Virus record (IMG/VR): IMGVR_UViG_3300014205_000176 | Reading direction: 5' to 3' (one strand) | DNA length: 58,247 nucleotides | From: a virus | Taxonomy: Duplodnaviria; Heunggongvirae; Uroviricota; Caudoviricetes | Part shown: one piece after another, positions 1 to 58,247 of the stretch | How the letters are laid out: the number at the start of each line of letters is the position of its first letter | Numbering within the stretch: the stretch's first letter is position 1 | Program-made: the position numbers and the translations under genes | Notes under the pieces: generated by a model | What the model was told of the DNA's origin: nothing | The model's database searches: none | What the model saw: only the letters and a program-made list of their open reading frames with translations

Positions 1-10
1 AAGAGGAAGT

Positions 11-106
11 ATGCCATACGATGCTTGGTTGTTTTTAGTAGATGGAATGCGACAAGCAAGAGAACGCGGCGCATTTTATAATTGGACTGGTAGTGTTTGG
101 AAATAA
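11..106 (+). CDS. small hypothetical protein (31 aa, MPYDAWLFLVDGMRQARERGAFYNWTGSVWK)
   Basis: ATG at 11 preceded by AAGAGG; read manually because it is below the ORF track cutoff. Confidence 0.4.
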   Translation: MPYDAWLFLVDGMRQARERGAFYNWTGSVWK

Positions 107-121
107 CAACCAGCCCACCAA

Positions 122-243
122 AAACAGTCAATTCGAAGTGCTTACACGCAATTGTACAACGGTAGTACATTAGTCTGCAACACTAAATGTTGTTGGTTCA
201 AATCCAACTTGCTAATCAAAATAGCCCTTCACCTCGACTGTTT
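122..243 (+). ncRNA. Y-RNA-like stem enclosing a tRNA-Cys-like module
   Basis: AACAGTC (123-129) pairs with GACTGTT (236-242); a bulge AATTC is followed by GAAGTG pairing with CACCTC; the tRNA-like body lies inside. Confidence 0.55.
145..219 (+). tRNA. tRNA-Cys(GCA)-like, with a defective acceptor stem
   Basis: D arm GTAC/GTAC; anticodon arm TTAGT-CTGCAAC-ACTAA; T arm GTTGG-TTCAAAT-CCAAC; U73; only 4 of 7 acceptor pairs form; 3' end CAA rather than CCA. Confidence 0.7.
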
Positions 244-252
244 ATTTACTTC

Positions 253-392
253 GGCCATATACAGAGGATCGGTTCCTCACCACCCTTCCACGGTGGAGCT
301 TAACGCTCTTTCAGATTTACCACTCGCGCTCGCAAGAATGCACAAGGTAGTTCTTACACGCAATTTGGGTTCAACTCCCAATATGGCCTCTA
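253..392 (+). ncRNA. tRNA-Gly(TCC)-like RNA with a 68-nt insertion at the variable-loop position
   Basis: acceptor GGCCATA/TATGGCC; D-like arm GAGG/CCTC; anticodon arm CCACC-CTTCCAC-GGTGG; T arm TTGGG-TTCAACT-CCCAA; U73; extra sequence at 297-364. Confidence 0.6.
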
Positions 393-517
393 GGGTAGTC
401 AAATTCGAGATGCTTACACGCAATTCGCTCAATGGTTGAGCATTTTCCTTATAAGAAAACAGCATAGGTTCAATTCCTATATTACGTACCAAAACAAGCG
501 TTTCTCCTCGACTATCC
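393..517 (+). ncRNA. Y-RNA-like stem enclosing tRNA-Ile
   Basis: GGGTAGTC (393-400) pairs with GACTATCC (510-517); bulge AAATTC then GAG/CTC; TGCTT (411-415) pairs with AAGCG (496-500). Confidence 0.55.
418..491 (+). tRNA. tRNA-Ile(TAT)
   Basis: acceptor ACGCAAT/ATTACGT (one C:A mismatch); D arm GCTC/GAGC; anticodon arm TTTTC-CTTATAA-GAAAA; T arm ATAGG-TTCAATT-CCTAT; A73; encoded CCA. Confidence 0.85.
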
Positions 518-530
518 AAACTTTTTACCA

Positions 531-1031
531 ATGACGACAAACTGGGCTGAGAACGACGAATTATTCTTCTCACAACTAAAAGAAGGTTTCGAATGGCAGA
601 AATTGCCGAAACTCTTCTTCGAGTTGCACGGTTTGAAAGTTGAGATGCCCGAACTAACTATTCGGGACTCCATCGCTGATGCCGGCGCGTACATGTCTTC
701 CAAAGACCTAATCGTCAATGGGCAGACTATTGAAACCAAAAGCCGCAACGAAGCATTCACATATCCATTATCCTTTCCGTACAAAACTCTATTTGTAGAT
801 ACGGTTTCTGGATTTGATGGAAAGAAAAAGAAGCCATTAGCATATGTGTTCATCTCCAGACCAACTGGAAGTTTGATCTGCTTAATGACTTCCACAATTA
901 GTTCATGGACTATTGAAGAGAAATTCGATAGAGTGCGGAAAATCACCGACAGGTTCTACCTTGCCGATAGAAAGCTCTGCACCACGCTAGACGAACTGGT
1001 TGAAGCTCTTAAAGCCGAACCAGTAGCCTGA
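531..1031 (+). CDS. putative PD-(D/E)XK-fold nuclease
   Basis: 166-aa ORF with D-x7-ExK motif (KDLIVNGQTIETKSR). Confidence 0.5.
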   Translation: MTTNWAENDELFFSQLKEGFEWQKLPKLFFELHGLKVEMPELTIRDSIADAGAYMSSKDLIVNGQTIETKSRNEAFTYPLSFPYKTLFVDTVSGFDGKKKKPLAYVFISRPTGSLICLMTSTISSWTIEEKFDRVRKITDRFYLADRKLCTTLDELVEALKAEPVA

Positions 1032-1120
1032 TGGAAACTATTGACTAATTTTCACGTTTGCATTATCGTCCCGCCGATCTATGCGCTAAGCGCAGGAATA
1101 TTGAAAGAAAGTACAAGAAA

Positions 1121-1354
1121 ATGAAAAGAACACTCCTCGTATCCCTCTGCCTAATCCTAGTCAATTGCGGCGGCTCTACCTGTCCCGCAGGATCCCACGC
1201 ACCAGCAACTTCAGTTTCCACTGAGATTACTTCGGTGACCATCATTCAACCAACAGCAGGTGCTCCTTCCACAGCAGGTGCTCCTTCCACAGCAGGTGCT
1301 CCTTCCACAGCCGCAGCAGGTGCTCCAGCCACTGCCCCAGCCCAACTCATGTAG
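1121..1354 (+). CDS. putative lipoprotein with TAGAPS repeats
   Basis: MKR-hydrophobic stretch-LVNC lipobox-like signal; Ala/Pro/Thr-rich tail. Confidence 0.6.
   Translation: MKRTLLVSLCLILVNCGGSTCPAGSHAPATSVSTEITSVTIIQPTAGAPSTAGAPSTAGAPSTAAAGAPATAPAQLM
1253..1306 (+). repeat. 3 x 18-nt tandem repeat ACAGCAGGTGCTCCTTCC
   Basis: read directly; encodes TAGAPS x3. Confidence 0.95.
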
Positions 1355-1359
1355 TCTTC

Positions 1360-1827
1360 ATGTCTGTCAATCACCAGCACGAAAATATTCGACGCCGTTT
1401 TTGGGCTGAAAGAGAAGCGATCATCAAGGGTCTTCGGACCTTTGATGATTCGACGGATAGCCTGACTAGAATGCTAGCACTTTTGTCTAGTTGTTCTAGA
1501 ACCATTATTCGATTGTTACAGCTCCCTGCAAAAGGGTTCTATGATATCGTCATCGTGCCTAAGGACCTAACAACTATTGATATCACCTTTGAATGGAAAG
1601 GTCCTAATGCTCTAGAAGGGAAGGTATATCTTGGCTTCATTTCACTTCAAGGCAATGAGGCTACTCTTCATTGGGAAAAGATTTCAGGAGCAACTGGGGC
1701 CGTCTCTGGCACTACCACATCCAAACTAGAATTCAATGAGGCCTCTGTATTGGGGGCTCTGGCTGATGTCATAGTAGATCGCCGTATTATGTCTTCCCTG
1801 GCTCTAATTATCAAGGATCCTGTGTGA
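1360..1827 (+). CDS. hypothetical protein
   Basis: 155-aa ORF followed by a terminator-like hairpin. Confidence 0.7.
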   Translation: MSVNHQHENIRRRFWAEREAIIKGLRTFDDSTDSLTRMLALLSSCSRTIIRLLQLPAKGFYDIVIVPKDLTTIDITFEWKGPNALEGKVYLGFISLQGNEATLHWEKISGATGAVSGTTTSKLEFNEASVLGALADVIVDRRIMSSLALIIKDPV

Positions 1828-1841
1828 AGATTAGCTGTAGA

Positions 1842-1880
1842 GAGAAGGGCCGTCATGAAAGTGGCGGCTTTTCTCATTTA
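1842..1880 (+). terminator. intrinsic terminator-like hairpin
   Basis: GAGAAGGGCCGTCAT-GAAA-GTGGCGGCTTTTCTC directly after a stop codon. Confidence 0.65.
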
Positions 1881-1909
1881 AGCTCATGCCAATAAATCAA
1901 CATTGATAC

Positions 1910-2578
1910 ATGGACGTTGCAAGTATACTTAAAAAGATCGTAGCTCTCAATAATCATATTCAGAATTCTTTGGTAAAAAAAGGTTCACAGCCAACTTCAT
2001 TGGTGGCGAAACTTGTTGATCATATCAATTCTGGGAAAATGATTTATGATTCAATTCGTGGATATGAAAAACCAGATCTTAATTGGAATCAAGCCACCTT
2101 GATGTTGCAAAAGTGCAAGGACACTCTAAGCCCAGAAATATTCAACGCCATAATTGCTGATGTCCAGAAGTTTACTAAGCCTCATAAGCTTGAACGTTTT
2201 GCTGTAGAATGGGAAAAATGGCTCAAGAGAGATAGTGAAATCTCATTAGATCCAGAAGTTGTTGAAGAATCATCGATTGTCAACAGTTCAACCAACATCC
2301 AAAACCTGTTAAATGCAGCTGCCCACCTTGAAAAATCTGCTGACAATATGAATGTGGCTAAGGCACGGTTGGCGCAATTGATTAATAGTCACGTTAATCA
2401 TATAGCTGGACTGATCGATAGGGGCCAATCTGATGAAGCTAAAGAATATCTTGATGTGATTCGTCCACAGGGTTGGGAAAAGAATACTGAGAGAAATATC
2501 GATAAATTATATGAGCAGGTAGTTAAGGGATTGGCCGAAAAACTTAATCCAGAGGCATTTCAAGCTCTTGGTTTGTAA
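1910..2578 (+). CDS. hypothetical protein
   Basis: 222-aa ORF. Confidence 0.75.
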   Translation: MDVASILKKIVALNNHIQNSLVKKGSQPTSLVAKLVDHINSGKMIYDSIRGYEKPDLNWNQATLMLQKCKDTLSPEIFNAIIADVQKFTKPHKLERFAVEWEKWLKRDSEISLDPEVVEESSIVNSSTNIQNLLNAAAHLEKSADNMNVAKARLAQLINSHVNHIAGLIDRGQSDEAKEYLDVIRPQGWEKNTERNIDKLYEQVVKGLAEKLNPEAFQALGL

Positions 2579-2599
2579 GTAATTATTTAGCATTAATAC

Positions 2600-4852
2600 A
2601 TGCTGGATAGGTTTTGTCTATTAAATAATTTGCTTGAAAGTGTATTCACTGGAATTCCTAAACGGGCTTCTGAAGAGGATGACTTTGATTTCGACCTTCC
2701 TTTGTACGAAGGGTCTGCTATAGTTAAACCTAAAGTCCCAACACCGCCAGCAATAGTTTCAATACCTCCAATACCATCAGCCCCAGCTCCGGTAACGTCT
2801 CCGACTCCAGTTCCGGTAACGCTTCCTGTACCTAAAGCGTTTCCGTCATGGGTTGATCCTACTTGGAAGCCAATTCCTAAATTTAAGGGACAGGCTGAGA
2901 AGTTCGATACTTCACAGTGGGGAAATCTTGATGAATGGATTGATGAAGAGCCTAAAGAAGTGCCGAAGTCACCAGAGGTCATTGAGCCAACTGTTGAGGA
3001 ATTTGATCCTGATGAATTATTAGTATCAAAGCCAGTTCCCCAAGGCATGTCTGTGCAAGAGGCTCAGAGTTATCTGGAATCTCTGCCAGATAATGATCGT
3101 TTAGCGAAGGCTTTGGTTGCCTTGGATATGGCAGATGAAGAGATTAGATTACACCCAAAAGACAAGAAACTTGCTTCAAGTGTTTTAGCCTTATTGACCG
3201 CCCATTTCATGGGGTTGGTTGAAAATGCAGATGAGGTATTTGGTAAGAACAAGGATTTGGGAATATCTGCCGCTAAAACTATGATGGAAAGCTTCAGCGA
3301 AAAAATCAAGGCTCTTCCTAAAAGACTATTGGAGCGTACACAGAATGAAATTAATAAACTCACAGGTGCTGTTCCGAAGAAGCTTCGTCCACTAACCAGT
3401 CAATTTTATGGGCCTGAATTAATCTTCATCAACAACAGAGCCATCAAACTTATGACTGCTGGAGAGGTTTCTATTGATGAAGCAGAACAAACCGCAAACG
3501 AGGAATGGCTTGCGCTTAAACAATTAGCCGAGGGATTAATTCCTGATAATTCTTCTGCACAGAATGAATTGTTGAAGATAGGATCGCAAGAACTATTAGC
3601 TTCTAGTGAATTTTCAGATGCTAAAAAGAAAATGGTACTATATTCCGAAGCTTTTGAATCAGGAAACCTACAAAGTCTATCCGTATCAAATTCTAGCGAG
3701 CTATTTCCTGATGTGAAAGTTGATCCATCTGAACCATGGGAAAAGTCTGCCGAGGTACTTGCTGCCGAAGACTTCTTGCTTGATGAAATTCCAGAGGAGG
3801 CTCAAGAGCAGCTAACAAACCTTTTGGGAAGATTCGGAAGGCGCGCGGTAGAATTCTGGAAATTAACAGATTTCATTCGAAAGAATAGGGGTAGGGATGA
3901 AAATAAAATTGCAGAAGCAGAGCTTCTTTTACAAACTGTATACGATCGCATCAGAGCTTTGTCTATAGATATATTTACACTCAATCGCAAATACATAGAT
4001 CTTGCCTATAACGAATTTAAAGAAGCCTATATTATAAGTAGAAGTATAGAAACTATTGCAGAAGAGTATGGGCTTGAATCTATTCAATCTGCATCTGAGA
4101 TTTCGGTAGGACAAAGTGCTGAGGAAGGTTTACATGTTTCAGATCAATCTGGTCCAAGAGATCCAAATGCAATAAATCCAAGACTCAAGAGAGAGAGTGA
4201 GAGTCCAGAAGACTATGCAATTAGACAGTCACATGAAAAGGAACTAGCCGACGCTTCTCGACACCGTTATCTTCAAAGAATATTAGCTCAAGGAGACGCT
4301 CAAGGGTATCTGGAACGTAAAAATCAATACCAATTAGCTCAGCGTCCAAAAGAATCGACAGAAGATTATCGTACTCGAAGAAAGACTGAAATTGAAATAA
4401 ACCGTATTAGAAATCCTGAGTACAAGAGAAATAAGACTGAAATGGTTAAGTGGAGAAAACTAGCCACTCTAAAAGATGTTGATCCATCTGAACTTAGAAA
4501 ACAAGTAGAGAACCTAATTAAGCACCAGGAATTTAGAACATATGATTTATTTCAACGCATCAATGAATCATGGCTTCCGGCAGATAAATTGTTAGAGATA
4601 GAAACTTCTTTAATGGAAATTAGAGTTCAATATTTCAAGAGAGAGTATGAAGCTATCAAGGATTTTGATGGGATGAATAAGACTGTTCTAAAGGCATTTA
4701 TATATATGATTGATCAAATACCTAGATACTTTGAAGAAGCAAAGAAGAAGGCACATGCCGAGAAGGTTAGTTCTGCTAGAATCACTTTGGACATGGCCTC
4801 GACGTTAGCGAAATATGCTAGCTCATCCAGGAGCCGCTCTAACGGCCTTTGA
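2600..4852 (+). CDS. large hypothetical protein, Pro-rich and acidic N-terminus, mostly helical
   Basis: 750-aa ORF; no recognised domain. Confidence 0.8.
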   Translation: MLDRFCLLNNLLESVFTGIPKRASEEDDFDFDLPLYEGSAIVKPKVPTPPAIVSIPPIPSAPAPVTSPTPVPVTLPVPKAFPSWVDPTWKPIPKFKGQAEKFDTSQWGNLDEWIDEEPKEVPKSPEVIEPTVEEFDPDELLVSKPVPQGMSVQEAQSYLESLPDNDRLAKALVALDMADEEIRLHPKDKKLASSVLALLTAHFMGLVENADEVFGKNKDLGISAAKTMMESFSEKIKALPKRLLERTQNEINKLTGAVPKKLRPLTSQFYGPELIFINNRAIKLMTAGEVSIDEAEQTANEEWLALKQLAEGLIPDNSSAQNELLKIGSQELLASSEFSDAKKKMVLYSEAFESGNLQSLSVSNSSELFPDVKVDPSEPWEKSAEVLAAEDFLLDEIPEEAQEQLTNLLGRFGRRAVEFWKLTDFIRKNRGRDENKIAEAELLLQTVYDRIRALSIDIFTLNRKYIDLAYNEFKEAYIISRSIETIAEEYGLESIQSASEISVGQSAEEGLHVSDQSGPRDPNAINPRLKRESESPEDYAIRQSHEKELADASRHRYLQRILAQGDAQGYLERKNQYQLAQRPKESTEDYRTRRKTEIEINRIRNPEYKRNKTEMVKWRKLATLKDVDPSELRKQVENLIKHQEFRTYDLFQRINESWLPADKLLEIETSLMEIRVQYFKREYEAIKDFDGMNKTVLKAFIYMIDQIPRYFEEAKKKAHAEKVSSARITLDMASTLAKYASSSRSRSNGL

Positions 4853-4950
4853 TCCACCGACGATGCCTACCACGCAGAAAGTCCAATCGCGTGTCTGAGG
4901 CAATCCTGAGCGGAGCAATGGGCATGTTTTACCAACCGGATCGAGATCGG

Positions 4951-5344
4951 CTAGCGAAGTACCTCTAACTCAAGACCAAGTAGCTTTAATTGATGATGAA
5001 TATTTTGATTACATCAATCAATGAAAATGGTTTGCTACAAAAGACAGAAAAACATATTATGCTTGCAGAGTGATTTCTATTGGGACCGATAATCAGTCAA
5101 GTAATTTAAGAGAAGCAAAATCATTACATAATAATAGGAACAAATCAAAATGTGAGAATTGTTCTTCTAAATATAAGGGAGTTTCTTTTTGTAGAGCCCG
5201 TAGAAAGTGGTTGATTAGAATTATGGACATCACAAAGATATATGCCTTGGATATTTTGATGACGAGATTGAAGCAGCTCATATATACGATAAAGCAGCTA
5301 AGATGTATTTCTTAGAGTTAGCGAAACTAAACTTTCCAATATGA
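4951..5344 (+). pseudogene. HNH-AP2 homing endonuclease pseudogene
   Basis: EVPLTQDQVALIDDEYFDYINQ*KWF (internal TGA), truncated HNH region, SKYKGVS...W, then a frameshift to LGYFDDEIEAAHIYDKAAKMYFLELAKLNF (AP2 domain). Confidence 0.8.
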
Positions 5345-5412
5345 AGTGACAAGAAAACTTCCGGTCGAGAACCCTTAAAAATCCAAGATCTGTGAAGGGG
5401 AATTGGAGAGGG

Positions 5413-5480
5413 GATCTTTAATTAAGATCTTTAATTAATTAATTAATTAAGATTAAAGATCATATTACCGAAGGTAATAT
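5413..5480. repeat. AT-rich palindromic tract with (TTAA)5 and a hairpin
   Basis: GATCTTTAATTAA x2; (TTAA)5 at 5431-5450; ATATTACC-GAA-GGTAATAT at 5462-5480. Confidence 0.85.
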
Positions 5481-5540
5481 GGCACGTGGTTTTTAGTGGT
5501 TTTCAATTGATGTTACCAAAGAATTCAAAGTTTGATTTAG

Positions 5541-5861
5541 GTGCAAATGGAATTTCAAGGACTACCAGGAATAGAAGAGTATTTAGAATCTCGTGCTAAT
5601 GGGTGTCCAATAGATGTATCTGAATTAGATCATGTATCCGAATCTCTAGTTGCTTATTGTGGTCTAACAAAGGAACAAGCAAAAAGAATTTTAGCTCAGT
5701 TCTTTCAAGTAATTAGATCTACAATGCTCAATGGTAATGTTGTTGATATTAGAGGGTTCGGATCATTTTTTATATCGAGCCCATCTGTGTCGTCGAATTC
5801 AAAGAAAGTATTTCCGAAATTCAAGGCGAAGAGATCATTGTCGAGAAGACTCAATGGATAA
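5541..5861 (+). CDS. HU/IHF-like DNA-binding protein
   Basis: GLTKEQAKRIL...VVDIRGFGSF...PKFKAKRSL pattern. Confidence 0.85.
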   Translation: MQMEFQGLPGIEEYLESRANGCPIDVSELDHVSESLVAYCGLTKEQAKRILAQFFQVIRSTMLNGNVVDIRGFGSFFISSPSVSSNSKKVFPKFKAKRSLSRRLNG

Positions 5862-6108
5862 AACAACATCAGAATCATTAGCTGCCATTGTAATTAGTAA
5901 TAGAATTCTTGGTCTATATTCGGATGAGGCTAAAGTTTGTATGAGTGAATTGCTCCGTCGTAGGGAAGATGATGGAGATTCATTTGAATTCGAAAAATAT
6001 ATCAATGATCAGATAGAAATAGTAAACGGACTTAATGATAAATCTAGAGAAGGTAATGGCCTTATAAATCTGATTTCAAGCTTATCATCTATAGGAAGAA
6101 TGATATGA
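5854..6108 (+). CDS. hypothetical protein
   Basis: ATG at 5854 overlaps the upstream gene end; operon-like packing. Confidence 0.65.
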   Translation: MDKTTSESLAAIVISNRILGLYSDEAKVCMSELLRRREDDGDSFEFEKYINDQIEIVNGLNDKSREGNGLINLISSLSSIGRMI

Positions 6109-6626
6109 GAGAGTTTGATCTTTGCAAAGAACTATCACTAAAGCTGGCTAAGGATCTTGGTGTAACACCATTTTCAATTGGAAAGACTAGTCTGACACAT
6201 CCTGATCTGTTGACAAAGTTGACACTAAATGTTTCAGATGAAAATGGGGGAGATGTTCGGAAGGTGCCGATTTGGTACGGGGAAGCTGTTGGGGCAGAGG
6301 GGATTTCGTGCGGTGTTTTAGCCGGTCTTGACACTGATCCGGACAAATTGGAGTTTGCATTTGTTCTTGGATTCAAAGACTTTGATGGAGAATTTCAAAC
6401 TGATGGAGTTAGGCTTTCGTTCCATTACGACTGGGCAAATGAGGAAGATCCAGGTACAATAGTAATGAAAGCTGGAGATAAATGGTTGCCGATCAGTTTG
6501 GCCCAGCGGCTGCAGCTAATTCTCGGATTCGAAACTATGGTTCAGGATGGTGTGCTGTGGCAGGCGTCCCCGAATCTTCCAGAAGAACTTAGGAAAGATC
6601 TGGCTGAGATAATCGAGGTTGACTAA
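6105..6626 (+). CDS. hypothetical protein
   Basis: 173-aa ORF, ATGA overlap. Confidence 0.7.
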   Translation: MREFDLCKELSLKLAKDLGVTPFSIGKTSLTHPDLLTKLTLNVSDENGGDVRKVPIWYGEAVGAEGISCGVLAGLDTDPDKLEFAFVLGFKDFDGEFQTDGVRLSFHYDWANEEDPGTIVMKAGDKWLPISLAQRLQLILGFETMVQDGVLWQASPNLPEELRKDLAEIIEVD

Positions 6627-6663
6627 AAAAATAGCTGATGGTACCATGCCCGTACGCTGCTAA

Positions 6664-6888
6664 ATGGCCGGACACTCCATTCCTCTATCTGATATGGTAT
6701 TCTACATATTGACGCCATATAAGATTGAGGCATTCGAACATAGCTTGTCTGACTTCTTAGCGGATGATATTTTTCAAACCATTCAGTTAGAAAGCACCAA
6801 AATAGCTACCGATAAAGTGTGCTTACAAAATCTTCAAAAGGAATACCCTTCCTATTACATATATGAAATCAAGGTAGGAAAGATGTAA
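6664..6888 (+). CDS. hypothetical protein
   Basis: 74-aa ORF abutting the next gene. Confidence 0.55.
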   Translation: MAGHSIPLSDMVFYILTPYKIEAFEHSLSDFLADDIFQTIQLESTKIATDKVCLQNLQKEYPSYYIYEIKVGKM

Positions 6889-7332
6889 ATGTCTGCTGAA
6901 TTTATCGTTAAATACATTGCTGAAGCGGCAAGTAAGGATGAAAATCCTGCTGATGCTGCGAAGGCCGAGATAAAAACAATAGACGAAACTCTCAATATTG
7001 CTGAGAAATTGAAGATTCGTCGCATGCAGTTGGTTTCCGTATTAGATCATTTAGGGGATGATACTTATAAACGGAGACGAGCCAACTCAACACCATCTTC
7101 TGATGATATTGATGTATCATCAGAAGATAATCAAGAGTTGTTGCAAAAGATACGCACAGCTATTTCTGAGTTTGGTCCGATGTTAGTGAGAGACTTAATT
7201 CGAGAAGTCGGAGGATATGATCAAGATTCTCTAATTATGCGTGCTGTCAAGTGGCTTGGAGAACAAGAGATCGTATCACGGGATTCTGAAGGACGAGTAC
7301 AACCAGGTAAGTTTTGGGAAAAGGACATCTAA
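6889..7332 (+). CDS. hypothetical protein, possible winged-helix C-terminus
   Basis: 147-aa ORF; LVRDLIREVGG...RAVKWLGEQEIVSRDSEGRV. Confidence 0.65.
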   Translation: MSAEFIVKYIAEAASKDENPADAAKAEIKTIDETLNIAEKLKIRRMQLVSVLDHLGDDTYKRRRANSTPSSDDIDVSSEDNQELLQKIRTAISEFGPMLVRDLIREVGGYDQDSLIMRAVKWLGEQEIVSRDSEGRVQPGKFWEKDI

Positions 7333-8144
7333 TGGAAAAGATTATTATTGGTAATATTGATTGGCTTCGAAACGACTACAAGCAGGATATTCGCATTGGG
7401 GGCATAATCTATCCTTCTTTAGAACATGCCTATCAGGCGGCGAAGACCAAGGATCGTTCAATCAAACAGCAGATCGCGGATACCGATAGTGTACGCGAGG
7501 CCCGAAAGATCGGTAGAGGTCTAAAACAAAGTGATTCATTTAATCGAGACCAAGTAATGGAAGCTTTGCTGCGGAGCAAGTTTTCATCTGAGACGGGGAA
7601 CTTCGGCGGGGAGAAGCTGGCTAAAACCGGTTCTGCACCCATCGTAATGGAAGGATATGATGATTATTGGGGCACTGGAGAGAGTGGAAATGGAGACAAT
7701 GTACTGGGGGAAATGCTACAAACAATTCGTAGCGAGTTGCAAATCATCTATGATATTGATCTGGATGAGTGCGATGGTGATTGTGATGGTGATTGTGATG
7801 ATTGCCATTGTCATTGTCACGAAGATGTCCCAACTCTAAAGGAAGCTCTAATCAATAATCCGGATGAGGCATTAGCCAAAACTTGTCAGGAATTGTTCGA
7901 CGGAGCTAAGACAATTGTGTCATTGCTCGATGCTAATGACTTCAATGCTACATACATCTCACAGAAGACCGGCGCACCGCTTGCACAGATCGAGAATGCT
8001 ATCAAGCAGGTTCAGGCTTTCCAGGCTACACTGACTGCGCTAGAAGACCTTCTGGAAACTCCAAGTAATTTAGGTTCGCCAGACGATGATGAATCGGAAG
8101 ATGATGAATCGGAAGATGATGACCCTAGTATGATGGATGGCTAA
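7332..8144 (+). CDS. NADAR (YbiA-like) domain fused to a Cys/His/acidic C-terminal region
   Basis: YPSLEHAYQAAK...ARKIGR...DDYWG...GDNVLGEMLQTIRSEL; TAATG overlap. Confidence 0.85.
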   Translation: MEKIIIGNIDWLRNDYKQDIRIGGIIYPSLEHAYQAAKTKDRSIKQQIADTDSVREARKIGRGLKQSDSFNRDQVMEALLRSKFSSETGNFGGEKLAKTGSAPIVMEGYDDYWGTGESGNGDNVLGEMLQTIRSELQIIYDIDLDECDGDCDGDCDDCHCHCHEDVPTLKEALINNPDEALAKTCQELFDGAKTIVSLLDANDFNATYISQKTGAPLAQIENAIKQVQAFQATLTALEDLLETPSNLGSPDDDESEDDESEDDDPSMMDG

Positions 8145-8166
8145 ACCCGTTCAGAATTAGTTTCCA

Positions 8167-8210
8167 TGAGGGCCTGCAAAATCAACTAGAAATTGCAGGC
8201 TCTCACTGTT
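8167..8210 (+). terminator. terminator-like inverted repeat
   Basis: TGAGGGCCTGCAA / TTGCAGGCTCTCA after the NADAR stop. Confidence 0.5.
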
Positions 8211-8239
8211 TAATGTCTGGTTCACTGGTTAATGGGTCA

Positions 8240-8337
8240 CTCTTTGGCTCAAGGGCCAGAAGCGCTTGCCGCACCATTTAGACATTCAAAGTGTTAATCT
8301 TGCAGTTGCAGTCTATCTTGTGCTATATGATCGTTAG
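8240..8337 (+). pseudogene. C-terminal remnant of a SpoU/TrmH-like RNA methyltransferase
   Basis: frame ending at 8337 reads DIQSVNLAVAVYLVLYDR*, matching the SPOUT NLA.AV..VLYDR motif; no intact upstream ORF. Confidence 0.45.
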
Positions 8338-8435
8338 ATGAAGCTTTCGACTAACCTAACTATCGCTGACTGTCTGGCCGAACGAAGATTCGATTTCCCA
8401 GAAAATGCCGAACTTGCAGCAGAAATAGGACTATC

Positions 8436-8756
8436 GTGCGCGTAGGCCGAGCAGGAATAGCCGCAGCCATTCACGAACGGTGTGGTCTGCCATTTCGGAA
8501 GATCTACCAGGCTGTTGGGATTATCATTGAACAGATTACCAGTGATCTTGTGAATGACCAAGTGGTTACCGTCCGGAGGTTCGGTACTTTGAGTCCACAT
8601 GTTCGCCGGGCTCATCTTGCGCACAATGTAAGCACCAGAGTGGTTAGGAAGCTTAGTTCGAAGAGATCGGTCAAGTTCCATCCACATTCGGCCTTTAGTG
8701 GTCTTATTCAGGACCGACAAGAACGGTTTCGCCAAAAGACTGATGATAATTCTTGA
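8436..8756 (+). CDS. second HU/IHF-like DNA-binding protein
   Basis: IAAAIHERCGL...VVTVRRFGTL...AHNVST...VKFHP. Confidence 0.75.
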   Translation: MRVGRAGIAAAIHERCGLPFRKIYQAVGIIIEQITSDLVNDQVVTVRRFGTLSPHVRRAHLAHNVSTRVVRKLSSKRSVKFHPHSAFSGLIQDRQERFRQKTDDNS

Positions 8757-8781
8757 CGCGAAACATGTGATTGAGTAATAT
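8753..8781 (+). promoter_or_regulatory. sigma70-like promoter
   Basis: TTGACG-17 nt-TAATAT upstream of the ORF at 8843. Confidence 0.55.
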
Positions 8782-8842
8782 CGCAAAACAGGCAATAAGC
8801 CTAGCCCACGCGGGCACAACCAAATAGAACGGGAGCAGTGAT

Positions 8843-9397
8843 ATGGCTAGCCATACAGATAATGCAGTTGCAAGCACAGAACAGGATATGGGAGAGAAGT
8901 CTCACAGAGGTCCGCGGGCCAAATTCTTCTTCTGTATCAGCTGGAAGACCAAACAGTTTGGCCCAGTCGAAGCAACGACAGCAGATGAAGCTCGGGAAAT
9001 TTGGGGCAAGGCTCATCCAAACGATAAGGGCGAGCCAGTTCCCCCGAACGTTTGTGACTCTGGAGATGGATTGAAGGATATTGGTGGGGGTTCGGGTTAT
9101 TACCTAGCCAAGGGCACTGGTATGGGCGATGCTCAGCGTATCAGCGTTACCGTTTCTGCTGCTCAGATGACACGCTACACCAAGACACATGTCAAGGCCG
9201 AGTTCCATGGATGGATCGTTTACGGTAACGGTATTAAGGGCTTTAAGTCTGAATCTGATGAATATGAGGATGACGAACTAGCAATGATCATGTTTGATTC
9301 TCCAATCAACCCGGACAATAAGATTCCGAAGCCGAAGTTGAAGAAGAATGAAGCTGTACGTATGGCGGATCTCAAGATTGTGTCTCAGTGCGATTAG
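8843..9397 (+). CDS. hypothetical protein
   Basis: 184-aa ORF with SD GGGAG, a promoter and a terminator. Confidence 0.8.
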   Translation: MASHTDNAVASTEQDMGEKSHRGPRAKFFFCISWKTKQFGPVEATTADEAREIWGKAHPNDKGEPVPPNVCDSGDGLKDIGGGSGYYLAKGTGMGDAQRISVTVSAAQMTRYTKTHVKAEFHGWIVYGNGIKGFKSESDEYEDDELAMIMFDSPINPDNKIPKPKLKKNEAVRMADLKIVSQCD

Positions 9398-9433
9398 TCT
9401 TTGTTTTGATCTGACTAAAATCTGAGTTTGTAA

Positions 9434-9470
9434 AGCGAAGCCGGAGTAATCCTTCGGCTTTTCGTTATTT
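9434..9470 (+). terminator. intrinsic terminator
   Basis: GAAGCCGGA-GTAA-TCCTTCGGCTTTTCGTTATTT. Confidence 0.65.
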
Positions 9471-9548
9471 AATCAATTGGCCGATTGATAGGCCTATGCA
9501 TATTCTAAAAGGTCGAGAGCTAATCACCAGCTGAATGCAAGGAGGGAT

Positions 9549-9884
9549 ATGAAAGTACGAGAGAAGAAAAACCTAGTCAGGAAATACTCCGAGTTGAGAG
9601 AACAAATAATTAAGACGTTGGAGAATTCAGATTACGAAGTGGACGTTGATGGAGATTTAGTCGATCGGTTGCAAGGACAAAGCTTAGTTATTGTCCAAAA
9701 CCAACTCTCTAAGAACAATCTCATTAAACTTCGCGCCATAGATTTAGCACTTGAGATGATTGATAAGGGAGAATATGGATATTGTCATGAGTGTGGGAAC
9801 CCCATCGCATCAAAACGCCTTGAAGCTATTCCAGGCGTCACTACATGTGTCTTATGTGCCGAATTAGTCGAATTACATAGGTAA
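9549..9884 (+). CDS. DksA/TraR family C4 zinc-finger protein
   Basis: IDLALEMIDKGEYGYCHECGNPIASKRLEAIPGVTTCVLC; SD GGAGG. Confidence 0.9.
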   Translation: MKVREKKNLVRKYSELREQIIKTLENSDYEVDVDGDLVDRLQGQSLVIVQNQLSKNNLIKLRAIDLALEMIDKGEYGYCHECGNPIASKRLEAIPGVTTCVLCAELVELHR

Positions 9885-9959
9885 AATTACAGTAAGGCTG
9901 TAATTCATGCGGTATTCAACCTACAAAGCAATAACGCAGTATCTTATTAGAGGCTAAAT

Positions 9960-10643
9960 ATGCGAAAAACCAATCTTAATCCAATATTTTTTGAGAAGAC
10001 TAAGGAAGGGGAGCGGATATACGACGTGTCATCCAGGCTCATGAAGGACCGGGTGATCTATTTGGACTGTGAGATAGATGAAGAAGTAACAAGTCAGATT
10101 ACATCTCTCATCTTCTTGCTTAGCAGAGAAGATAAAGAAAAGGATATCAAGCTGTGGATAAATAGCCCAGGAGGATTAGCCCAGGGATTTTTTGCTATTT
10201 ATGATATGATTCAGCGTGTAAAGGCACCGGTAAAGACAGTCTGTATTGGAGAAGCAAGTTCTGCGTCTGCAATACTTCTAGCTTCAGGTTCTCATGGCAA
10301 GCGTTACGCCATGCAGAACTCACGGATAATGATCCATCAGATTCAAGTAGATGGTTTGGCTGGTTCAAATGCTGAGATAGAAATTGGTACAAAGGAACTA
10401 AAAGAGGTTCAAGATCGTCTGACTGAAATATTAGCTCGGCATACTGGTCATACGAAAGCCAAGATCAAGAAAGATACAAAGATGGACAAATATATGTCTG
10501 CAGCAGAAGCTCTTGAATATGGTTTAATAGATAAGATTCTACCCACAGCGAAAACACAACCAGAACTTCTTAAGCGTGAAGTAAAGAGAATTGTAAATAC
10601 AGAAGTTGATTTAAATAGTGAAGAGGATGATGACGAGGAATAA
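9960..10643 (+). CDS. clpP: ATP-dependent Clp protease proteolytic subunit
   Basis: SRLMKDRVIYL, INSPGG, GEASS (catalytic Ser), MIHQ (His), MDKYMSAAEALEYGLID (Asp). Confidence 0.95.
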   Translation: MRKTNLNPIFFEKTKEGERIYDVSSRLMKDRVIYLDCEIDEEVTSQITSLIFLLSREDKEKDIKLWINSPGGLAQGFFAIYDMIQRVKAPVKTVCIGEASSASAILLASGSHGKRYAMQNSRIMIHQIQVDGLAGSNAEIEIGTKELKEVQDRLTEILARHTGHTKAKIKKDTKMDKYMSAAEALEYGLIDKILPTAKTQPELLKREVKRIVNTEVDLNSEEDDDEE

Positions 10644-10917
10644 CTGGCTATCTCATCGAATTAGACTATTATCAAATAGGGTTAGATGTTCTAAGTGCCA
10701 CGCTGACTCTTCAGAGGCAGTTTTTGTTGTGGGCGAAACCATCAAATTCAAAATACCAATAGAGATAAAAGATGACTATTCAGCTAACTTCAAGAATAGA
10801 CAAGGAAAGATGCGTATCAATAAATTTTATGAAATTGTCTCTGCGAATAGTTTGACTCGTGTGTGTACTAGGTGTGGACAATCGAGAAAGACAGTAATTC
10901 CGTACGGCTTGATATAG
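10618..10917 (+). CDS. hypothetical Zn-ribbon protein (start uncertain)
   Basis: two CxxC pairs (CSKC, CTRC). Confidence 0.6.
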   Translation: MKRMMTRNNWLSHRIRLLSNRVRCSKCHADSSEAVFVVGETIKFKIPIEIKDDYSANFKNRQGKMRINKFYEIVSANSLTRVCTRCGQSRKTVIPYGLI

Positions 10918-10938
10918 GGGTTATTTTAACATTAGTTT

Positions 10939-12939
10939 ATGATTGAAATCTATGCCAAAAAGCAACGGGCCAAGAGGAAAGATCCTCAGCAGGAAGCTAT
11001 TGTTGCTGAGAAGGATCTTATCAATGAACGTACCAAGAAGCTCATTGCGCTGATGATTGCTATGAAGAAGGGGTGGAATGGTGGTCCATCTAAAGATATT
11101 GGCGTTGAAAAGTTCAATCTTACACAACCGATTCCAGATATAGTTGTTGGAACTGGAGATACAGCTATGCATGAATTGTCTGATATTGTACAAACTTTGC
11201 GACAAATTAAGACAATGCAGGATACATATGCTGTATCTCATGGTGAGCGTTCTGAAGCATTGAAAAAAATACGCGAACAGCAAGCACAAGTATCAGAGGT
11301 TCAAACGCAACAATCACCAGCTACACCTCAGCAACAGATTGAGGCTGCAGTTGTTGAAGAGTTAATTAAGAAGACCGCCAGTAATCCTCTAACAAGAATA
11401 TGGACACATATTGTTGCTTACAATCCGTTTGCTAGCGAAAATAATAGGGGATACAGGCTTGAATTACTAAGATCATTAGCTAGAATAGATGATAGTCTTG
11501 AGGATATTGAAGATAAAATTCTAAGTCAAAGTGAGTCATCTGTACTTGATTCTGTCTATGTAGCAAAACAATTGTACAGTGATGCTAAATCATCATTCTT
11601 TGGAGACTTTAGAAAGAATATCAATCAGATGCTTTCTGATGCAGAAAAGGAATTGGCGGTTTTGAAAGATGCTGTGGAAGAACGAAAGAATAAAAAACCA
11701 ACGCTACCGACTGAAAAGCCAACGCTACCGGCTACTGAAACAGATTTAAATCTTGATATTGCAATATCAAGAGTTGAAGATACTTTGGCAGAAACTCCAC
11801 CTCAAGAAGTAGAACCGGCAACTAGGCGCGAAGAACAAATTCCACCAGCTATTGAAACAGATTTAAATCTTGAAATCCCAGAGAGAGCAGCAGAGCCAGA
11901 ATCAAAACCAGAGCCTCTAGGCATTGCCGAAGAAGAGAAGCCTAAGAAGAATGATGAAAGGGTGGCAGAGAAGGCTAAGAAAGCCTTGGAGAGCGAAGAT
12001 AGGGTTAAGGCGCGGGCTCGCAAAGATGAGAAGAAATTGCGTGGTCGAAAGAAGGTTCCGGTTGCTCCAATTCCTCCAAGTGATTTTGTTGATTCAGATT
12101 TTGAAAAGGTTCAGCACGACAAATACACAAAGATTGCAGAGTATGTTTTCCAACATGTAGGGACTCTTCTTAGAGAATGTCTAGTAATAGCAAATAGCGA
12201 CATCCCTAGATTCTGGAAAACGAAGATTAGAGAAGAGACTCAGAAGATTCGTAATCTTGGACTAGAGATTGTACAAGAAATGAAGACAGAGGCAGATTAC
12301 GATATTACATACGCCCATTTCCTAGAGGGTGTAGGAGTTGTAAAAGCTCTCGCATATGTAGCTGAAACAGAGATTAAATCTTCTGCAAGCGATCCTGAAT
12401 TCATTTCTGGTTCACTATTCAATGAGACGGAAATAAAGTCTCAGGCAATTAATTTTGCAAAAGAGCAAATGAAAATTTTTGTTGATATGAGTCAGAAGGT
12501 ATCGCAAGCAAGCGTAGCCTCACGATTCATTAAGCGTATGATTACTCATATCATACCGAGACGAGATAGAAATCTAAGGCTAACAATCAGTAGAAACATT
12601 CGCCAAGCCAGACAAGGTCTGCAGAAGCTTTTAGATATCCTTGAACAAAGAAATGTTGATTTTAGGAAATTGATGGACGCAAGTAAAGCGTTCTTGGAAT
12701 ATATAAGTCATGTATTTGAAGAGCTTGCAGACCTAGGTGATATGTACAACTCAACCATGAGAATGGAGAAATCTGTTCGTAAGCAGCGCAGTGTCAAGAT
12801 GACATATGACATGATTCCAACTATGGATATCAATGCTTTACGAATTGCTGGTAAATCTATGAATACTGATTTGTTCAATGTTTATAAACTTGAACAATTA
12901 GAAAGTGATCTAACCGATCCTCAAGGAACAGATGAATGA
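10939..12939 (+). CDS. large hypothetical protein (helical, charged)
   Basis: 666-aa ORF. Confidence 0.8.
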   Translation: MIEIYAKKQRAKRKDPQQEAIVAEKDLINERTKKLIALMIAMKKGWNGGPSKDIGVEKFNLTQPIPDIVVGTGDTAMHELSDIVQTLRQIKTMQDTYAVSHGERSEALKKIREQQAQVSEVQTQQSPATPQQQIEAAVVEELIKKTASNPLTRIWTHIVAYNPFASENNRGYRLELLRSLARIDDSLEDIEDKILSQSESSVLDSVYVAKQLYSDAKSSFFGDFRKNINQMLSDAEKELAVLKDAVEERKNKKPTLPTEKPTLPATETDLNLDIAISRVEDTLAETPPQEVEPATRREEQIPPAIETDLNLEIPERAAEPESKPEPLGIAEEEKPKKNDERVAEKAKKALESEDRVKARARKDEKKLRGRKKVPVAPIPPSDFVDSDFEKVQHDKYTKIAEYVFQHVGTLLRECLVIANSDIPRFWKTKIREETQKIRNLGLEIVQEMKTEADYDITYAHFLEGVGVVKALAYVAETEIKSSASDPEFISGSLFNETEIKSQAINFAKEQMKIFVDMSQKVSQASVASRFIKRMITHIIPRRDRNLRLTISRNIRQARQGLQKLLDILEQRNVDFRKLMDASKAFLEYISHVFEELADLGDMYNSTMRMEKSVRKQRSVKMTYDMIPTMDINALRIAGKSMNTDLFNVYKLEQLESDLTDPQGTDE

Positions 12940-13321
12940 TGCAATTAGTATCAAGGGGCAATTATTCCCAACGCTAGTTGCGATTACTGAAGAGGAACAT
13001 CGTAAAGGATTAATGTTTCAGAAATGGCCTCCTCCAATTATGTCATTCCCGTACAAGCGCGCAGCTACGAGAAGATTTTGGATGAAGAATACTCAAACAC
13101 CATTAGATATCGTATTCTGTAGAACAAATCATGTAGTTGGAATATTTAAAGGAGAGCCATTTTCAACTAAGTTGATTGGTCCAGATGAACCATCTGATTT
13201 GGTGGTAGAACTGCCGGCTGGTACAGCTGCTAGTTTGGGCCTAAGTGTTGGAGATTATGTAAGCTTCTCGCCCACCAAAGTGACGGCCGAACGCCACAAA
13301 AAGTACGGTGTTTCTTTTTGA
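12932..13321 (+). CDS. DUF192 family protein
   Basis: VAITEEEHRKGLMF...FWMKNTQTPLDIVF...VVELPAG. Confidence 0.9.
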   Translation: MNDAISIKGQLFPTLVAITEEEHRKGLMFQKWPPPIMSFPYKRAATRRFWMKNTQTPLDIVFCRTNHVVGIFKGEPFSTKLIGPDEPSDLVVELPAGTAASLGLSVGDYVSFSPTKVTAERHKKYGVSF

Positions 13322-13489
13322 AAAATTGTATGATCTTGCTCCTTTGAGAAAGGTGCCGCACCATGCCTCCGGGTTTCGGGATGTTCGCTCAGAATAGTTT
13401 CTGTGCCTCATATACTCGAAATTAGTGATGGCCATGAAGATGGTCGTCGAGAGAGCCTAAGGGTTCGGGTCAAACAGACTCAAACTTTA

Positions 13490-13508
13490 TTGTCCAGTAC
13501 GTTGGGAC
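13490..13508 (+). promoter_or_regulatory. motif B copy (TTGTCCAGTACGTTGGGAC)
   Basis: near-identical to 29469-29487 and 57650-57667; sits before a start codon. Confidence 0.55.
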
Positions 13509-13532
13509 TCTCTTGTATAGTATGGTGCGAAT

Positions 13533-14981
13533 TTGGAAACTAATTCAATCAATAACATCAATATCAATGCGTACAAAATTCAAGAAAGTGACATAGATTC
13601 TTTGGTTGATGATTTGATGGATCATTTCTCACCCAGGATTCATACTTTATCAACTTATGTTTATGGTTCTAGTCAGGGGGTTGCTTTTTCTGCATTCAAA
13701 GAATTTGCATCAGATACAATTCATAAAGGTCTGTACACCTTTATATTCAAAAGTCAGCATTGGAGATCTGGTAGAAGTATTGGGCCGTATCTCCTTACGT
13801 GCCTATCAAAGCTGGCTGATAGCCTCAAGTCAGATATAGATTTCGTCAAGAAAATATCCGTACCAATTTGTCCGGCATGCAAGATGCTTGGGGATCGTGA
13901 ATATTTAACCTACGAAGGCAAGATGCTTCGCTGCAAGGCCTGTACACGCGAAGGCTCTAGGTTGGAATTATTGAAAATTAGGTCTTCTCATGATGAATTT
14001 ATTTATCGGCTGAGAAGGATTTTTGCTTTACATTCTCGAAAGGGACATCATTGTCCAAAGTGCGAGAGGTTTATCCCGGATTCTTTCATAAAAAATGGTG
14101 AATCGATTCGTATCAGTTGCCCTTACGATAATTGCGATTGGTTTGGAATAACTTCAGAACTTGAACCAATGGCGCATCCATTGGGTATTAGTTCAGGATC
14201 TACCGTCAGCCTAAATGCTACGATGATGGGGAATTCACAGCATGGTGGCCAGGATATGGAATTCCAAGATCGTCTTGATGCCAAGGATGTAAATCCAGAT
14301 ATCAAGATCGAGCAAACTGAAAAGTATCATCGTGAGCTGGGAATTGCTAAGGCGGTCATCGCTGCTCAGAAAGCTAGATTCGCCAAGCTTCCGATGTCAA
14401 AGGTTATCAAGAAGTATTCGATGTATCAAACATTCGAAATTCTTCTTGAGCAAGATCCAGCTGGAATGATTAGTTATCTTATTCATGGAAAATCAATTGG
14501 TGAGCGCCCGATACAAAGCCTGATATTCCAAACATATATAGGATTGATAGAAAATAAACTTCCTTTCAAGATTGTTGATAATGAAGGCAACCTTATTGAG
14601 ATCTTCTCTCTACTTGACTCCGGATTGAATTTATTTCTTGGTACCAGTGAATACGGAGCCTATGTGCGAGAAAGCGGATTGGTTTCAAACAACACTCATG
14701 AGATTTTTGTGGGGGCTAAATGTAACGGTCCGTGCTTCATCGGGCTCCTCTGCGATATCACTGATGACAATGGAAATTCACTACTTCAAGAAGTTGAATA
14801 CTACACATTTTCCAATATAAAAATGAAGAATACGGTACCACAGAATACTCCGGTACACGTGGTACATTTCAGAATTCCGCCTCACTATGAGATGTATTCT
14901 CTCGTGAATCTTCAACGCACCCGGAAATGTATTATTACGAGTATTCGCAAAAGATTGGGGATAAATGGAAGCGATAAGTAA
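13533..14981 (+). CDS. hypothetical protein with Zn ribbons, possibly a divergent sigma-like factor
   Basis: 482 aa; CPAC/CKAC and CPKC/CPYDNC; segment TVSLNATMMG...EFQDRLDAKDVNPD resembles sigma region 3. Confidence 0.45.
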   Translation: METNSINNININAYKIQESDIDSLVDDLMDHFSPRIHTLSTYVYGSSQGVAFSAFKEFASDTIHKGLYTFIFKSQHWRSGRSIGPYLLTCLSKLADSLKSDIDFVKKISVPICPACKMLGDREYLTYEGKMLRCKACTREGSRLELLKIRSSHDEFIYRLRRIFALHSRKGHHCPKCERFIPDSFIKNGESIRISCPYDNCDWFGITSELEPMAHPLGISSGSTVSLNATMMGNSQHGGQDMEFQDRLDAKDVNPDIKIEQTEKYHRELGIAKAVIAAQKARFAKLPMSKVIKKYSMYQTFEILLEQDPAGMISYLIHGKSIGERPIQSLIFQTYIGLIENKLPFKIVDNEGNLIEIFSLLDSGLNLFLGTSEYGAYVRESGLVSNNTHEIFVGAKCNGPCFIGLLCDITDDNGNSLLQEVEYYTFSNIKMKNTVPQNTPVHVVHFRIPPHYEMYSLVNLQRTRKCIITSIRKRLGINGSDK

Positions 14982-15270
14982 ATACCCTAAATTCTTAGTT
15001 GATAGTGGTCTGGTTTTTGAAATCAATCGCAAGGTTCTTCATCCATTAGGTATGGCGATGGTAGTGGATGTGGACCGCAATAATAAACGCCAGCTGGCTA
15101 TCACGGCTATCATCACTACAGAAGACCAAGAAGGATTCTTGTATGATGAGGAAGGCTACGATGTTGGCAAAGATAAGTACCAAAAATTCCTAGATAAAGG
15201 CGGGCAAGATCGCTTGAATGTCAGGAATGCTAAGTATGGTTTCATAGAACAAGATAAAGCTAACGTATAG
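14965..15270 (+). CDS. conserved phage hypothetical protein
   Basis: FEINRKVLHPLGMAM motif; overlaps the upstream gene. Confidence 0.7.
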   Translation: MEAISKYPKFLVDSGLVFEINRKVLHPLGMAMVVDVDRNNKRQLAITAIITTEDQEGFLYDEEGYDVGKDKYQKFLDKGGQDRLNVRNAKYGFIEQDKANV

Positions 15271-15278
15271 AGGATATT

Positions 15279-15845
15279 ATGCAAACTATTGAATCATCTA
15301 AGATTGGTGGATTGTTTGAGAAGTTGGATGTGGATTTTCGGAAAGTCTTTGAGGATACTGGAAGTTTGGATTGCCTTGAGTTTCTGAGGTGTGTCGGGCG
15401 TCTCGGAAGGATTAATTCAGACAATCTGTTTGGCTATATGAAATTGTTTATGCAGGTGAGGAATGGAGAGAAGGCCGAGGTACATCAAAGGCTTCAGCGT
15501 AACTCCAAATTCATATTGCTGGAAAAAAAGATCGTCGATGAAGATGATGAATGGTTTGTCCATTGCAAGCTATCCGATATAGAAGGCCCGGTTATTGTGA
15601 ACCGAGGAACCAGAGTCAAGAGCTTGGAGGCTCCATCACTTCAACAGAGCCATAAGGATTTGAGAAACGAATTGATGTTGAGTAGGATTCTTATTCGTGA
15701 TGGAAAGAAACTTATATTTTCGCGCAATTACGAATTCAATTCACTTTCCGCCGCCGCTTCCGTGATTTGTGGAGCTACCAGTGATGGTTGGAAGGTATTC
15801 AAAATTGCAGGCACTGATCAATTAGCATCAACCTTAAAGCAGTAA
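15279..15845 (+). CDS. protein with a C-terminal DUF4357/RAMA-like domain
   Basis: LIFSRNYEFNSLSAAASVICGATSDGWKVFK. Confidence 0.7.
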   Translation: MQTIESSKIGGLFEKLDVDFRKVFEDTGSLDCLEFLRCVGRLGRINSDNLFGYMKLFMQVRNGEKAEVHQRLQRNSKFILLEKKIVDEDDEWFVHCKLSDIEGPVIVNRGTRVKSLEAPSLQQSHKDLRNELMLSRILIRDGKKLIFSRNYEFNSLSAAASVICGATSDGWKVFKIAGTDQLASTLKQ

Positions 15846-15905
15846 TTATAGTGCGAAACAAAGAGAAATGGTCATTTAGTTCACTGTAGATATGAGGAGA
15901 AAAGA

Positions 15906-16208
15906 ATGTCAGAAACAGTAGGGGGCTTAATTGATAAGTTAATGACAGTTGACTTAAAAATGTATTACAATCAAGATCTTATCTATGAGATTAGACGCAT
16001 GACGTTTGAAGAATATAAGACTAAATATTTTTCAGACGAGGAAGGTGCTGAGAAGCTTTGGACTTTCTTAAAGAAGGCTTGTGACTTGAATATCCAAAGA
16101 AATCAATTGATTGATGAAATTGATACGCGGGTAGTTGAATTGGTCAAAGCCGCCGTTGAGGGGCGTGGTTTAGATGAATTTATACAAAGAAAGCACAAGA
16201 GCTATTAA
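15906..16208 (+). CDS. DUF4254-like helical protein
   Basis: GGLIDKLMTVDLKMY...DLNIQRNQLIDEID. Confidence 0.6.
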   Translation: MSETVGGLIDKLMTVDLKMYYNQDLIYEIRRMTFEEYKTKYFSDEEGAEKLWTFLKKACDLNIQRNQLIDEIDTRVVELVKAAVEGRGLDEFIQRKHKSY

Positions 16209-17112
16209 TGTCTTGTTTGTAGGTGGTGGTAGGCGGGTCTCTTTAGCTAAGAGATTTTTGGCTAAGGGATGCCGCCTGTTTTCGTATGAGGTTGATGCCA
16301 ATTGCCCAATCTCTGAGGTGGCTACAATCATCAAAGGGTTTCACTGGAAATATCCACGTCTTCAATCTCACCTAGAGGACATGTGCGAAAAACATGATAT
16401 CAAACTAGTCATCCCGCTGCAGGATGAGGCTATTCCTTTATGTTGTGATTTGACGGTTCCATGCCCAGCTTCACTAGAAGCAGCTCATATCTGTTTTGAT
16501 AAACGTGAATTTGAAAGTTTTCTATCTAAGTATTCAGAATATCCAATTCCGCATCCTATGTATAATGGTAGGATTATAGCAAAACCAAGATTTGGATTCA
16601 ATTCTCGCGGGATATCTATTATTGATTGCTTTGATGATTACAATGGAGATAGGGATAATATCGTATTTCAAAGATACATAGAAGGTATAGAATATTCTGT
16701 TGATTGTTACTTCAACAGAGATAGTGAGTTGGTTGGATATGTTCCGCGTCAGCGTGTTGTGGTGCAGGGAGGGGAAGTAATCCAGAGCACTACAATGAAT
16801 CGCAACAATCCTTTGTACGAAAAGTTCGGAGAGTTCATTGCTCGCGCATTTAGGAGCATTAGAGCTGTTGGTCCTTATTGTATTCAGTTCATTGAAAATG
16901 ATGGCAATATCTATGTAATTGAAGCCAATGCTAGATTTGGTGGAGGAGTCATCCTTTCCCTAGAAGCAGGCTTTGATATTATACAACTCATACTTGCTGA
17001 CTATGTATGGGGATTTGAAATAGCTACTAGATCACCAATATGGAAAGAAGATTTTTCCATGACTAGGTATTTTTCGGAACATTTTTATGACAACGATTCA
17101 GAAGTTCTTTGA
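16174..17112 (+). CDS. ATP-grasp domain protein (CarB/PylC-like)
   Basis: NVLFVGGGRRVSL, CFDK, AKPRFGFNSRG, QRYIEGIEYSVD, IEANARFGGG. Confidence 0.85.
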   Translation: MNLYKESTRAINVLFVGGGRRVSLAKRFLAKGCRLFSYEVDANCPISEVATIIKGFHWKYPRLQSHLEDMCEKHDIKLVIPLQDEAIPLCCDLTVPCPASLEAAHICFDKREFESFLSKYSEYPIPHPMYNGRIIAKPRFGFNSRGISIIDCFDDYNGDRDNIVFQRYIEGIEYSVDCYFNRDSELVGYVPRQRVVVQGGEVIQSTTMNRNNPLYEKFGEFIARAFRSIRAVGPYCIQFIENDGNIYVIEANARFGGGVILSLEAGFDIIQLILADYVWGFEIATRSPIWKEDFSMTRYFSEHFYDNDSEVL

Positions 17113-17656
17113 TGGTGATGATTTTCTGCCGCTGCGTAGAGAATCATACAATTTCATTGCGGCATTCCTAAAAACTTGTCGTACAGATACTAAACTATTG
17201 GAAGTTGGGCCAAGCGGAATTTTGGATAAGAATACTCCATATCCAGAATGGGATACATCTTCATATATACAATGGTACTGCGAACAAAATAAAATCATGT
17301 ATAAGTCATGTGATATTTTAGAAGGATGCTCATATAAGTGTAGCATTACCAAACTATCAGAAATTGGTATTGAGTTTGACTATATAATTGCTAACTCAGT
17401 TCTTGAACATGTTCCTACTATTTGGAGAGTCCCAAGAGAAATAAATCTATCCCTTAAAGATGGAGGTAAGGTTCTTTTCATTACCCCATTTATGTTCAAG
17501 TTGCATGGGCCAGATCCTGATTGTTGGAGAATATCTCCTGCTGGCTACCAAGCTTTGTTTGGAGATTATTTCAATATTAATATTGAGAGCTATCCTACAA
17601 ATCAATGTGAGAAGAATGGGATTCCGTTATTGATTAAATTTGAGGGTATTAAATGA
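17087..17656 (+). CDS. class I SAM-dependent methyltransferase
   Basis: LLEVGPSG, FDYIIANSVLEHV, LKDGGKVLFITPF, DCWRISPAG. Confidence 0.85.
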   Translation: MTTIQKFFDGDDFLPLRRESYNFIAAFLKTCRTDTKLLEVGPSGILDKNTPYPEWDTSSYIQWYCEQNKIMYKSCDILEGCSYKCSITKLSEIGIEFDYIIANSVLEHVPTIWRVPREINLSLKDGGKVLFITPFMFKLHGPDPDCWRISPAGYQALFGDYFNINIESYPTNQCEKNGIPLLIKFEGIK

Positions 17657-17850
17657 GACTTCGCCATCTTCCGACATATATAAGGGTGTATTTCTTCTCA
17701 CTCAAGATGCTTTGGATTACCAGTAAAAGAAATGCTCTTGTGTTTTCACATAGGTTTTTCTGGCACCACAAGCATCTGAAGATAGAGGTACTGGATGAGA
17801 GCTGGCCAAAAGGAAAACCTCCAAAAATTACTATCACGGAGTTAATATGA
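17653..17850 (+). CDS. hypothetical protein
   Basis: 65-aa ORF with ATGA overlaps at both ends. Confidence 0.55.
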   Translation: MRLRHLPTYIRVYFFSLKMLWITSKRNALVFSHRFFWHHKHLKIEVLDESWPKGKPPKITITELI

Positions 17851-18185
17851 AATATCTAACACTTTGTTTATGCTTGTTTATTAGCGCATGTCATCAAGAT
17901 CAAGTTGTGAACCCTACTCCAAGACCTGATTCGGATATCTGCGCGCAGATGTGCGATCATATAGGGCCAAAGGAAAAGGGTGGTCTTGGATGCGAAGAAG
18001 GAGATCCTGTTTACGATTCTGACAAGCCAGGGCCGAAGGATATCCCTAACGAAACCTGCGAAGAGTTTTGTAAGATCACTCAAAACAATGGTATCTCACT
18101 GAACCCGCGTTGTGTGGCGCTGGTCGAAAGCTGCGATCAAATTGAAGATGCGCGAGCAAAGAATCCCAGCACTTGTAAAAGGTAG
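17847..18185 (+). CDS. Cys-rich putative lipoprotein
   Basis: MKY-hydrophobic stretch-ISAC lipobox-like signal; many Cys. Confidence 0.7.
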   Translation: MKYLTLCLCLFISACHQDQVVNPTPRPDSDICAQMCDHIGPKEKGGLGCEEGDPVYDSDKPGPKDIPNETCEEFCKITQNNGISLNPRCVALVESCDQIEDARAKNPSTCKR

Positions 18186-18205
18186 ACTAAGTAAGGAGAA
18201 TTACA

Positions 18206-19030
18206 ATGACAATGAAATATGGCTATCTTCCAGATCCAAAGACACCGGTCCTTCTTGCAAAGGACAACGACTTTAGCACCAAGTTGAAGCCGTATCTCGT
18301 CACTGCTACTAGCGGAGACATCGATCTTTCGAAGTATTCCACGCCAAGCAATCAATTTCAGCTTTCTAGCTGTGCTGGAAATTCAACAGCAGATGCAGTC
18401 GAGATAGTTTGTGCTATAGAGGAAGCTGACAGGGCGGAGAAAGAGAAACGTGCTCCACTTCCTATTCCTCAACTATCTCGGTTATTCGTCTATTCGATGG
18501 CTCGTTCCATCATGGAGGACGATGGCAGCGGTCACGGGCAGATCGACAAGGACGAAGGAACGTACATTCGTCTTTGCTTCGACATCCTGAGCCGCTTTGG
18601 AATATGTGATGAGGAGATTTGGCCATATGATACATCGAAGGTACTTGTTCCGCCTAGCGTAAAGGCGATGCGGCAAGCCGTTGGACACCGCATTCATAGT
18701 TACTATCGTATTAAGCAAACCGGGGCAGATCGTATACCGGAAATAATATTCGCTCTGCGTGGCCGACACCCAGTAGTGTTTGGAACTCAGATTGGTAAAT
18801 CATTCGGCAATATCAAAGCACCATACATTTGTGACATTCCTACAGATCCAGAAGGTAGGCATGCGCAGGTGATTGTCGGTTGGGTCAATGGATACTTCAA
18901 AGTTAAGAATTCATGGGGACCTAATTGGGCAGATCATGGGTTTAGCTATTTCACTACAGATTATATTGCCTGGAATATGACTCAAGATATATGGGTTCCT
19001 ACCATGGGAACTGTATTTACCAACAAATAA
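18206..19030 (+). CDS. papain-like cysteine peptidase (C1A)
   Basis: QFQLSSCAGN (Gln/Cys), GRHAQVIVG (His), KNSWGPNWADHG (Asn). Confidence 0.9.
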   Translation: MTMKYGYLPDPKTPVLLAKDNDFSTKLKPYLVTATSGDIDLSKYSTPSNQFQLSSCAGNSTADAVEIVCAIEEADRAEKEKRAPLPIPQLSRLFVYSMARSIMEDDGSGHGQIDKDEGTYIRLCFDILSRFGICDEEIWPYDTSKVLVPPSVKAMRQAVGHRIHSYYRIKQTGADRIPEIIFALRGRHPVVFGTQIGKSFGNIKAPYICDIPTDPEGRHAQVIVGWVNGYFKVKNSWGPNWADHGFSYFTTDYIAWNMTQDIWVPTMGTVFTNK

Positions 19031-19041
19031 GAAAGATCATC

Positions 19042-19674
19042 ATGCATGAGCATCTGCAGATCTGGTATGATTGGTGGGTAAAAGAGCATCAAGCTTCCAA
19101 CTTGATTTATGCCAAGGGTTCCGATGGTCCTTGTCTTAAACAGGTTCATTTCATTCGTGATAACATTGCAAGGCTGTTTTGGGCAGGGATATCCTATTAT
19201 GACATCCCAAGATGTCCGCCTCCGCGTGAGGATTGTAGAGAAACTGCGATTGTTATCAGTGAACATACGTCAAAGAGTGTTCGTCTTCCTGTATATTCTT
19301 TTGAGCGTAAGGATATTTGGCTTCGTTTGACATTGAGGTATAATTTCTACAATTGGAAATTGTCAGTGGAATCTCAATCACCAATCCTTGCTGATTTTTC
19401 TGGGTTGTTCTTCACAACACCACCAGTTGAACCAGAATATACTGGCAATGAACTGCATCCTGTATATTTCGAGGGGTTTCCGGAGGATCGTATTTTTGGG
19501 TATTATGAGAACGATCATTGTAAGTTTTCGGCCGAGATTGGGTCTCACGAGAAGTTGTGGACAGCTATTTTCCTAATCATGAGGGATCTTGGGAAAATCA
19601 AGCCTTATGTTTGGAATACGCAGGAATCTCATCGCAAAGCTCTTGACGAGGAATCTGCACGATCGAAACGGTAA
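19042..19674 (+). CDS. hypothetical protein
   Basis: ~210 aa from the ATG after the peptidase stop. Confidence 0.7.
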   Translation: MHEHLQIWYDWWVKEHQASNLIYAKGSDGPCLKQVHFIRDNIARLFWAGISYYDIPRCPPPREDCRETAIVISEHTSKSVRLPVYSFERKDIWLRLTLRYNFYNWKLSVESQSPILADFSGLFFTTPPVEPEYTGNELHPVYFEGFPEDRIFGYYENDHCKFSAEIGSHEKLWTAIFLIMRDLGKIKPYVWNTQESHRKALDEESARSKR

Positions 19675-19698
19675 CGTGAAAGAGCTTCAGAGGTTTAG

Positions 19699-19995
19699 TT
19701 GGTGTCAAACACAAATCCTATCAATGACGATCCTTGTTTTGAGCATGATATACTAGCCATTATTCAACGGATACATGATGTTTCGACTGGAATGGGTGGG
19801 GATCCTTGTCCTGATGATTTTGAGAAGGCTAGATGGTTGCAATGGAAACTATCTGTCTGGAAGGCTAAAACAATTTGTCCTAATTATCCAGAAGCAGATC
19901 ACTTCTCTAGAAGTATAAGAAGCTTGGTCGAATCAGCTCTTGAGGAATTCAAAGCCAGATGTTGTCGCGGGATCTACGCAGATGAATTGAGGTAA
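19699..19995 (+). CDS. hypothetical protein
   Basis: 98-aa ORF. Confidence 0.55.
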   Translation: MVSNTNPINDDPCFEHDILAIIQRIHDVSTGMGGDPCPDDFEKARWLQWKLSVWKAKTICPNYPEADHFSRSIRSLVESALEEFKARCCRGIYADELR

Positions 19996-19997
19996 GA

Positions 19998-20477
19998 ATG
20001 AAAGTCATAATTATGATGGGTCTCCCTGGTTCAGGTAAAAGCACATGGGCAAAGGCAGTTCCAGGTCTAAAAGTCATCGTATCATCTGATAGCTACTTCA
20101 CAGATGCCGATGGCAATTATAATTGGACTATTGAAGATGCTCACAAAGGCCACGAAGATTGTTTGCGCAGATTCATAGATGTATTTCAACCTGGCCCTGT
20201 TAGTGGGGATCCTGAAAAAACACCAGACATCGTAATTGTAGATAATACCAATGTTAGAATTCATGACGTTTCACCCTACATTATAATAGCCAAAGCATAC
20301 GGCTGTGATGTTGAAGTGAAGTACATGGATACTAATGTTGATAATTCCAAGACTAGGAATGTCCATGGCGTTCCGGATGCGGCCTACGATAGGATGCAGA
20401 AGAATTTCACATTCTTAATTGAGACATGGCCCAAAGATTTCCCGCCGATTGAATTTGTAACTGAACTAAGAGATTAG
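19998..20477 (+). CDS. P-loop polynucleotide-kinase-like protein (AAA_33)
   Basis: GLPGSGKST, SSDSYF, VIVDNTN, RNVHGVP. Confidence 0.85.
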   Translation: MKVIIMMGLPGSGKSTWAKAVPGLKVIVSSDSYFTDADGNYNWTIEDAHKGHEDCLRRFIDVFQPGPVSGDPEKTPDIVIVDNTNVRIHDVSPYIIIAKAYGCDVEVKYMDTNVDNSKTRNVHGVPDAAYDRMQKNFTFLIETWPKDFPPIEFVTELRD

Positions 20478-20483
20478 GTAGGA

Positions 20484-22742
20484 ATGATATTAACAACAGA
20501 AGATATGCGCGCTAGACTTAGTGAACAACCACAACTTGATATTTCAAATGAAGCTTATCGTTTTGATTGGAGCTGCTACACTGGTAATCTTAAATGGCTA
20601 CAAGATCGTACAATATACATTACTCAGCACGGGAGTCGTGCATATGGTACATCCACCCCTACCAGTGACCTTGATATCAGGGGAATTGCAATAGCCCCCA
20701 AGGAATACTATCTTGGGATGACCAATAATTTCGAGCAGGCTACGTCCAAAGACCCAGACCTGGTTATCTTTGAGTTGCGCAAGTTCCTAAAATTGGCCTC
20801 GGAGTGCAACCCTAATGCTCTGGAAATCATTTTCACCGATGAGCAGGACCACTTCTATGTCTCTAGGATAGGTAGACTACTCCTGGATAATAGAGATCTG
20901 TTCTTATCTAAGAGGGTGAAGTTCACTTTCCAAGGATATGCCAATGCTCAGATGAAGAGAATCCTTACCCATAGGCGGTGGTTGTTGAATCCAATCACTC
21001 ACCAGCCTACTCGGGAGGAATTTGGACTGCCATCTAGGACTGTAATCCCTACAGACCAGGTTATGGCTGCCAATGCTGCGGTCAAGAAGCGGATTGATGA
21101 ATGGAACTGGCACGAGATGGAGAGTCTAAGTCCATCCGTACGCCAAGAAATCCAGGATGAGTTCCTTCGGCGCATCACTGAAATCACCAACTGGAGTTTT
21201 GAAGAGGTTGATGACAAGATTTGGATGGCCGCAGCCAACAGTTTAGGGTTCTCCACGAACTTCATCGAGTTCTTAGATAAGGAAAGGCTGTACACAAACC
21301 GTTTACGGGACTGGCAGCACTTCAATGACTGGGAGAAGAACCGAAATCCTGCCCGCGCAGAGTTAGAAGCCAAGTTTGGATTCGATTGTTATTCTGAAGA
21401 TACAGAATTCCTAACCAATGATGGTTGGAAATCATTTGACAACATTACTAATGATTGTTTGTTGGCAACTGTATTTATAAAAGAAGGCATTTCCTCTAGG
21501 AGGTTTCTTGGAATTGAATATCAGAAACCTATAGATAGGTTTGATTCATTGTATTCTGGGCCGATGTATCATATTTTTGGGATACATACAGATTCATTAG
21601 TTACAGCTAATCACAGAATGTTATTTCAAAAATCCGAAAGGAAAAGTAAGAAAAAGCATGGATGGGTTCTTGAAGAGGCAGCTGTTCTTCCAGATACTTT
21701 TGATATTCTTATTGCTCCAACTCCACGAAAAACAACTTTCTCTAATAAAGAATTATTTGATGGCTTGCCGATACCTATTATGGCGTACTTGTCATTGATG
21801 GGCTGGTATTTAAGTGATGGATGCGCGACGTTTGATACAGATGGAGATATGCATGTTAAGAGCATTAGAATAAGCCAGAATCCAAATGGTAAACTTTCTA
21901 GATCTATAAAAAGGTGGAATAACAAATATGGAGAAATTGCCAATGGATCAATTCATGTTTATAAAAAACAACCAAACGAATACAACAAAGAAGAACATGA
22001 AGAGATGATTCTTGATGTTAGAAATTACAATGTTGCAATTCGTATGATTGATGAATGTGGTTATAAGGAAAATAAGAGAATCCCAAGATATATCTTCAAT
22101 TTATCTAAATCGTTGTTAGAGTGTTTTTTGCTAGCTTTGATTCGTGGTGATGGAACTACAAGGGAACATAAGGGAAAGATCGATAGTTACATTTACTATT
22201 CAAAGTTAAAAAATCTTGCCAGCGATGTTCAGGAATTGGCATTGATGGCCGGATGGGAAACTGCATTATGGGGGCCTTATTTAAATACAGATCAAGAAGG
22301 ACGTGAGTGTTTGATGTATCAAGTACACCTTAGGAAAAATCCTGGACAAACTAGAAGGCTTATTAGGTGTCAAAATGTAGAAAAGATAGAAGTAGAAAAA
22401 CAACGGATTGTATGTTTTACTGTGCCAAATGGAACTTTGATTACTAGGCGCAATGGCAAAGTTGCTATTCATGGTAATTGCAAGCACGCAATGCACCTAG
22501 TTCGCCTATCAAGATGCTGCAAAGAGCTGATGACGGACGGTATCATGCGTGTTCGAAGACCGGATGCAGAAGAACTTCTGGCCATTCGCAATGGAGCATG
22601 GACGTTTGATGAGCTTTTGGAGTGGTTCAACAGGCAAACAATAGAGATTGATGCACTCTATGAGCATTCGAAGCTTCCAAACACCCCTAACATAAAGAAG
22701 ATCAGCGAGCTGTGCGTTCAAATGGCAGAGGCATCGTGGTAA
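20484..22742 (+). CDS. Pol-beta-superfamily nucleotidyltransferase (RlaP/PF10127-like), intein-containing
   Basis: HGSRAYGTSTPTSDLDIRG, NPNALEIIF; exteins rejoin as KFGFD-C-KHAMHLVRL. Confidence 0.85.
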   Translation: MILTTEDMRARLSEQPQLDISNEAYRFDWSCYTGNLKWLQDRTIYITQHGSRAYGTSTPTSDLDIRGIAIAPKEYYLGMTNNFEQATSKDPDLVIFELRKFLKLASECNPNALEIIFTDEQDHFYVSRIGRLLLDNRDLFLSKRVKFTFQGYANAQMKRILTHRRWLLNPITHQPTREEFGLPSRTVIPTDQVMAANAAVKKRIDEWNWHEMESLSPSVRQEIQDEFLRRITEITNWSFEEVDDKIWMAAANSLGFSTNFIEFLDKERLYTNRLRDWQHFNDWEKNRNPARAELEAKFGFDCYSEDTEFLTNDGWKSFDNITNDCLLATVFIKEGISSRRFLGIEYQKPIDRFDSLYSGPMYHIFGIHTDSLVTANHRMLFQKSERKSKKKHGWVLEEAAVLPDTFDILIAPTPRKTTFSNKELFDGLPIPIMAYLSLMGWYLSDGCATFDTDGDMHVKSIRISQNPNGKLSRSIKRWNNKYGEIANGSIHVYKKQPNEYNKEEHEEMILDVRNYNVAIRMIDECGYKENKRIPRYIFNLSKSLLECFLLALIRGDGTTREHKGKIDSYIYYSKLKNLASDVQELALMAGWETALWGPYLNTDQEGRECLMYQVHLRKNPGQTRRLIRCQNVEKIEVEKQRIVCFTVPNGTLITRRNGKVAIHGNCKHAMHLVRLSRCCKELMTDGIMRVRRPDAEELLAIRNGAWTFDELLEWFNRQTIEIDALYEHSKLPNTPNIKKISELCVQMAEASW
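21387..22478 (+). mobile_element. intein with LAGLIDADG homing endonuclease (364 aa)
   Basis: starts CYSEDTEFLT, ends VAIHGN|C; LMGWYLSDG and LLALIRGDG motifs. Confidence 0.9.
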
Positions 22743-22751
22743 AATAGCAGC

Positions 22752-22772
22752 GGGCGGTAGTAATTACCGCCC
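22752..22772. terminator. hairpin between convergent genes
   Basis: GGGCGGTA-GTAAT-TACCGCCC. Confidence 0.6.
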
Positions 22773-22808
22773 ATCAGAAGCCTTACACGAGTATATCTTT
22801 AAACGCCT

Positions 22809-23156
22809 TTAGGTAATTCGAACCTTCTGCGTACTAGCAGGTACCTTAGACACCTTGGGTAGGGTAATTGTTAATTGCCCATTCTTCAATGAAGCCCCAA
22901 TGGCGTCCTTGTTGATGTCTTTGGGAACATAGAAGGCGAATGATTTAGTACCATCCTCATTCTTTGCCTTGAGGTTTAGTACGTTTTCAACAATCTCGAT
23001 CTCAATCTCTTCCTTTTCGAACCCAGGGAGATCGAGCTTCAGAGAATAACTATCTCCATTGTCTTTGACCTTGCGAGTGAACGCAACCGCATTGTCCAAT
23101 CCTTCTGTGATTACTTCATCAATGGCATTTAGTGCATCAAAAATGTTTCTAATCAT
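22809..23156 (-). CDS. Hsp20/alpha-crystallin small heat-shock protein
   Basis: YSLKLDLPGFEKEEIEI...ASLKNGQLTITLPK; SD AAGGA before the ATG at 23156. Confidence 0.9.
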   Translation of the reverse strand: MIRNIFDALNAIDEVITEGLDNAVAFTRKVKDNGDSYSLKLDLPGFEKEEIEIEIVENVLNLKAKNEDGTKSFAFYVPKDINKDAIGASLKNGQLTITLPKVSKVPASTQKVRIT

Positions 23157-23600
23157 ATGTATTTCCTTGTTCAGATTGTTCTGAACAGCCAGCAATCTAA
23201 ACATCCAAAATTTATCGTCAAGGGATAATGGTTAATTTTTATGTGGATATTGGCCGGCCAACGTTTTCGCTGCGAGCCGCTAGACCAGCTTGAGCCAAAA
23301 CCCGTTTTTACGGCCTTTATGGGCATTTGCTAGACTGCTAGACCAAAAATACATCACCTGAGTACCCTATAGGAGGGTATATCTCTCCTTAATTAATCTA
23401 TAGTATAGTAGGTATAGCAGAGTTAACAGAGAGGCAGGAATTAGGAGGGTTTCGTTGCCGGCCGCTTAGCGAAGGTCTAGCTTTGCGGCGCGCAGCCTGT
23501 GGCAACATGCACAAACCACTTCGCACTTTTCAATCTCGATGCGAATTAGATCTATCTTATATCCTTGGCTAACCATACTAGCTATTTCTTTTACCCTAAT

Positions 23601-23845
23601 GTGCAAGAAAGCCCCTGCCTTTAGGCAGGGGATGAATTGCCAATTATTAATAAGTCGAGAGATACTAATACTACCCTAGAATATCAGATGTTTAAAGCTT
23701 TCAAATATAGAATCTATCCCAATTCTTCTTAATCAGAAGAATTAGTAAATATTCTACAATTCGACATGGAACAGGCCGAATTCAAATGCCTTGATGCCCG
23801 AAGGGCCGAAAGGAAGCCCACAGGCTAGTCCTGTGGGTAGTTCAC
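23601..23845 (+). mobile_element. miniature non-autonomous IS200/IS605 (IS1341-like, tnpB-derived) element
   Basis: left-end hairpin GCCCCTGCC-TTTA-GGCAGGGG; tnpB start MFKAFKYRIYPNSS* (23688-23732); tnpB-like 3' remnant; right-end hairpin CCCACAGG-CTAGT-CCTGTGGG followed by TAGTTCAC; left boundary uncertain by about 3 nt. Confidence 0.85.
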
Positions 23846-26268
23846 ATAACTATGGTCAGTTTATCTGTACTCCTAGTCGCGCCAGTGTATAACCAACGGC
23901 GGTAGTTGTCCTCGCTGACTGGGGCTGGTCTTTCGTTGAACAGGATGACGTTTCCCATCTGTGACCCCTGACAATTCCAGCCACAAAATCCATTTTGTAT
24001 GAATTGATTTCCCTCTGGAACTGTCACACATATAGATTCCGTATCAGATACCTCTTCAATTGAATAGATTTTTGTATGATGATAATTTAATTTCTCATTT
24101 TCACTATCAATTTTCATCAGATTATCTCTAGAAATATACCCTGCTATTTTAGAATTATTTCGTGTTGAGCTGTCTTTTATCAGATTAGCGAATTGTTTTG
24201 AAATTGGTATTCGAAATTTTCTAAAGGCCTGGAACTTAAGTAATAACCTATCATTTTTAAATGAAGAAACAAATCCAATTTTATCTTTAAATATCTTACA
24301 GTATGACCCATAAATACACAATCTATAATTATTGTTATATGGAAATATACTTGAAACGATCCCAAACCCCAACAACATTAATTGTACTATTTTTATCACA
24401 TCTAGTTTTTTATTAGAAAATTCGATATGATCTATTTTCCCGCGTTTTATATTTACCGTAGCGTCTTCAAATAAACCTTTTAAGAATTTACATCTAATAG
24501 AATTATTACATGCGAGAATACATTTTGGAATGTTTTTTGTATGTGGAGATAATCCATCTATACAAGAAAGCCAAGAAGATAGTTGGGTGGAATTTATTTC
24601 AGAGGTATACCACCCAAGTTTGTGTTCTGTTCTGCTTTCTTTAGGTTCCACACCAAATAGAACTCTACACAAATGGGAAAATCTATCTGTTACATCTTTG
24701 TGTCTTTTAGCTAATCTGAATCCTTTTTTAAAAATGCACCCGTCAGCCACCATAAGACCAAGAAATTCTGCGAAATCTTCACTAACTAAAGATGGTAAAT
24801 TATAAATTTTTGCTCTTATATCTGTGTTTATATCAGATGGTAATAGATATGTTGTTTTACAAGTAATTGGCGGCAACAGAGATATTCTAGTTATATCATT
24901 TACAGATAACTCAGCAAATGTTTTTCTTTCATAATTTCCAGAGTTAACATTCCATATATCGATACCATGATCTATTGTAGCAGTTAATGAATATCCTTCT
25001 TTAGTTTTGATTTTGAGCATTTTCTGCTTAGTTGATATTTTATTAATGTATTTTTTTTCTCCATATGGGGATAATATACTGCCACAATTTTGTATTTCAC
25101 TTATTCTTTGAAGTCCGAATTCTGTTTCTATAAATGTGTGTGGGTGAACACATTTATGAACTGTCAGGGCGTATCCGTAGTCAAAGAGCAACCCTACTTC
25201 GTTCCAGTGTTTCACTTCCATACCGAAAGTTTCAAGCTCAGAGAATGAACTGAAGGTTTTCTGGTATCCGAATTGATACTTGCAGAGATTGTTTACCTTC
25301 ACTTCAACTCCTTCATATGGAAAGTTGAGTTTGGCTGACCAGAAGTGATCATCAATCTCAGTAACTCCAGATTCAAAGTACCCGCGATATCCATTGTACA
25401 TCGGTGGTTGCTTAGAATTTACTTTTACAACGTTACGTAAGCAGATCACTAGGTCATTTGAAAGAGGTACTTGGCTTACGTTGCCAAATACAACGTTTCG
25501 AATCATGGTATTCAACCGTACCCTAGTAGCGTTCATGTAACAAAGAACTGCGCAGTCTAGAATGTCCTCTGGATCTTGGCGGCCTTTGTACACCTGCCTC
25601 AAGTAATCTACGTATTGAGACTTTGGAACGATTGAAATGTGATTATTGTCGGATAATGATGGTGGTATCTTGCCAGTTTCCCTAACCACCATAGATAAAT
25701 GTATGATTGGATTGTCCTGTGCCTGCCTATGAATCTTCTCCAAGCGCAAGATTGGAGCCTGCATTAGAGAGAACTTACCTTCAATAGGTGGTAGCTGCCC
25801 ATGATCTCCAACTGCAAGTACATCAATACCATATGAGGATAGGTCTCTGAAGATATCCTCAGAGATCATAGAGGCTTCATCAAGAACTATAACGTCATAA
25901 TCTAACTTTGGGTTCTTTGCCCAGTACACAACTTCGCCTTTATCATCTTCAATCGGTTTGTAGATGAGGCGATGAATGGTTCCGCAGTAGTGGCCGCCAT
26001 CCCCGAAGGTAATTCCCTGGGCTCGAAGCTTGGTCCCAAGGATCGATGCGGCTCTACCGGACAGTGCGCAGAAGGCAAATCGAATGGCCGTTCCAAATTC
26101 CTTTGCAAGAACCGATGTAAGCGTAGACTTACCTGAACCCGCATACCCACCCAATGTAAGTAATTGTGGGTTGGTTTGTTTGGGATGAACCTTCCCTCCA
26201 TTGGCTAGCCACCTGGCCATTATTTGGTACGCGGCCCCTTGGTCATCTGACAGAGTAATTGCGCTCAT
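23842..26268 (-). CDS. Dda/RecD2-like SF1B DNA helicase, intein-containing
   Basis: GYAGSGKST, VLDEASMI, VGDHGQLPPI, IHRQA, YALTVHK-[intein]-CQGSQ, LYTGATR; SD GGAG before the ATG at 26268. Confidence 0.92.
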   Translation of the reverse strand: MSAITLSDDQGAAYQIMARWLANGGKVHPKQTNPQLLTLGGYAGSGKSTLTSVLAKEFGTAIRFAFCALSGRAASILGTKLRAQGITFGDGGHYCGTIHRLIYKPIEDDKGEVVYWAKNPKLDYDVIVLDEASMISEDIFRDLSSYGIDVLAVGDHGQLPPIEGKFSLMQAPILRLEKIHRQAQDNPIIHLSMVVRETGKIPPSLSDNNHISIVPKSQYVDYLRQVYKGRQDPEDILDCAVLCYMNATRVRLNTMIRNVVFGNVSQVPLSNDLVICLRNVVKVNSKQPPMYNGYRGYFESGVTEIDDHFWSAKLNFPYEGVEVKVNNLCKYQFGYQKTFSSFSELETFGMEVKHWNEVGLLFDYGYALTVHKCVHPHTFIETEFGLQRISEIQNCGSILSPYGEKKYINKISTKQKMLKIKTKEGYSLTATIDHGIDIWNVNSGNYERKTFAELSVNDITRISLLPPITCKTTYLLPSDINTDIRAKIYNLPSLVSEDFAEFLGLMVADGCIFKKGFRLAKRHKDVTDRFSHLCRVLFGVEPKESRTEHKLGWYTSEINSTQLSSWLSCIDGLSPHTKNIPKCILACNNSIRCKFLKGLFEDATVNIKRGKIDHIEFSNKKLDVIKIVQLMLLGFGIVSSIFPYNNNYRLCIYGSYCKIFKDKIGFVSSFKNDRLLLKFQAFRKFRIPISKQFANLIKDSSTRNNSKIAGYISRDNLMKIDSENEKLNYHHTKIYSIEEVSDTESICVTVPEGNQFIQNGFCGWNCQGSQMGNVILFNERPAPVSEDNYRRWLYTGATRSTDKLTIVM
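23974..25152 (-). mobile_element. intein with LAGLIDADG-type homing endonuclease (393 aa)
   Basis: starts CVHPHTFIET, ends GFCGWN|C, inside the HK(S/C)QGS helicase motif; FLGLMVADG. Confidence 0.9.
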
Positions 26269-26320
26269 CCTAATTTCTCCCGCGCATCGTACACGGATCG
26301 ACCGGATATATCCAGCGATT

Positions 26321-27094
26321 ATGTCGTTTTGGAGGCCAGCAGATAGCTGTTTGTACGTAGTTTCGGACATTAATGGATTGCATAATGAACTGAAACTTAT
26401 ACTTAGTCGAATATTACCACTTAGGAAAACCGGAGGCCAAATAGATAAATTGATTCTTCTTGGTAATTACATAAGCGGAACAAGGTCACATGAAACAATT
26501 GATCTGATATTAAAAGCACAAAAGGAAACTCCAGGGCAAATCATATGTCTTCTAGGAGACAATGATCTAAAACTACTCAATTCAATTGATCCACAAGGAA
26601 CCCCAGAGGATTACGGGGCATGGCTATCGTCAGGAGGTGAAAACGCACTCCTTGGATATTTGGAACTTATAGGATCTGAACTCTCAAATCCATATCTAAT
26701 CAAACGGCAATATCTTCAAAGATTTATTCCGCAAGAACATTTAAACTTCCTGAGTTTACTTTTGCCGTATTATGAGAATGATAACTATATCTTTGTCCAT
26801 GGTGGGTGTGATCCAAATATTCCATTAGAGAAACAAAACCCATCTGTGTTAACAAAGGATAGGAGTGTATTTAATTTAGTATATAATGCCGGAAGTAGAT
26901 TTAGATGTCAATGGAATAAGACTATTATAACTGGTGGTATTGGTAAGAAGGATGGACGACCATTGGTTCATGATAAATTCATTACCCTAGATGGAAGTTA
27001 TGCCGAGAAACTCTACGTGTTGGAATTGAATTCAAGACAGATATTCTCGGCACGTAAAGGAAAGAGTAGACTTGTCAAGGAACTAATACCTTGA
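26321..27094 (+). CDS. calcineurin-like metallophosphoesterase fold with degenerate catalytic motifs
   Basis: VSDING, LGNYISG, LGDND, FVHGG correspond to DxH, GDxxDR, GNH(E/D), HGG. Confidence 0.8.
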   Translation: MSFWRPADSCLYVVSDINGLHNELKLILSRILPLRKTGGQIDKLILLGNYISGTRSHETIDLILKAQKETPGQIICLLGDNDLKLLNSIDPQGTPEDYGAWLSSGGENALLGYLELIGSELSNPYLIKRQYLQRFIPQEHLNFLSLLLPYYENDNYIFVHGGCDPNIPLEKQNPSVLTKDRSVFNLVYNAGSRFRCQWNKTIITGGIGKKDGRPLVHDKFITLDGSYAEKLYVLELNSRQIFSARKGKSRLVKELIP

Positions 27095-27103
27095 CATTCA
27101 ATT

Positions 27104-27134
27104 AGTGGTAGTTCGATACCTTATAAATCGAGAT
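27104..27134 (+). promoter_or_regulatory. motif A copy 1 (GTAG-footed hairpin)
   Basis: AGTGGTAG-TTCGAT-ACCTTATAA-ATCGAG-AT. Confidence 0.7.
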
Positions 27135-27148
27135 TAAAAGAGTCAATA

Positions 27149-27334
27149 ATGTTTTTCAAGTACGCATCAAATCTATTACAGCACGTATCTAATGAGTGCA
27201 TGTTGAAGTCATTTGCTTGTAAGGATGATGACGCGGTAGCTCTGTATCGGAATATCTCCAGCCGAATTGATGGACTAATTCGCAGGATTGGGGTCGAGAA
27301 TACTGGTGAGATTGCGACTATCGAGAATGACTAA
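27149..27334 (+). CDS. small hypothetical protein
   Basis: 61-aa ORF directly after motif A, overlapping the topA start. Confidence 0.5.
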   Translation: MFFKYASNLLQHVSNECMLKSFACKDDDAVALYRNISSRIDGLIRRIGVENTGEIATIEND

Positions 27335-29468
27335 TGCTCTCGTCATCGTAGAATCCCCAGCAAAAAGCAAGACTATCACCAAGTACTTGGGTGTAGGATA
27401 TACGATTAGGCCTACCGGAGGCCATATCATTGATCTATCCAAAGGTCATGGTGGTGGGGACATAGGGGTGGATATCCAGAATGGTTTCAAGCCTCGTTAT
27501 GAAGTGAACCCGGATAAGAGGGACAAGATCAAATCAATAGTGGATGTGGCTAGGAATGCTGATGAAATTTTCGTTGCTTCAGATCCTGATCGTGAAGGCG
27601 AAGCTATCGCATTCCATATTGTTGACCAGTTGAAGAGTCTCAACAAACCACTAAAAAGGGTTGAATTCCATGAAATTACCGAAAAAGCTATCAGAAAAGC
27701 TATTGCTAACCCACGTCCGTTTGATCAAAACCTTTATGATGCTCAACAGGCTAGACGAGTCCTGGATCGTATTGTGGGTTTTATGGTGTCTCCTTACATT
27801 TCTCAGAAGCTTGGAGATAAACTTAGCGCCGGCCGTGTCCAATCTGTTACCCTAAGAATGATTGTAGACAGGGAAGAGGAAATTGAAGCTTTCGTTCCTG
27901 AATCTTTCTACAACATCAGCGCTACTCTATCCAACACAGAGAAGTTCGTAGCGAAATATCCTGCACGAATTGATGTCGAAAAAGAAGCGCAGAGAATCAA
28001 AGACGATCTGGACGTTTCCACATACGTGATTGATGATGTTCAGGCGAAACAGATGCTGCGTAAAGCACCTCCTCCACTAATTACCTCTACTCTGCAACAG
28101 GAAGCTTCTACTAAACTGAAGTTTGCTGGTGAGCGGACTATGAAGGCTGCTCAAGAGTTGTATGAGGCTGGCTTCATAACTTACTTACGTACCGATTCAG
28201 TTCGCAATTCCGCTGATTCAATTATAGAAGTGAGAGAGTTCCTTACAAAGAATGGGTTTGGAATTCCAGATCAGCCCAACGAATTCAAGAATAAGGACCA
28301 AGCTCAGGATGCACACGAAGCTATTCGCCCTACCCATGTAGAAAATCATCCTGATAAAGCTGCGTTGATTGGTGATCAGCAGCAGATCTATAATCTCATT
28401 TGGCGAATGTTTGTAGCTAGTCAGATGCAGCCAGCTGTTTTTGATGTGGTGAAGGTAACTGTAAAAGCTAGCAAGGGACAGCGTTTACAATCCGAGGGAA
28501 AGACTCTTCGCGAGGAAGGTTGGATGTTCATTGCTAAGGAGTTCCTCAAGAAGGATAAGGATGTAACGCTACCACCACTGGCTGTTGGGGATATGGTTAC
28601 TTTGGTTCCACCCAAGGTGAAGATGGAGAAATCTCAAACGAAGCCACCGCCACGCTATACAGAAGCCAGCTTGAATGCCGAGTTGGAGCGTAAAGAGATT
28701 GGTAGACCATCTACGTACGCAACCATCATCGCCAAAATCTCTAATCGGAAGTATGTCAAGAGCACTGCAGCTGGATTTGTCCCAACAGATCTTGGTCGGC
28801 AAGTATCTAACGATTTGAAATCTACATTCTCCTTCATGGACTACATGTATACAGCCAACATGGAGAAATCATTAGACAAGATAGCTGATGGTAAGCTTGA
28901 TTATCTGTCGATGATGACGAAGTTTTTCGATGAGTTCAAAGCGGAATTCCAGAAGGCACGAGCTGGGCAGGGACAAGTTACAGGTATTCCATGTCCCAAG
29001 TGTGGCGGAGATACTGTTCTGCGTAAGTCCAAGTATGGATTTTTCGCTGGTTGCATGAAGTATAAGGCTGGGTGTGATGGTATAGCTAATGTTTCTGTGG
29101 AGGATGGTAAAGTAATTCCAAAATCACAGAAGGCTAAGGTAGATGAAAGCGTCAAGTGTCCTGATTGCGGTGCTGGGATGGTACCAAGGCCAGACGGAAG
29201 GTTTGGCCCATTTTATTCATGTTCCAATTATCCTAAGTGTTTAGGTAAGAGGAAGATACCATTTGGTAAGAAATGTATCAAGTGCGGAAATGAATTATAT
29301 GCAACATTGATGAGTGGTAAATTGAAGTTAGCATGTATGGGATATCCTAATTGTAAGAATGTCGAGGAGTTGCCCGAAGACGCGCAGGTAAATTGGTTAG
29401 ATTATAATAAAGTAACACCTCCCGTCTATAATAAAAAAGTAGAGAAAGTTATAAAAAGCATTTCTTGA
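27327..29468 (+). CDS. topA: type IA DNA topoisomerase I with C-terminal Zn ribbons
   Basis: LVIVESPAK, ASDPDREGE, SAGRVQS, ITYLRTDS, AHEAIRPT, GRPSTYA, C4 ribbons. Confidence 0.97.
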   Translation: MTNALVIVESPAKSKTITKYLGVGYTIRPTGGHIIDLSKGHGGGDIGVDIQNGFKPRYEVNPDKRDKIKSIVDVARNADEIFVASDPDREGEAIAFHIVDQLKSLNKPLKRVEFHEITEKAIRKAIANPRPFDQNLYDAQQARRVLDRIVGFMVSPYISQKLGDKLSAGRVQSVTLRMIVDREEEIEAFVPESFYNISATLSNTEKFVAKYPARIDVEKEAQRIKDDLDVSTYVIDDVQAKQMLRKAPPPLITSTLQQEASTKLKFAGERTMKAAQELYEAGFITYLRTDSVRNSADSIIEVREFLTKNGFGIPDQPNEFKNKDQAQDAHEAIRPTHVENHPDKAALIGDQQQIYNLIWRMFVASQMQPAVFDVVKVTVKASKGQRLQSEGKTLREEGWMFIAKEFLKKDKDVTLPPLAVGDMVTLVPPKVKMEKSQTKPPPRYTEASLNAELERKEIGRPSTYATIIAKISNRKYVKSTAAGFVPTDLGRQVSNDLKSTFSFMDYMYTANMEKSLDKIADGKLDYLSMMTKFFDEFKAEFQKARAGQGQVTGIPCPKCGGDTVLRKSKYGFFAGCMKYKAGCDGIANVSVEDGKVIPKSQKAKVDESVKCPDCGAGMVPRPDGRFGPFYSCSNYPKCLGKRKIPFGKKCIKCGNELYATLMSGKLKLACMGYPNCKNVEELPEDAQVNWLDYNKVTPPVYNKKVEKVIKSIS

Positions 29469-29487
29469 TTGTCCAGTACGCTGGGAC
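29469..29487 (+). promoter_or_regulatory. motif B copy (TTGTCCAGTACGCTGGGAC)
   Basis: CCAG-TACG-CTGG inverted repeat; 12 nt before the ATG at 29499. Confidence 0.55.
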
Positions 29488-29498
29488 GAGTACTTTTC

Positions 29499-29687
29499 AT
29501 GAATAAAGCTGAGCTTGAGAAGCTTATCAATAAACCAAGAGCATTTCGTCACCACAAGTTAGCAGAGTTCATCCCAGCTAGGCAGACGATGATCATCTTA
29601 GGCTCAGAGGCAGTGTGCAATAGGGATACCCCGCGCAATTACAAACAGTTTAAGTGCATGCAAAAGAATGGTCAGCTTTTCTTTTGA
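29499..29687 (+). CDS. small hypothetical protein
   Basis: 62 aa from the ATG after motif B. Confidence 0.5.
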   Translation: MNKAELEKLINKPRAFRHHKLAEFIPARQTMIILGSEAVCNRDTPRNYKQFKCMQKNGQLFF

Positions 29688-29716
29688 GTGGTAGCTTGAT
29701 ACCTTAAAATCGAGAC
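29687..29716 (+). promoter_or_regulatory. motif A copy 2
   Basis: AGTGGTAG-CTTGAT-ACCTTAAA-ATCGAG-AC. Confidence 0.7.
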
Positions 29717-29727
29717 AAAGATATACA

Positions 29728-32118
29728 ATGAATAGATTTTCAGAAAAGCAAATTTCCGCCCAGGAATCTCTAACATCCAAAAGACTAGAAAGCATTTCTG
29801 TTGGATATCAAAATACTTCCAGCAAATCAAGACCAGAACAGAGTCTTATCGAATTGATGCATTGGGCCAAGGACATTGTCAGTAATCAAGATCGTGGTGA
29901 TTGGGTTCCGTTTATTCACAACAAGATTAGTATTGATGGTTCATTCTTACAATTCTGCGAAGAAACTGGAGTAACTGTCAAAGCTCTTCATACCGATGCA
30001 ATTACTTCTTGGCAAAGTGACTTTCATGATGAACACTTTGTTGGAGTTGGAATATTCAACATACAAAAAGACGATCTTAAGTTCTATCATTGTGGATTAT
30101 TCCATAAGGGAAACCAGAATGAGGACGAGGTTAGCTTTTTTGTTTTGGTTAAGCGGACAGATTTTGAAGCTTATATATCCTTACGTAATGAATATGAAGC
30201 TTGGCAGAATAAGAGGGAGCGTGACAGCCAGGAGATTGAGGTTATTGGTGGTGATGCAATTCCATATGATCCGAGTACTTCTTGGGATGATATCTTCTTA
30301 CCAGATGATTTGAAGAGTAGGATTATTACTACCATCGATGGCTTCCTTGGATCTAAGGCCATTTATGAAAAGTTGAAGGTTCCGTGGCGGCGCGGGATTG
30401 GATTTTGGGGTTCTAGGGGCTGCCATGCTGCTGGTACTGGAATATTAATGTATGATGGTACAGTGAAAAAAGTTGAAGATGTGGTAGTTGGTGATTTGTT
30501 AATGGGTCCAGATTCTAAGCAACGAGAAGTTCTTAAATTAGTTTCTGGCTCTGATGAAATGTTTGAGATACAACCAACAAAATCAGATCCTTTTATTGTT
30601 AATAAGGATCATATTCTTCATCTTCGGTGCCGTAGGCCAAGACCAACCGTTCCACCAAAACTCAATATAACAGTATCAGATTTTTTAAGTCTAACTCAAA
30701 ATGCTCAAAAAAACAATTATCAAATGTGTTTGTCTCCAGCTTTAGAGTTTGGAGTTAACCAAACTCTAAAGCTGGATCCATATTTTTTGGGTATATGGCT
30801 TGGTGATGGTAGTAGTCATGAAGCATCAATTACCACAGCAGATCTTGAAATAGATAATTTTGTATGCAATTTTGCTATACAATATTCTTGTCAAGTTACG
30901 AGAACGAAATCTGTTGCTACGGCAAAATGCGATACGTTACACATAGTTAGTGGTGGGAAAAGGAATCCTATAAATGCATTATTGCGAGAGATAAACGTAT
31001 TAGATAATAAACATATACCTTACCAATATCTAACAGCATCGATTGATGATCGTTTGAAATTACTTGCAGGTATTATTGATACAGACGGTTGTTATACTAG
31101 TGTAACCTGGAGAGGAACTGAAAAATTAAACAAAAAAGGCAAAGGATATAAGGGCTATTTTGAAGTACTGCAAAAGAGTCAACAATTAACGAAAGATATA
31201 TGTTTCTTGGTTAAAAGTCTTGGGTTACAGGTAACTGTAAAGGAATGTATTAAGAATATAAAATCCATTAATTTTTCTGGTCGATATTATAGGATTGGTA
31301 TATTTGGAAATATTGAAAAGGTTCCGGTTATATTACCAAGAAAGAAAGCGATTTTGGGAAGGCCTAATAAAATGCCGTTGATCCGGGGGATTAAATCCAT
31401 TAGGAGTATGGGTGTTGGAAATTATTATGGATTTGTATTAGATAAAGATCATTTATATTTAACAGATGATTTTTATATACATCACAACTGCGGAAAAACC
31501 TCAACTCTTCGGGTAATTATGGCGCAATACCCGCAGCTAAAGCCGGTTACTATTCAGCCTGGGCATTCGACTCCTGATGAATTGTTAGAGGAAGCTTTTG
31601 AATATGCCGAGCAGCATTCCCCTGCACTTTTATTCTTTGAAGATCTGCAAGAGTTGGTTAAGACAATTGATATTCGTCATTTTCTGCAGCTTTTGGATGG
31701 ACTACAGAAGCGCGATGGCATTTTGACGGTGGTAACTGGCAATGATTTTTCTAACTTGGAAGAGAATTTGAAGAGTCGTCCGCGTCGTTTTGATAGTTTC
31801 TTTGAATTTCCATTGCCGGATGTTAATCAAACCACAAAATATCTTAATAGATATCTAGTTGATATATTACCAAGTAAGAAGATTGCAGCAATTGCAAAGA
31901 AGGCTGTTAAGAATAAACTTACCTATGCTCATTTGCAAGAGCTTTATTTCAATGCTGTATTCATCGCTATACCTGAAGGTCGAGAATTACCGAACGAGGA
32001 CAACTTAGAATTGTCTCTAAAACAAGTTTTGAAAGAAAAGAAAGCAGCAGATTCTGACTTTGCAGAGAGACAGCGTGACCTAACAGATGACGAAGAAGAG
32101 GATGGAGAGGAAATATGA
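29728..32118 (+). CDS. AAA+ ATPase, intein-containing
   Basis: Walker A GSRG-[intein]-CGKT; Walker B LLFFEDLQ; LLDG; RPRRFD. Confidence 0.88.
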   Translation: MNRFSEKQISAQESLTSKRLESISVGYQNTSSKSRPEQSLIELMHWAKDIVSNQDRGDWVPFIHNKISIDGSFLQFCEETGVTVKALHTDAITSWQSDFHDEHFVGVGIFNIQKDDLKFYHCGLFHKGNQNEDEVSFFVLVKRTDFEAYISLRNEYEAWQNKRERDSQEIEVIGGDAIPYDPSTSWDDIFLPDDLKSRIITTIDGFLGSKAIYEKLKVPWRRGIGFWGSRGCHAAGTGILMYDGTVKKVEDVVVGDLLMGPDSKQREVLKLVSGSDEMFEIQPTKSDPFIVNKDHILHLRCRRPRPTVPPKLNITVSDFLSLTQNAQKNNYQMCLSPALEFGVNQTLKLDPYFLGIWLGDGSSHEASITTADLEIDNFVCNFAIQYSCQVTRTKSVATAKCDTLHIVSGGKRNPINALLREINVLDNKHIPYQYLTASIDDRLKLLAGIIDTDGCYTSVTWRGTEKLNKKGKGYKGYFEVLQKSQQLTKDICFLVKSLGLQVTVKECIKNIKSINFSGRYYRIGIFGNIEKVPVILPRKKAILGRPNKMPLIRGIKSIRSMGVGNYYGFVLDKDHLYLTDDFYIHHNCGKTSTLRVIMAQYPQLKPVTIQPGHSTPDELLEEAFEYAEQHSPALLFFEDLQELVKTIDIRHFLQLLDGLQKRDGILTVVTGNDFSNLEENLKSRPRRFDSFFEFPLPDVNQTTKYLNRYLVDILPSKKIAAIAKKAVKNKLTYAHLQELYFNAVFIAIPEGRELPNEDNLELSLKQVLKEKKAADSDFAERQRDLTDDEEEDGEEI
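30421..31488 (+). mobile_element. intein with LAGLIDADG homing endonuclease (356 aa)
   Basis: starts CHAAGTGILMYDG, ends YIHHN|C; FLGIWLGDG and LLAGIIDTDG. Confidence 0.93.
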
Positions 32119-32447
32119 GAGGAAGCATTTTAGATCCCAATAGTATTAGGCCTATCGAAGTTAAAGTGGAGGGATCTTCACGTGAAGACTTCGAATATGC
32201 ATACCGAAAATTCAAGGCTTTGTTTCAAAGGGAGCGTATCGTTGGGCAGATTAAGGAACGCATGGCTTATGAAAAGCCGAGTGCCAAGAAGCGTCGCAAG
32301 GCGCGGGAGGCAGTGGATCGTAGGATGATGACCCAGATTCGAGAGAATATGGTTAAGACTGGTGAATGGGATCGCCGTCAGAAGGCACGGGCACAAACCC
32401 AAATACGAAGGGACGAAAAGAGATCTGAGGGAATGTATGAACGATGA
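32115..32447 (+). CDS. rpsU: ribosomal protein bS21 homologue with a C-terminal extension
   Basis: IEVKV...FEYAYRKFK...YEKPSAKKRRKAREA. Confidence 0.88.
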   Translation: MRGSILDPNSIRPIEVKVEGSSREDFEYAYRKFKALFQRERIVGQIKERMAYEKPSAKKRRKAREAVDRRMMTQIRENMVKTGEWDRRQKARAQTQIRRDEKRSEGMYER

Positions 32448-33483
32448 TAAAGATGCTGTAGAAAGAATTCTGGAGGCTAAGACGAGACAACCAGAGCATC
32501 AGCGTTTGGATATGGAACCAAAAGTTGGTGGCAATTCATTGCTTCATGATGAATTCGGAATGCCGAAAGTTAGCGGTGGCCATAGGCGTAATGTTCCTGA
32601 AATAAAAGAGATTAGTGGTGAACCTGTTGTAGTAAAAGCCTCAAAACCAAGCTCTAAAATTTCTTTTAAGAAACCGAACCAACCAACTCAGCCAAAAGTC
32701 GAAGACGATGATCACTTCATACCTCCAAAGTCAAACTTTGTGGCTGTTGGTCATGTAGAACATTCTTGGTATGATGATAAAGTAGCTGGACCATCTGTAG
32801 TGGATAATAATGAAGAAGTTGATATTGAGAAACTACAGGGACTAAATCCATTAGTTGATATTGACAATGCTAAGATTGCAAAATCTGTAGAGTTCTTCAG
32901 AAAGAAATTGACGTATGTCAAGAATTTCACTGTAACTGAACTGGCCGAAGTTAACGACGAACAAGACCTATCAGATCTTAAAGTAAAAATCTTTGGCAAT
33001 AAGGGTATATTCACAGATATCCTCAAGAAATTGGGTTCACTGAAAGCAGCAGATAGACCAGTAATTGGAGAACTTGTCAACCTGGTGTATTCAGAGCTTC
33101 AATTGGAGATTGAAGGCAAGGCTTATGAGTTAGAATCTGAGGCGGCGGAGGCTAACGAGGTCACCGAATGGCCAGAGGATATGGCGGTCATTACACGAGA
33201 CGAAGAGCCGGATGAAGAAGATGAAGATGAAATACCGGATGAAGAAACAGAAGAGAATGAAGCAGATGATGAAGAATCTTCTAATTCATCTTCAGATTCC
33301 CAAACCGTTCCCGAAGGACACTATGCAATCATTGTGGATGGGAAGTTGCTAAATATTGTAGAAAGTGCCAATAAGGCCAGCGATGTCATTTCACATCTGC
33401 TATTGAGTGAAAATTTGACTCTTGATAGTATTCAATTAATCAAGAGGATTAAGATTGATTTCGGAATAATTCTGGGAGAATAA
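32437..33483 (+). CDS. acidic protein containing a PheRS-alpha N-terminal (tRNA-binding coiled-coil)-like domain
   Basis: DLSDLKVKIFGNKGIFTDILKKLGSLKAADRPVIGELVN matches the Phe_tRNA-synt_N pattern; no catalytic domain. Confidence 0.8.
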   Translation: MNDDKDAVERILEAKTRQPEHQRLDMEPKVGGNSLLHDEFGMPKVSGGHRRNVPEIKEISGEPVVVKASKPSSKISFKKPNQPTQPKVEDDDHFIPPKSNFVAVGHVEHSWYDDKVAGPSVVDNNEEVDIEKLQGLNPLVDIDNAKIAKSVEFFRKKLTYVKNFTVTELAEVNDEQDLSDLKVKIFGNKGIFTDILKKLGSLKAADRPVIGELVNLVYSELQLEIEGKAYELESEAAEANEVTEWPEDMAVITRDEEPDEEDEDEIPDEETEENEADDEESSNSSSDSQTVPEGHYAIIVDGKLLNIVESANKASDVISHLLLSENLTLDSIQLIKRIKIDFGIILGE

Positions 33484-34151
33484 TGGCTGACGGAGATAAA
33501 AGGGCGGCGACAGATATTCTATTATCTATAGAGTCTAAACTGATTACGCTAGATAAGCGAGTTCAGAATAGCGAATATCTATTAAAGAATTTATTAGGGA
33601 AAGCTAACAAGGCTCAATCTGTTCCACCGCCCGCTTCTTCTACAGCAGTTCCCAAGATGGCCGCTCCTTATCCAATTGATGTGATCAATAAAGATAATTT
33701 TGAGAGCAGACCGAAGACGAATAGATTTTCAGAGATAGCTGCAAGTCAGGGTCTAAACCTAGATGAGATGCCAAGTAATTATGTAGCGAAGCCTGCTGAG
33801 AATGGTGGGGATATGGTGGAGGCTTCTAAGCGTGGAACCTCACGTGGCCAGAGAGGTCCGAAACCTGGTCCAAAATCTACGGTAACCCAAGTATTGAATC
33901 GTGGAAATGAAGTGTTGTTTTTAGCTAATATAGAAGTTCTAGATACAAATAACGAACTTATAAGTCAAACAAGAACTAATACTAAAGGTCGATGGATGAT
34001 GTCGTTGGCCCCTGGAGATTATCAGGTACATGTCATCAAGAGATTTCCACCAGATAGTGGCAAGAAGTCAATTGATACTTTGTACCAGATTAGTGTGCCT
34101 CCCTCGGATATTCCGTTGGAGCTTGACCCATTCGTAGTTGATATGGGGTAA
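33483..34151 (+). CDS. hypothetical protein with a C-terminal prealbumin/carboxypeptidase-regulatory-like beta domain
   Basis: ANIEVLDTNNELISQTRTNTKGRWMMSLAPGDYQV. Confidence 0.7.
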   Translation: MADGDKRAATDILLSIESKLITLDKRVQNSEYLLKNLLGKANKAQSVPPPASSTAVPKMAAPYPIDVINKDNFESRPKTNRFSEIAASQGLNLDEMPSNYVAKPAENGGDMVEASKRGTSRGQRGPKPGPKSTVTQVLNRGNEVLFLANIEVLDTNNELISQTRTNTKGRWMMSLAPGDYQVHVIKRFPPDSGKKSIDTLYQISVPPSDIPLELDPFVVDMG

Positions 34152-34159
34152 TTTGGAAG

Positions 34160-34405
34160 GTGGTGGTTAATTTGTCTCAGTATAGATATGGAAAAAGAAG
34201 TACTTCGACAAATGAGCCAAATGTGATTAAGCGAGTTACTCCTCGCCTATCTCATGAGGCTGTCTCAGAAGAAGTTGAGAACATTCGAGAGTCTATTGAT
34301 AATATCAACAATCTACTCACAGATATATCTGAACTTTCAATTGAAGTTCAGGGAGAACTTGAGGGATTGGAAGAATCGTTGGTAAATCTTGAAGAGCAAT
34401 TATAA
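34160..34405 (+). CDS. hypothetical coiled-coil protein
   Basis: 81-aa ORF with a heptad pattern. Confidence 0.6.
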   Translation: MVVNLSQYRYGKRSTSTNEPNVIKRVTPRLSHEAVSEEVENIRESIDNINNLLTDISELSIEVQGELEGLEESLVNLEEQL

Positions 34406-34502
34406 AGGCTAGTCGAGAGGGCTGAGCCCGAGGCAATAAGGCTGGTAGATGCGTTTCTGTGACGTGTTTACCAGCCGTTGCTATTTGAACTAGGAACAAC
34501 AA

Positions 34503-34937
34503 ATGACTATTACTCTTTATACTGCATCATATTGGGAACCAGAAGTCCACGGACCAGGACGAAAGATTGGTATCTCTCCATCAAAACCAAAGAATTTACA
34601 AGAGGAATGTGGATACGATTGTTCTATCTGCCATGAATTCCTCTCCCCAGAGAATGTATATTGGGACTATCACAAAGCTAAGAAGGCCGCTGATGGTGAT
34701 GATGTCTTGATGAAGAAGGCTGGTGACGATTTTGTGATCGGGTACAAGAACCGCCTACAAGATTTCAAAACCACTCTTGAAAATGAATCTAAGCAAACTG
34801 GGCAGTCAATTCAAACTCTCATTGGTTTTGAAGATGGGGATACATTGCTGTCCTGGGAACGTGGTGGACATACGAGTTTCAGGGAACATGCTGCAGCTTT
34901 CTTACGCGAGTTAGGTTATGAAGTTATCGAACGTTAA
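34503..34937 (+). CDS. hypothetical protein
   Basis: 144-aa ORF with SD. Confidence 0.7.
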   Translation: MTITLYTASYWEPEVHGPGRKIGISPSKPKNLQEECGYDCSICHEFLSPENVYWDYHKAKKAADGDDVLMKKAGDDFVIGYKNRLQDFKTTLENESKQTGQSIQTLIGFEDGDTLLSWERGGHTSFREHAAAFLRELGYEVIER

Positions 34938-35256
34938 TGTTTTACGTGAAACAATAGATGAACTAGGGCTTGATCTTCAGGCAATTGCGGATGAACATGA
35001 TCAATATTGTTTGAAAACCTCTACCGAAGATGAAGCTATGAATTGGCTTCATTCCATGCCTATTGAAAACCTATCTGATTCTTTAAATAGGGAACATCAA
35101 AGACCGAGATCTAAGTATTCCCTTCATGACATGCGACATAAGTTTGCTTTACGCAAGTTACATGAGAAGAAGAAGGAAGAGTTGGATAGACTGAAGATTG
35201 ATCTTAATATTGCAATGATTGATTCTATTATTTCTAAGATTGAGAGTGTAAAATGA
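34918..35256 (+). CDS. hypothetical protein
   Basis: 112-aa ORF, overlapping packing. Confidence 0.6.
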   Translation: MKLSNVNVLRETIDELGLDLQAIADEHDQYCLKTSTEDEAMNWLHSMPIENLSDSLNREHQRPRSKYSLHDMRHKFALRKLHEKKKEELDRLKIDLNIAMIDSIISKIESVK

Positions 35257-35933
35257 AATTTAGAGTTATATGTAGTGATCCACCATATATGTTTTCAGAC
35301 CGATTGACGATGTCGGAAACAAAGCGAGGAGCAGCATCTATATATTCAACTTTATCTATCGAGGACTTAAAGGTATTACCAGTCAAGGATATTGCAGAAG
35401 ATGACGCTGTACTTCTGCTTTGGTGCCCATCCTCTCTAATAGAAGATGGTCTTGAAGTAATGAAGGCTTGGGGATTTAGGCAGACCCAAACTCATATCTG
35501 GGTTAAGACAAAGAAGTTTCATCTCCAGGATTTGCTTAAGTCAATTGTCAAGTGGTCAAAATCTGATAATAAACTAGTATCTATTGACGATCTACTGCGA
35601 AGATTCGTTCTAGAAGACGTATTAGCCTTTGGAATGGGCCGATTGTTCAGACAGACACACGAACTTGTATTAATTGGCGTTCGTGGTAAAGTATACAGTC
35701 ATCTAGTTAATAAATCTCAGAGATCGGTTCATTTCTTTCCAGCAACTAAGCATTCAGTAAAACCAGATTCATTACAAGATATGCTAGAAAAGATGTTTCC
35801 AGGGGAAGAACATCACAAGATAGAATTATTTGCTAGGAGAGATAAGACGGGATGGACTTGCGTTGGAAATGAATCTCCAAGTACGCCTGGAGAAGATATC
35901 AGAGTATCAATAGACAGATTGAAAAATACTTAA
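35253..35933 (+). CDS. MT-A70 family adenine methyltransferase
   Basis: VICSDPPY, AVLLLW, MKAWGF, WVKT, HSVKPD, KIELFARR. Confidence 0.9.
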   Translation: MKFRVICSDPPYMFSDRLTMSETKRGAASIYSTLSIEDLKVLPVKDIAEDDAVLLLWCPSSLIEDGLEVMKAWGFRQTQTHIWVKTKKFHLQDLLKSIVKWSKSDNKLVSIDDLLRRFVLEDVLAFGMGRLFRQTHELVLIGVRGKVYSHLVNKSQRSVHFFPATKHSVKPDSLQDMLEKMFPGEEHHKIELFARRDKTGWTCVGNESPSTPGEDIRVSIDRLKNT

Positions 35934-35946
35934 TGGTATTAGGAGG

Positions 35947-36025
35947 GTGGCAATTCCTCTCACAGGGGAGACTTCGCACCGTAGGTGCGTCCGGGCCAAA
36001 GGTCCGGAGTGGGTTTCCTTGCCAC
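35947..36025 (+). ncRNA. candidate structured RNA upstream of an HNH gene
   Basis: closing stem GTGGCAA/TTGCCAC; internal hairpins CGCACC-GTA-GGTGCG and TCCGGGCC-AAA-GGTCCGGA. Confidence 0.4.
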
Positions 36026-36032
36026 GATTTTC

Positions 36033-36578
36033 ATGAAAACTTTGCTGCTCGACAAAATGTATAGGCCTATTGCATTTCTTCCATTTCATAGAATGGTTCG
36101 TCTTGTCATGACCGAAAAGGCGGATGTCATCTCCGAGTGGAAGGGTATACCTATGTACAAGGGTATGGACTATCCGGCAGTTATCATTCTTAAGACTTAT
36201 GTTCGTAAGAAACCACTTATTCCAAGGTTCAATTTCCGTGGAGTATTTAGAAGAGATCTCTTTAGATGTTGTTATACAGGGGTTATATTACATCCATCTC
36301 AACTTACTGTGGACCATATAATTCCAAAAGCTCGTGGGGGAAAGAGTATTTGGGAAAATTGTGTCACGGCTTCTTTGTCAATTAATGCTGCTAAGGGTAA
36401 CAGAACACCGGAAGAGGCAGGTTTAAAACTACTTCGAAAGCCCACTGCCCCTGTTGATTCTTTAGCCCTGGAATATGCGGTAATTCCAAATCCTCACCCC
36501 GATTGGGAGATGTATTTCCCTGGGGTTAGGAGTGCTGCTGCCAGTATTCGCGAAGAATTAGATAGAATAGCATCATAG
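36033..36578 (+). CDS. HNH endonuclease (McrA-like)
   Basis: GVFRRDLFRC...LTVDHIIPKARGGKSIWENCVTA...NAAKGNRTPEEAG. Confidence 0.9.
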   Translation: MKTLLLDKMYRPIAFLPFHRMVRLVMTEKADVISEWKGIPMYKGMDYPAVIILKTYVRKKPLIPRFNFRGVFRRDLFRCCYTGVILHPSQLTVDHIIPKARGGKSIWENCVTASLSINAAKGNRTPEEAGLKLLRKPTAPVDSLALEYAVIPNPHPDWEMYFPGVRSAAASIREELDRIAS

Positions 36579-36610
36579 CTCAGTCATAGCGAACTGCCTT
36601 GATATAGTAT

Positions 36611-36641
36611 AGTGGTAGCTCGATACCTTACAAATTGAGAC
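36611..36641 (+). promoter_or_regulatory. motif A copy 3
   Basis: AGTGGTAG-CTCGAT-ACCTTACAA-ATTGAG-AC. Confidence 0.7.
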
Positions 36642-36685
36642 ATATATGGGATATTGACGTATCTCTATAGATTTGAGGCGGTACT

Positions 36686-36940
36686 ATGACTGAACTAGCT
36701 TTTCCAGCGCCGATGAACTGTCAGGGTTGTGGTAGTGAATGTTTTGAGCATGAACTCAAGACAGTGAAACTATCTGGCTTTGATAGTTCTATTGTAGTTT
36801 GTGGAACTTGCTTTTCGCGTACTGCCGAAGGTTCGTTCAAAGACGCTGCCGATATCTTGAAGGATGTCGTAAAAATCGCTGCATCTTCAAAGGACCCTGA
36901 GAAGCGCCTGCGAGCAATAAGATCTTTGCTCGGAGAGTGA
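36686..36940 (+). CDS. hypothetical Zn-ribbon protein
   Basis: CQGC...CGTC; SD GAGG. Confidence 0.65.
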   Translation: MTELAFPAPMNCQGCGSECFEHELKTVKLSGFDSSIVVCGTCFSRTAEGSFKDAADILKDVVKIAASSKDPEKRLRAIRSLLGE

Positions 36941-37069
36941 TAGCTATCGGGGTGCCATATTAAAATTATGACAAAGCACCTGATAATCAGGCGGATATCC
37001 GTTCCGTTTAATCCAATAATAAGTAAGGGCAAAGGGAATAGATGGGACTTGTCCACATAAGGCGGTGGA

Positions 37070-37492
37070 ATGATGGGAACATTCTTCGATAGGAAAGATG
37101 ATTACGGATACATTCGCTGGGCGCAAGAAGTAAAGCGCCGAGATAGCTATGCCTGTGTTATCTGCAATCGCAAAGGCACCGCCCTCAACTCACATCATCT
37201 CAATGCCTGGGCGGATTTCCCAGCAGAGCGATACGATGTTACTAATGGGGTTACCCTTTGTGTTTTTCATCATGAGGACTTCCATGCCAAGTATGGTAAG
37301 GGTGGTAATACAGAAGCACAATTCAAAGAGTATCGAGAGATTTCAGATATACTAATCAAGCTTGCCAACAAAGAGACGATAATCAATGTTACCTCTAGAA
37401 AAATGTTGCAGCAGGCAGAAAAGGATCATGTAGTCCAATCTATACTCAAAGACCTAGAGGATAAGTATGGCGATAAAGATGGATACGAATAA
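37070..37492 (+). CDS. HNH endonuclease
   Basis: WAQEVKRRDSYACVIC...SHHL...NGVTLCVFHHEDFH. Confidence 0.88.
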   Translation: MMGTFFDRKDDYGYIRWAQEVKRRDSYACVICNRKGTALNSHHLNAWADFPAERYDVTNGVTLCVFHHEDFHAKYGKGGNTEAQFKEYREISDILIKLANKETIINVTSRKMLQQAEKDHVVQSILKDLEDKYGDKDGYE

Positions 37493-37799
37493 CATGGAAC
37501 CAGTGGCAATTTGGTTACAATCTCTAGGTTTGTTGTTTAGAGCATGCGAACCTCTTACATTTGATTGTCGTCGCTCCGAAAAGGAACAAAAGGCATTGAT
37601 GCAAGATATAGAAAGTCATACTTACTATTGTGCTGATGTCAAAGAAGATATGGAGAATGAACGTAGACCAAAGACCTGGGATGAGTGGAATGATATGCGA
37701 AAGACTTACGTGGTCGAGGAAAGCTCAGTTGGCCTGGAACCTATCGACACCCGTGACTTTGGCAACGTCCTGACCAAGATATTTAATGGAATGGGCTAA
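37467..37799 (+). CDS. hypothetical protein
   Basis: 110-aa ORF. Confidence 0.6.
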   Translation: MAIKMDTNNMEPVAIWLQSLGLLFRACEPLTFDCRRSEKEQKALMQDIESHTYYCADVKEDMENERRPKTWDEWNDMRKTYVVEESSVGLEPIDTRDFGNVLTKIFNGMG

Positions 37800-37816
37800 A
37801 GTAGAAAGTAATTCTC

Positions 37817-38299
37817 ATGACCGATATGATTGTTCGTGTTCAGTTTGTTGGTTCCGTTAAGGTTGCTCTTCCAAAATACCAGACCACAGGCTCCGCCGGG
37901 TTTGATCTTCAAGCCGCCATCGACCGTCCAATCAAGTTGTCTCCTAGAGGTTTAGGTTCTCAGAATTGGGAGCTGATCCCCACTGGATTGTCTATGGAAA
38001 TTCCCGCAGGATTCGAAGCTCAGATTCGTCCGCGCTCCGGCTTGGCACTGAAGAGTGGGATCTCTATCGTGAACTCCCCTGGCACTATCGACTCTGATTA
38101 CCGCGGTCCAATTGGAGTTATCCTCATCAATCACGGGGTTGAGGCATTCACCATCAATCCATTAGATCGGATTGCTCAGATGATCATTTCTCCAGTTGTA
38201 CAAGTTCAACTGGAACTAGTGGATGTTCTCGGCGATACTGAGCGTGGGGCTGGTGGATTTGGTAGCACCGGCACTGGTTTCATCAAACACGGAGCTTGA
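37817..38299 (+). CDS. dut: trimeric dUTPase
   Basis: AGFDL, RPRSGLA, GTIDSDYRG, RIAQM, RGAGGFGSTG. Confidence 0.97.
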   Translation: MTDMIVRVQFVGSVKVALPKYQTTGSAGFDLQAAIDRPIKLSPRGLGSQNWELIPTGLSMEIPAGFEAQIRPRSGLALKSGISIVNSPGTIDSDYRGPIGVILINHGVEAFTINPLDRIAQMIISPVVQVQLELVDVLGDTERGAGGFGSTGTGFIKHGA

Positions 38300-38386
38300 T
38301 ATCAAAGTTGGATAAGGGAGCGATTTCAACTCTCGCATTCAAACTTTTAGAGACTGAGATAGACGATTTCTACAAGGTGAAAGCCT

Positions 38387-38863
38387 ATGAAAAATAATAG
38401 GGTGTATCTAGCTGGTCCGGATGTTTTCTTTCCAGACGTCGATGACCGCTCAGGAGTTCTCAAGATTCAGTGCGATCTTTGCAACTTAGAAGGCGTGTTT
38501 CCGCTTGATGCCAAGATTACGCTGGAAGAGCCAATCAATCAAGAGAAGAACGGCTACACGATTTTCGAGGGTAACCTTGGTCTCATTAGGTCGTGCGCGG
38601 CTGTTCTAGCCAACATTTCTCCATTCCGAGGCCCATCCGTAGATGCCGGCACCGCATTTGAGATTGGGTATGGTTTGGCAAGAGGTTTGATTGTGGCCTG
38701 TTACACCACACATCTTTCTCTCTACAAAGATCGAGTCGCCCCAGATGGATTGATGATCGAAGATTTCGGGATGATTGACAACCTAATGATTCATGGTGCG
38801 GCTAAGGGTAAGATATTTAAAGCCTCATCACAGGCTATAAAGTATCTTTCAGAATGTTTGTAA
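38387..38863 (+). CDS. nucleoside 2-deoxyribosyltransferase family protein
   Basis: VYLAGPDVF, DAGTAFEIGYG, NLMI. Confidence 0.9.
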   Translation: MKNNRVYLAGPDVFFPDVDDRSGVLKIQCDLCNLEGVFPLDAKITLEEPINQEKNGYTIFEGNLGLIRSCAAVLANISPFRGPSVDAGTAFEIGYGLARGLIVACYTTHLSLYKDRVAPDGLMIEDFGMIDNLMIHGAAKGKIFKASSQAIKYLSECL

Positions 38864-38864
38864 T

Positions 38865-39623
38865 ATGTCGATTCGAATAATCCAGGGCAACAACCTTGAT
38901 ATCCTTCCCGAGTTCCAAGATAAGAGCATCAATTTGATTTACATTGATCCTCCTTTCAATACCGGGAAAGTTCAGGCGCGGGCAGATAAGTCATACAAAG
39001 ACTCTTTTGATAACTTCAAGGATTTCATTGTCCCGAGAATTCAAGAGGCTCATCGACTCCTCGCTGATAATGGAAGTTTCTTTATTCATCTAGATTGGCG
39101 TGAATGTCATTACGTCAAAGTCTGGACAGATGAGATATTCGGTAGGGATAACTTCATCAACGAGATTATCTGGTCATTCGATTATGGTGGTCGCAGTAAG
39201 ACGAAATGGTCTGCAAAACACAATAACATCTTCTGGTATGCAAAGGATAGTAATAACTATACCTTCAATTACGATGAAGTTGATAGAATACCCTATATGG
39301 CTCCTGGATTAGTTGGGAAGGAGAAAGCCGCCATTGGAAAGACACCAACTGATTCTTGGTGGAATACAATAGTCCACACGAACGGCAAGGAAAAGACCGG
39401 ATACCCAACCCAGAAGCCTCTCAAGATACTGGAAAGGATTGTTAAAGTACATTCCAACCCAGGAGATTTGACAATGGACTTCTTCGCGGGAAGCGGATCA
39501 TTTGGAGAGGCTTCGGCTTTGAATTGTCGCAACTGCATACTGATCGATGAGAATCCTACAGCTATCGAGATTATGAAGAAGAGATTCTCATCTTTCGAAA
39601 GCGTAACCTGTCGAGAGGGCTAG
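38865..39623 (+). CDS. DNA methyltransferase (N4/N6, beta class)
   Basis: YIDPPF, YPTQKPLKILERI, DFFAGSGS. Confidence 0.93.
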   Translation: MSIRIIQGNNLDILPEFQDKSINLIYIDPPFNTGKVQARADKSYKDSFDNFKDFIVPRIQEAHRLLADNGSFFIHLDWRECHYVKVWTDEIFGRDNFINEIIWSFDYGGRSKTKWSAKHNNIFWYAKDSNNYTFNYDEVDRIPYMAPGLVGKEKAAIGKTPTDSWWNTIVHTNGKEKTGYPTQKPLKILERIVKVHSNPGDLTMDFFAGSGSFGEASALNCRNCILIDENPTAIEIMKKRFSSFESVTCREG

Positions 39624-39648
39624 TACGGAATGGTCTATTCATGTTGCC

Positions 39649-40203
39649 ATGTTTTCGAAGCAGAAACGTCTAGAGATATTAAGCGGTGAGGTTTCTAGGT
39701 GCATCTCTTGTAGATTGCACGAGGGCAGGGCCAACACGGTCTTTGGTGAGGGGGCTTTGGATGCCAAGGTGATGTTCGTTGGAGAAGCCCCTGGACAGAC
39801 TGAGGATGAGACTGGGCGTCCATTTGTTGGCAGGGCTGGGAAGCTCTTGGACAGCATGATCGCGAGCATCGGGCTGAAGCGCGAGGATGTCTACATAGCA
39901 AATATCTGCAAGTGCCGTCCGCCAGGCAATCGTAAACCCAAGCCAGATGAGATGGATGTTTGCAAGCCTTTCTTGTCAGTTCAGCTTGGTACAATAAAGC
40001 CTAAGGTTATTGTTGCGCTTGGCAATACTGCTCTTGAGGGGTTGACTGGGCGCGGGGAAATCTCGAAGCGGTGTGGGGAGTGGGAGGATTGGTTTGGGTG
40101 GAAGCTGATGCCTTGCTACCATCCATCGGCGCTGTTGAGGAATCCTAATTGGAAAACTCCGGCGGGGAATGCGCTCCAAAAGGTCGCAAAGGAGCTGTTA
40201 TGA
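39649..40203 (+). CDS. uracil-DNA glycosylase family 4
   Basis: CISC, FVGEAPG, GRPFVGRAG, KCRPPGNR, YHPS. Confidence 0.95.
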   Translation: MFSKQKRLEILSGEVSRCISCRLHEGRANTVFGEGALDAKVMFVGEAPGQTEDETGRPFVGRAGKLLDSMIASIGLKREDVYIANICKCRPPGNRKPKPDEMDVCKPFLSVQLGTIKPKVIVALGNTALEGLTGRGEISKRCGEWEDWFGWKLMPCYHPSALLRNPNWKTPAGNALQKVAKELL

Positions 40204-40526
40204 TCTCCGTAACGGAATTCCATAAGCAATGGGCTGAAAGACATGACTTTGAATATGACGATGCCGATTTCTTATCAAAGAAGTTTCCAAACATACTATT
40301 CAAACATATTCCTCAAGCATGGGTCTGTTGTATATACGACCATTTATATTTGATAGAAGATTTACAAAAGGTTGTATCTGTATCTCAAATATTCGGATTT
40401 CCAGTTATTCAATACGAAAATGATATAGGGGATGATGATTTCCATATAATAAATGATATGGAAAACAGCATTTTGTGCATAGATGTAGATTTACATAAGC
40501 AGCTTGAAGCAGTGGTTCTAAATTAG
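40200..40526 (+). CDS. hypothetical protein
   Basis: ATGA overlap with udg; SD GGAG. Confidence 0.65.
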   Translation: MISVTEFHKQWAERHDFEYDDADFLSKKFPNILFKHIPQAWVCCIYDHLYLIEDLQKVVSVSQIFGFPVIQYENDIGDDDFHIINDMENSILCIDVDLHKQLEAVVLN

Positions 40527-40548
40527 GACTTTTCAAAGGTAGAATCGA

Positions 40549-40574
40549 TAGCTTGATACCTTACAAATCGAGAC
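40549..40574 (+). promoter_or_regulatory. motif A copy 4
   Basis: TAG-CTTGAT-ACCTTACAA-ATCGAG-AC, preceded by AAAGGTAGAATCGA. Confidence 0.7.
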
Positions 40575-40592
40575 AATTAGGATAACCCAACG

Positions 40593-40901
40593 ATGGCGCG
40601 AAAAACCAAAAAGAAGTTCTTCATCAAAGAGGTAGAGGGCATTCATACGGTCACTGAGGAGTTTTTTAGTGATATTGAGAGCCGTGATGAAGCTTTGGTA
40701 CTTGCTATTCGAGCACTTGATGAAATTCATACCACCCTCAAAGAAGAGGTTGGTGGCGACTCCATGGTAATTGGTACCATGAAGGTGACGACTGGATTAC
40801 AGCGCAGCTTGGAAGAGTTGGATAAGCGCTGGCCAAGTCTTCTGGAGCAGATGTACTCCACGCCCAGAAACATTGATGGGCATAAAATTACCTTTAATTA
40901 G
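40593..40901 (+). CDS. hypothetical protein
   Basis: 102-aa ORF after motif A. Confidence 0.7.
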   Translation: MARKTKKKFFIKEVEGIHTVTEEFFSDIESRDEALVLAIRALDEIHTTLKEEVGGDSMVIGTMKVTTGLQRSLEELDKRWPSLLEQMYSTPRNIDGHKITFN

Positions 40902-40907
40902 GACAAA

Positions 40908-40956
40908 GGTAGCTCGATACCTTTAAATCGAGACTAAATCAAGACTAAATCAAGAC
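40908..40956 (+). promoter_or_regulatory. motif A copy 5 with a tandemly triplicated 3' arm
   Basis: GGTAG-CTCGAT-ACCTTTAA-ATCGAG-AC then TAAATCAAGAC x2. Confidence 0.7.
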
Positions 40957-40990
40957 AGATATTCTAGACCGCAATTAACAATAGGACATA

Positions 40991-41557
40991 ATGAGATACT
41001 CCAGACCGCAACCACGAATCGATCACCGATATATTTTTGGCCGTTTCATTCGAGAATCAAAGATAGTTTGCATAAATCAAGACAATAACAATATTGGAAT
41101 CATCGAGACTCATGAGGCCTTACGTATGGCTCATGCGGCCAATTTGGAATTGGTGCTGGTATCACAAGGGAAGAACGGCAATCCCTCAACTTGTAAGATT
41201 CTTGACTTTGGCAAGTACAAGTTCGAACAAGAGAAGAGAGATCGCACGGCCAAGAAAAAGCAGCGTGAGAATGCAGTCCAAATCAAAGAGGTTCGGCTGC
41301 GCCCAAGTACAGGCGAACACGATTTGGAAGTCAAGGCGCGTCAGCTAAAAGAGTTCCTTGATGAGGGTAATCGGCTCAAGGTAACCGTTCAATTCCGTGG
41401 TCGAGAGATGGCCCACCGCGACGTTGGTGTTGAGACAATGAAGAAGTTCGCACAGCTGATTTCGGCTCAGTACGAAGGGGATCCTTTGATCACTGGCAGA
41501 AATATGACTGTGGTTTTGCATAAAGGCGATCAGAGGGCTGAAGCTCGGGCTGGATGA
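40991..41557 (+). CDS. infC: translation initiation factor IF-3
   Basis: LELVLVS...CKILDFGKYKFEQ...KEVRLRP...HDLEVK...KVTVQFRGRE. Confidence 0.96.
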   Translation: MRYSRPQPRIDHRYIFGRFIRESKIVCINQDNNNIGIIETHEALRMAHAANLELVLVSQGKNGNPSTCKILDFGKYKFEQEKRDRTAKKKQRENAVQIKEVRLRPSTGEHDLEVKARQLKEFLDEGNRLKVTVQFRGREMAHRDVGVETMKKFAQLISAQYEGDPLITGRNMTVVLHKGDQRAEARAG

Positions 41558-41715
41558 GAAAGATAACCAAGAAGAAGTGCGCACGGATTGTGGGGCTGGC
41601 CATCAAATTACCATTTGAACCAGCTCGCACTCAAGAAGCTATTGATGTCAGCCCAAACTTTTGGAGGATGGCTATCAAACAGTTCAACCGCGAGTTTTTA
41701 ACCTGGGGCCTTTAG
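41554..41715 (+). CDS. small hypothetical protein (53 aa)
   Basis: ATGA overlap with the infC stop; read manually. Confidence 0.4.
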   Translation: MRKITKKKCARIVGLAIKLPFEPARTQEAIDVSPNFWRMAIKQFNREFLTWGL

Positions 41716-41734
41716 GGAGGGGTAGTCCACAGTC

Positions 41735-42169
41735 ATGATCATTACCGATGAAAGTTTACTGAGGGTGAAATGTGAATTGGTATTACCATCCGAGGTAGAT
41801 GATCTTCGAGCCAAACTTGAAGAGGGTTTAGCTTGGGCAGCAAAGCACAATCGGGTTGGTGTTGGCTTAGCCTGTCCTCAAATTGGCATCGCAAAGGAAA
41901 TGGCTATAATTCGCGTAGAAGATATAAAGATTGATTTAGTTAATGCGAAAATAGCTAAAAAGTATTACCAATTTGAATTTGATGGTGAAGGATGTTTGAG
42001 TTTTCCCGGTAGATATGAAAAAACCTTGCGATACAAAGAAATTGTTGTCGAGGGAAATTTGGTACATCCACATAGGTTCATAGCTACCGGGTTTGCTGCT
42101 GTAGTAATTTCCCACGAATTAGATCATCTCAACGGTATTTTACTCCCAGACGCTGCAATAGCTAAGTGA
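41735..42169 (+). CDS. def: peptide deformylase
   Basis: GVGLACPQIG, EGCLSFPG, HELDHLNG. Confidence 0.96.
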   Translation: MIITDESLLRVKCELVLPSEVDDLRAKLEEGLAWAAKHNRVGVGLACPQIGIAKEMAIIRVEDIKIDLVNAKIAKKYYQFEFDGEGCLSFPGRYEKTLRYKEIVVEGNLVHPHRFIATGFAAVVISHELDHLNGILLPDAAIAK

Positions 42170-42247
42170 TCTATAGAGAATCATTACGGTATTTAAGTTG
42201 ATTTTGAACTAGGCATTATCTCGGTTAGCTACTACGGAGCGGAGAGT

Positions 42248-42457
42248 ATGGACAAAGCCATCCAGGAACTATTTGTAAGTCAGAGCCAGGTTATCGCCAC
42301 ATTAGCTCTTCGTATTTCAGTGTTAGAGAAACTATTGCTGGAGAAGAAAATTCTCACCGAAGCTGAAATTCTCAAGGATACAGAGATCCTTGGTAAGGAA
42401 TTTGCAGCGAAAACTCAAGAAGCTTTCCGCAAAGCGGCCCAGATGAGCAAGGGATAA
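42248..42457 (+). CDS. hypothetical protein
   Basis: 69-aa ORF with SD GGAG. Confidence 0.65.
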   Translation: MDKAIQELFVSQSQVIATLALRISVLEKLLLEKKILTEAEILKDTEILGKEFAAKTQEAFRKAAQMSKG

Positions 42458-42542
42458 GGTCGAATGTTCGCTAGTGAACAGATCGATCTTTTTCTTTTTC
42501 AGCGATATTAGATGCAAGAGAAATATCTACAAGGAGTTCTGA

Positions 42543-42842
42543 ATGTTGGATATTGATAATGGAATCAGTCTTGTTAAGTTTGCTGCAACCTGGTGCGCCC
42601 CATGTAAGACGGTAGCGAGTACTATCAAGAAGGTTCAGCCTGAGTTTGAGAATATAAGGTTTCAGGAAGTTGACGTAGATGATGTTCCAAGCCTTGCGAA
42701 AGATTATAAGATCAGGAGCGTTCCTACTGTTATAGTATTCAAAGATGGTGCTGAATACACCAGAGTTATGGGTGCTCTAAAAGTAGATGCTCTCCGTAAG
42801 ATTTTGAGAGACGCTGTAAAAGGTAAAGAACAAGCAGCGTAA
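42543..42842 (+). CDS. thioredoxin
   Basis: FAATWCAPCK, IRSVPT; SD AGGAG. Confidence 0.93.
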   Translation: MLDIDNGISLVKFAATWCAPCKTVASTIKKVQPEFENIRFQEVDVDDVPSLAKDYKIRSVPTVIVFKDGAEYTRVMGALKVDALRKILRDAVKGKEQAA

Positions 42843-42857
42843 CGAAGGAGAAGTAAG

Positions 42858-43178
42858 ATGGTAAAAACGGAATCAGATAAGGCCGTTGAACAAACCGCAG
42901 CCGCAAAACTTTGGGACAAGATCAAAGATCTTCCCATGGACATTTTCGCTCTGCCAAACCAAACCGTGAAGGATCATGCTAAGCGCGAAGAGGGAATGGA
43001 TAATGTGTTCCCGAATGACGTCTACGTTATTCTACGCTCAGCTGCCGCCTATCCGGCTTTGGAAGAGGCTCTTGGAACTGCCCAGGCACGAAACCAAATC
43101 AAGCTTGCAAAGGGCGAGAGATTTGAAGTGTCCCAAAGTGCGCGGTACACAGTTATTAAAGTTGTTTCCAATCTATAA
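42858..43178 (+). CDS. hypothetical protein
   Basis: 106-aa ORF with SD AAGGAG. Confidence 0.7.
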   Translation: MVKTESDKAVEQTAAAKLWDKIKDLPMDIFALPNQTVKDHAKREEGMDNVFPNDVYVILRSAAAYPALEEALGTAQARNQIKLAKGERFEVSQSARYTVIKVVSNL

Positions 43179-43211
43179 TTCGCTAGTTTTCTAGCGTGAG
43201 CTGAAATAAAT

Positions 43212-43655
43212 GTGGAGGAGAATGCTTACTTAGTACTAGGCTGTTATGGAAGAACAGAGAACGGTTTCGTTCTTTGCACTTCAACGCAGAATCGTATTCT
43301 TAAACTGGATGATGGCCTAGTAAATGTTGAGGGTGTTACAAGCTATTTCGACGCAGTAAAGCTATTTGATAGGCCATTGCTTGATCAAAATGCTATTCGG
43401 CATCTAATCTACAATCTTCAAGAACGCTTTGAGCAGAAGTTCAAAAGGATGTGGACCGATCACGAATATCATTTACTTGAGCGGTTCATGCAAATGCACA
43501 AACCTTGTGGTCTCTATGCTCAGTTGATAATGGTTCAGGAAGATCCTCAACAACGCTCGGTGGGTGACGATATTTCATTCGTGTGCGGTGTGCCTGAAAC
43601 ACAAAGAAAGGAAAGGAAAAATACTATAGATTTGGTCAGAACTCGGAAATTCTAA
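43212..43655 (+). CDS. hypothetical protein
   Basis: 147-aa ORF. Confidence 0.65.
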   Translation: MEENAYLVLGCYGRTENGFVLCTSTQNRILKLDDGLVNVEGVTSYFDAVKLFDRPLLDQNAIRHLIYNLQERFEQKFKRMWTDHEYHLLERFMQMHKPCGLYAQLIMVQEDPQQRSVGDDISFVCGVPETQRKERKNTIDLVRTRKF

Positions 43656-43900
43656 TGCGCTTCAACCTTATTCACCCATCCATCATTGAATTGTACATCA
43701 ATACCCTTAGTCTTCACTTACTTCAAGAAAGGCTTGGTATTGTGGGTCCTGATGGGTTAACAGATGAATTGAGAAACACTGTTGATGAAACTACTCACAA
43801 TTTTTCAATTTCAGCTGAGGCTGCCGAGCAATTGTTTGGGTCTTCCGATGTTGTTCAAGACCAATTAAATGCCTTAACTTTCACTATCGGTGATACATGA
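43655..43900 (+). CDS. hypothetical protein
   Basis: 81-aa ORF, TAATG overlap. Confidence 0.6.
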   Translation: MRFNLIHPSIIELYINTLSLHLLQERLGIVGPDGLTDELRNTVDETTHNFSISAEAAEQLFGSSDVVQDQLNALTFTIGDT

Positions 43901-44235
43901 AGCTAAAAGGAAACACATCGGTCCAGGGATTGTTGGGGGATAGGTTTTCCAACAATCCACCACGCGGTTATTCAGATCAGCTGATTGTAGAGCGTATCGA
44001 ACCAGAGCCAGGGGAGATTAAGCAGCAGGTGCCTTTCGCGTTCTCTAAAGAGGAAAAAATCGCGGTATATCAAGATCTTAAGGGCCGATTGGAAGATGGT
44101 CAAGACCCAGGTGAGATTGCCCGTGACGTTCTGGCTTGCATGGAAGAGCACATGAAAGAGAAGCAGGCTGAGGCTTACGGGGAGACGAATTCCAAACTCA
44201 AGGGTGGTAAGGGTAAATTCCGTAGAGTGGAATAG
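43897..44235 (+). CDS. hypothetical protein
   Basis: 112-aa ORF, ATGA overlap. Confidence 0.65.
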   Translation: MKLKGNTSVQGLLGDRFSNNPPRGYSDQLIVERIEPEPGEIKQQVPFAFSKEEKIAVYQDLKGRLEDGQDPGEIARDVLACMEEHMKEKQAEAYGETNSKLKGGKGKFRRVE

Positions 44236-44249
44236 TTTCGCATGAGAAT

Positions 44250-44501
44250 ATGAACGAATCTATCAACACAGCCGAAGAAGTAGTAGAGCGGCGCAAACGT
44301 TCAGCGCGCCGGCAGAAACTATTCGAAATTCTCAGGTTGATTTTAGATGGCAAGATTGATAGTTCAGAGACACCACTTGCAGGAATTTTCAATCAGAGTG
44401 GTCCACGCCAGACATATATAAGCCCTCAGCGCCGTGGTGGTAATAATTCAGGGTATATGCAGATGGATGAGTTCTTGGTTGGAAATCCTTTTGCTGAATA
44501 A
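44250..44501 (+). CDS. hypothetical protein
   Basis: 83-aa ORF. Confidence 0.6.
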   Translation: MNESINTAEEVVERRKRSARRQKLFEILRLILDGKIDSSETPLAGIFNQSGPRQTYISPQRRGGNNSGYMQMDEFLVGNPFAE

Positions 44502-44515
44502 TTAGGAGAATTTCA

Positions 44516-44902
44516 ATGCGTACTATTTCGAAAAATCTAAAGCTACGACTGTTAGCTCAAGCCGAAGAGGCTAATTTTCATGGGCTTGAAAAAGTAGCTA
44601 TGAAGCTGAATCATCAGGTTAATAGTACACCTATTCGCCAAGACTCAGAAGAATATAGCTATTCCAGAAGTGAACTGTACAATGACGTAGAGGATTTGCT
44701 TTGGAGAGCTGCCGTTCGTACGCAGGACTATTTCGGGAAGACTGCCGACGCAGGAGCAATTGGCGAGGTTATCGAATCGCTTGCTGATGAGCTGATCTCT
44801 TCTCTCCGTACCAAGATTGGTGGAGATGTTGTTATAGGACCACATGAACCTCTAGTTCCTGGTGAACAGAGAATGATTGTGGAGATTGACGAAGATGCCT
44901 AG
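44516..44902 (+). CDS. hypothetical protein
   Basis: 128-aa ORF with SD AGGAG. Confidence 0.7.
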   Translation: MRTISKNLKLRLLAQAEEANFHGLEKVAMKLNHQVNSTPIRQDSEEYSYSRSELYNDVEDLLWRAAVRTQDYFGKTADAGAIGEVIESLADELISSLRTKIGGDVVIGPHEPLVPGEQRMIVEIDEDA

Positions 44903-45437
44903 AAGCCCTTTTGTAAATGGTCCAGGAACACAGCTTCCAGATAATCAACGCATTGGATTTATGCCAACCAATAAGGAAGTGGTTGCCACTCGCGGTGTAA
45001 AACTCAGGACAAAGGCTGCTATCCAAAAAGAACAGGATCAGCAAGAGCGAGAGGAATACAAGGCGCGTTTTGAAGAGAATGCCGATAAGACTGTTAAGTA
45101 TCACGATGAAAAGTCTAAGAAAGCGATTGATATAATTACTCGTTATCACAAGCTGACTGAGGATAAAACTCTGTTCAGAAATCGTGGTAGTATTGCAACT
45201 GATGTCGAAAGAGAAATCCGGCAGCAAATAATTCAACTTGCTTTGGATATGAACAACGACGAGAACGAGGAAGATAATGGTAAGGGTTCTGTTGTTGTTT
45301 TGAGCGTCGTTACAAAGATACTTCTTATGTACCGAGATAGGTTGAATGACCTAGAATATGAAATACAACAATTAAAGCGTGAACTACACAAAGTGTCGAG
45401 TGCCTCGGCGCAGCAGACGTCCAATGCAACCAAATGA
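44895..45437 (+). CDS. hypothetical coiled-coil protein
   Basis: ATG at 44895 overlapping the upstream stop. Confidence 0.7.
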   Translation: MPRSPFVNGPGTQLPDNQRIGFMPTNKEVVATRGVKLRTKAAIQKEQDQQEREEYKARFEENADKTVKYHDEKSKKAIDIITRYHKLTEDKTLFRNRGSIATDVEREIRQQIIQLALDMNNDENEEDNGKGSVVVLSVVTKILLMYRDRLNDLEYEIQQLKRELHKVSSASAQQTSNATK

Positions 45438-45624
45438 TCTTCGACCTCAAATAATCAAAATGATTACTGAGGAAAAGGAGTATTTGGCGGCTTACAAGGG
45501 ACTATGCGCAAGATTTCAAATAACGCCGAGCCCGATTCCGGAGGCAGTTGTACAGGCCAAGGTGCAAACTTTGGAGATGATTCTGAAATGTTTGCCCACA
45601 TCAAATCGGCAAACAGAAAAGTAA
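45424..45624 (+). CDS. small hypothetical protein
   Basis: 66 aa from the ATG at 45424. Confidence 0.5.
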   Translation: MQPNDLRPQIIKMITEEKEYLAAYKGLCARFQITPSPIPEAVVQAKVQTLEMILKCLPTSNRQTEK

Positions 45625-46124
45625 GAACGATACAAATTCTTCGAGGGTATGGCTTCAAGATAGAGAAGAACTATCAGCGACCAACTTGGAGCAATAATAT
45701 CACCTGCCCTCTACCTGGTCATAAAGGGGCAAAGGAACGAACGCCTTCGTTTGGTTATTGTTTCGTATCAGATCATTGGTTTTGTTTCGGTTGCCACAAG
45801 TCTGGTCGAGCAGTTGAGTTCATTTCTCTATACGAACGGGTGTCAAGAACCTTAGTTGCCGAGAAGATTCTTGCGCAATACGGCGATGATGCAGATTTCG
45901 AAGAAGACAATGATTACATAGATGATATCTCTCCAATTTTATTGGAAGGCTCGAAACATCTACAGAATCTAATTCAAAAGCACAAAGACAATCCCAAGAA
46001 ATTAAAAGAGATTAATAGGTATGTATGGTGGTTGGATTTTTATCTAATGGCCAAGGCACCTGGAAATCACATTAAGCCAGAAGACCTAAAACGTAGAATA
46101 GATCGCGTGAAGGAAGTTCTATGA
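45588..46124 (+). CDS. DnaG-type CHC2 zinc-finger protein (no TOPRIM domain)
   Basis: CPLPGH...ERTPSF...WFCFGCHKSG. Confidence 0.85.
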   Translation: MFAHIKSANRKVRTIQILRGYGFKIEKNYQRPTWSNNITCPLPGHKGAKERTPSFGYCFVSDHWFCFGCHKSGRAVEFISLYERVSRTLVAEKILAQYGDDADFEEDNDYIDDISPILLEGSKHLQNLIQKHKDNPKKLKEINRYVWWLDFYLMAKAPGNHIKPEDLKRRIDRVKEVL

Positions 46125-47332
46125 AGTGTTTGATATTGGGTGATGTTCATCTTGGAAAGTCTACGGCAATAGGAAAATCTGCCGAGCTTGGTCAACTAAA
46201 CAGCAGAGTACAAGATCAAATAGATCTGCTGGATTGGGCGTATAATCAGTGTATCGCGACAGGTACTAAGCTTATTGCTATTACCGGCGATGTATACCAA
46301 GACTTTCGCCCGCACCCGGCTGTGATTGGAATATTCATGCGCTGGCTCAAGAAGTGCGAGCATGATGGAATCATAGTCCATGTTGTGATGGGTAACCACG
46401 ACATCATGCGCAGTGGAAATTTTATATTCTCCGCCCTAGATCTGGTAGCTGATTTAGAGATGGCGAGTGCAAAAGTTCATAAGCTATTTAACAGATTAGA
46501 GGCCGAAGATTTTACATTCGTCTTTATCCCATTCCGCGATAAGAGAATGTATGATGTCAAAACTAAAGAAGAAGCTCTTACAGCTTTACAGGCAGAACTA
46601 GCAAAAGTAATCGAAGAGCCATCATCTAAAATCAAAGTTGCAATTGGGCATCTTGCTTTTGAGGGGTCTATTGCGGTTGGGGATGAGATTGGCGATACCA
46701 TGAATGAGCTGTTCATTCCTCCAGAGATGTTGGAATGGTTTGATTTTGTATGGATGGGTCACATTCACCATCCACAGATAATCCAACATAGCAAGCCGTA
46801 CGCAGCTCATATTGGAAGCCTTGACAGATCTGATTTCTCACGATCAGAGGTTGAGAACGAGAAAATCGCTATTCTTCTTGATTCAAACCATAAGGATAAG
46901 TTTACGGAAATTGTATTACCAACTAGACCACTTCGCCCAGTTAAGATTGAAGTTCCGGTTGGCAAAGATTCAACTGAATTTGTTATCAATGAATTGTGTT
47001 TATTATCAAAGAAGTTGGAGTTCAAAGGGGCCATCGTAAGGGTTGATGTTCAGCTAAACGGAGCTGAACTTGAAAACGTAGATCAAGAAAAGGCTAAGTC
47101 TTATATTCTAAATAATCTTGAGGCATATCACATTTGTGGATTCTCAGAGATTCGAGCTGTCTCGGTAATTCAAATAGATCCAGAAGATGTATTTGATAAT
47201 ACCATGGAGATTAGCCAGAGTATTAATAAGTGGGCTGATACACGAGATGTCTTCGAGAATGATTTGGAACGAGAAGAGTTCAAAGTTGCAGCTCACGAAA
47301 TCAGAATGGAATACGAAGGAAAGTTTCTATGA
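46121..47332 (+). CDS. sbcD: SbcD/Mre11-like nuclease
   Basis: LGDVHLG, ITGDVY, MGNHD, IGHL, MGHIH, GSL. Confidence 0.92.
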   Translation: MKCLILGDVHLGKSTAIGKSAELGQLNSRVQDQIDLLDWAYNQCIATGTKLIAITGDVYQDFRPHPAVIGIFMRWLKKCEHDGIIVHVVMGNHDIMRSGNFIFSALDLVADLEMASAKVHKLFNRLEAEDFTFVFIPFRDKRMYDVKTKEEALTALQAELAKVIEEPSSKIKVAIGHLAFEGSIAVGDEIGDTMNELFIPPEMLEWFDFVWMGHIHHPQIIQHSKPYAAHIGSLDRSDFSRSEVENEKIAILLDSNHKDKFTEIVLPTRPLRPVKIEVPVGKDSTEFVINELCLLSKKLEFKGAIVRVDVQLNGAELENVDQEKAKSYILNNLEAYHICGFSEIRAVSVIQIDPEDVFDNTMEISQSINKWADTRDVFENDLEREEFKVAAHEIRMEYEGKFL

Positions 47333-49467
47333 GGCCACTTAGAATATACCTTAAGAATTTCATGAACCATCGCGAGACGGAAATTGAGATTAATTTTCAA
47401 AGCGTTCTGATTGTTGGGCGCAGCAATAAGAATGATCGAATTTCTAATGGTGTTGGTAAAACAACTCTCTTCAGGGCCATTGAATACGTTCTCTTCAACC
47501 AATCGCACGCTACCGTCTTAGAGAAGATAATTCGTGACGGAAAGCGGAAGGCTGTTGTAGAATTTGAATTCGAACTCGATGGTGAGATTTACAAGATCTA
47601 TCGCCATCGCTGTGATACCGGAGCTTCTGACGTTCGTCTTTACAAGAAGGCTGGAACCGAGTGGGCCTCAATTAGTGGACGAACCCCAAGCTTTACAGAT
47701 CAGGAAATTCAGAAGCTGATCAAAATCACCCACAAAGCCTTTACATATTCTGTTCTGTTTCGGCAAGCTGATTTGACCGGTATTACCTCCGTAGCAGATC
47801 CTAAGAAGCGCAAGGAAATTCTCAAAGAGCCGCTGAACCTTGTTCCATATACCAAGATGGAGGAATTGGCTACTAAGAGAGTTCGGCCGCTTAGGAAGGA
47901 ACTCGATAGAATAGAGGGGTCTATTTCCATGCTTGGCAATCCTGATATCGATATCAAGAAAGCCGAAGAGGAGCTGGCCACTACCATCGAACAGGTGAAA
48001 GAACATCGAGATCTGATCATTTCTATCAACGCAACGATAGAGGGTAAGCGGCTGTTGGTTGAGGATTTGAAACAATCTCTTGGTGCGCAGGATATTGATA
48101 TTCATCGTAAGGTAACTGAACAAGAGTCAGTTCTTAAGCGATTGAAAGAAAATACCAAGGTCAATGACAGAAAATTAGATAGTATTTCTGGGTTTATTCT
48201 CACTAGAGAAGAACGGCTGAAGAAGAATAAGGAAGAAGAGTCCACCGCCCAGTTCACACTCAACACCCATCTGAGCGAAGAACAAATTGATCTAGAAGAG
48301 ATTCAGCAGAAATACGATGGAGTGTGTGCTGATGAAGTAAAGGGCAGCGAATTACTAGCCGCAGCCAAGGCTCAGATCAAGTTCATCAAGAAGTCTTTAC
48401 CTGATAGTGATGAATGTCCAACGTGCAGTCAATCTATTACCGTAGCGTATCGCCAGCAAATGGAGACTGAGATTTCGGAAAGGCTCAAGAAACAAGAGGT
48501 AGAGGTTGAGTTCTACGAAGATGCGATTGGTAAGTGCCGGCGCAAGAAGGCTAGACTTGATCAAACACTCAAAGCTGTTCGCTCTAGAATCAATGAGATT
48601 AGCAAGCTAGAAACCCTCATTAAGACGCTAGGGAATGAACAGAAATCTTTACGTGACGAGATTGATAGGCTGTATGCCGATCAAAAGGAAATCTCAAAGA
48701 AGATTCAAGATGAAGAACGCCAGATCCAAGAAACTACAACCTCCCTCGAAGCGCTCAGGGAAGCCGCCGAAAAGTCCAGTGCGCCAGCGATCAATAACAA
48801 GATCTTTACTCTCAATCAGGAAATCTCCAAACATCAGGATGAGATCATTGATTGCAATCGCAGAGTTTCAAGCTTTAGCAGCGTTCAGGGCGGTCTCGAA
48901 GAAAGAATAGCCAACCGTAAGTCAGATAAGGTCAAATTAGAAAATGTTAAATCTCTTCTGGTAAAAACCCAGAGAGAACTCAAGATTCGCCAAATGGTAG
49001 TTGATGCTTTCAGTAATAGAGGAATTCCAAACTTCATTATTCAAACCATATTGGGTGAACTTCAGTTTGAAGCTAATGTAGCTCTAAAAGAACTTCGGCC
49101 AGAGCTAGACGTACAAATTGATGCCGAGTTGAACTTTACGTACCGGCGCAATGGAGAGTTGAGGGATTACTTCCAGCTATCTCATGGCCAGCATGTGTAT
49201 ATCGCTTTGGCCTTCAAGCGCGGTATGGCGAGGGTAATTCAGAAAAGAATTGGTATAGCTATCAATATTTTAGAATTTGATGAGGTTGATTCTCATTTAG
49301 ACGAGGCTGGAGTAGATGCTTTTGCAGATGCTATTCGTAAGTGGCAAAAAGATTTCACTATTTTTGTTATCACGCACAATAAAGATCTAAAAGATAAGTT
49401 CTCGCACGCCATTCTTGTAGAAGAATCAGATGATGGAGCTACCGGAACTGTTGTTACATCATGGTAA
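47329..49467 (+). CDS. sbcC: SbcC/Rad50-like SMC ATPase
   Basis: NGVGKTT, coiled coils, CPTC zinc hook, LSHGQ signature, FDEVD, ITH. Confidence 0.93.
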   Translation: MRPLRIYLKNFMNHRETEIEINFQSVLIVGRSNKNDRISNGVGKTTLFRAIEYVLFNQSHATVLEKIIRDGKRKAVVEFEFELDGEIYKIYRHRCDTGASDVRLYKKAGTEWASISGRTPSFTDQEIQKLIKITHKAFTYSVLFRQADLTGITSVADPKKRKEILKEPLNLVPYTKMEELATKRVRPLRKELDRIEGSISMLGNPDIDIKKAEEELATTIEQVKEHRDLIISINATIEGKRLLVEDLKQSLGAQDIDIHRKVTEQESVLKRLKENTKVNDRKLDSISGFILTREERLKKNKEEESTAQFTLNTHLSEEQIDLEEIQQKYDGVCADEVKGSELLAAAKAQIKFIKKSLPDSDECPTCSQSITVAYRQQMETEISERLKKQEVEVEFYEDAIGKCRRKKARLDQTLKAVRSRINEISKLETLIKTLGNEQKSLRDEIDRLYADQKEISKKIQDEERQIQETTTSLEALREAAEKSSAPAINNKIFTLNQEISKHQDEIIDCNRRVSSFSSVQGGLEERIANRKSDKVKLENVKSLLVKTQRELKIRQMVVDAFSNRGIPNFIIQTILGELQFEANVALKELRPELDVQIDAELNFTYRRNGELRDYFQLSHGQHVYIALAFKRGMARVIQKRIGIAINILEFDEVDSHLDEAGVDAFADAIRKWQKDFTIFVITHNKDLKDKFSHAILVEESDDGATGTVVTSW

Positions 49468-49479
49468 TATATTTAAATT

Positions 49480-51522
49480 ATGGCGAATATTTCATCTATA
49501 GACAGTATATTAGGAAAAATACCACAGAAATATCATTCTAATATTAAGATTACGTCATTCAATGGTAGGCGTTCACAAATTTTATATACAAATTTTGTGT
49601 GTGGTTGTATATCTAAAATAACATTTGAGGATCTTTTTAAGAGATCACAATTAGATTATTGTAACAAGTGTATTCCTCATAAAAAAGAAGATTTAAATTT
49701 TTTTCTCAATAAAATTCCAGAAAAATATAGAAATAACATTTGTATAATAGGTGATTATATAGGTGCTAAAACTAAGATCAATTACATTAATTATATCTGT
49801 GGGTGTAATTCTGAAGAGATTTTGATAAATCTTACTAAAAGAAAACAATTTGATTATTGTCTTGGTTGTAGTCAAATTAAGAGTTATGAGATTTATTTAG
49901 ACAAAATACCAGAAAAGTATAGAGAAAATATTAGATTTATTTCTGGTAGTGGTCATAATTCTATTATCGAATATACAAACCCTTTATGTGGATGTGTGGA
50001 GAAGACTACTTTTACAAAAATCTCTCAAAGAGATCAGTTAGATTATTGTAAATTATGCTTGTTACACAAAAAATTTGATTTAGATTATTATATTTCTAAA
50101 ATCAACAATAGAAATATAGCTAATATTTCTGTTATTGGAGAACTAAATGGAAGGATGACACAAGTCAATGTTACATTTATATGTGGTCATTCTAATATAT
50201 TTAGTCTTGGATACCTATTAGATCATTGCTGTTTGTGTAATAAATGCAATAAAAATAGATTCAAACCATTAGATTATTATATAAATAAATTGCCAGAAAA
50301 ATATAAGAAAAATGTTGTGTTGGATGGTAATTATAATGGAATATATTCAAAGATTATTTATAAATATCTATGCGGATGTAGTGTTAAGACTAAATTAATC
50401 TATTTACTACAAAAAAAGGAATTGGATTATTGTATCAATTGTACAGAGCACTTCCGATGCGTCTCAGAGCAGGAAATGATTGATAATTTATCACAACATC
50501 TAAACAATATCATGATTACTTCTGGTTTTCCTGGTAATAGAACCACTATAATTTCCGGGAAGTGTAATACTTGTAATTCAACTTTAGAAGATAGTTATTT
50601 TAATTTGCAGCAATATTATACTAGGAATAAAGGCCAGTGTAAAAATTGTGCGCCGAAAAGTTTTCATCAAAAAGATATTTACAATTTTATTATTGGCATT
50701 TGCCCAGATTCTGTCTTGAATAGTAATAAAATAATTAAATTTCAAAATTATGACTTGAGATTTAAGGAACTAGATATTTATTCTGAATCAAAAAAATTTG
50801 CTATAGAATATAATGGATTGTATTTTCATTCTGAAAAATATAAACATGATAGGTATTATCATTGGAAAAAAACTAAAGCTTGTCGTGACTTGGGAATAAC
50901 TTTATTACATATTTGGGATGATAAATATCTAAAATCACCACATATTTATAAGTCAATCATTAAAGCTAAACTTGGTATATTGAATAATAATAAAATTTTT
51001 GCTAGAAAAACAAGTGTTGTAAATCTTGATAAATTACAAATTAAGCGGTTTTTTGATAGTAATCATTTAGATGGTAATGTTGGATGTATTACTGGGTGGG
51101 GTTTATTTTATGAAGGAAATTTGGTACAAGTCATTTCTGTGAGGCGTGTAAATAAACAAAATACTAAATATAATGGGTTCTTAGAAATTGCTAGAGAAGC
51201 TACTTTAATTGATCATATTGTTGTTGGTGGAGAGTCTAAATTATTGGCTCAAGTGGAAAAATATGCCAGAGATAATGGTTTTATTGGTATTTTGAATTAT
51301 GTAAGTGCTGACTTTGGAGGAATAAAAAATCATAAATGGAAGTTTGTATGCGAAGGAGAAACTCCAGTTTCTTATTTTTATATAAACCATAATTCTTTAG
51401 AAAGAATTTCAAGACAGAAATTACAATTACATAATGGAATTTCCGAGGCTGAACAGGCAAGAACTATGAATTTATTAAGAGTTAATACTAATGTTAATTT
51501 GATTTATAGTTTTAGATTTTGA
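49480..51522 (+). CDS. putative homing endonuclease: six Cys-rich repeats plus a PD-(D/E)XK nuclease domain
   Basis: repeats KIPEKY...CGC...DYCxxC; ELDIY...AIEYNGLYFHS...LLHIWDD; visibly AT-rich. Confidence 0.75.
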   Translation: MANISSIDSILGKIPQKYHSNIKITSFNGRRSQILYTNFVCGCISKITFEDLFKRSQLDYCNKCIPHKKEDLNFFLNKIPEKYRNNICIIGDYIGAKTKINYINYICGCNSEEILINLTKRKQFDYCLGCSQIKSYEIYLDKIPEKYRENIRFISGSGHNSIIEYTNPLCGCVEKTTFTKISQRDQLDYCKLCLLHKKFDLDYYISKINNRNIANISVIGELNGRMTQVNVTFICGHSNIFSLGYLLDHCCLCNKCNKNRFKPLDYYINKLPEKYKKNVVLDGNYNGIYSKIIYKYLCGCSVKTKLIYLLQKKELDYCINCTEHFRCVSEQEMIDNLSQHLNNIMITSGFPGNRTTIISGKCNTCNSTLEDSYFNLQQYYTRNKGQCKNCAPKSFHQKDIYNFIIGICPDSVLNSNKIIKFQNYDLRFKELDIYSESKKFAIEYNGLYFHSEKYKHDRYYHWKKTKACRDLGITLLHIWDDKYLKSPHIYKSIIKAKLGILNNNKIFARKTSVVNLDKLQIKRFFDSNHLDGNVGCITGWGLFYEGNLVQVISVRRVNKQNTKYNGFLEIAREATLIDHIVVGGESKLLAQVEKYARDNGFIGILNYVSADFGGIKNHKWKFVCEGETPVSYFYINHNSLERISRQKLQLHNGISEAEQARTMNLLRVNTNVNLIYSFRF

Positions 51523-51571
51523 TTATTAAACATATATTTAGTCGAGGAAAGCTTTCATGGAATGATCATAA

Positions 51572-51799
51572 ATGATGATAAACGACGAAGATCTACAAAA
51601 AATTAAAGAGATTATTGATTCTTGGGATTGTGTCTTTCTTCCAAAAGAGCATGGCCCATATACCGTATCTTTGGTTGATGAAAAAGATCCTACTGGAATG
51701 GTGGAATTCAAAGATCGTAATGGTATTCCTAGAATGCAATTGCCAAGAGAAGATTACGATTCTATCAAGGAATATAGAGAAAGTGAAATAGGACTATGA
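51572..51799 (+). CDS. hypothetical protein
   Basis: 75-aa ORF. Confidence 0.55.
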   Translation: MMINDEDLQKIKEIIDSWDCVFLPKEHGPYTVSLVDEKDPTGMVEFKDRNGIPRMQLPREDYDSIKEYRESEIGL

Positions 51800-51820
51800 C
51801 CGACAAAAAAAGATTCGGGC

Positions 51821-52090
51821 GTGAAGTATTTTTTAGACACAGAGTTCATCGAAGACGGCGTGACAATTGATCTGATTTCGATCGGGATTGTGTCTGACGA
51901 TGGTCGCGAGTTCTACGCCTGCAACCGTGACGCTCATTTTCCTATGTTTTGTATGGATTTGAAACAGTTATCAATTCACAAGGGTAGTCCCAAAAACCCA
52001 CCAGATTTGGAGGGGGAGCACAACGCGCTTGCTGATGCGCGCTGGAATCGTGATCTTCACAGCATGCTCGTAGGAATGCCGTGGAAGTAG
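51821..52090 (+). pseudogene. Rv2179c-like DEDDh 3'-5' exoribonuclease with a large in-frame internal deletion
   Basis: YFLDTEFIEDG..IDLISIGIV joined almost directly to FPMFCMDLKQ...EHNALADARWN; only 89 aa. Confidence 0.7.
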
Positions 52091-52128
52091 GGACTTAAGG
52101 CGTAAAGAAGAGCGTCAGGGGTTTAGCG

Positions 52129-52410
52129 ATGGTCAACAGAGCAATCATGGAACTGCGGGATTTTCCCGATCATTCGGACAGCATCTTTGGAGATCGAAGG
52201 GCTGTTTGCAAGCGTTGCCATTGCGTGATGCGAGATTGCGAAGGGTCAACTCGCTTTGGGGAGTTCTATCACCCAGGGCAGGATAAAGAAGGCAAGCCTC
52301 ATTGGTGCCCGAATGCCAACAAGTCTTTCAATACCTCTGATGCTGAGATCGAGCCGTTCCTTCGTAAGCGGGATAGGCGGCGCAATAAGAGGTTGGGTAT
52401 TCGGCCATAG
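52129..52410 (+). CDS. hypothetical Cys-containing protein
   Basis: 93-aa ORF with CKRC. Confidence 0.6.
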   Translation: MVNRAIMELRDFPDHSDSIFGDRRAVCKRCHCVMRDCEGSTRFGEFYHPGQDKEGKPHWCPNANKSFNTSDAEIEPFLRKRDRRRNKRLGIRP

Positions 52411-52418
52411 GAGATATC

Positions 52419-53096
52419 ATGATCATTGGAGTTACAGGACAATGTGCAGATTCATTAGGACGCAAGAGGATTGCAGGGGCCGGCAAAGACGTGGTGGCCA
52501 AACGTTTGGTTGACAATCACCATTTCCTTTCTTTGGCATGGGCAGATCCGTTGAAGCGCTTCTGTCAAGAGGTATACGGATTTCCGGATGAGGCTCTTTG
52601 GGGTGAGAGTGACGCTCGTATCTTGCCGGATGAAAGATACCCTCGCCCAAGCGGTGGATTCCTAACTCCTCGATTCGCTCTTCAATCTCTGGGAACAGAC
52701 TGGGGCCGAAACTGCTATCTGAATACTTGGGTGGATTATGGCATTCGTACCGCCAAGAAGATATTGAGTGGGCAATACTATACTCCTAAGACGGGCTTGC
52801 AGCTGATCAACCAAGGGAATTTCCACCACAGAGTTGATGGTGTAGTGTTCAGTGATGTCCGCTTCATGAATGAGTTGAATGCCATCAAAGAAGCTGGTGG
52901 CAAGGCAATTCGCATCAAACGTCAGATGACCACGCCGTATGACGAGAAGGCGATGAATCTTCTGCATGATAGCGAAACCGAGCTTCCAAATACATCAGAT
53001 GACCTTTTTGATTACATCATTGATAACTCAGGAACTTTGGATGAGTTAATGATAAAGATTGATAATATGGTAGAGGAACTTAGGAGCCATGACTGA
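52419..53096 (+). CDS. deoxynucleoside monophosphate kinase
   Basis: GAGKD, WADPLKR, TPRFALQSLGTDWGR, SDVRFMNE, HDSETEL; SD AGGAG. Confidence 0.9.
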   Translation: MIIGVTGQCADSLGRKRIAGAGKDVVAKRLVDNHHFLSLAWADPLKRFCQEVYGFPDEALWGESDARILPDERYPRPSGGFLTPRFALQSLGTDWGRNCYLNTWVDYGIRTAKKILSGQYYTPKTGLQLINQGNFHHRVDGVVFSDVRFMNELNAIKEAGGKAIRIKRQMTTPYDEKAMNLLHDSETELPNTSDDLFDYIIDNSGTLDELMIKIDNMVEELRSHD

Positions 53097-53457
53097 AACT
53101 GAGCAGATCAATATTATCAGCATGTTCCTTTCGGCATTGATAGTTACTTCTGGCTATCGTACTGCAGTTCCGTTTAATACTCTGAAGTTTGGTGAATTGG
53201 TAACTTCTTTGCCTGATAATCTGTTTGCCAAGAAGTTTACAGTAACCAAAACGCCAGTTGGGCCGCGCTGCCGAGATTTCAGAGAGGGGATTTCTATAGC
53301 TCAGAATTTTGGATTGGTTGTCAGAGATGTAAGCAATCCTCCGACAATTATGCCTAAATTGGATATTGTGCAGGTGGCTGAGTTTGAAAAGGATGCCGAA
53401 CTATTTGATGATGCTAAAAAGTTCGTTACGTTATATCTGGAGCGCACTAAAAGCTGA
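53089..53457 (+). CDS. hypothetical protein
   Basis: 122-aa ORF with SD AGGAG. Confidence 0.7.
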   Translation: MTETEQINIISMFLSALIVTSGYRTAVPFNTLKFGELVTSLPDNLFAKKFTVTKTPVGPRCRDFREGISIAQNFGLVVRDVSNPPTIMPKLDIVQVAEFEKDAELFDDAKKFVTLYLERTKS

Positions 53458-53480
53458 TATGCCAATTATCAGGTATTTTA

Positions 53481-53795
53481 GTGATGCCAATGAAAGTTAC
53501 AAAGCGTATTCAAGAGGAGTACGAGACTCTACTTAGGGACGTTGGCGAAGATCGGTTTTTCTCTCACGTTTTTGGAAATGGGGTCTCGGCTCGAAGACAT
53601 TACGAGTATCCAGAAATTACGATGCTCGAACAGTCTGAGGCTTTCTTTTCGCTTTTTCGCACCTCTGGTGATTCGAATTACTTCACTATAGGTAAAATAT
53701 TACGTAAAGCAGCCCATAAGCTATATAGAGAAGGTAAGCGCAAGAACCCTGGATATCCAACTAACAAGCGGTTCTTGGACTTAGTGGGTAAATGA
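53481..53795 (+). CDS. hypothetical protein
   Basis: 104-aa ORF. Confidence 0.65.
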   Translation: MMPMKVTKRIQEEYETLLRDVGEDRFFSHVFGNGVSARRHYEYPEITMLEQSEAFFSLFRTSGDSNYFTIGKILRKAAHKLYREGKRKNPGYPTNKRFLDLVGK

Positions 53796-53820
53796 ACACC
53801 ACCTATTCTGGTATAAGCTT

Positions 53821-54810
53821 ATGAGTACTATTACAATATCCATCGAAGAATCTCCATTACAGTTGCTTGCCGGTATTCCGTCAACTGTAACGCTGGATAG
53901 TAATACTCCCGCTACAATTTTCTACACCCTAGACGGAACCGAGCCCACCACCGATTCATTAGTAGCCTTGGGTCCAATCGAAATGCCAACGGATAGGGCG
54001 TACGTGGCACTTCGAGCATTTGCCACAGATGGTACAAGTTACAGCCCTATCATCACTCAAGAATACAAAACGAATGTAATTGGTGGCCGCAATCCTCACG
54101 ATACAGCTTACACCCACCAAAGCACAGGCGCGACCTATCCGTTTGGAGATCAAGTTGAATCAGGCGGATGCACCACATTTGGCAACACGGCTGGTGTGAT
54201 TGTTGATGAGCAAGGAGATCCGACGAGGCAGCCCGATGGATATGATGGAACAGCCACAGGAACTGGAGCAGGCTACTACATCCCACCGAAGTCTAAGTAC
54301 CAAGTTCTCTTCTCCGAGACTGATGCAATTGGGCAGACCGGCAAGGGAATTGGAACGATGCCTGGTCGTGTATTGTGGGTGAAGCCGCGAAACGACAACA
54401 CGCGCAAACAGAGCACAAACATGCAGAGGCCGCTCTTTGATCCAAAGGCCTTGGTCATTTTCCAGGATTCTAGTGAAGAGCCGTACGACCCGAGCGTTCC
54501 AAAGATCAATAGGCCGTATTTCGACTTAGAGGATCAGGCGAAGGCGCGTGATGGTTCGATGTTGACAATTACCGACGCCATCACTCCTGCCGGTAGCTTT
54601 CTGAAGGCTCATTACAACCCAACTCATAATACGATGACGTATTACTACTATGATAATAGGGTTTCTAGATGGATTATATCTACAGAGCCGTATCATCAAA
54701 ATCAGAATCCTACATCTAACTTAGCCGGTATTGTTACGAGGTCGAGTAGAGGACAGGGCGTTGGTATGATCTTTAAATGGATTCCGTTCAAGTATCGACG
54801 GCTCACATAA
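53821..54810 (+). CDS. protein with an N-terminal Fn3-associated/chitobiase-like beta domain, possibly virion-associated
   Basis: TIFYTLDGTEPT...LRAFATDG. Confidence 0.7.
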   Translation: MSTITISIEESPLQLLAGIPSTVTLDSNTPATIFYTLDGTEPTTDSLVALGPIEMPTDRAYVALRAFATDGTSYSPIITQEYKTNVIGGRNPHDTAYTHQSTGATYPFGDQVESGGCTTFGNTAGVIVDEQGDPTRQPDGYDGTATGTGAGYYIPPKSKYQVLFSETDAIGQTGKGIGTMPGRVLWVKPRNDNTRKQSTNMQRPLFDPKALVIFQDSSEEPYDPSVPKINRPYFDLEDQAKARDGSMLTITDAITPAGSFLKAHYNPTHNTMTYYYYDNRVSRWIISTEPYHQNQNPTSNLAGIVTRSSRGQGVGMIFKWIPFKYRRLT

Positions 54811-54823
54811 AGGCCATAATATA

Positions 54824-55660
54824 ATGTTAGTTACCGCGTGTCTCTTATCTTTCAAAGACGAGACTGATACAGACCTAAGCTTATCTGTCAGCAAAACCAA
54901 AACATTTGAGGACTGCAAAGCCAAATTTAAATTTTGCTACATTGATAAGTTACCTCGGATAGAGCGTGACTTTCATACTTTTGGAAAGTACCTTCATCAG
55001 GTTTTGGAAAACTTTCACAAAGCGCTCATCGAAATGCCTTCACGCCGCGATGATTGGTTGATTGTGCTCGATGAAGCTTGGGACGCTGCCTACAAAGAGT
55101 ACGAAGATAAGATGACCGGCCTTCAATACAAGGAGGCTAGGGAGATCGTTGAAGAGTACAAAGCGCTCCTAAAGGAGGAGGGTCTACCGACCGTGATTGC
55201 GGTTGAGAAGCCGTTTTATGTCAATCTTAATAACAAGGTCTTGCTGAATGGATTTATTGACAGGGTGCAAATTGATCCTGATGGAATGGTCCATGTCGCA
55301 GATTATAAGACCACAAAGGACCCAAAGTATCTGAAGGACTTCTTTCAGGTAATGACATATTGCTATGCTTTATGTCTTGAAGATCCTTCGATCAAGAGAT
55401 TCAGAGCGTCGTTTATTCTATTGCGACATAACTTTGATTATCTTACACAGGAATTTACTAGAGAAGAAGTAATTTCTGTGGCCGAGAAGTTTATCAAGGC
55501 TGCATCCAATATCGAAGAAGAGAAATTGTGGAGACCAAATCCGCAGTTCTTATGTAAATACTGTGATTATCTAGACCACTGCAAATCTGGTAAGGATTAC
55601 TTGACCAAAAAGGGTGTTCTGGAAAAGAAGAAACCTACTGTCGGAATAAGGAAGTGGTAA
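54824..55660 (+). CDS. PD-(D/E)XK RecB/Cas4-like exonuclease
   Basis: LSVSK...FEDC, FGKYLH, GFIDRV, VADYKT, Q...Y, CKYCDY..HC. Confidence 0.88.
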   Translation: MLVTACLLSFKDETDTDLSLSVSKTKTFEDCKAKFKFCYIDKLPRIERDFHTFGKYLHQVLENFHKALIEMPSRRDDWLIVLDEAWDAAYKEYEDKMTGLQYKEAREIVEEYKALLKEEGLPTVIAVEKPFYVNLNNKVLLNGFIDRVQIDPDGMVHVADYKTTKDPKYLKDFFQVMTYCYALCLEDPSIKRFRASFILLRHNFDYLTQEFTREEVISVAEKFIKAASNIEEEKLWRPNPQFLCKYCDYLDHCKSGKDYLTKKGVLEKKKPTVGIRKW

Positions 55661-55662
55661 TT

Positions 55663-56985
55663 ATGCAAGACGCCGCAATTGTTGAGAAGGAAACCGCAGC
55701 TGTTTCCGAACCTTGGAGCGCAGACACTAGCCTCCCGCCAATCCCTGGAGAGGTAAAGTTCCCCATCGTAAAGATCCTTGAGGAACCTGAGTATTGCAAG
55801 CTCAAGGTTCATTATGAAGCTGATCCGGAAGTTGTGATTGGAAAGATTGATGAGGCTGTTGCCGAGTGCCGCAAGCTTCAAGTGCCAGGATTCCGGAAGG
55901 GTAAAGCCCCTGACCAGGCGATCAAGATCCGGTTGCGTCCGCAAATCAACCAGTACGTTGTCCGAGAGATGGCCACTCACGCCATCGACGACATCATCTT
56001 CGAAACTAACATCAAGCCAATTGGGCAGCCGAAGTTCAGCGACATCAAGGTTTCAAAGAACAATTTCGCTTGCGATGTTGAGTTGACCAAGAAACCAGAG
56101 TTTGAACTTTGTGAGCTCAAATTCGAAGTGGCTAAACCAGTTCTAGAAACAGATGAAGAGGCATTGGCAGAAAAGTCTTTGTACAATCTTCGTCTGCGGA
56201 TGGGGGAAATTCAGCCATATGAAGAGAATGATTTGGTCGAGAATGGTGACCAGGTGACATTTTCTTTCGTAGCAACCATTGAGGGTGAACCCTTTGATGG
56301 AAGTACTGTTGAAGGAGAAATGTATACGGTTGGATCAAATCGCTGGACTGGATTTGATCAGAATCTCTTAAGAATGAAAGCGGAAGATGTCCGTGATTTT
56401 GAATTCAAGTTTGAAGATGGGCCATTGTCTGGAAAGACAGCTAAGTTCTCTGTGACAATTCATATGGGAACGAAGAACAAGCCACATCCGTTAAACGAAG
56501 AGTTCTATCAGATTATGGGAGTGCAGAATGTTGAAGAACTTCTCAACAAGTTGCGTTCAATATCTAAGATGTCAATTGAGCGCAGCAGGCAAGATGCTAT
56601 TCGTGCTCAGGTTGCGTCTCAGCTTCTGGACAAAAACAAGTTTGAGATTCCTAAGTTCATTATCGAAGACGAGGCAAGGTACATATCTTCTAGGGAAGGT
56701 ATCTCCTTCACTACACTTCCAGATGGAGAAAAGGCAAAGTTTCTTGAGCAGGCGGAAAGAAATGCTCGCCTATCCTTGATTCTTGATTCAATTCGCGAAA
56801 GTGAGCCTGACTCGGTTCTCAATGAGATCGAAGCTAGGAACATGCTCACGAGTCATATTCAAGCACAGGGAGGGGATCCGGCGCGTATCTTCAACAACCC
56901 TGCTCATGCGGCCATGCTGTTAAATTCCATCAAAGATGAGTTCACTCTGCAATGGGTAGCTGATAAAGCCACCATTATCGAATAA
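55663..56985 (+). CDS. tig: trigger factor
   Basis: ribosome-binding signature VPGFRKGKAP; FKBP-like middle domain; helical C-terminal domain. Confidence 0.88.
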   Translation: MQDAAIVEKETAAVSEPWSADTSLPPIPGEVKFPIVKILEEPEYCKLKVHYEADPEVVIGKIDEAVAECRKLQVPGFRKGKAPDQAIKIRLRPQINQYVVREMATHAIDDIIFETNIKPIGQPKFSDIKVSKNNFACDVELTKKPEFELCELKFEVAKPVLETDEEALAEKSLYNLRLRMGEIQPYEENDLVENGDQVTFSFVATIEGEPFDGSTVEGEMYTVGSNRWTGFDQNLLRMKAEDVRDFEFKFEDGPLSGKTAKFSVTIHMGTKNKPHPLNEEFYQIMGVQNVEELLNKLRSISKMSIERSRQDAIRAQVASQLLDKNKFEIPKFIIEDEARYISSREGISFTTLPDGEKAKFLEQAERNARLSLILDSIRESEPDSVLNEIEARNMLTSHIQAQGGDPARIFNNPAHAAMLLNSIKDEFTLQWVADKATIIE

Positions 56986-57031
56986 TTCGGTGTCTTAGCA
57001 AGACCAAAAGATAAAGAAAGAGGTATTAAAT

Positions 57032-57367
57032 ATGGCTAGACCAAAAGGTAAGAAGACTTCAACGGCTCCTGATGGGTTTCCTGAGAAGGCTTGGAACAAA
57101 TTGAGTGAAACTTGGAGGGACGCTGCGCAGGCGAAACAGACTGATGAACTTGAGCGAGAGATCATCAAGGCTGTCCGAAATATGTCCAACACATCTTTTG
57201 ACATGAAGAATGATGATAAACTCAAGGCACTGGCGGACAAGTTGAAGGAAGATCGGTCTTTCTACACTGAGACCATCGATATTGAAAAGGCAAAGGTAGA
57301 TTTCTGCGTATTCCTTTTCAACTCTCGTGGCATGCCGGTGACTGTAAACACTGACGGGGATACATGA
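57032..57367 (+). CDS. hypothetical protein
   Basis: 111-aa ORF with SD GAGG. Confidence 0.7.
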   Translation: MARPKGKKTSTAPDGFPEKAWNKLSETWRDAAQAKQTDELEREIIKAVRNMSNTSFDMKNDDKLKALADKLKEDRSFYTETIDIEKAKVDFCVFLFNSRGMPVTVNTDGDT

Positions 57368-57648
57368 AAAGAACACTAGTAAAGTCTTGTTGCGGTAGTA
57401 AGGGGTATGTTTTTGAACTAGATGCACCACTATCTAAGAATGCTTTGGCCACGTTCAAGCAGGAGGGATTTACTTCCTCCGAGACTTATACTAGGGTTGG
57501 TGTCTTCTATGTCGAAAAGAACGGGCTAACCGCAACTGGCCCGTATGGTGGAACGAAAATTCAGGTTCGTTGTAGCGGATCTGCAAACTGTGCTCAACTA
57601 TTGGATAATCTTGAGAATACTTTCAAGATGGCTTACATAAACCCATGA
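57364..57648 (+). CDS. hypothetical protein
   Basis: 94-aa ORF, ATGA overlap. Confidence 0.65.
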   Translation: MKRTLVKSCCGSKGYVFELDAPLSKNALATFKQEGFTSSETYTRVGVFYVEKNGLTATGPYGGTKIQVRCSGSANCAQLLDNLENTFKMAYINP

Positions 57649-57649
57649 T

Positions 57650-57673
57650 GGCCCAGTATGCTGGGACTGGGAC
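57650..57673 (+). promoter_or_regulatory. motif B copy (GGCCCAGTATGCTGGGAC, followed by a second TGGGAC)
   Basis: CCCAG-TATG-CTGGG inverted repeat before the ATG at 57689. Confidence 0.5.
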
Positions 57674-57688
57674 AGATCTAGTTTCATT

Positions 57689-58042
57689 ATGTCAAATTTC
57701 ATAAATAATCTACTTATTGATCTTGAAAACTTCGAACCAGAAACCCTGAGTGGAATTGTTTCTTTCGTCAGGAATCACTGTGATTATAGCAAAATTACTA
57801 TGCTGGTTCGCAACAGCAGCAAGTCAGCCAAGACTCTTTTGAATGAGTGTTTATGTCTCATTGCAGAGAATAATCCCATTTCAGATATTCAGCTAGCTGG
57901 CCTGCTGGTGATTGTGGCAGACGTAGATTGCGAACTGTATACGGAATTGGTGTCGAGTACCTCGGATGGAATCGGTAATTATCACTGGTCGCGTGGGATG
58001 GCGGCCAGTTACCTACTTCAAAAAGAATTGAAAGTAGCTTGA
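57689..58042 (+). CDS. hypothetical protein
   Basis: 117-aa ORF. Confidence 0.6.
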   Translation: MSNFINNLLIDLENFEPETLSGIVSFVRNHCDYSKITMLVRNSSKSAKTLLNECLCLIAENNPISDIQLAGLLVIVADVDCELYTELVSSTSDGIGNYHWSRGMAASYLLQKELKVA

Positions 58043-58089
58043 GTTATGGAAAAGGAAATTACTGACGCTGGGACATAAAGAGGTACTCG

Positions 58090-58247
58090 GTGAGACAATT
58101 CGTCAATCTGCATAGTCATACTATTGGTTCAATCGGTGATAGCATAATTTTGCCTCGCGAGTTGATTGAGGCAACTAAAGAGGTTGGGCAAACAGCGGTT
58201 GCCGTAACCGATCATGGTTCCTGTTCGTCCCTATGGGAGGCATACAA
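58090..58247 (+). CDS. dnaE: DNA polymerase III alpha subunit, PHP domain (5' part; truncated by the window edge)
   Basis: GTG start with SD GAGG; MRQFVNLHSHTIGSIGDS...AVAVTDHG. Confidence 0.85.
   Translation, partial: MRQFVNLHSHTIGSIGDSIILPRELIEATKEVGQTAVAVTDHGSCSSLWEAY

What the first reader, a model, noticed from the sequence alone, without database searches (positions are those of the whole stretch)
122..517. tRNAs enclosed in Y-RNA-like stems and sharing an exact 13-nt motif: a candidate new phage RNA class
Seen: two cassettes (122-243 and 393-517) share one architecture. An outer stem 5'-..AGTC [A-rich bulge ending in C] GA(A/G) pairs with 3'-CTC GACT... Inside it come (T)GCTTACACGCAATT, a tRNA body (Cys-GCA or Ile-TAT), then (C)CAAAA and the closing strand. 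The outer stems differ in sequence but keep pairing (AACAGTC/GACTGTT versus GGGTAGTC/GACTATCC), which is covariation. The 13-mer supplies the 5' acceptor strand even though it breaks pairing (3 mismatches in Cys, 1 in Ile), so the motif appears to be selected over tRNA function. Established: the Ro60/Rsr-binding helix of Y RNAs is 5'-GUC-C(bulged)-GAAG pairing with 3'-CUU-GAC, and bacterial YrlA RNAs fuse a tRNA-like domain to that helix. In YrlA the helix replaces the anticodon arm. Inference: this is the inverse topology, a whole tRNA carried as cargo within a Y-like stem. It could be a Ro60-tethered tRNA decoy or sponge for host anticodon nucleases, a tRNA reservoir released by processing at ACACGCAA, or a substrate for an RNA-repair system (kinase and RlaP genes lie at 19998-22742).
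Basis: partly seen in the sequence, partly recalled or inferred. Interest (0 to 1): 0.9.

Follow-up and report, generated by a model that had tools for sequence, protein, structure and literature searches.

The report
tRNA mimics clamped in Y-RNA-like stems
The two cassettes are real members of a conserved, apparently undescribed family of tRNA-shaped RNAs held in a stem-bulge-stem clamp, and in giant phages and myxobacteria they always sit beside a divergent Ro60-like protein gene, so they look like a new kind of Y RNA.

Summary
Window 122-517 holds three RNAs, not two. Two are tRNA cloverleaves (Cys-GCA, Ile-UAU) clamped between a 7-bp terminal stem, a conserved internal loop and an 8-9-bp second helix ("type A"). 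Between them lies a Gly-UCC tRNA-like RNA (253-389) that carries the same module as a closed extra arm just 5' of its T arm ("type B").

The shared 13-mer is a lineage-specific version of a family-wide motif, YWYACAMG. Other near-invariant elements are CAG and CUC-G. Both helices covary strongly in 28 type B and 28 type A copies.

The family occurs in giant-phage tRNA regions and in Myxococcota. In 11-12 Mb bacterial genomes, every strong type A match lies within a few kb of one gene. That gene encodes a 619-aa helical-repeat + vWA protein whose N-terminal domain best matches Ro60/Rsr by structure, although Pfam TROVE does not detect it.

Best reading: a new variant of Ro60-Y RNA systems that displays tRNA mimics. 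Binding and function are untested. This scan has noted the same protein-RNA module before on other DNA.

The parts
123..129 (+). Type A cassette 1: distal (terminal) stem, 5' strand AACAGTC
   Evidence: Pairs with 236-242 in the MFE folds. All 7 positions covary across 28 homologues.
130..133 (+). Cassette 1: A-rich 5' strand of the internal loop (AATT, followed by an unpaired C at 134)
   Evidence: Conserved A-rich loop, consensus AAMYM, in types A and B.
134..142 (+). Cassette 1: helix H2, 5' strand (CGAAGTGCT), overlapping the start of the motif
   Evidence: Pairs with 223-231, 7 of 9 pairs. H2 positions 2-9 covary.
141..153 (+). 13-mer copy 1. The family-wide core is CTTACACG (141-148), single-stranded after the CU
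   Evidence: Exact repeat. ACA and G are invariant in 28 type B and 15 type A copies.
148..212 (+). tRNA-like body with anticodon loop CUGCAAC (Cys-GCA) and only a 4-bp acceptor helix (GCAA/UUGC)
   Evidence: Rfam RF00005 at 51 bits, model positions 4-67. ARAGORN does not call it.
215..222 (+). Cassette 1: A/C-rich 3' junction strand (ATCAAAAT)
   Evidence: Conserved CAAAA...CA(G/A) element preceding H2.
223..231 (+). Cassette 1: helix H2, 3' strand (AGCCCTTCA)
232..235 (+). Cassette 1: 3' strand of the internal loop (CCTC). CUC is invariant and is followed by the G of the distal stem
   Evidence: CTC invariant in 15 of 15 type A copies. TCG invariant in 28 of 28 type B copies.
236..242 (+). 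Cassette 1: distal stem, 3' strand GACTGTT
253..389 (+). Type B RNA. A tRNA-like RNA with acceptor 253-259/382-388, anticodon loop CUUCCAC (Gly-UCC) at 285-291 and T arm 365-381. The same module forms a closed extra arm: H2 313-321/346-354, loops 322-325 and 342-345, distal hairpin 326-341, motif 353-360
   Evidence: MFE fold z -4.5. Model R1 scores 52.4 bits (this copy is in the model). 10 of 11 arm pairs show compensatory changes.
394..400 (+). Type A cassette 2: distal stem, 5' strand GGTAGTC
   Evidence: Pairs with 510-516.
401..405 (+). Cassette 2: A-rich internal-loop strand AAATT
406..414 (+). Cassette 2: H2 5' strand CGAGATGCT
   Evidence: Pairs with 497-505, 8 of 9 pairs.
413..425 (+). 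13-mer copy 3 (core 413-420). ACGCAAT doubles as the 5' acceptor strand
418..491 (+). tRNA-like body with anticodon loop CUUAUAA (Ile-UAU). Six of 7 acceptor pairs form, and the 3' end reads A-CCA
   Evidence: ARAGORN and Rfam at 61.9 bits. The orthologous cassettes in L117 and L118 carry loop CUAUCAC instead.
497..509 (+). Cassette 2: H2 3' strand (497-505) and loop CCTC (506-509)
510..516 (+). Cassette 2: distal stem, 3' strand GACTATC

Best explanation
Window 122-517 is a three-gene array of small RNAs from one conserved family. Each RNA joins a tRNA-shaped domain to the same roughly 60-nt module. The module consists of a distal stem, a conserved internal loop (an A-rich strand opposite N-CUC), a second helix H2, and two conserved A/C-rich junction strands (UACAMG and CAAAA..CAG). 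In the two flagged cassettes the distal stem is formed by the RNA's own 5' and 3' ends, and H2 clamps the acceptor end of a complete cloverleaf. In the middle RNA the same module is a closed arm in the variable region. I infer that the module is the docking site for the divergent Ro60-like (helical-repeat ring + vWA) protein encoded a few kb away, and that the RNAs act as its Y-RNA equivalents. On this reading they display tRNA look-alikes with intact, variable anticodon loops and do not serve as ordinary decoders. Shown: the family, its structure and covariation, its permuted connectivities, its gene linkage, and the structural likeness of the protein to Ro60. Inferred: protein binding, and the mimic or sentinel role.
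For: Structure. MFE folds of every copy give the same stem-loop-stem. In the type B arm 89.9% of cells are paired against 68.4% in shuffles (0 of 500 reach the observed value), the covariation score is 0.742 against 0.306, slid controls give 28-52%, and 10 of 11 pairs show compensatory changes. In type A, cognate strands form 6.93 of 7 distal pairs and 7.71 of 9 H2 pairs, against 4.15 and 5.47 for non-cognate strands, with 25 distinct strands.

Linkage. Nine of 10 viral records found through the RNA motif alone encode a 55-62% identical homologue of the 619-aa protein. All 16 R1 matches in five 240-536 kb phage records lie on the gene's strand within about 9 kb of it. In the 25 loci fetched by the protein from bacterial genomes and MAGs, all 13 R1 hits and all 18 full-length R2 hits of 65 bits or more lie on the gene's strand, often directly upstream. 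In four 11-12 Mb Myxococcota genomes, the only R2 matches at E <= 1e-10 are the 1-3 copies beside that gene.

Protein. The full-length model's 11 best Foldseek PDB hits are Ro60/Rsr. An exhaustive search with the N-terminal domain alone ranks Deinococcus Rsr (Z 9.6), phage phiLo Ro60 (Z 8.8) and Xenopus Ro (Z 7.4) first, and the next hit scores Z 5.4.

Mimic rather than decoder. Bacterial copies have 3-bp acceptor helices. Orthologous cassettes differ at 4 of 7 anticodon-loop bases but at only 9% of positions elsewhere.

Context. RtcB, a Thg1-like gene, JAB and ThiF/E1 genes lie upstream of the array in the near relative G001.
Against: No binding or expression data exist. Pfam TROVE does not detect the protein. 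Foldseek with the N-terminal domain alone gives no significant hit. The structural matches have large rmsd (16-19 A) and low TM (0.24-0.33). Rfam Y_RNA and YrlA do not match the RNAs. The Ro60-type CGAA motif is present in the window's lineage but is not conserved across the family. The giant phages are related to one another, so their co-occurrence counts are not independent, and some 'bacterial' MAG contigs rich in tRNAs may be mis-binned phage. The partner could be another gene of the cassette (Ubl, E1, JAB or Zn-ribbon). The window's own genome upstream of position 1 could not be read here. The gene neighbourhood is therefore inferred from relatives that share the same array and an 86-88% identical flanking ORF.
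Confidence: 0.62

Rival explanations
1. The cassettes are ordinary phage pre-tRNAs. On this reading the leader-trailer duplex is only a processing or stability signal (RNase III, E or P), removed to release working tRNA-Cys and tRNA-Ile.
For: The Ile cassette has 6 of 7 acceptor pairs and an encoded A-CCA. Some homologues (L214:6240, L172, L132) start G1-C72 directly after the motif and encode CCA. The elements sit in tRNA arrays in giant phages.
Against: The Cys cassette has only 4 acceptor pairs, and bacterial copies have 3. The same module is internal in type B RNAs, where end-trimming cannot remove it. In 11-12 Mb bacterial genomes the RNAs occur only beside the Ro60-like gene, not at tRNA loci in general. 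The anticodon changes between orthologues. Class I bodies carry Ser or Leu anticodons.
Confidence: 0.15
2. The module is a small self-cleaving ribozyme or an intron-like element. Split around the tRNA it would release or circularise it, and inserted in the variable loop it would be spliced out, with RtcB and the Thg1-like enzyme healing the ends.
For: The same motif occurs in circularly permuted connectivities, as hammerhead and twister ribozymes do. It has invariant unpaired nucleotides. RtcB and Thg1-like genes lie nearby in G001. There is precedent for ribozyme-processed phage tRNAs (theta ribozymes, PMC10879173).
Against: No known ribozyme family matches even at E <= 10. Removing the module from type B would still leave an abnormal variable region. 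Acceptor mismatches are not confined to positions 1-3, as Thg1-type 5' editing would require (Ile has C.A at pair 4). The tight linkage is to the Ro60-like gene, not to ligase genes.
Confidence: 0.07
3. The cassettes are canonical Y RNA/YrlA family members, as the first reader's strict reading would have it.
For: They have a terminal stem-bulge-stem, with UUCGAAG or UUCGAGA at the bulge resembling GNCGAAN0-1G. They have a tRNA-like domain and a neighbouring Ro60-like gene.
Against: No Rfam Y_RNA or YrlA hit was found. The sub-threshold YrlA hits in relatives span two adjacent tRNAs and are artefacts. The topology differs, since the stem joins the acceptor end or the variable region, not the anticodon position. 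The internal loop is about 5x5 nt, not a one-base bulge. CGAA is not conserved family-wide.
Confidence: 0.04
4. The repeat works at the DNA level (iterons, recombination sites or promoters), or the RNA is a cis-acting leader of the adjacent gene.
For: Three exact 13-mers lie in a 520-bp non-coding stretch at a gene boundary. In several bacteria the RNAs lie directly upstream of the Ro60-like gene.
Against: Conservation follows RNA base-pairing with compensatory changes, not DNA sequence. Position relative to the gene varies: upstream, downstream, or 3-9 kb away. No promoter-like site was found in 1-600.
Confidence: 0.03

Closest known systems
YrlA, the bacterial and phage Y RNA with a tRNA-like domain (Rfam RF02553; Chen et al. 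2014, PMC4201824)
   Same: A small RNA encoded within a few kb of, and on the same strand as, a Ro60-type gene. It combines a protein-binding stem with a tRNA-like domain (D and T arms with tRNA tertiary-pair nucleotides). A YUAY-type element precedes the T-arm side. RtcB is often nearby.
   Different: In YrlA the stem replaces the anticodon arm and the acceptor is closed by a loop. Here the anticodon arm is intact and variable, and the module joins either the acceptor end (type A) or the variable region (type B). The conserved signature also differs (CUC-G, CAG, YWYACAMG; a roughly 5x5 loop). The YrlA model does not match. The partner protein escapes Pfam TROVE.
Thermus phage phiLo Ro60 with Yrl1/Yrl2 (PMC12135203; PDB 9KOP, 9L5Y)
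   Same: A phage-encoded Ro60 homologue with adjacent Y-like RNAs that have a 5'-3' stem flanking an internal bulge with CGAA. phiLo Ro60 is the second-best structural match of the partner's N-terminal domain (Z 8.8).
   Different: The phiLo RNAs were described without a tRNA cloverleaf. Binding was shown there by EMSA and cryo-EM, whereas nothing has been tested for this family.
Metazoan Y RNAs (Rfam RF00019) bound by Ro60
   Same: The terminal stem is formed by the RNA's 5' and 3' ends, and a conserved bulged helix acts as the protein site. In the window's lineage the letters GUC...CGAAG / CUUC...GAC resemble it.
   Different: Metazoan Y RNAs have a one-base C bulge, against a 4-6 x 4-5 nt loop here. 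The letter resemblance is not conserved in the family. Metazoan Y RNAs carry no tRNA domain. No Rfam match was found.
Class II and irregular long-variable-arm tRNAs (allo-tRNAs, Mukai et al. 2017, PMC5389517; cited from earlier scan notes and not read here)
   Same: Type B RNAs are cloverleaves with an extra arm emerging between the anticodon and T arms.
   Different: The arm here is 40-45 nt long, with a conserved internal loop and 7-12 conserved single-stranded nucleotides before the T stem. Many copies have non-canonical anticodon loops (A33, or 8 nt). The same arm sequence module also occurs split around whole tRNAs.

Membership tests
tRNA (Rfam RF00005), functional decoder | Cloverleaf with D, anticodon and T arms and conserved tertiary nucleotides | tested here: met
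   51 and 61.9 bits against a gathering score of 29.
tRNA (Rfam RF00005), functional decoder | Seven-bp acceptor stem with free 5' end and N73-CCA 3' end | tested here: not met
   Cys has 4 pairs and no CCA. Ile has 6 of 7 pairs and an encoded ACCA, but both ends are buried in H2 and the distal stem. Bacterial members have 3 pairs.
tRNA (Rfam RF00005), functional decoder | Aminoacylation and use in translation | not testable with these tools
   Needs acid-gel Northern blots or charging assays.
Y RNA / YrlA (Rfam RF00019, RF02553) | Significant match to the family covariance model | tested here: not met
   No hit at E <= 10 in window 1-700. Sub-threshold YrlA hits in relatives (30 bits or less, against 69) span two neighbouring tRNAs.
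Y RNA / YrlA (Rfam RF00019, RF02553) | Encoded near a Ro60 orthologue, on the same strand | tested here: met
   Met for a divergent Ro60-like gene in relatives and bacteria.
Y RNA / YrlA (Rfam RF00019, RF02553) | Terminal 5'-3' stem with a bulge carrying GNCGAAN0-1G / CGAA on the 5' strand | tested here: inconclusive
   The stem-loop-stem is met. UUCGAAG and UUCGAGA are present in the window, but the motif is absent from many family members.
Y RNA / YrlA (Rfam RF00019, RF02553) | tRNA-like domain attached through the anticodon-stem position, with the acceptor closed by a loop | tested here: not met
   Type A is attached at the acceptor end and type B at the variable region. One YrlA-like permuted variant was seen in L172.
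Y RNA / YrlA (Rfam RF00019, RF02553) | Physical binding to Ro60 | not testable with these tools
   Needs RIP, EMSA or a solved structure.
Ro60/TROVE protein (the inferred partner, L234:10884-12743 in relative G001) | Pfam TROVE (PF05731) match | tested here: not met
   No hit in five phage records, nor in 8 homologues even at E <= 10.
Ro60/TROVE protein (the inferred partner, L234:10884-12743 in relative G001) | Helical-repeat ring domain followed by a vWA domain with MIDAS | tested here: inconclusive
   The vWA domain is clear (Pfam E 2.7e-8; Z about 14). With the N-terminal domain alone, Ro60 entries take ranks 1-3 of 48,161 chains (Z 9.6, 8.8, 7.4; next 5.4), but rmsd is 16-19 A, and Foldseek with the same domain is not significant. 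There is an extra N-terminal beta domain.
Known small self-cleaving ribozymes (hammerhead, twister, pistol, hatchet, HDV-like) | Match to the family model or its conserved core | tested here: not met
   No such Rfam hit at E <= 10.

The most novel reading that the evidence does not exclude
The RNAs could be sentinel or bait tRNAs. A Ro60-like ring would hold a panel of authentic anticodon stem-loops (here Cys, Gly and Ile; elsewhere Asp, Asn, Lys, Arg and others) by a common clamp. tRNA-targeting enzymes such as anticodon nucleases would then be captured, sensed or handed to the co-encoded ubiquitin-like tagging (E1/JAB) and RNA-repair (RtcB, Thg1-like) machinery. This would be an RNA-guided 'tRNA surveillance' RNP shared by Myxococcota and giant phages.
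Probability: 0.15. Interest if true: 0.9.

Novelty: new variant of a known kind. Interest (0 to 1): 0.7.

Why it matters
Y RNAs and Ro60 are conserved from bacteria to humans, yet the purpose of the tRNA-like part of bacterial Y RNAs is still unknown. This family attaches one protein-docking module to tRNA shapes in two main connectivities plus a single YrlA-like permuted variant. It keeps the anticodon arm intact and lets it vary between copies and between orthologues. That points to the anticodon end as the functional surface. The family also has a culturable host (Paraliomyxa miuraensis SMH-27-4) in which the RNP, its link to a ubiquitin-like system and its role in phage-host tRNA conflicts can be tested directly. 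A practical consequence is that tRNA finders will mis-annotate these genes as odd tRNAs such as Asp-AUC, or short-armed Ser-UGA and Leu-UAA.

Tried and rejected
- blastn of window 1-600 against INPHARED phages gave no match.
- The window's own whole genome is not held, so its upstream genes could not be read.
- A 14-mer scan of IMG/VR returned mostly chance hits. Only 2 of 116 loci were homologous.
- A single-protein search with the downstream ORF found only close relatives.
- Rfam at gathering and at E <= 10 gave only tRNA hits.
- YrlA model hits in giant phages turned out to span adjacent tRNAs.
- Pfam TROVE was not found.
- A PDB sequence-profile search found only vWA domains.
- Foldseek with the N-terminal domain alone gave nothing significant. 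The VIA second look at the full-length model was filled by vWA matches.
- Sequencing runs: no RNA holder listed. The DNA holders are landfill, groundwater and other environmental metagenomes.
- Considered and set aside: Thg1-type 5' editing of acceptor positions 1-3, because the mismatch positions do not fit; a pseudoknot between ACACG and CGUG-like segments, which is not conserved; K-turn or BHB readings of the loop, for which the geometry does not fit; integron attC-like sites; and a mini-tmRNA reading of the G3:U70 RNA in relatives, which was not pursued.
- The promoter/terminator scan of 1-1100 was uninformative.
- Literature searches found no description of this RNA family or of a Ro60-ubiquitin-like coupling.

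Full report
**What is in the window**

Positions 122-517 are non-coding and lie just before an unassigned 166-aa ORF (531-1031).

Rfam finds two tRNA-like bodies. One is at 148-212 (51 bits) and matches only model positions 4-67. The other is at 418-488 (61.9 bits). ARAGORN calls only the second, as Ile-UAU.

The exact 13-mer CTTACACGCAATT occurs three times, at 141, 353 and 413. The finding mentions two. The third copy lies in a 137-nt tRNA-like RNA (253-389). That RNA has a GGCCATA/TATGGCC acceptor, a Gly-UCC anticodon loop and a long insertion that ends in the 13-mer just before the T arm.

In Cys, only GCAA/UUGC pair. In Ile there is one C.A mismatch.

**Anatomy**

Each flagged cassette folds as follows:
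- a 7-bp distal stem made by the two ends (123-129/236-242; 394-400/510-516);
- an internal loop, with AA(A)UU(C) opposite (N)CCUC;
- a second 8-9-bp helix H2 (134-142/223-231; 406-414/497-505), which runs into the first bases of the 13-mer.

Inside H2 come single-stranded UACACGC, then the cloverleaf, then an A/C-rich strand (CAAAA...).

CUC is invariant and unpaired. GARR pairs with YUUC.

**The family**

A motif scan of IMG/VR and follow-up searches found the same architecture in two near relatives (L117/G001 and L118/G002). It also occurs in distant giant-phage records of 240-536 kb.

Two main connectivities exist:
- **Type A** (the flagged cassettes): distal5'-loop-H2a-YWYACAMG-[tRNA]-CAAAA..CAG-H2b-NCUC-distal3'.
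- **Type B** (window 253-389): the identical module, closed by a hairpin, inserted between the anticodon arm and the T arm.

One copy in L172 shows a YrlA-like permuted order.

The family-wide conserved element is not the 13-mer. It is an 8-mer core with invariant ACA and G, plus CAG and CUC-G.

**Is the structure real?**

For 28 type B arms:
- 10 of 11 pairs show compensatory changes;
- 89.9% of cells are paired, against 68.4% in shuffles (0 of 500 shuffles reach this);
- the covariation score is 0.742 against 0.306;
- sliding the partner by 1-3 columns drops pairing to 28-52%.

For 28 type A copies with 25 distinct strands, cognate strands form 6.93 of 7 distal pairs and 7.71 of 9 H2 pairs. 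Non-cognate combinations form 4.15 and 5.47. Every distal and H2 position shows several Watson-Crick pair types.

**Gene context**

In G001 the array and an 88% identical flanking ORF are the same as in the window. The 20 kb upstream there encodes a Thg1-like protein, RtcB, a 619-aa protein with a C-terminal vWA domain, a JAB-like peptidase, a Zn-ribbon protein, a ThiF-type E1 and a nucleoside hydrolase.

Homologues of the 619-aa protein (55-62% identity) are present in 9 of the 10 viral records that I had found through the RNA motif alone. One of these is a 5.5-kb contig.

With covariance model R1 (the type B arm), all 16 matches in five giant-phage records lie on the gene's strand within about 9 kb of it.

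**Test outside the phage clade**

Because the phages are related to each other, I looked for the protein in bacterial genomes. This gave 25 loci, mostly Myxococcota and including the isolate Paraliomyxa miuraensis.

- All 13 R1 hits in these loci are on the gene's strand, often directly upstream: three copies in L254, and two each in L259, L249 and L264.
- Type A model R2 gives 18 full-length matches of 65 bits or more in 11 of these loci, all on the gene's strand.
- In four whole genomes of 11-12 Mb, the only R2 matches at E <= 1e-10 are the one to three copies beside this gene.

This is the same kind of evidence that defined YrlA (PMC4201824).

**The protein**

Pfam sees only the vWA domain.

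An AlphaFold model of the full protein (pLDDT 74) has Ro60/Rsr entries as its 11 best Foldseek matches. These are full-length alignments but with low TM (0.24-0.33).

The N-terminal 410 residues alone (pLDDT 82) give no significant Foldseek hit. An exhaustive alignment against 48,161 PDB representatives, however, ranks three Ro60 entries first:
- Deinococcus Rsr, Z 9.6;
- Thermus phage phiLo Ro60, Z 8.8;
- Xenopus Ro60, Z 7.4.

The next hit scores Z 5.4. The rmsd values are large, 16-19 A.

I read this protein as a divergent Ro60-like protein with an extra N-terminal beta domain. Its membership of the family is probable but not established.

**Decoders or mimics?**

- Bacterial type A copies have only a 3-bp acceptor helix, and the window's Cys copy has four pairs.
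- The orthologue of the window's Ile cassette in L117 and L118 is 84% and 91% identical outside the anticodon loop, but differs at 4 of 7 loop bases (UAU against AUC).
- Several copies combine short-armed class I bodies with Ser or Leu anticodons, and many type B loops have A33 or 8 nt.

These features fit displayed tRNA look-alikes better than working tRNAs. The window's Ile copy (6 of 7 pairs, encoded ACCA) could still be matured.

**Comparison with known systems**

The closest known system is Ro60 with Y RNAs, especially YrlA.

Shared features:
- gene linkage and strand;
- a terminal stem-bulge-stem;
- a tRNA-like domain;
- in the window's lineage, a CGAA/CGAG at the bulge (PMC4201824; PMC12135203).

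Differences:
- no Rfam match, and the weak YrlA hits in relatives are artefacts of adjacent tRNAs;
- a roughly 5x5 loop with a different conserved signature;
- attachment at the acceptor end or the variable region, not the anticodon position;
- a partner protein outside Pfam TROVE;
- coupling to ubiquitin-like genes.

I found no paper describing this RNA family. Jumbo-phage reviews mention only that some phages carry a TROVE protein with a tRNA-like partner.

Earlier notes of this scan had flagged the Ro60-like/ubiquitin-like cassette and "extra-armed tRNA-like RNAs" on other DNA and upstream in this same genome. I used them as leads and re-tested the linkage independently here.

**Verdict**

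- The Y-RNA-like interpretation is partly supported. It is right about the kind of system and wrong about the specific pairing and about family membership.
- The kinase/RlaP genes at 19998-22742 are real but show no link to the RNAs.
- Most likely mechanism (confidence about 0.6): the module docks the Ro60-like protein, and the clamped tRNA shapes act as mimics.
- Rivals: plain pre-tRNA processing stems (0.15), and a ribozyme or intron-like element (0.07).
- Nothing about binding, processing or function has been measured.

Noticed in passing
window 253-389: A third RNA between the two cassettes. It is a tRNA-Gly(UCC)-like cloverleaf carrying the same module as a closed extra arm. The same Gly-like loop CUUCCAC recurs in distant giant phages (L123, L172, L214).
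   Followed up: yes
L118:3603-3700 and L117:2263-2360: A roughly 110-nt RNA with a GGGGCUA/UAGCUCC acceptor (G3:U70, the alanine identity pair), an encoded ACCA in L118, a T arm and the module, but no D or anticodon arm. It resembles a tmRNA-type tRNA-like domain. ARAGORN does not call it.
   Followed up: no
L172:5430-5600 (minus strand): A circularly permuted variant in the order T arm, acceptor 3' strand with CCA, linker hairpin, acceptor 5' strand, D arm and anticodon arm. It is enclosed by a 9-bp outer stem, which is the YrlA-like topology.
   Followed up: partly
L172, L214, L117, L118, L199, L128, L132 tRNA arrays: Anticodons with A34 recur (AUC, AUU, AUA, AAC), many of them inside type A clamps. 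These are the queuosine-family (GUN) anticodons with G34 replaced by A.
   Followed up: no
window 23842-26370 (-) and 29728-32118 (+): Two intein-bearing genes. One is an SF1 helicase with an intein splicing domain and a LAGLIDADG endonuclease. The other is an AAA ATPase with a Hint domain.
   Followed up: no
window 19998-22742: An AAA_33 (polynucleotide-kinase-like) gene followed by a 752-aa RlaP nucleotidyltransferase. These are RNA-repair-type genes 20 kb from the RNAs, with no demonstrated link to them.
   Followed up: partly
window 27288-29468: A full-length bacterial-type topoisomerase I/III (Toprim, Topoisom_bac and Zn ribbons) encoded by the phage.
   Followed up: no
window 1258-1312: An 18-nt unit (ACAGCAGGTGCTCCTTCC) repeated three times in tandem within the short ORF that starts at about 1121 (ATG) with a lipoprotein-like N-terminus.
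   Followed up: no
L234:10884-19221 (relative G001): The cassette upstream of the RNA array contains, in order, the Ro60-like vWA protein, small ORFs, a JAB-like peptidase, a Zn-ribbon protein, a ThiF-type E1 and an inosine-uridine nucleoside hydrolase, with Thg1-like and RtcB genes further upstream.
   Followed up: partly

Follow-up and report, generated by a model that had tools for sequence, protein, structure and literature searches.

An internally deleted, guide-RNA-bearing tnpB transposon derivative at the stop codon of a huge-phage helicase gene

The window analyzed here, a 58,247-nucleotide stretch of viral DNA, is part of the 463-kb huge-phage contig Ga0378408_0000016; the locus L094, which lies in that contig, is 100% identical to window positions 22000-26204. 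On the minus strand the window encodes a Dda/RecD-like helicase with a whole UvrD_C_2 domain, which reaches residue 841. The last bases of this gene lie in a 251-bp element (23595-23845, plus strand), which is bordered on its other side by the remains of an HNH endonuclease gene. The main features are as follows:

23469-23591, minus strand: left flank, a C-terminal HNH endonuclease gene fragment (phrog_3106, E=3.5e-7; phrog_2255, E=3e-6)
23590-23594, plus strand: target and transposon-adjacent motif (TAM) TTTAC; its reverse complement contains the pre-insertion TAA stop (23591-93)
23595-23687, plus strand: left end, comprising a 17-nt spacer ending in CAAGAAAG, a hairpin, ATGAAT, the outer stem GCAA/TTGC and the tnpB 5' leader
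23688-23732, plus strand: remnant of the tnpB start, MFKAFKYRIYPNSS*, 14 codons followed by TAA (tblastn, P0003 residues 1-20)
23744-23745, plus strand: deletion junction with AG microhomology, where two blastn segments against the full-length element L002 overlap
23751-23845, plus strand: omega-RNA-type scaffold, consisting of stem 1, a pseudoknot and stems 2-4, and ending in TTCAC (23841-45)
23846-23865, plus strand: right flank and predicted guide/target, ATAACTATGGTCAGTTTATC, placed by the TnpB-guide position rule (PMC10055086, PMC10097598)
23842-26370, minus strand: Dda/RecD-like helicase with a LAGLIDADG intein (residues ~442-795), ending in ...DKLTIVM followed by a TGA inside the element

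Judged by its alignments, the 251-bp element is an internally deleted, non-autonomous derivative of the IS200/IS605 family (tnpB-only, IS1341-type). It keeps a canonical left end, tnpB codons 1-14, the 3'-terminal 101 nt of tnpB and the right end. In blastn comparisons, positions 23628-23745 correspond to the left end and tnpB start of L002 (89% identity) and positions 23744-23845(+7) to its tnpB 3' end and right end (94.5%); relative to L002, an in-frame deletion with 2-nt microhomology has removed ~1,003 bp of tnpB and with it the RuvC nuclease. The original prediction of a miniature tnpB element that retains two intact ends and in which the start of tnpB is fused to its 3' end and the nuclease is deleted, is thus borne out by both hairpins and both blastn segments. 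Only residues 1-20 and 355-385 of the TnpB P0003 are matched by tblastn, which leaves the element without a functional protein gene between its ends. The leader also carries promoter-like boxes (TCGAGA-16-TAGAAT, 23655-82).

Instead of terminal inverted repeats, the element has subterminal hairpins, set 17 nt in from the left end and 8 nt in from the right; neither end is an inverted repeat of the other. The left hairpin (23612-19/23624-31; 8 bp) is enclosed by the GCAA/TTGC stem, a canonical left-end form across the wider family; the right one (23817-24/23830-37; 8 bp) is perfect, with 0 chance matches. A reading of the left end as degenerate, by comparison with the cloverleaf of L002, was rejected, the simple hairpin being the family norm. 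Inspection of the left end by eye for a short target copy yielded weak similarities.

The boundaries, directly after TTTAC on the left (23594/23595) and directly after TTCAC on the right, were fixed by ~10 other copies and by the gene that is restored when one copy is removed. All 14 copies seen end in TTCAC, with flanks that differ from the next base onward. TTAY stands to the left of 12 copies, without target-site duplication, and the place of the TAM is occupied by TTTAT, CTTAT or GTTAT in L001-L004, L007, L012, L014, L015 and two loose-end copies. Taking out the L003 element (TTTAT/...TTCAC/) restores a ~100-aa conserved gene that is collinear with its uninterrupted homologues (P0138-P0164). 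Read against these copies, the sequence identifies the insertion as one that follows the family rule: it lies 3' of TTAY, with no duplicated target, and struck the final helicase codon at its last base. Two features of the site count against activity: the empty site would be flanked by TTTAC, as against TTAT in 10 of the 12 other copies, and the element's own non-cut end, TTCAC, is only one base away from TTTAC.

The element supplies the helicase stop, as had been proposed: the TGA (23842-44) lies within the right-end TTCAC, and the G of the final ATG (Met) codon is position 23845, so that both are element bases. When the flanks are rejoined without the element (in full, ...TTTAC/ATAACTATGG..., beginning TTTAC/ATAAC), the helicase ends ACC ATA GTT ATG TAA, that is, TIVM*, with the TAA at 23591-93. 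The original prediction had placed this stop correctly and had recognized that the rejoined C-terminus is in frame; the residues that it gave, TIV-ILG* or TIV-ITLG*, are replaced by TIVM*, the left boundary falling at 23594/23595 and not a little deeper in the element. It had also called the insertion nearly silent, which holds as regards the reading frame and understates the case: in translation, the insertion is wholly silent, with the same protein before and after. With TTTAC as target and TTCAC as right end, G+TAA is replaced by G+TGA on the helicase strand and the protein is unchanged. In general, TTTAY and TTCAC read TAA and TGA on the other strand, so that insertion on the stop of an opposite-strand gene merely swaps one stop for another, a simple and cost-free way of landing. 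A comparison with relatives lacking the element, suggested at the outset as a check, gives a concordant result, since the closest helicases stop one residue after TI[IV] (TIIL*, TIII*, VIL*), at the same length as here. In one relative (L179), GGGGTTCAC 3' of the helicase stop was weighed as a possible right-end scar, an idea that was rejected; its CCCC is part of a conserved Hsp20 upstream region.

As modelled, all modules of an ISDra2-type omega RNA are found in the 95 nt retained at the right end, each on the plus strand:

23758-65/23775-82, plus strand: stem 1, with loop GGAAC
23769-72 with 23840-43, plus strand: pseudoknot GAAC/GUUC
23789-92/23810-13, plus strand: stem 2
23796-99/23803-06, plus strand: stem 3
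23817-24/23830-37, plus strand: stem 4, identical to the right-end hairpin

The copy scores 112.1 bits with model R1, against 115.5 and 112.7 bits for full-length copies, in a model whose alignment included this very copy. Across the alignment, 92% of cells pair and 20 of 26 pairs show double changes, a level reached by 0 of 500 shuffles; the pseudoknot pairs are invariant, and covariation therefore neither supports nor opposes them. The predicted omega-RNA-type end is accordingly present as a complete scaffold, and 13 nt separate the deletion junction from stem 1 downstream of it. A single A.C mismatch that only this copy has in its stem 1 counts against activity, as does the persistence in the same genome of a sister copy without most of the scaffold.

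Under the established position rule, the guide would correspond to the right flank, ATAACTATGGTCAGTT(TATC), a sequence that matches the empty helicase allele, as the original prediction had it. This flank is antisense to the final helicase codons, and flanks differ in every copy.

A full-length cognate tnpB, the presence of which had been named as a further check, is found in the same contig, 97 kb from the 251-bp element. This copy, L002, encodes a 385-aa TnpB with PF12323, PF01385 and PF07282. P0003 aligns with the ISDra2 TnpB (8BF8/8EXA; E=2e-70) and contains the motifs GIDLG, TEDL and HDRD; with its intact D-E-D triad, this TnpB looks active on the basis of its sequence. Two more gutted copies are present in the contig, along with a solo left end. 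One of these gutted copies, of the L004 type (here L183), retains stem 4 alone and yet persists at phage depth, so persistence does not depend on the scaffold. No tnpA was found within the window; another huge phage from the same sample has a Y1_Tnp gene, with no tie to this element family.

IS608 of Helicobacter pylori is the reference for the peel-and-paste mechanism of transposition. The present element resembles it in insertion 3' of a TTAC-type tetranucleotide, the lack of target duplication, subterminal hairpins and a scarless donor joint, but differs in that its left-end and right-end hairpins are unlike each other in sequence. A candidate covariation linking the final base of the TAM to the one that precedes the left-end hairpin (TTAC/AAAG versus TTAT/AAAA), as the IS608 rule of cleavage-guide pairing would have it, was dropped because one loose-end copy combines TTAT with AAAG, whereas the copy described here has TTAC/AAAG.

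The parent TnpB aligns with that of ISDra2 from Deinococcus radiodurans (8BF8/8EXA/8H1J) over residues 3-367. As in the ISDra2 omega RNA (PMC10097598), the stem 1 loop pairs with GUUC at -6 to -3, followed by stems 2-4 and a right-flank guide. Unlike in ISDra2, the scaffold measures ~88-95 nt rather than 116 nt (stem 3 being short here), the TAM is TTTAT/TTTAC rather than TTGAT, and the parent element has no tnpA. IStrons, in which a group I intron is fused to IS605-type elements (PMC10690162), likewise show that a TnpB-family element can reside within or beside genes and do little damage. Here, neither the element nor L002 has a group I intron match in Rfam, even at E<=10, which sets them apart from IStrons; moreover, the element ends in C, not G, and its harmlessness comes from a stop-codon swap, not from splicing.

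The closest precedent is provided by gene-less IS200/IS605 derivatives (PATEs) that bear guide RNAs, described for the ISGst families of Geobacillus stearothermophilus, for which use in trans has been proposed (Meers et al, 2023; PMC10055086). Like these, the present element has no protein gene, keeps both ends and the omega-RNA scaffold, and would depend on other copies in its genome for TnpB and TnpA in trans (PMC10055086). It differs from PATEs in its replicon, an uncultured 463-kb phage, in its visible descent from a tnpB-only parent through a 1-kb in-frame deletion, and in the silent replacement of a stop codon. Elements of this kind are already known, and as matters stand the present one is common selfish DNA of an established sort; among viruses it is a clear-cut case of a TnpB transposon reduced to its guide-RNA part, with a likely nuclease in the same genome.

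We consider the chances about even that the element is a PATE-like silent insertion whose omega RNA serves the full-length TnpB in trans for retention and homing. Transcription would start from the retained tnpB leader or promoter and continue past the right end into flanking DNA, giving an RNA that would then be trimmed and taken up by the TnpB which the full-length copy encodes. The resulting complex would recognize TTTAC followed by ATAACTATGGTCAGTT, that is, the empty helicase allele, and could cut this allele in sister genomes or in co-infecting, nearly identical phages, after which recombination would copy the element back, amounting to retention and homing. Movement to a new site would require a Y1 TnpA in trans. 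If the RNA is used in this way, the case would bear on TnpB systems as possible homing drives among competing phages and on the origin of trans-encoded guides before CRISPR-Cas12.

The element might instead be an inert relic, recently gutted, now decaying and kept as harmless, with a scaffold still intact for want of time to erode; we regard this as quite plausible, if short of an even chance. The gutted copy without stems 1-3 and the solo left end in the same genome fit such a history, as do the surroundings, a graveyard of selfish DNA (HNH fragment, intein), the atypical TAM (TTTAC) and the changes unique to this copy, namely the stem 1 mismatch and the TAA in the remnant ORF. Against this reading, the scaffold scores as well as those of full-length copies, the left end, leader and promoter-like boxes are all kept, and an apparently active TnpB is encoded in the genome.

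Use of the RNA in trans could also extend further, although we think it unlikely: one TnpB gene and its dispersed gene-less guide modules would then form a multi-guide weapon or gene drive in co-infection. The modules sit at the ends of essential replication genes (the helicase here, DnaE at the sister copy), and nearly identical rivals without the insertions would be cut in these genes and either destroyed or converted. If true, this would represent a step from a single transposon nuclease with a fixed guide to a CRISPR-like set of trans-encoded guides.

It is rather improbable that the element first inserted into the HNH gene and that a later deletion beside its right end brought it against the end of the helicase. 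The left flank is indeed an HNH C-terminal fragment, its homology beginning right at the TAM, and ~180 N-terminal HNH codons are absent. Such a deletion, however, would have had to halt on the very last base of the element and still preserve the normal helicase length, whereas plain rejoining of the flanks already yields a helicase as long as all its relatives, and a precise insertion of the TTAY/...TTCAC/ form is the family norm. A cis effect on the helicase, with the hairpins as terminators after its stop or an antisense RNA against the 3' end of its mRNA, is very improbable: both hairpins are terminator-like on the minus strand (versus 0.7 sites expected from shuffles) and, by geometry, tnpB-leader transcription would enter the helicase 3' end in antisense orientation, but the T-tracts are poor (CTTCCTTTCG, CTTTCTTGCA), identical hairpins occur in every copy, whichever gene adjoins, and the closest relative has 79 nt and no element.

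Rfam holds no family matching the element, its omega RNA or its left end, and the GenBank phage collection contains nothing matching the element or its surroundings. In IMG/VR, the guide sequence had 0 matches, a peptide-pattern search retrieved no relatives of the helicase, and the helicase region is absent from the 131-kb fragment G001. Searches for the exact helicase protein (842 aa and 792 aa), aimed at an empty allele encoding the same protein, found none on record. The exact right-end pattern had 0 matches in species genomes and the closest bacterial TnpBs are <=49% identical; we therefore infer no host. Among the sequencing runs listed as containing the stretch, none is an RNA run. Neither the empty-allele joint (23594/23846) nor an excised circle was seen in the assembled contigs, a search of contigs rather than reads that does not imply absence of the joint. 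The occupied allele is spanned by contigs of both the landfill (2018) and groundwater (2022) runs.

A right-end hairpin pattern, matched exactly in IMG/VR, first retrieved L001, a gutted copy residing on a viral contig of 131 kb. A protein search with the C-terminal tnpB fragment of L001 then yielded the 385-aa TnpB P0003 and its locus L002. This is the full-length tnpB element with the same ends that the original prediction had called for, and it lies in the same 463-kb contig as the window (at 318,549-325,706). The locus L094, fetched via the exact Hsp20 protein, occupies 220,934-227,329 of JGI contig Ga0378408_0000016 (463,377 bp) and is 100% identical to window 22000-26204, which places the window at ~201,126-259,372. 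Against L002, blastn gives two matches: window 23628-23745 corresponds to the left end with the leader and the initial codons of tnpB (89%), and window 23744-23845 to the final tnpB codons with the right end (94.5%). Thus, a deletion of ~1,003 bp at a 2-nt microhomology took out the entire RuvC nuclease, in agreement with the miniature, nuclease-deleted tnpB element read from the sequence. The deletion is in frame, with a TAA after tnpB codon 14 (23730-23732), and tblastn finds no tnpB in the 58-kb window besides this remnant. The relevant features are as follows:

23842-26370, - strand: helicase, 842 aa, Dda/RecD-like, with a LAGLIDADG intein and UvrD_C_2 complete to residue 841
23595-23845, + strand: mini-element, 251 bp
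23590-23594: TTTAC, the transposon-adjacent motif (TAM) of the mini-element
Right after TTTAC: left-end spacer, 17 nt, ending CAAGAAAG
Left-end hairpin: CCCCTGCC-TTTA-GGCAGGGG, then ATGAAT, enclosed by an outer GCAA/TTGC stem
23469-23591, - strand: C-terminal fragment of an HNH endonuclease, ~40 residues (...KCEVVCACCHRLR...), phrog_3106, E=3.5e-7
35947-36032 (approximate), - strand: solo left-end cloverleaf that shares 80% identity with the left end of L002 and has compensatory hairpin changes

In all 14 right ends recovered from the window, IMG/VR, JGI metagenomes, and NCBI, the element runs to ...GGGTAGTTCAC, and the flanks diverge at the next base. On the left side, the shared sequence begins at TTTAT in L001-L004, L007, and L012 and at TTAT in L014 and L015, the DNA upstream being unrelated; two loose-end copies from read-derived contigs show the same pattern. 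Independently of these comparisons, the boundaries are supported by excision of the full-length L003 element at TTTAT/...TTCAC/, which restores an ORF of ~100 aa, both parts of it being collinear with numerous uninterrupted homologs (e.g., LLVEQEDLY/KTFSSCMGEDEVHITFQCSACGVETD compared to P0157, P0141, and P0144), and the insertion lacks a target duplication. A scarless joint without target duplication is a hallmark of IS200/IS605 peel-and-paste elements (PMC10055086). The gene split by this element (L003:2867-4163) is a conserved phage gene encoding a ~100-aa, two-CxxC (zinc-ribbon-like) protein. Downstream of the L002 right end, a second TTCAC follows after 22 nt (L002:4164-4185); before it stands TCGTGGCGA, which repeats 9 nt from the start of the left end. 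This may be a scar that a previous event left at this site.

In a first alignment, the left end in the window seemed degenerate, because the L002-group left end used for comparison is itself derived, with three hairpins replacing a single one within the same closing stem. Degeneracy was ruled out, since the single hairpin also occurs in distant family members (L014, L015, L059, L068, and L074), whose layout the mini-element matches. We regard the anatomy described here as very probably correct. The three-hairpin form with its 5-bp closing stem, a four-way junction, is found at L002:2870-2945, in L003, L004, and L012, and in the solo left end; its closing stem (CCCCG/CGGGG, CCTAG/CTAGG, CTCAT/ATGAG) and hairpin 2 (GCGGC/GCCGC versus GCACC/GGTGC) covary. 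No right end lies near the solo left end, whose TAM-like TTCAT provides, as reverse complement, the ATG (36033-36035) of a + strand gene and which puts 86 nt between the AGGAGG box and this ATG.

Insertion of the mini-element exchanged the helicase stop codon without altering the protein. The helicase ends in ...DKLTIVM followed by TGA, and rejoining the flanks without 23595-23845 gives ACC ATA GTT AT/G TAA on the - strand. Hence, AT/G TGA now stands for AT/G TAA, and the C-terminus is TIVM in both cases, not the TIV-ILG originally proposed for the rejoined gene, which resulted from placing the left boundary slightly too far inward, by a few bases. Among other helicases, the eight nearest (best local alignments at 63-79% identity) end in TIIL, TIII, VIL, or TIIT, one residue past TI[IV]. 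In L179, the closest syntenic relative (helicase, Hsp20, RlaP), the element is missing and only 79 nt separate the helicase TGA from Hsp20. Relatives lacking the element thus do not end the helicase differently. Read on the opposite strand, the target motif TTTAY contains TAA and the element end TTCAC contains TGA, so that an insertion at a stop codon on that strand is silent.

The HNH fragment sits between the helicase stop with the mini-element and Hsp20 and is absent in L179, which indicates that an HNH gene once stood behind the helicase and was later trimmed to its stop. The mini-element would then have inserted at the TTTAC overlapping this stop. Insertion into the HNH gene followed by an adjoining deletion is possible, but demands an unlikely exact deletion. 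The window is phage-like, with nearly all genes on the + strand, tRNAs, inteins, and HNH genes, and its helicase region is dense in selfish elements: inteins apparently also reside in an RlaP-like nucleotidyltransferase (weak LAGLIDADG match) and an AAA ATPase (Hint and homing-endonuclease domains), within 20484-22742 and 29728-32118.

P0003 is closely related to ISDra2 TnpB (E=2e-70 over residues 3-367) and retains the D, E, and D motifs. The ISDra2 omega RNA, the TnpB guide RNA, has a 116-nt scaffold, everything 5' of -116 being dispensable, in which a pseudoknot joins the loop of stem 1 to positions -5 to -3 (GUUCA tail) and stems 2, 3, and 4 come next (cryo-EM; PMC10097598). The same plan is found within the last 95 nt of the mini-element:

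Stem 1: AATTCGRC/GYCGAATT, loop GGAAC
Pseudoknot: GAAC (23769-23772) with GTTC (23840-23843)
Stem 2: CCTT/AAGG
Stem 3: GCCC/GGGC, longer in L007, L011, and L012
Stem 4: the right-end hairpin

Among close copies (10 sequences), 92% of cells are paired and 7 pairs show double changes; in a model-built alignment of 20 distinct sequences, the values are 92% and 20 of 26 pairs, counts to be read with the alignment having been fitted to the model. None of 500 shuffles reached either result, and slid controls of the model-built alignment gave merely 30-49% pairing. The pseudoknot pairs show no variation other than G-U. With the scaffold model R1, the window copy, a member of its seed, scores 112.1 bits, compared to 115.5 (L002) and 112.7 (L003) for full-length elements, and the omega-RNA-like end is thus retained as predicted; the L004-type copy, with 46 nt kept, scores 47.9 bits. 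The deletion junction lies at -101, 13 nt upstream of stem 1; in the window copy, stem 1 contains a single A.C mismatch and the loop of stem 4 a single change. No Rfam family matches the scaffold. The terminal module GGAAGCCC-hairpin-GGGTAGTTCAC, with a covarying stem, also occurs in L009 and L013 (LKMJ01000140.1, 46 kb; brine metagenome contig), on GC-rich contigs unrelated to the phage, the brine one haloarchaeal-looking; judging from these sequences, the guide-proximal stem and pseudoknot tail seem conserved far beyond the phage lineage.

TnpB takes its guide from the DNA directly outside the right end, its natural target being the empty donor joint of TAM and right flank, and gene-less derivatives with omega RNAs would need TnpB in trans (PMC10055086, PMC10097598). 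The mini-element would accordingly target TTTAC + ATAACTATGGTCAGTT, while TTCAC would spare the occupied site. We consider real use of this RNA slightly less likely than not. The intact scaffold, a retained tnpB leader with promoter-like boxes (weak consensus matches only), and an apparently active TnpB on the same chromosome favor use, and speak against an inert relic, the main rival; however, a TAM with an atypical last base (C in place of T), the mismatch in stem 1, and the persistence of the scaffold-less L004-type sister favor the relic. A terminator or antisense role toward the helicase, hinted at by sequence patterns, is improbable.

Summed contig depth in the sequencing runs is 6-11x the phage backbone within the element, and the joint 23717>23798, at backbone depth, corresponds to the L004-type copy. 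The occupied allele is spanned at both of its junctions by contigs from two runs, one from landfill (2018) and one from groundwater (2022, possibly the source sample), and at one junction by contigs from each of two further runs; the empty-allele joint, 23594 to 23846, is absent among these contigs, which lose rare variants. Among the runs listed as containing this region, none is an RNA dataset.

Phage genomes often carry TnpB genes (PMC12607003), and a cyanophage provides an example; gene-less IS200/IS605 derivatives (PATEs) bearing omega RNAs have been described (Meers 2023, PMC10055086). Particular here are the exact, protein-neutral stop-codon replacement and the clear parent and sibling derivatives within one huge-phage genome. 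One sibling is an L001-type copy in which the left end is truncated and the final ~165 nt are kept; its ORF P0002 is recorded on a 463,377-bp contig. Another is the L004-type copy (209 bp, L183:952-1201; at ~261.7 kb of the contig, ~1.3 kb past the window end), which retains the left end and 11 tnpB codons but, of the right end, no more than the final 46 nt, and occupies the spacer between two DnaE ORFs jointly representing DNA polymerase III alpha (886 aa, PHP/pol3 core; 459 aa, HHH_6). A complete 640-kb IMG/VR phage from the same sample carries a Y1 TnpA (PF01797, E=9e-35; L181, G004:144365-144727) beside a divergent 405-aa ORF, with no right end of the present family found at this locus; some huge phages thus encode their own IS200/IS605 transposase.

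Follow-up and report, generated by a model that had tools for sequence, protein, structure and literature searches.

A phenylalanyl-tRNA synthetase arm carried without its enzyme by an acidic protein linked to ribosomal protein bS21 in giant phages

Several tRNA-binding appendages of aminoacyl-tRNA synthetases are also found outside the enzymes. Trbp111/CsaA, Arc1p, and AIMP1/EMAPII are free-standing tRNA-binding paralogues of domains appended to synthetases, all with an OB-fold, and to our knowledge none of them is phage-encoded or linked to the ribosomal protein bS21. The OB-folds of the Trbp111 type are related to domains of MetRS and the PheRS beta subunit and have no homology to the N-terminal arm of the PheRS alpha subunit (PheS); Trbp111 likewise recognises the tRNA elbow. 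Ribosomal proteins of eukaryotes are served by dedicated escorts, such as Tsr2 for eS26 and Yar1 for uS3, and by the AAA+ extractors Drg1/Afg2 and Rix7.

The role of the PheS arm is known from PheRS itself. In the Mycobacterium tuberculosis PheRS-tRNA complex, the alpha1 domain, which is entirely helical, contacts the D-loop region, with Arg45, Arg56, Asp37, Asn64, and Ala57 hydrogen-bonded to G19/U20 and C56/G57 of the tRNA elbow, and tRNAs are discriminated mainly through contacts of the beta subunit with the anticodon region, chiefly with G34 (PMC8136816). Apo structures of PheRS do not resolve the arm (residues 1-88 or 1-74), which becomes ordered only with tRNA (PMC8599791, PMC7948948); contact with tRNA is thus the one role documented for it, and a stable docking site on the rest of PheRS is lacking. 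The initial annotation of the DNA described below had stated that this helical arm contacts tRNA in PheRS, and the structures place the contact at the D-/T-loop elbow (PMC8136816, PMC8599791, PMC7948948). Phage-encoded bS21 was described in huge phages and in phages of Bacteroidota (Mizuno 2019, PMC6375957; Al-Shayeb 2020, PMC7162821; Chen 2022, PMC9723584), and the bS21 of huge phages is predicted to replace the host protein (PMC7162821). A co-evolving hypothetical neighbour of phage bS21, designated bS21_CN, was also reported; in that case bS21 is surrounded by capsid genes, and the neighbour is encoded on the other strand (Chen 2022, PMC9723584).

The locus presented here lies in a window of 58,247 nucleotides, the whole stretch of viral DNA that was analysed (Caudoviricetes, IMG/VR record IMGVR_UViG_3300014205_000176). 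The gene under study, X, occupies positions 32437 to 33483 of the forward strand and encodes an acidic protein of 348 amino acids with a net charge of -38. Gene callers run independently on two other assemblies chose the same ATG, here at 32437, all homologues have their N-terminus at this codon in the alignment, and GAGGGA precedes it at 32427-32432. An upstream GTG start at 32362 was rejected on the basis of both the gene calls and the common N-terminus of the homologues.

Gene X is preceded by the phage bS21 gene (32115 to 32447, forward strand), encoding 110 amino acids with a net charge of +13 and with N- and C-terminal extensions. The overlap with rpsU seen in the initial annotation amounts to 11 nt (bS21 stop codon at 32445-32447), and the upstream neighbour is a true bS21: it matched PF01165 with an E value of 3.8e-12 (46.2 bits, cut-off 27) and TIGR00030 with 43.8 bits (cut-off 28.95), and the bS21 chains of solved ribosomes in the PDB with E values of 1.5e-6 and weaker. 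Further upstream, a YjoB-like classical AAA+ ATPase is encoded at 29728 to 32118 on the forward strand, with an intein of ~355 amino acids in its Walker A motif. Among PDB chains it is closest to Bacillus subtilis YjoB (E 3e-23), followed by VAT, p97/Cdc48, Afg2, and Rix7; YjoB is a putative substrate-specific chaperone (PMC9565160). Downstream, gene Y (33483 to 34151, forward strand) encodes 222 amino acids, in which an N-terminal helix is joined by a Pro/Gly linker of basic character to a CarboxypepD_reg-like beta-sandwich at the C-terminus; the look-alikes of Y were viral only. The AAA+ stop and the bS21 start overlap in ATGA at 32115-32118, the X stop and the Y start in TAATG at 33481-33485, and these successive overlaps in the window make AAA+, bS21, X, and Y one translationally coupled unit. 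A hairpin of 16 pairs followed by a T-rich tail (34440 to 34476, forward strand), one small open reading frame (ORF) beyond Y, may mark the end of the AAA-bS21-X-Y-o81 transcription unit, the number of such hairpin and T-rich sites in the region being not above chance. Fusion of bS21 and X by a programmed frameshift was rejected, because the loci differ in the frame offset (1 or 2) and because a gap of 7 nt separates the two genes in one relative.

An orphan PheS arm in X was confirmed. The PheS-derived helical arm is encoded at 32869 to 33165 on the forward strand; its helices comprise residues 145-240, and residues 155-243 are homologous to PheS 2-90. The initial annotation had recognised it and proposed a HMMER comparison with Phe_tRNA-synt_N (PF02912). 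In a Pfam scan with E values up to 10, this family was matched with an E value of 6.4e-14 and 52.1 bits (gathering cut-off 22.3), residues 173-239 (32953 to 33153, forward strand) covering positions 1-67 of the 69 profile positions. No other significant domain was detected in the same scan, neither the class II catalytic core (PF01409, motifs 1-3), in agreement with the earlier reading, nor any OB-fold tRNA-binding family. Against the PDB, phmmer aligned residues 172-240 without gaps to residues 18-86 of Pseudomonas aeruginosa PheS (E 7.7e-6) and residues 169-243 without gaps to Escherichia coli PheS 15-89, and the alignment to Thermus thermophilus PheS was likewise gapless; the E. coli sequence and the gapless alignment given in the initial annotation were thus right. 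The peptide had been placed at 32917-33138, the end of which is exact and the start 21 nt off, the 67-residue peptide being encoded at 32938-33138.

A profile of 69 family arms matched the same PheS chains with E values of 7e-9 to 4.5e-8. In an exhaustive HMMER search of 1.8 billion cluster representatives, the matches outside the family itself were bacterial PheS N-termini, and the best of them, with 42% identity, was a partial PheS from an Oscillospiraceae metagenome-assembled genome. These N-termini align as X 155-243 to PheS 2-90, and the captured piece is therefore the whole PheS N-terminal domain, from residue 2 on. In an AlphaFold2 model based on an alignment of 82 sequences, the arm (residues 145-240) was predicted to be helical with pLDDT above 92. 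The top 10 Foldseek matches of the model in the PDB were all PheRS alpha chains, the best with an rmsd of 1.2-2.3 A over 84-87 columns; with so short a match, the E values were no better than 2.5e-3 to 7e-3.

In comparison to the PheS N-terminal domain (PF02912), the arm of X is alike in its gapless alignment, its helical fold, and the retained tip signature, and it differs in being detached from the class II core and from PheT and placed in the middle of an unrelated acidic protein. It is 91-104 amino acids long in nearly all arm-bearing members. The glycine pair of the tip motif GxxG is present as G187 in 54 of 69 arms and as G190 in 60 of 69. The arginine of EERP is kept as R/K207 in 53 of 69, G211 in 52 of 69, and N215 in 37 of 69. 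Measured at the PheS-invariant positions, retention was 76% and 85% for the two glycines of GxxG, 70% for Arg or Lys, 73% for the next Gly, and 49% for Asn, with Ser in a further 20%. The window copy is among the most PheS-like arms of the family and keeps the PheS-invariant G, G, T, R, P, G, and N in FGNKG, T, DRP, and GELVN, FGNKG standing for the LGKKG turn of PheS. Because the M. tuberculosis chain fell below the sequence-search threshold, we infer from the 8-residue spacing that R207 and N215 of X would correspond to its alpha-Arg56 and Asn64. Unlike the PheS arm, the arms of the X family are more acidic, with a mean net charge of -5.1 compared to -0.7 in PheS, and invariant basic residues were largely lost, K35 and K36 in part and R65 almost entirely, with Y or I in its place. 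A match was obtained for about 62 of 69 arms with a HMM of bacterial PheS N-termini, which is biased towards X since its fragments were found with X, and about a dozen divergent arms failed to match.

The dN/dS ratio of the arm, estimated with dS near saturation, was 0.09 when the window was compared with a relative of 75% identity and rose to 0.17 with one more distant; on the same estimates, the folded or conserved parts of X had 0.06-0.17 and the linker 0.5-0.7. By these ratios, the arm is under purifying selection, and it is clearly maintained in the arm-bearing clade. The evidence supports a real, selected PheS N-terminal module without its enzyme.

Outside the arm, X consists of three parts, none of which matched Pfam or the PDB. 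The N-terminal conserved region (residues 1-145; 32437 to 32871, forward strand), delimited from alignments and the model, matches no known family, is nearly without regular secondary structure (pLDDT 50-85), and carries a net charge of -8. It is the best-conserved part of the family, built as a string of short motifs (PEYQRLDxEPKxGGxSLLHDEFG, EPVxVKA, DDxFIPPKSNFVxVG..W, and VDNNxxVDxxxLQGxNP) in which G32, G105, and W111 are invariant, and it was without match in Pfam, in the PDB searched by profile, and in the ESM Atlas. Behind the arm, an acidic disordered linker (residues 244-292; 33166 to 33312, forward strand) contains 24 D/E and 1 K/R, with a net charge of -23 and pLDDT below 50; its sequence varies across the family and its acidity is kept. 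The C-terminal beta-beta-alpha-beta mini-domain (residues 293-348; 33313 to 33480, forward strand) of about 55 residues, with the motif KRIxIDFG, is the most persistent element of the family and was modelled with pLDDT above 90, reaching 90 when modelled alone. The initial annotation had called the flanks of the arm disordered and strongly acidic, which holds for residues 244-292 on the C-terminal side and not for residues 1-145; the folded residues 293-348 had been overlooked.

No sequence match of the mini-domain was obtained in the PDB, and a structural search yielded no informative fold match, the best Z score being 4.0 with unrelated chains. It resembles DUF5678 of the ESM Atlas in shape only (TM 0.69) and weakly matches uncharacterised phage proteins of 50-56 amino acids in BFVD. 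None of these three similarities bears on function.

The X family is confined to phages and comprises about 80 or more members, all from metagenomes. A word search of 5.8 billion proteins retrieved 51 full-length family proteins including the query, 30 of which carry a precomputed PF02912 match, and the exhaustive HMMER search retrieved 49 cluster representatives at E <= 1e-10. The word search with the arm alone returned the closest relatives only and is silent on other architectures with an orphan arm. Contigs bearing X reach 454-463 kb, and CheckV estimates for two IMG/VR fragments imply genomes of ~430 kb, pointing to giant phages of about 430-460 kb. Only two X loci were present in IMG/VR, and no PheS catalytic domain was found in these two records, which are themselves 18% and 29% genome fragments. 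Scans of 185,579 prokaryote species genomes with the arm and with the family alignment detected no relatives, and tblastn of X against 50,697 phage records (INPHARED) detected no real ones. Two short unannotated records named "Enterococcus phage" matched the arm only, at an identity of 30%; in all likelihood they are pieces of bacterial pheS.

Thirteen of the 82 aligned relatives lack the arm and have 15-41 residues where the arm of ~97 residues would be. They retain the N-terminal region and the C-terminal mini-domain, and their genes have the same linkage to bS21. In one further bS21-linked protein, from lineage L022, only the C-terminal domain is shared with X (hhalign 96.9%, E 1.8e-10). 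As bS21 linkage persists without it, the arm is an accessory module inserted into a bS21-linked family that is older and has its conserved core elsewhere, and the primary function of X is probably not defined by the arm. In a quick maximum-likelihood tree of the core, 65 arm-bearing proteins formed one clade (SH-aLRT 87); close to the base lay the arm-less proteins, in two or three groups, and with them four further proteins that bear the arm. The tree is compatible with a single origin of the arm, and gain and loss are not separable in it, since it has no outgroup or root. The family is acidic throughout.

The bS21 gene was directly upstream of the gene in the X position in 23 of 23 loci examined and in every locus with sufficient flank; loci were entered in two ways, via X and via three divergent bS21 proteins. 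The two genes overlap by 1 to 17 nt in most loci. The gene order in the 23 loci was topoisomerase IA, (AAA+), bS21, X, Y, (o81), o144, and o112. The AAA+ gene is missing in lineages L017, L020, and L022, which leaves the bS21-X pair as the constant element. The phage bS21 subfamily contains 94 clusters of 88-154 amino acids, mostly 107-120, with a short N-terminal and a ~30-residue C-terminal extension; it keeps the bS21-invariant core (YEKPS and KKRRK) and has an invariant GEW in TGEWDRRQK. Genes for topoisomerase IA, a UvrD-like helicase, MT-A70 and N6/N4 methyltransferases, an HNH protein, dUTPase, and UDG neighbour the cassette, and genes for IF3 and peptide deformylase are present in the window or genome. 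Like the phage bS21 proteins described before, that of the window has extensions and is predicted to replace host bS21. In contrast to the locus of Chen 2022 (PMC9723584), X is co-directional with bS21, overlaps it, and belongs to a topoisomerase/AAA+ cassette, X and bS21_CN being told apart only by this published context.

X probably serves the phage take-over of translation. More specifically, and tentatively, X may act with phage bS21 at the 30S subunit, where its arm would grip the tRNA elbow on phage-modified ribosomes. X would be made together with phage bS21 and act on or beside the host 30S subunit, its core (the N-terminal motifs, the C-terminal mini-domain, or both) binding to bS21 or to the platform. 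Flexible tethering would fall to the acidic linker, which might in addition shield the strongly basic bS21. In members of the arm-bearing clade, the arm taken from PheS would hold a tRNA by its D-loop/T-loop elbow, for which the initiator or the E-site tRNA would be the obvious candidate, because bS21 is located at the platform and governs initiation. The outcome would be translation biased on phage-modified ribosomes.

A role as a bS21 partner is suggested by the obligate linkage, the translational coupling, the charges of -38 and +13, a core resembling docking motifs, the tether, and the selected arm. The part assigned to tRNA gains from the homology of the arm, the kept tip signature, and arm dN/dS values of 0.09-0.17 against 0.5-0.7 in the linker. 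Action on the ribosome also fits the proposal that huge-phage bS21 replaces the host protein and favours phage mRNAs (PMC7162821), as well as the IF3 and peptide deformylase genes. The option of recruiting translation machinery, one of several offered in the initial annotation, gains weight from the adjacency of bS21 in every relative. On the other side, the arms are more acidic than in PheS and have lost basic residues, about a dozen lack a match to the PheS profile, and the cassette lies among DNA-metabolism genes and not with the other translation genes. The tRNA affinity of the arm may be low, since the isolated arm is only a part of the tRNA interface of PheRS, and the core function needs no tRNA contact, given that 13 of 82 relatives have no arm and the L022 protein shares the C-terminal domain only. 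Complex prediction from the X and phage bS21 alignments gave a score of 0.00, which speaks neither for nor against binding.

The main rival, which we regard as rather unlikely, keeps the partnership with bS21 and treats the arm as a rigid spacer or oligomerisation element that no longer binds tRNA. X would then be an acidic escort or chaperone that keeps the basic phage bS21 in solution and passes it on to the 30S subunit, perhaps aided by the YjoB-like AAA+. The tight coupling, the opposite charges, the acidity of the whole family, the bS21 linkage of arm-less members, and the drift of the arm towards acidity with loss of basic residues all agree with it. Against it, retention of the GxxG, Arg, Gly, and Asn tip in most members and a dN/dS of about 0.09 would be unexpected in an element that serves only as a spacer, and the AAA+ gene is absent in L017, L020, and L022. 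We know of no bS21 chaperone in bacteria, which also counts against an escort. The relation of the upstream ATPase to YjoB, a putative substrate-specific chaperone, counts in its favour (PMC9565160). With the Tsr2 and Yar1 systems, X has in common an acidic partner for a small basic ribosomal protein and a classical-clade AAA+ encoded nearby; as there is no sequence or fold relationship, the likeness would be one of functional analogy only.

The neighbouring genes suit a reading that places X outside translation, in a block for DNA metabolism or anti-defence, as a client, adaptor, or regulator of the AAA+ or as an acidic nucleic-acid mimic, with bS21 in an extraribosomal role. Topoisomerase IA, the helicase, the methyltransferases, HNH, dUTPase, and UDG surround it, and poly-acidic disordered proteins of phages are often DNA mimics. 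Extraribosomal roles of bS21 are reported, for example, in the OLE RNP (PMC12054373). We nevertheless hold this reading to be unlikely, because the bS21 exceeds the equivalog cut-off and retains its invariant core, YEKPS and KKRRK, because X stays behind bS21 also in lineages without the AAA+, and because the captured domain comes from a tRNA synthetase. Two roles raised in the initial annotation look very improbable. A decoy against host PheRS, soaking up tRNA-Phe or docking on PheT, would draw on the homology to PheS 2-90; the arm touches the generic elbow nucleotides G19, U20, C56, and G57 (PMC8136816), docking on PheT is unlikely given that the arm is unresolved in apo PheRS and has no stable docking site there (PMC8599791, PMC7948948), and the strict bS21 linkage and the arm-less relatives would stay unexplained. 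Equally far-fetched is binding of the phage's own tRNA-like RNAs, such as the Y-RNA-like tRNA mimics at 122-517, for shielding or delivery: an elbow-binding arm could in principle recognise them; against this, X lies 32 kb away from them.

An extension of the preferred reading, in which X partners bS21 at the 30S subunit, takes AAA+, bS21, X, and Y as a ribosome-conversion kit, and we consider it speculative and unlikely as a whole. In such a kit, the task of the AAA+ would be remodelling of the 30S platform or extraction of host bS21. The acidic X would bring phage bS21 to its site and remain attached there, with its arm of PheS origin holding the initiator or E-site tRNA by the elbow. Ribosomes would thereby become specialised for the phage and carry a protein appendage foreign to cellular ribosomes.

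The kinds of components are already known, namely a reused synthetase appendage and a phage bS21. X resembles the Trbp111-type proteins in concept only, as a tRNA-binding appendage of a synthetase outside the enzyme, and its model, a helical arm with a beta-beta-alpha-beta domain, is predicted to be unlike their OB-fold. New are the X family, its linkage to bS21 and the cassette, and a conserved core without known relatives. The architecture was not found in INPHARED, BFVD, the 185,579 prokaryote genomes, or the literature searched, and the initial impression that no such phage protein had been described stands for the phage records, predicted viral structures, and literature covered.

As far as found, this would be the first PheS N-terminal arm outside PheRS, and it bears on the recycling of synthetase appendages. 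Phage bS21 is the commonest viral ribosomal protein, and X gives one large bS21 subfamily a constant genomic partner, which in most lineages carries what is recognisable in its sequence as a synthetase-derived, putatively tRNA-binding module. The re-tooling of host ribosomes by huge phages thereby becomes a question that can be addressed through three small proteins.

The AAA+ ATPase gene directly upstream of bS21 (29728-32118, plus strand) carries an intein of ~355 aa, with a Hom_end_hint match plus a LAGLIDADG-like region; its insertion point lies within the Walker A loop (GSRG|C...HN|CGKTS). Intein-free homologues of this ATPase are 433-441 aa long at 64-71% identity, a conservation far above that of X (37%). 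The UvrD-like helicase gene (23842-26370, minus strand) is likewise split by an intein, with LAGLIDADG_3 and Intein_splicing matches, and its intein-free homologues from related phages are ~412-424 aa long.

Within the phage bS21 subfamily (94 clusters), the C-terminal extension contains an invariant GEW inside the motif TGEWDRRQK, located at aa 82-90 of the bS21 encoded in the window (32115-32447, plus strand). The bS21 chains in the PDB, 51-88 aa in length, stop short of this region, a candidate site at which X or rRNA might dock.

In one lineage, represented by locus L022, bS21 is followed by a gene for a 306-aa protein (L022:5462-6382) that has only the C-terminal mini-domain in common with X (hhalign, 96.9%) and differs from it in the N-terminal part; the AAA+ gene is absent from this locus, too. 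Foldseek comparison of the predicted structure model m88389792a5da with BFVD retrieved several uncharacterized phage proteins of 50-56 aa, among them proteins of Synechococcus phages S-SCSM1 and Syn5 (gp2), with ~40-55 model residues aligned at high probability, yet with E values of ~0.3. These matches may stem from a small beta-beta-alpha-beta fold shared with the C-terminal domain of X.

In nearly all related loci, the cassette is followed by two overlapping genes (34503-35256, plus strand), whose 144-aa and 112-aa products had no match in Pfam and which may be part of the same module.

The NCBI entry for P0216, a protein of the phage bS21 subfamily, reads "MAG: 30S ribosomal protein S21 [Clostridia bacterium]" and lies on a 27-kb contig that is probably of phage origin and ended up in a bacterial MAG through binning. 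This entry and the Oscillospiraceae-like PheS arm of X jointly give a weak hint at Firmicutes hosts.
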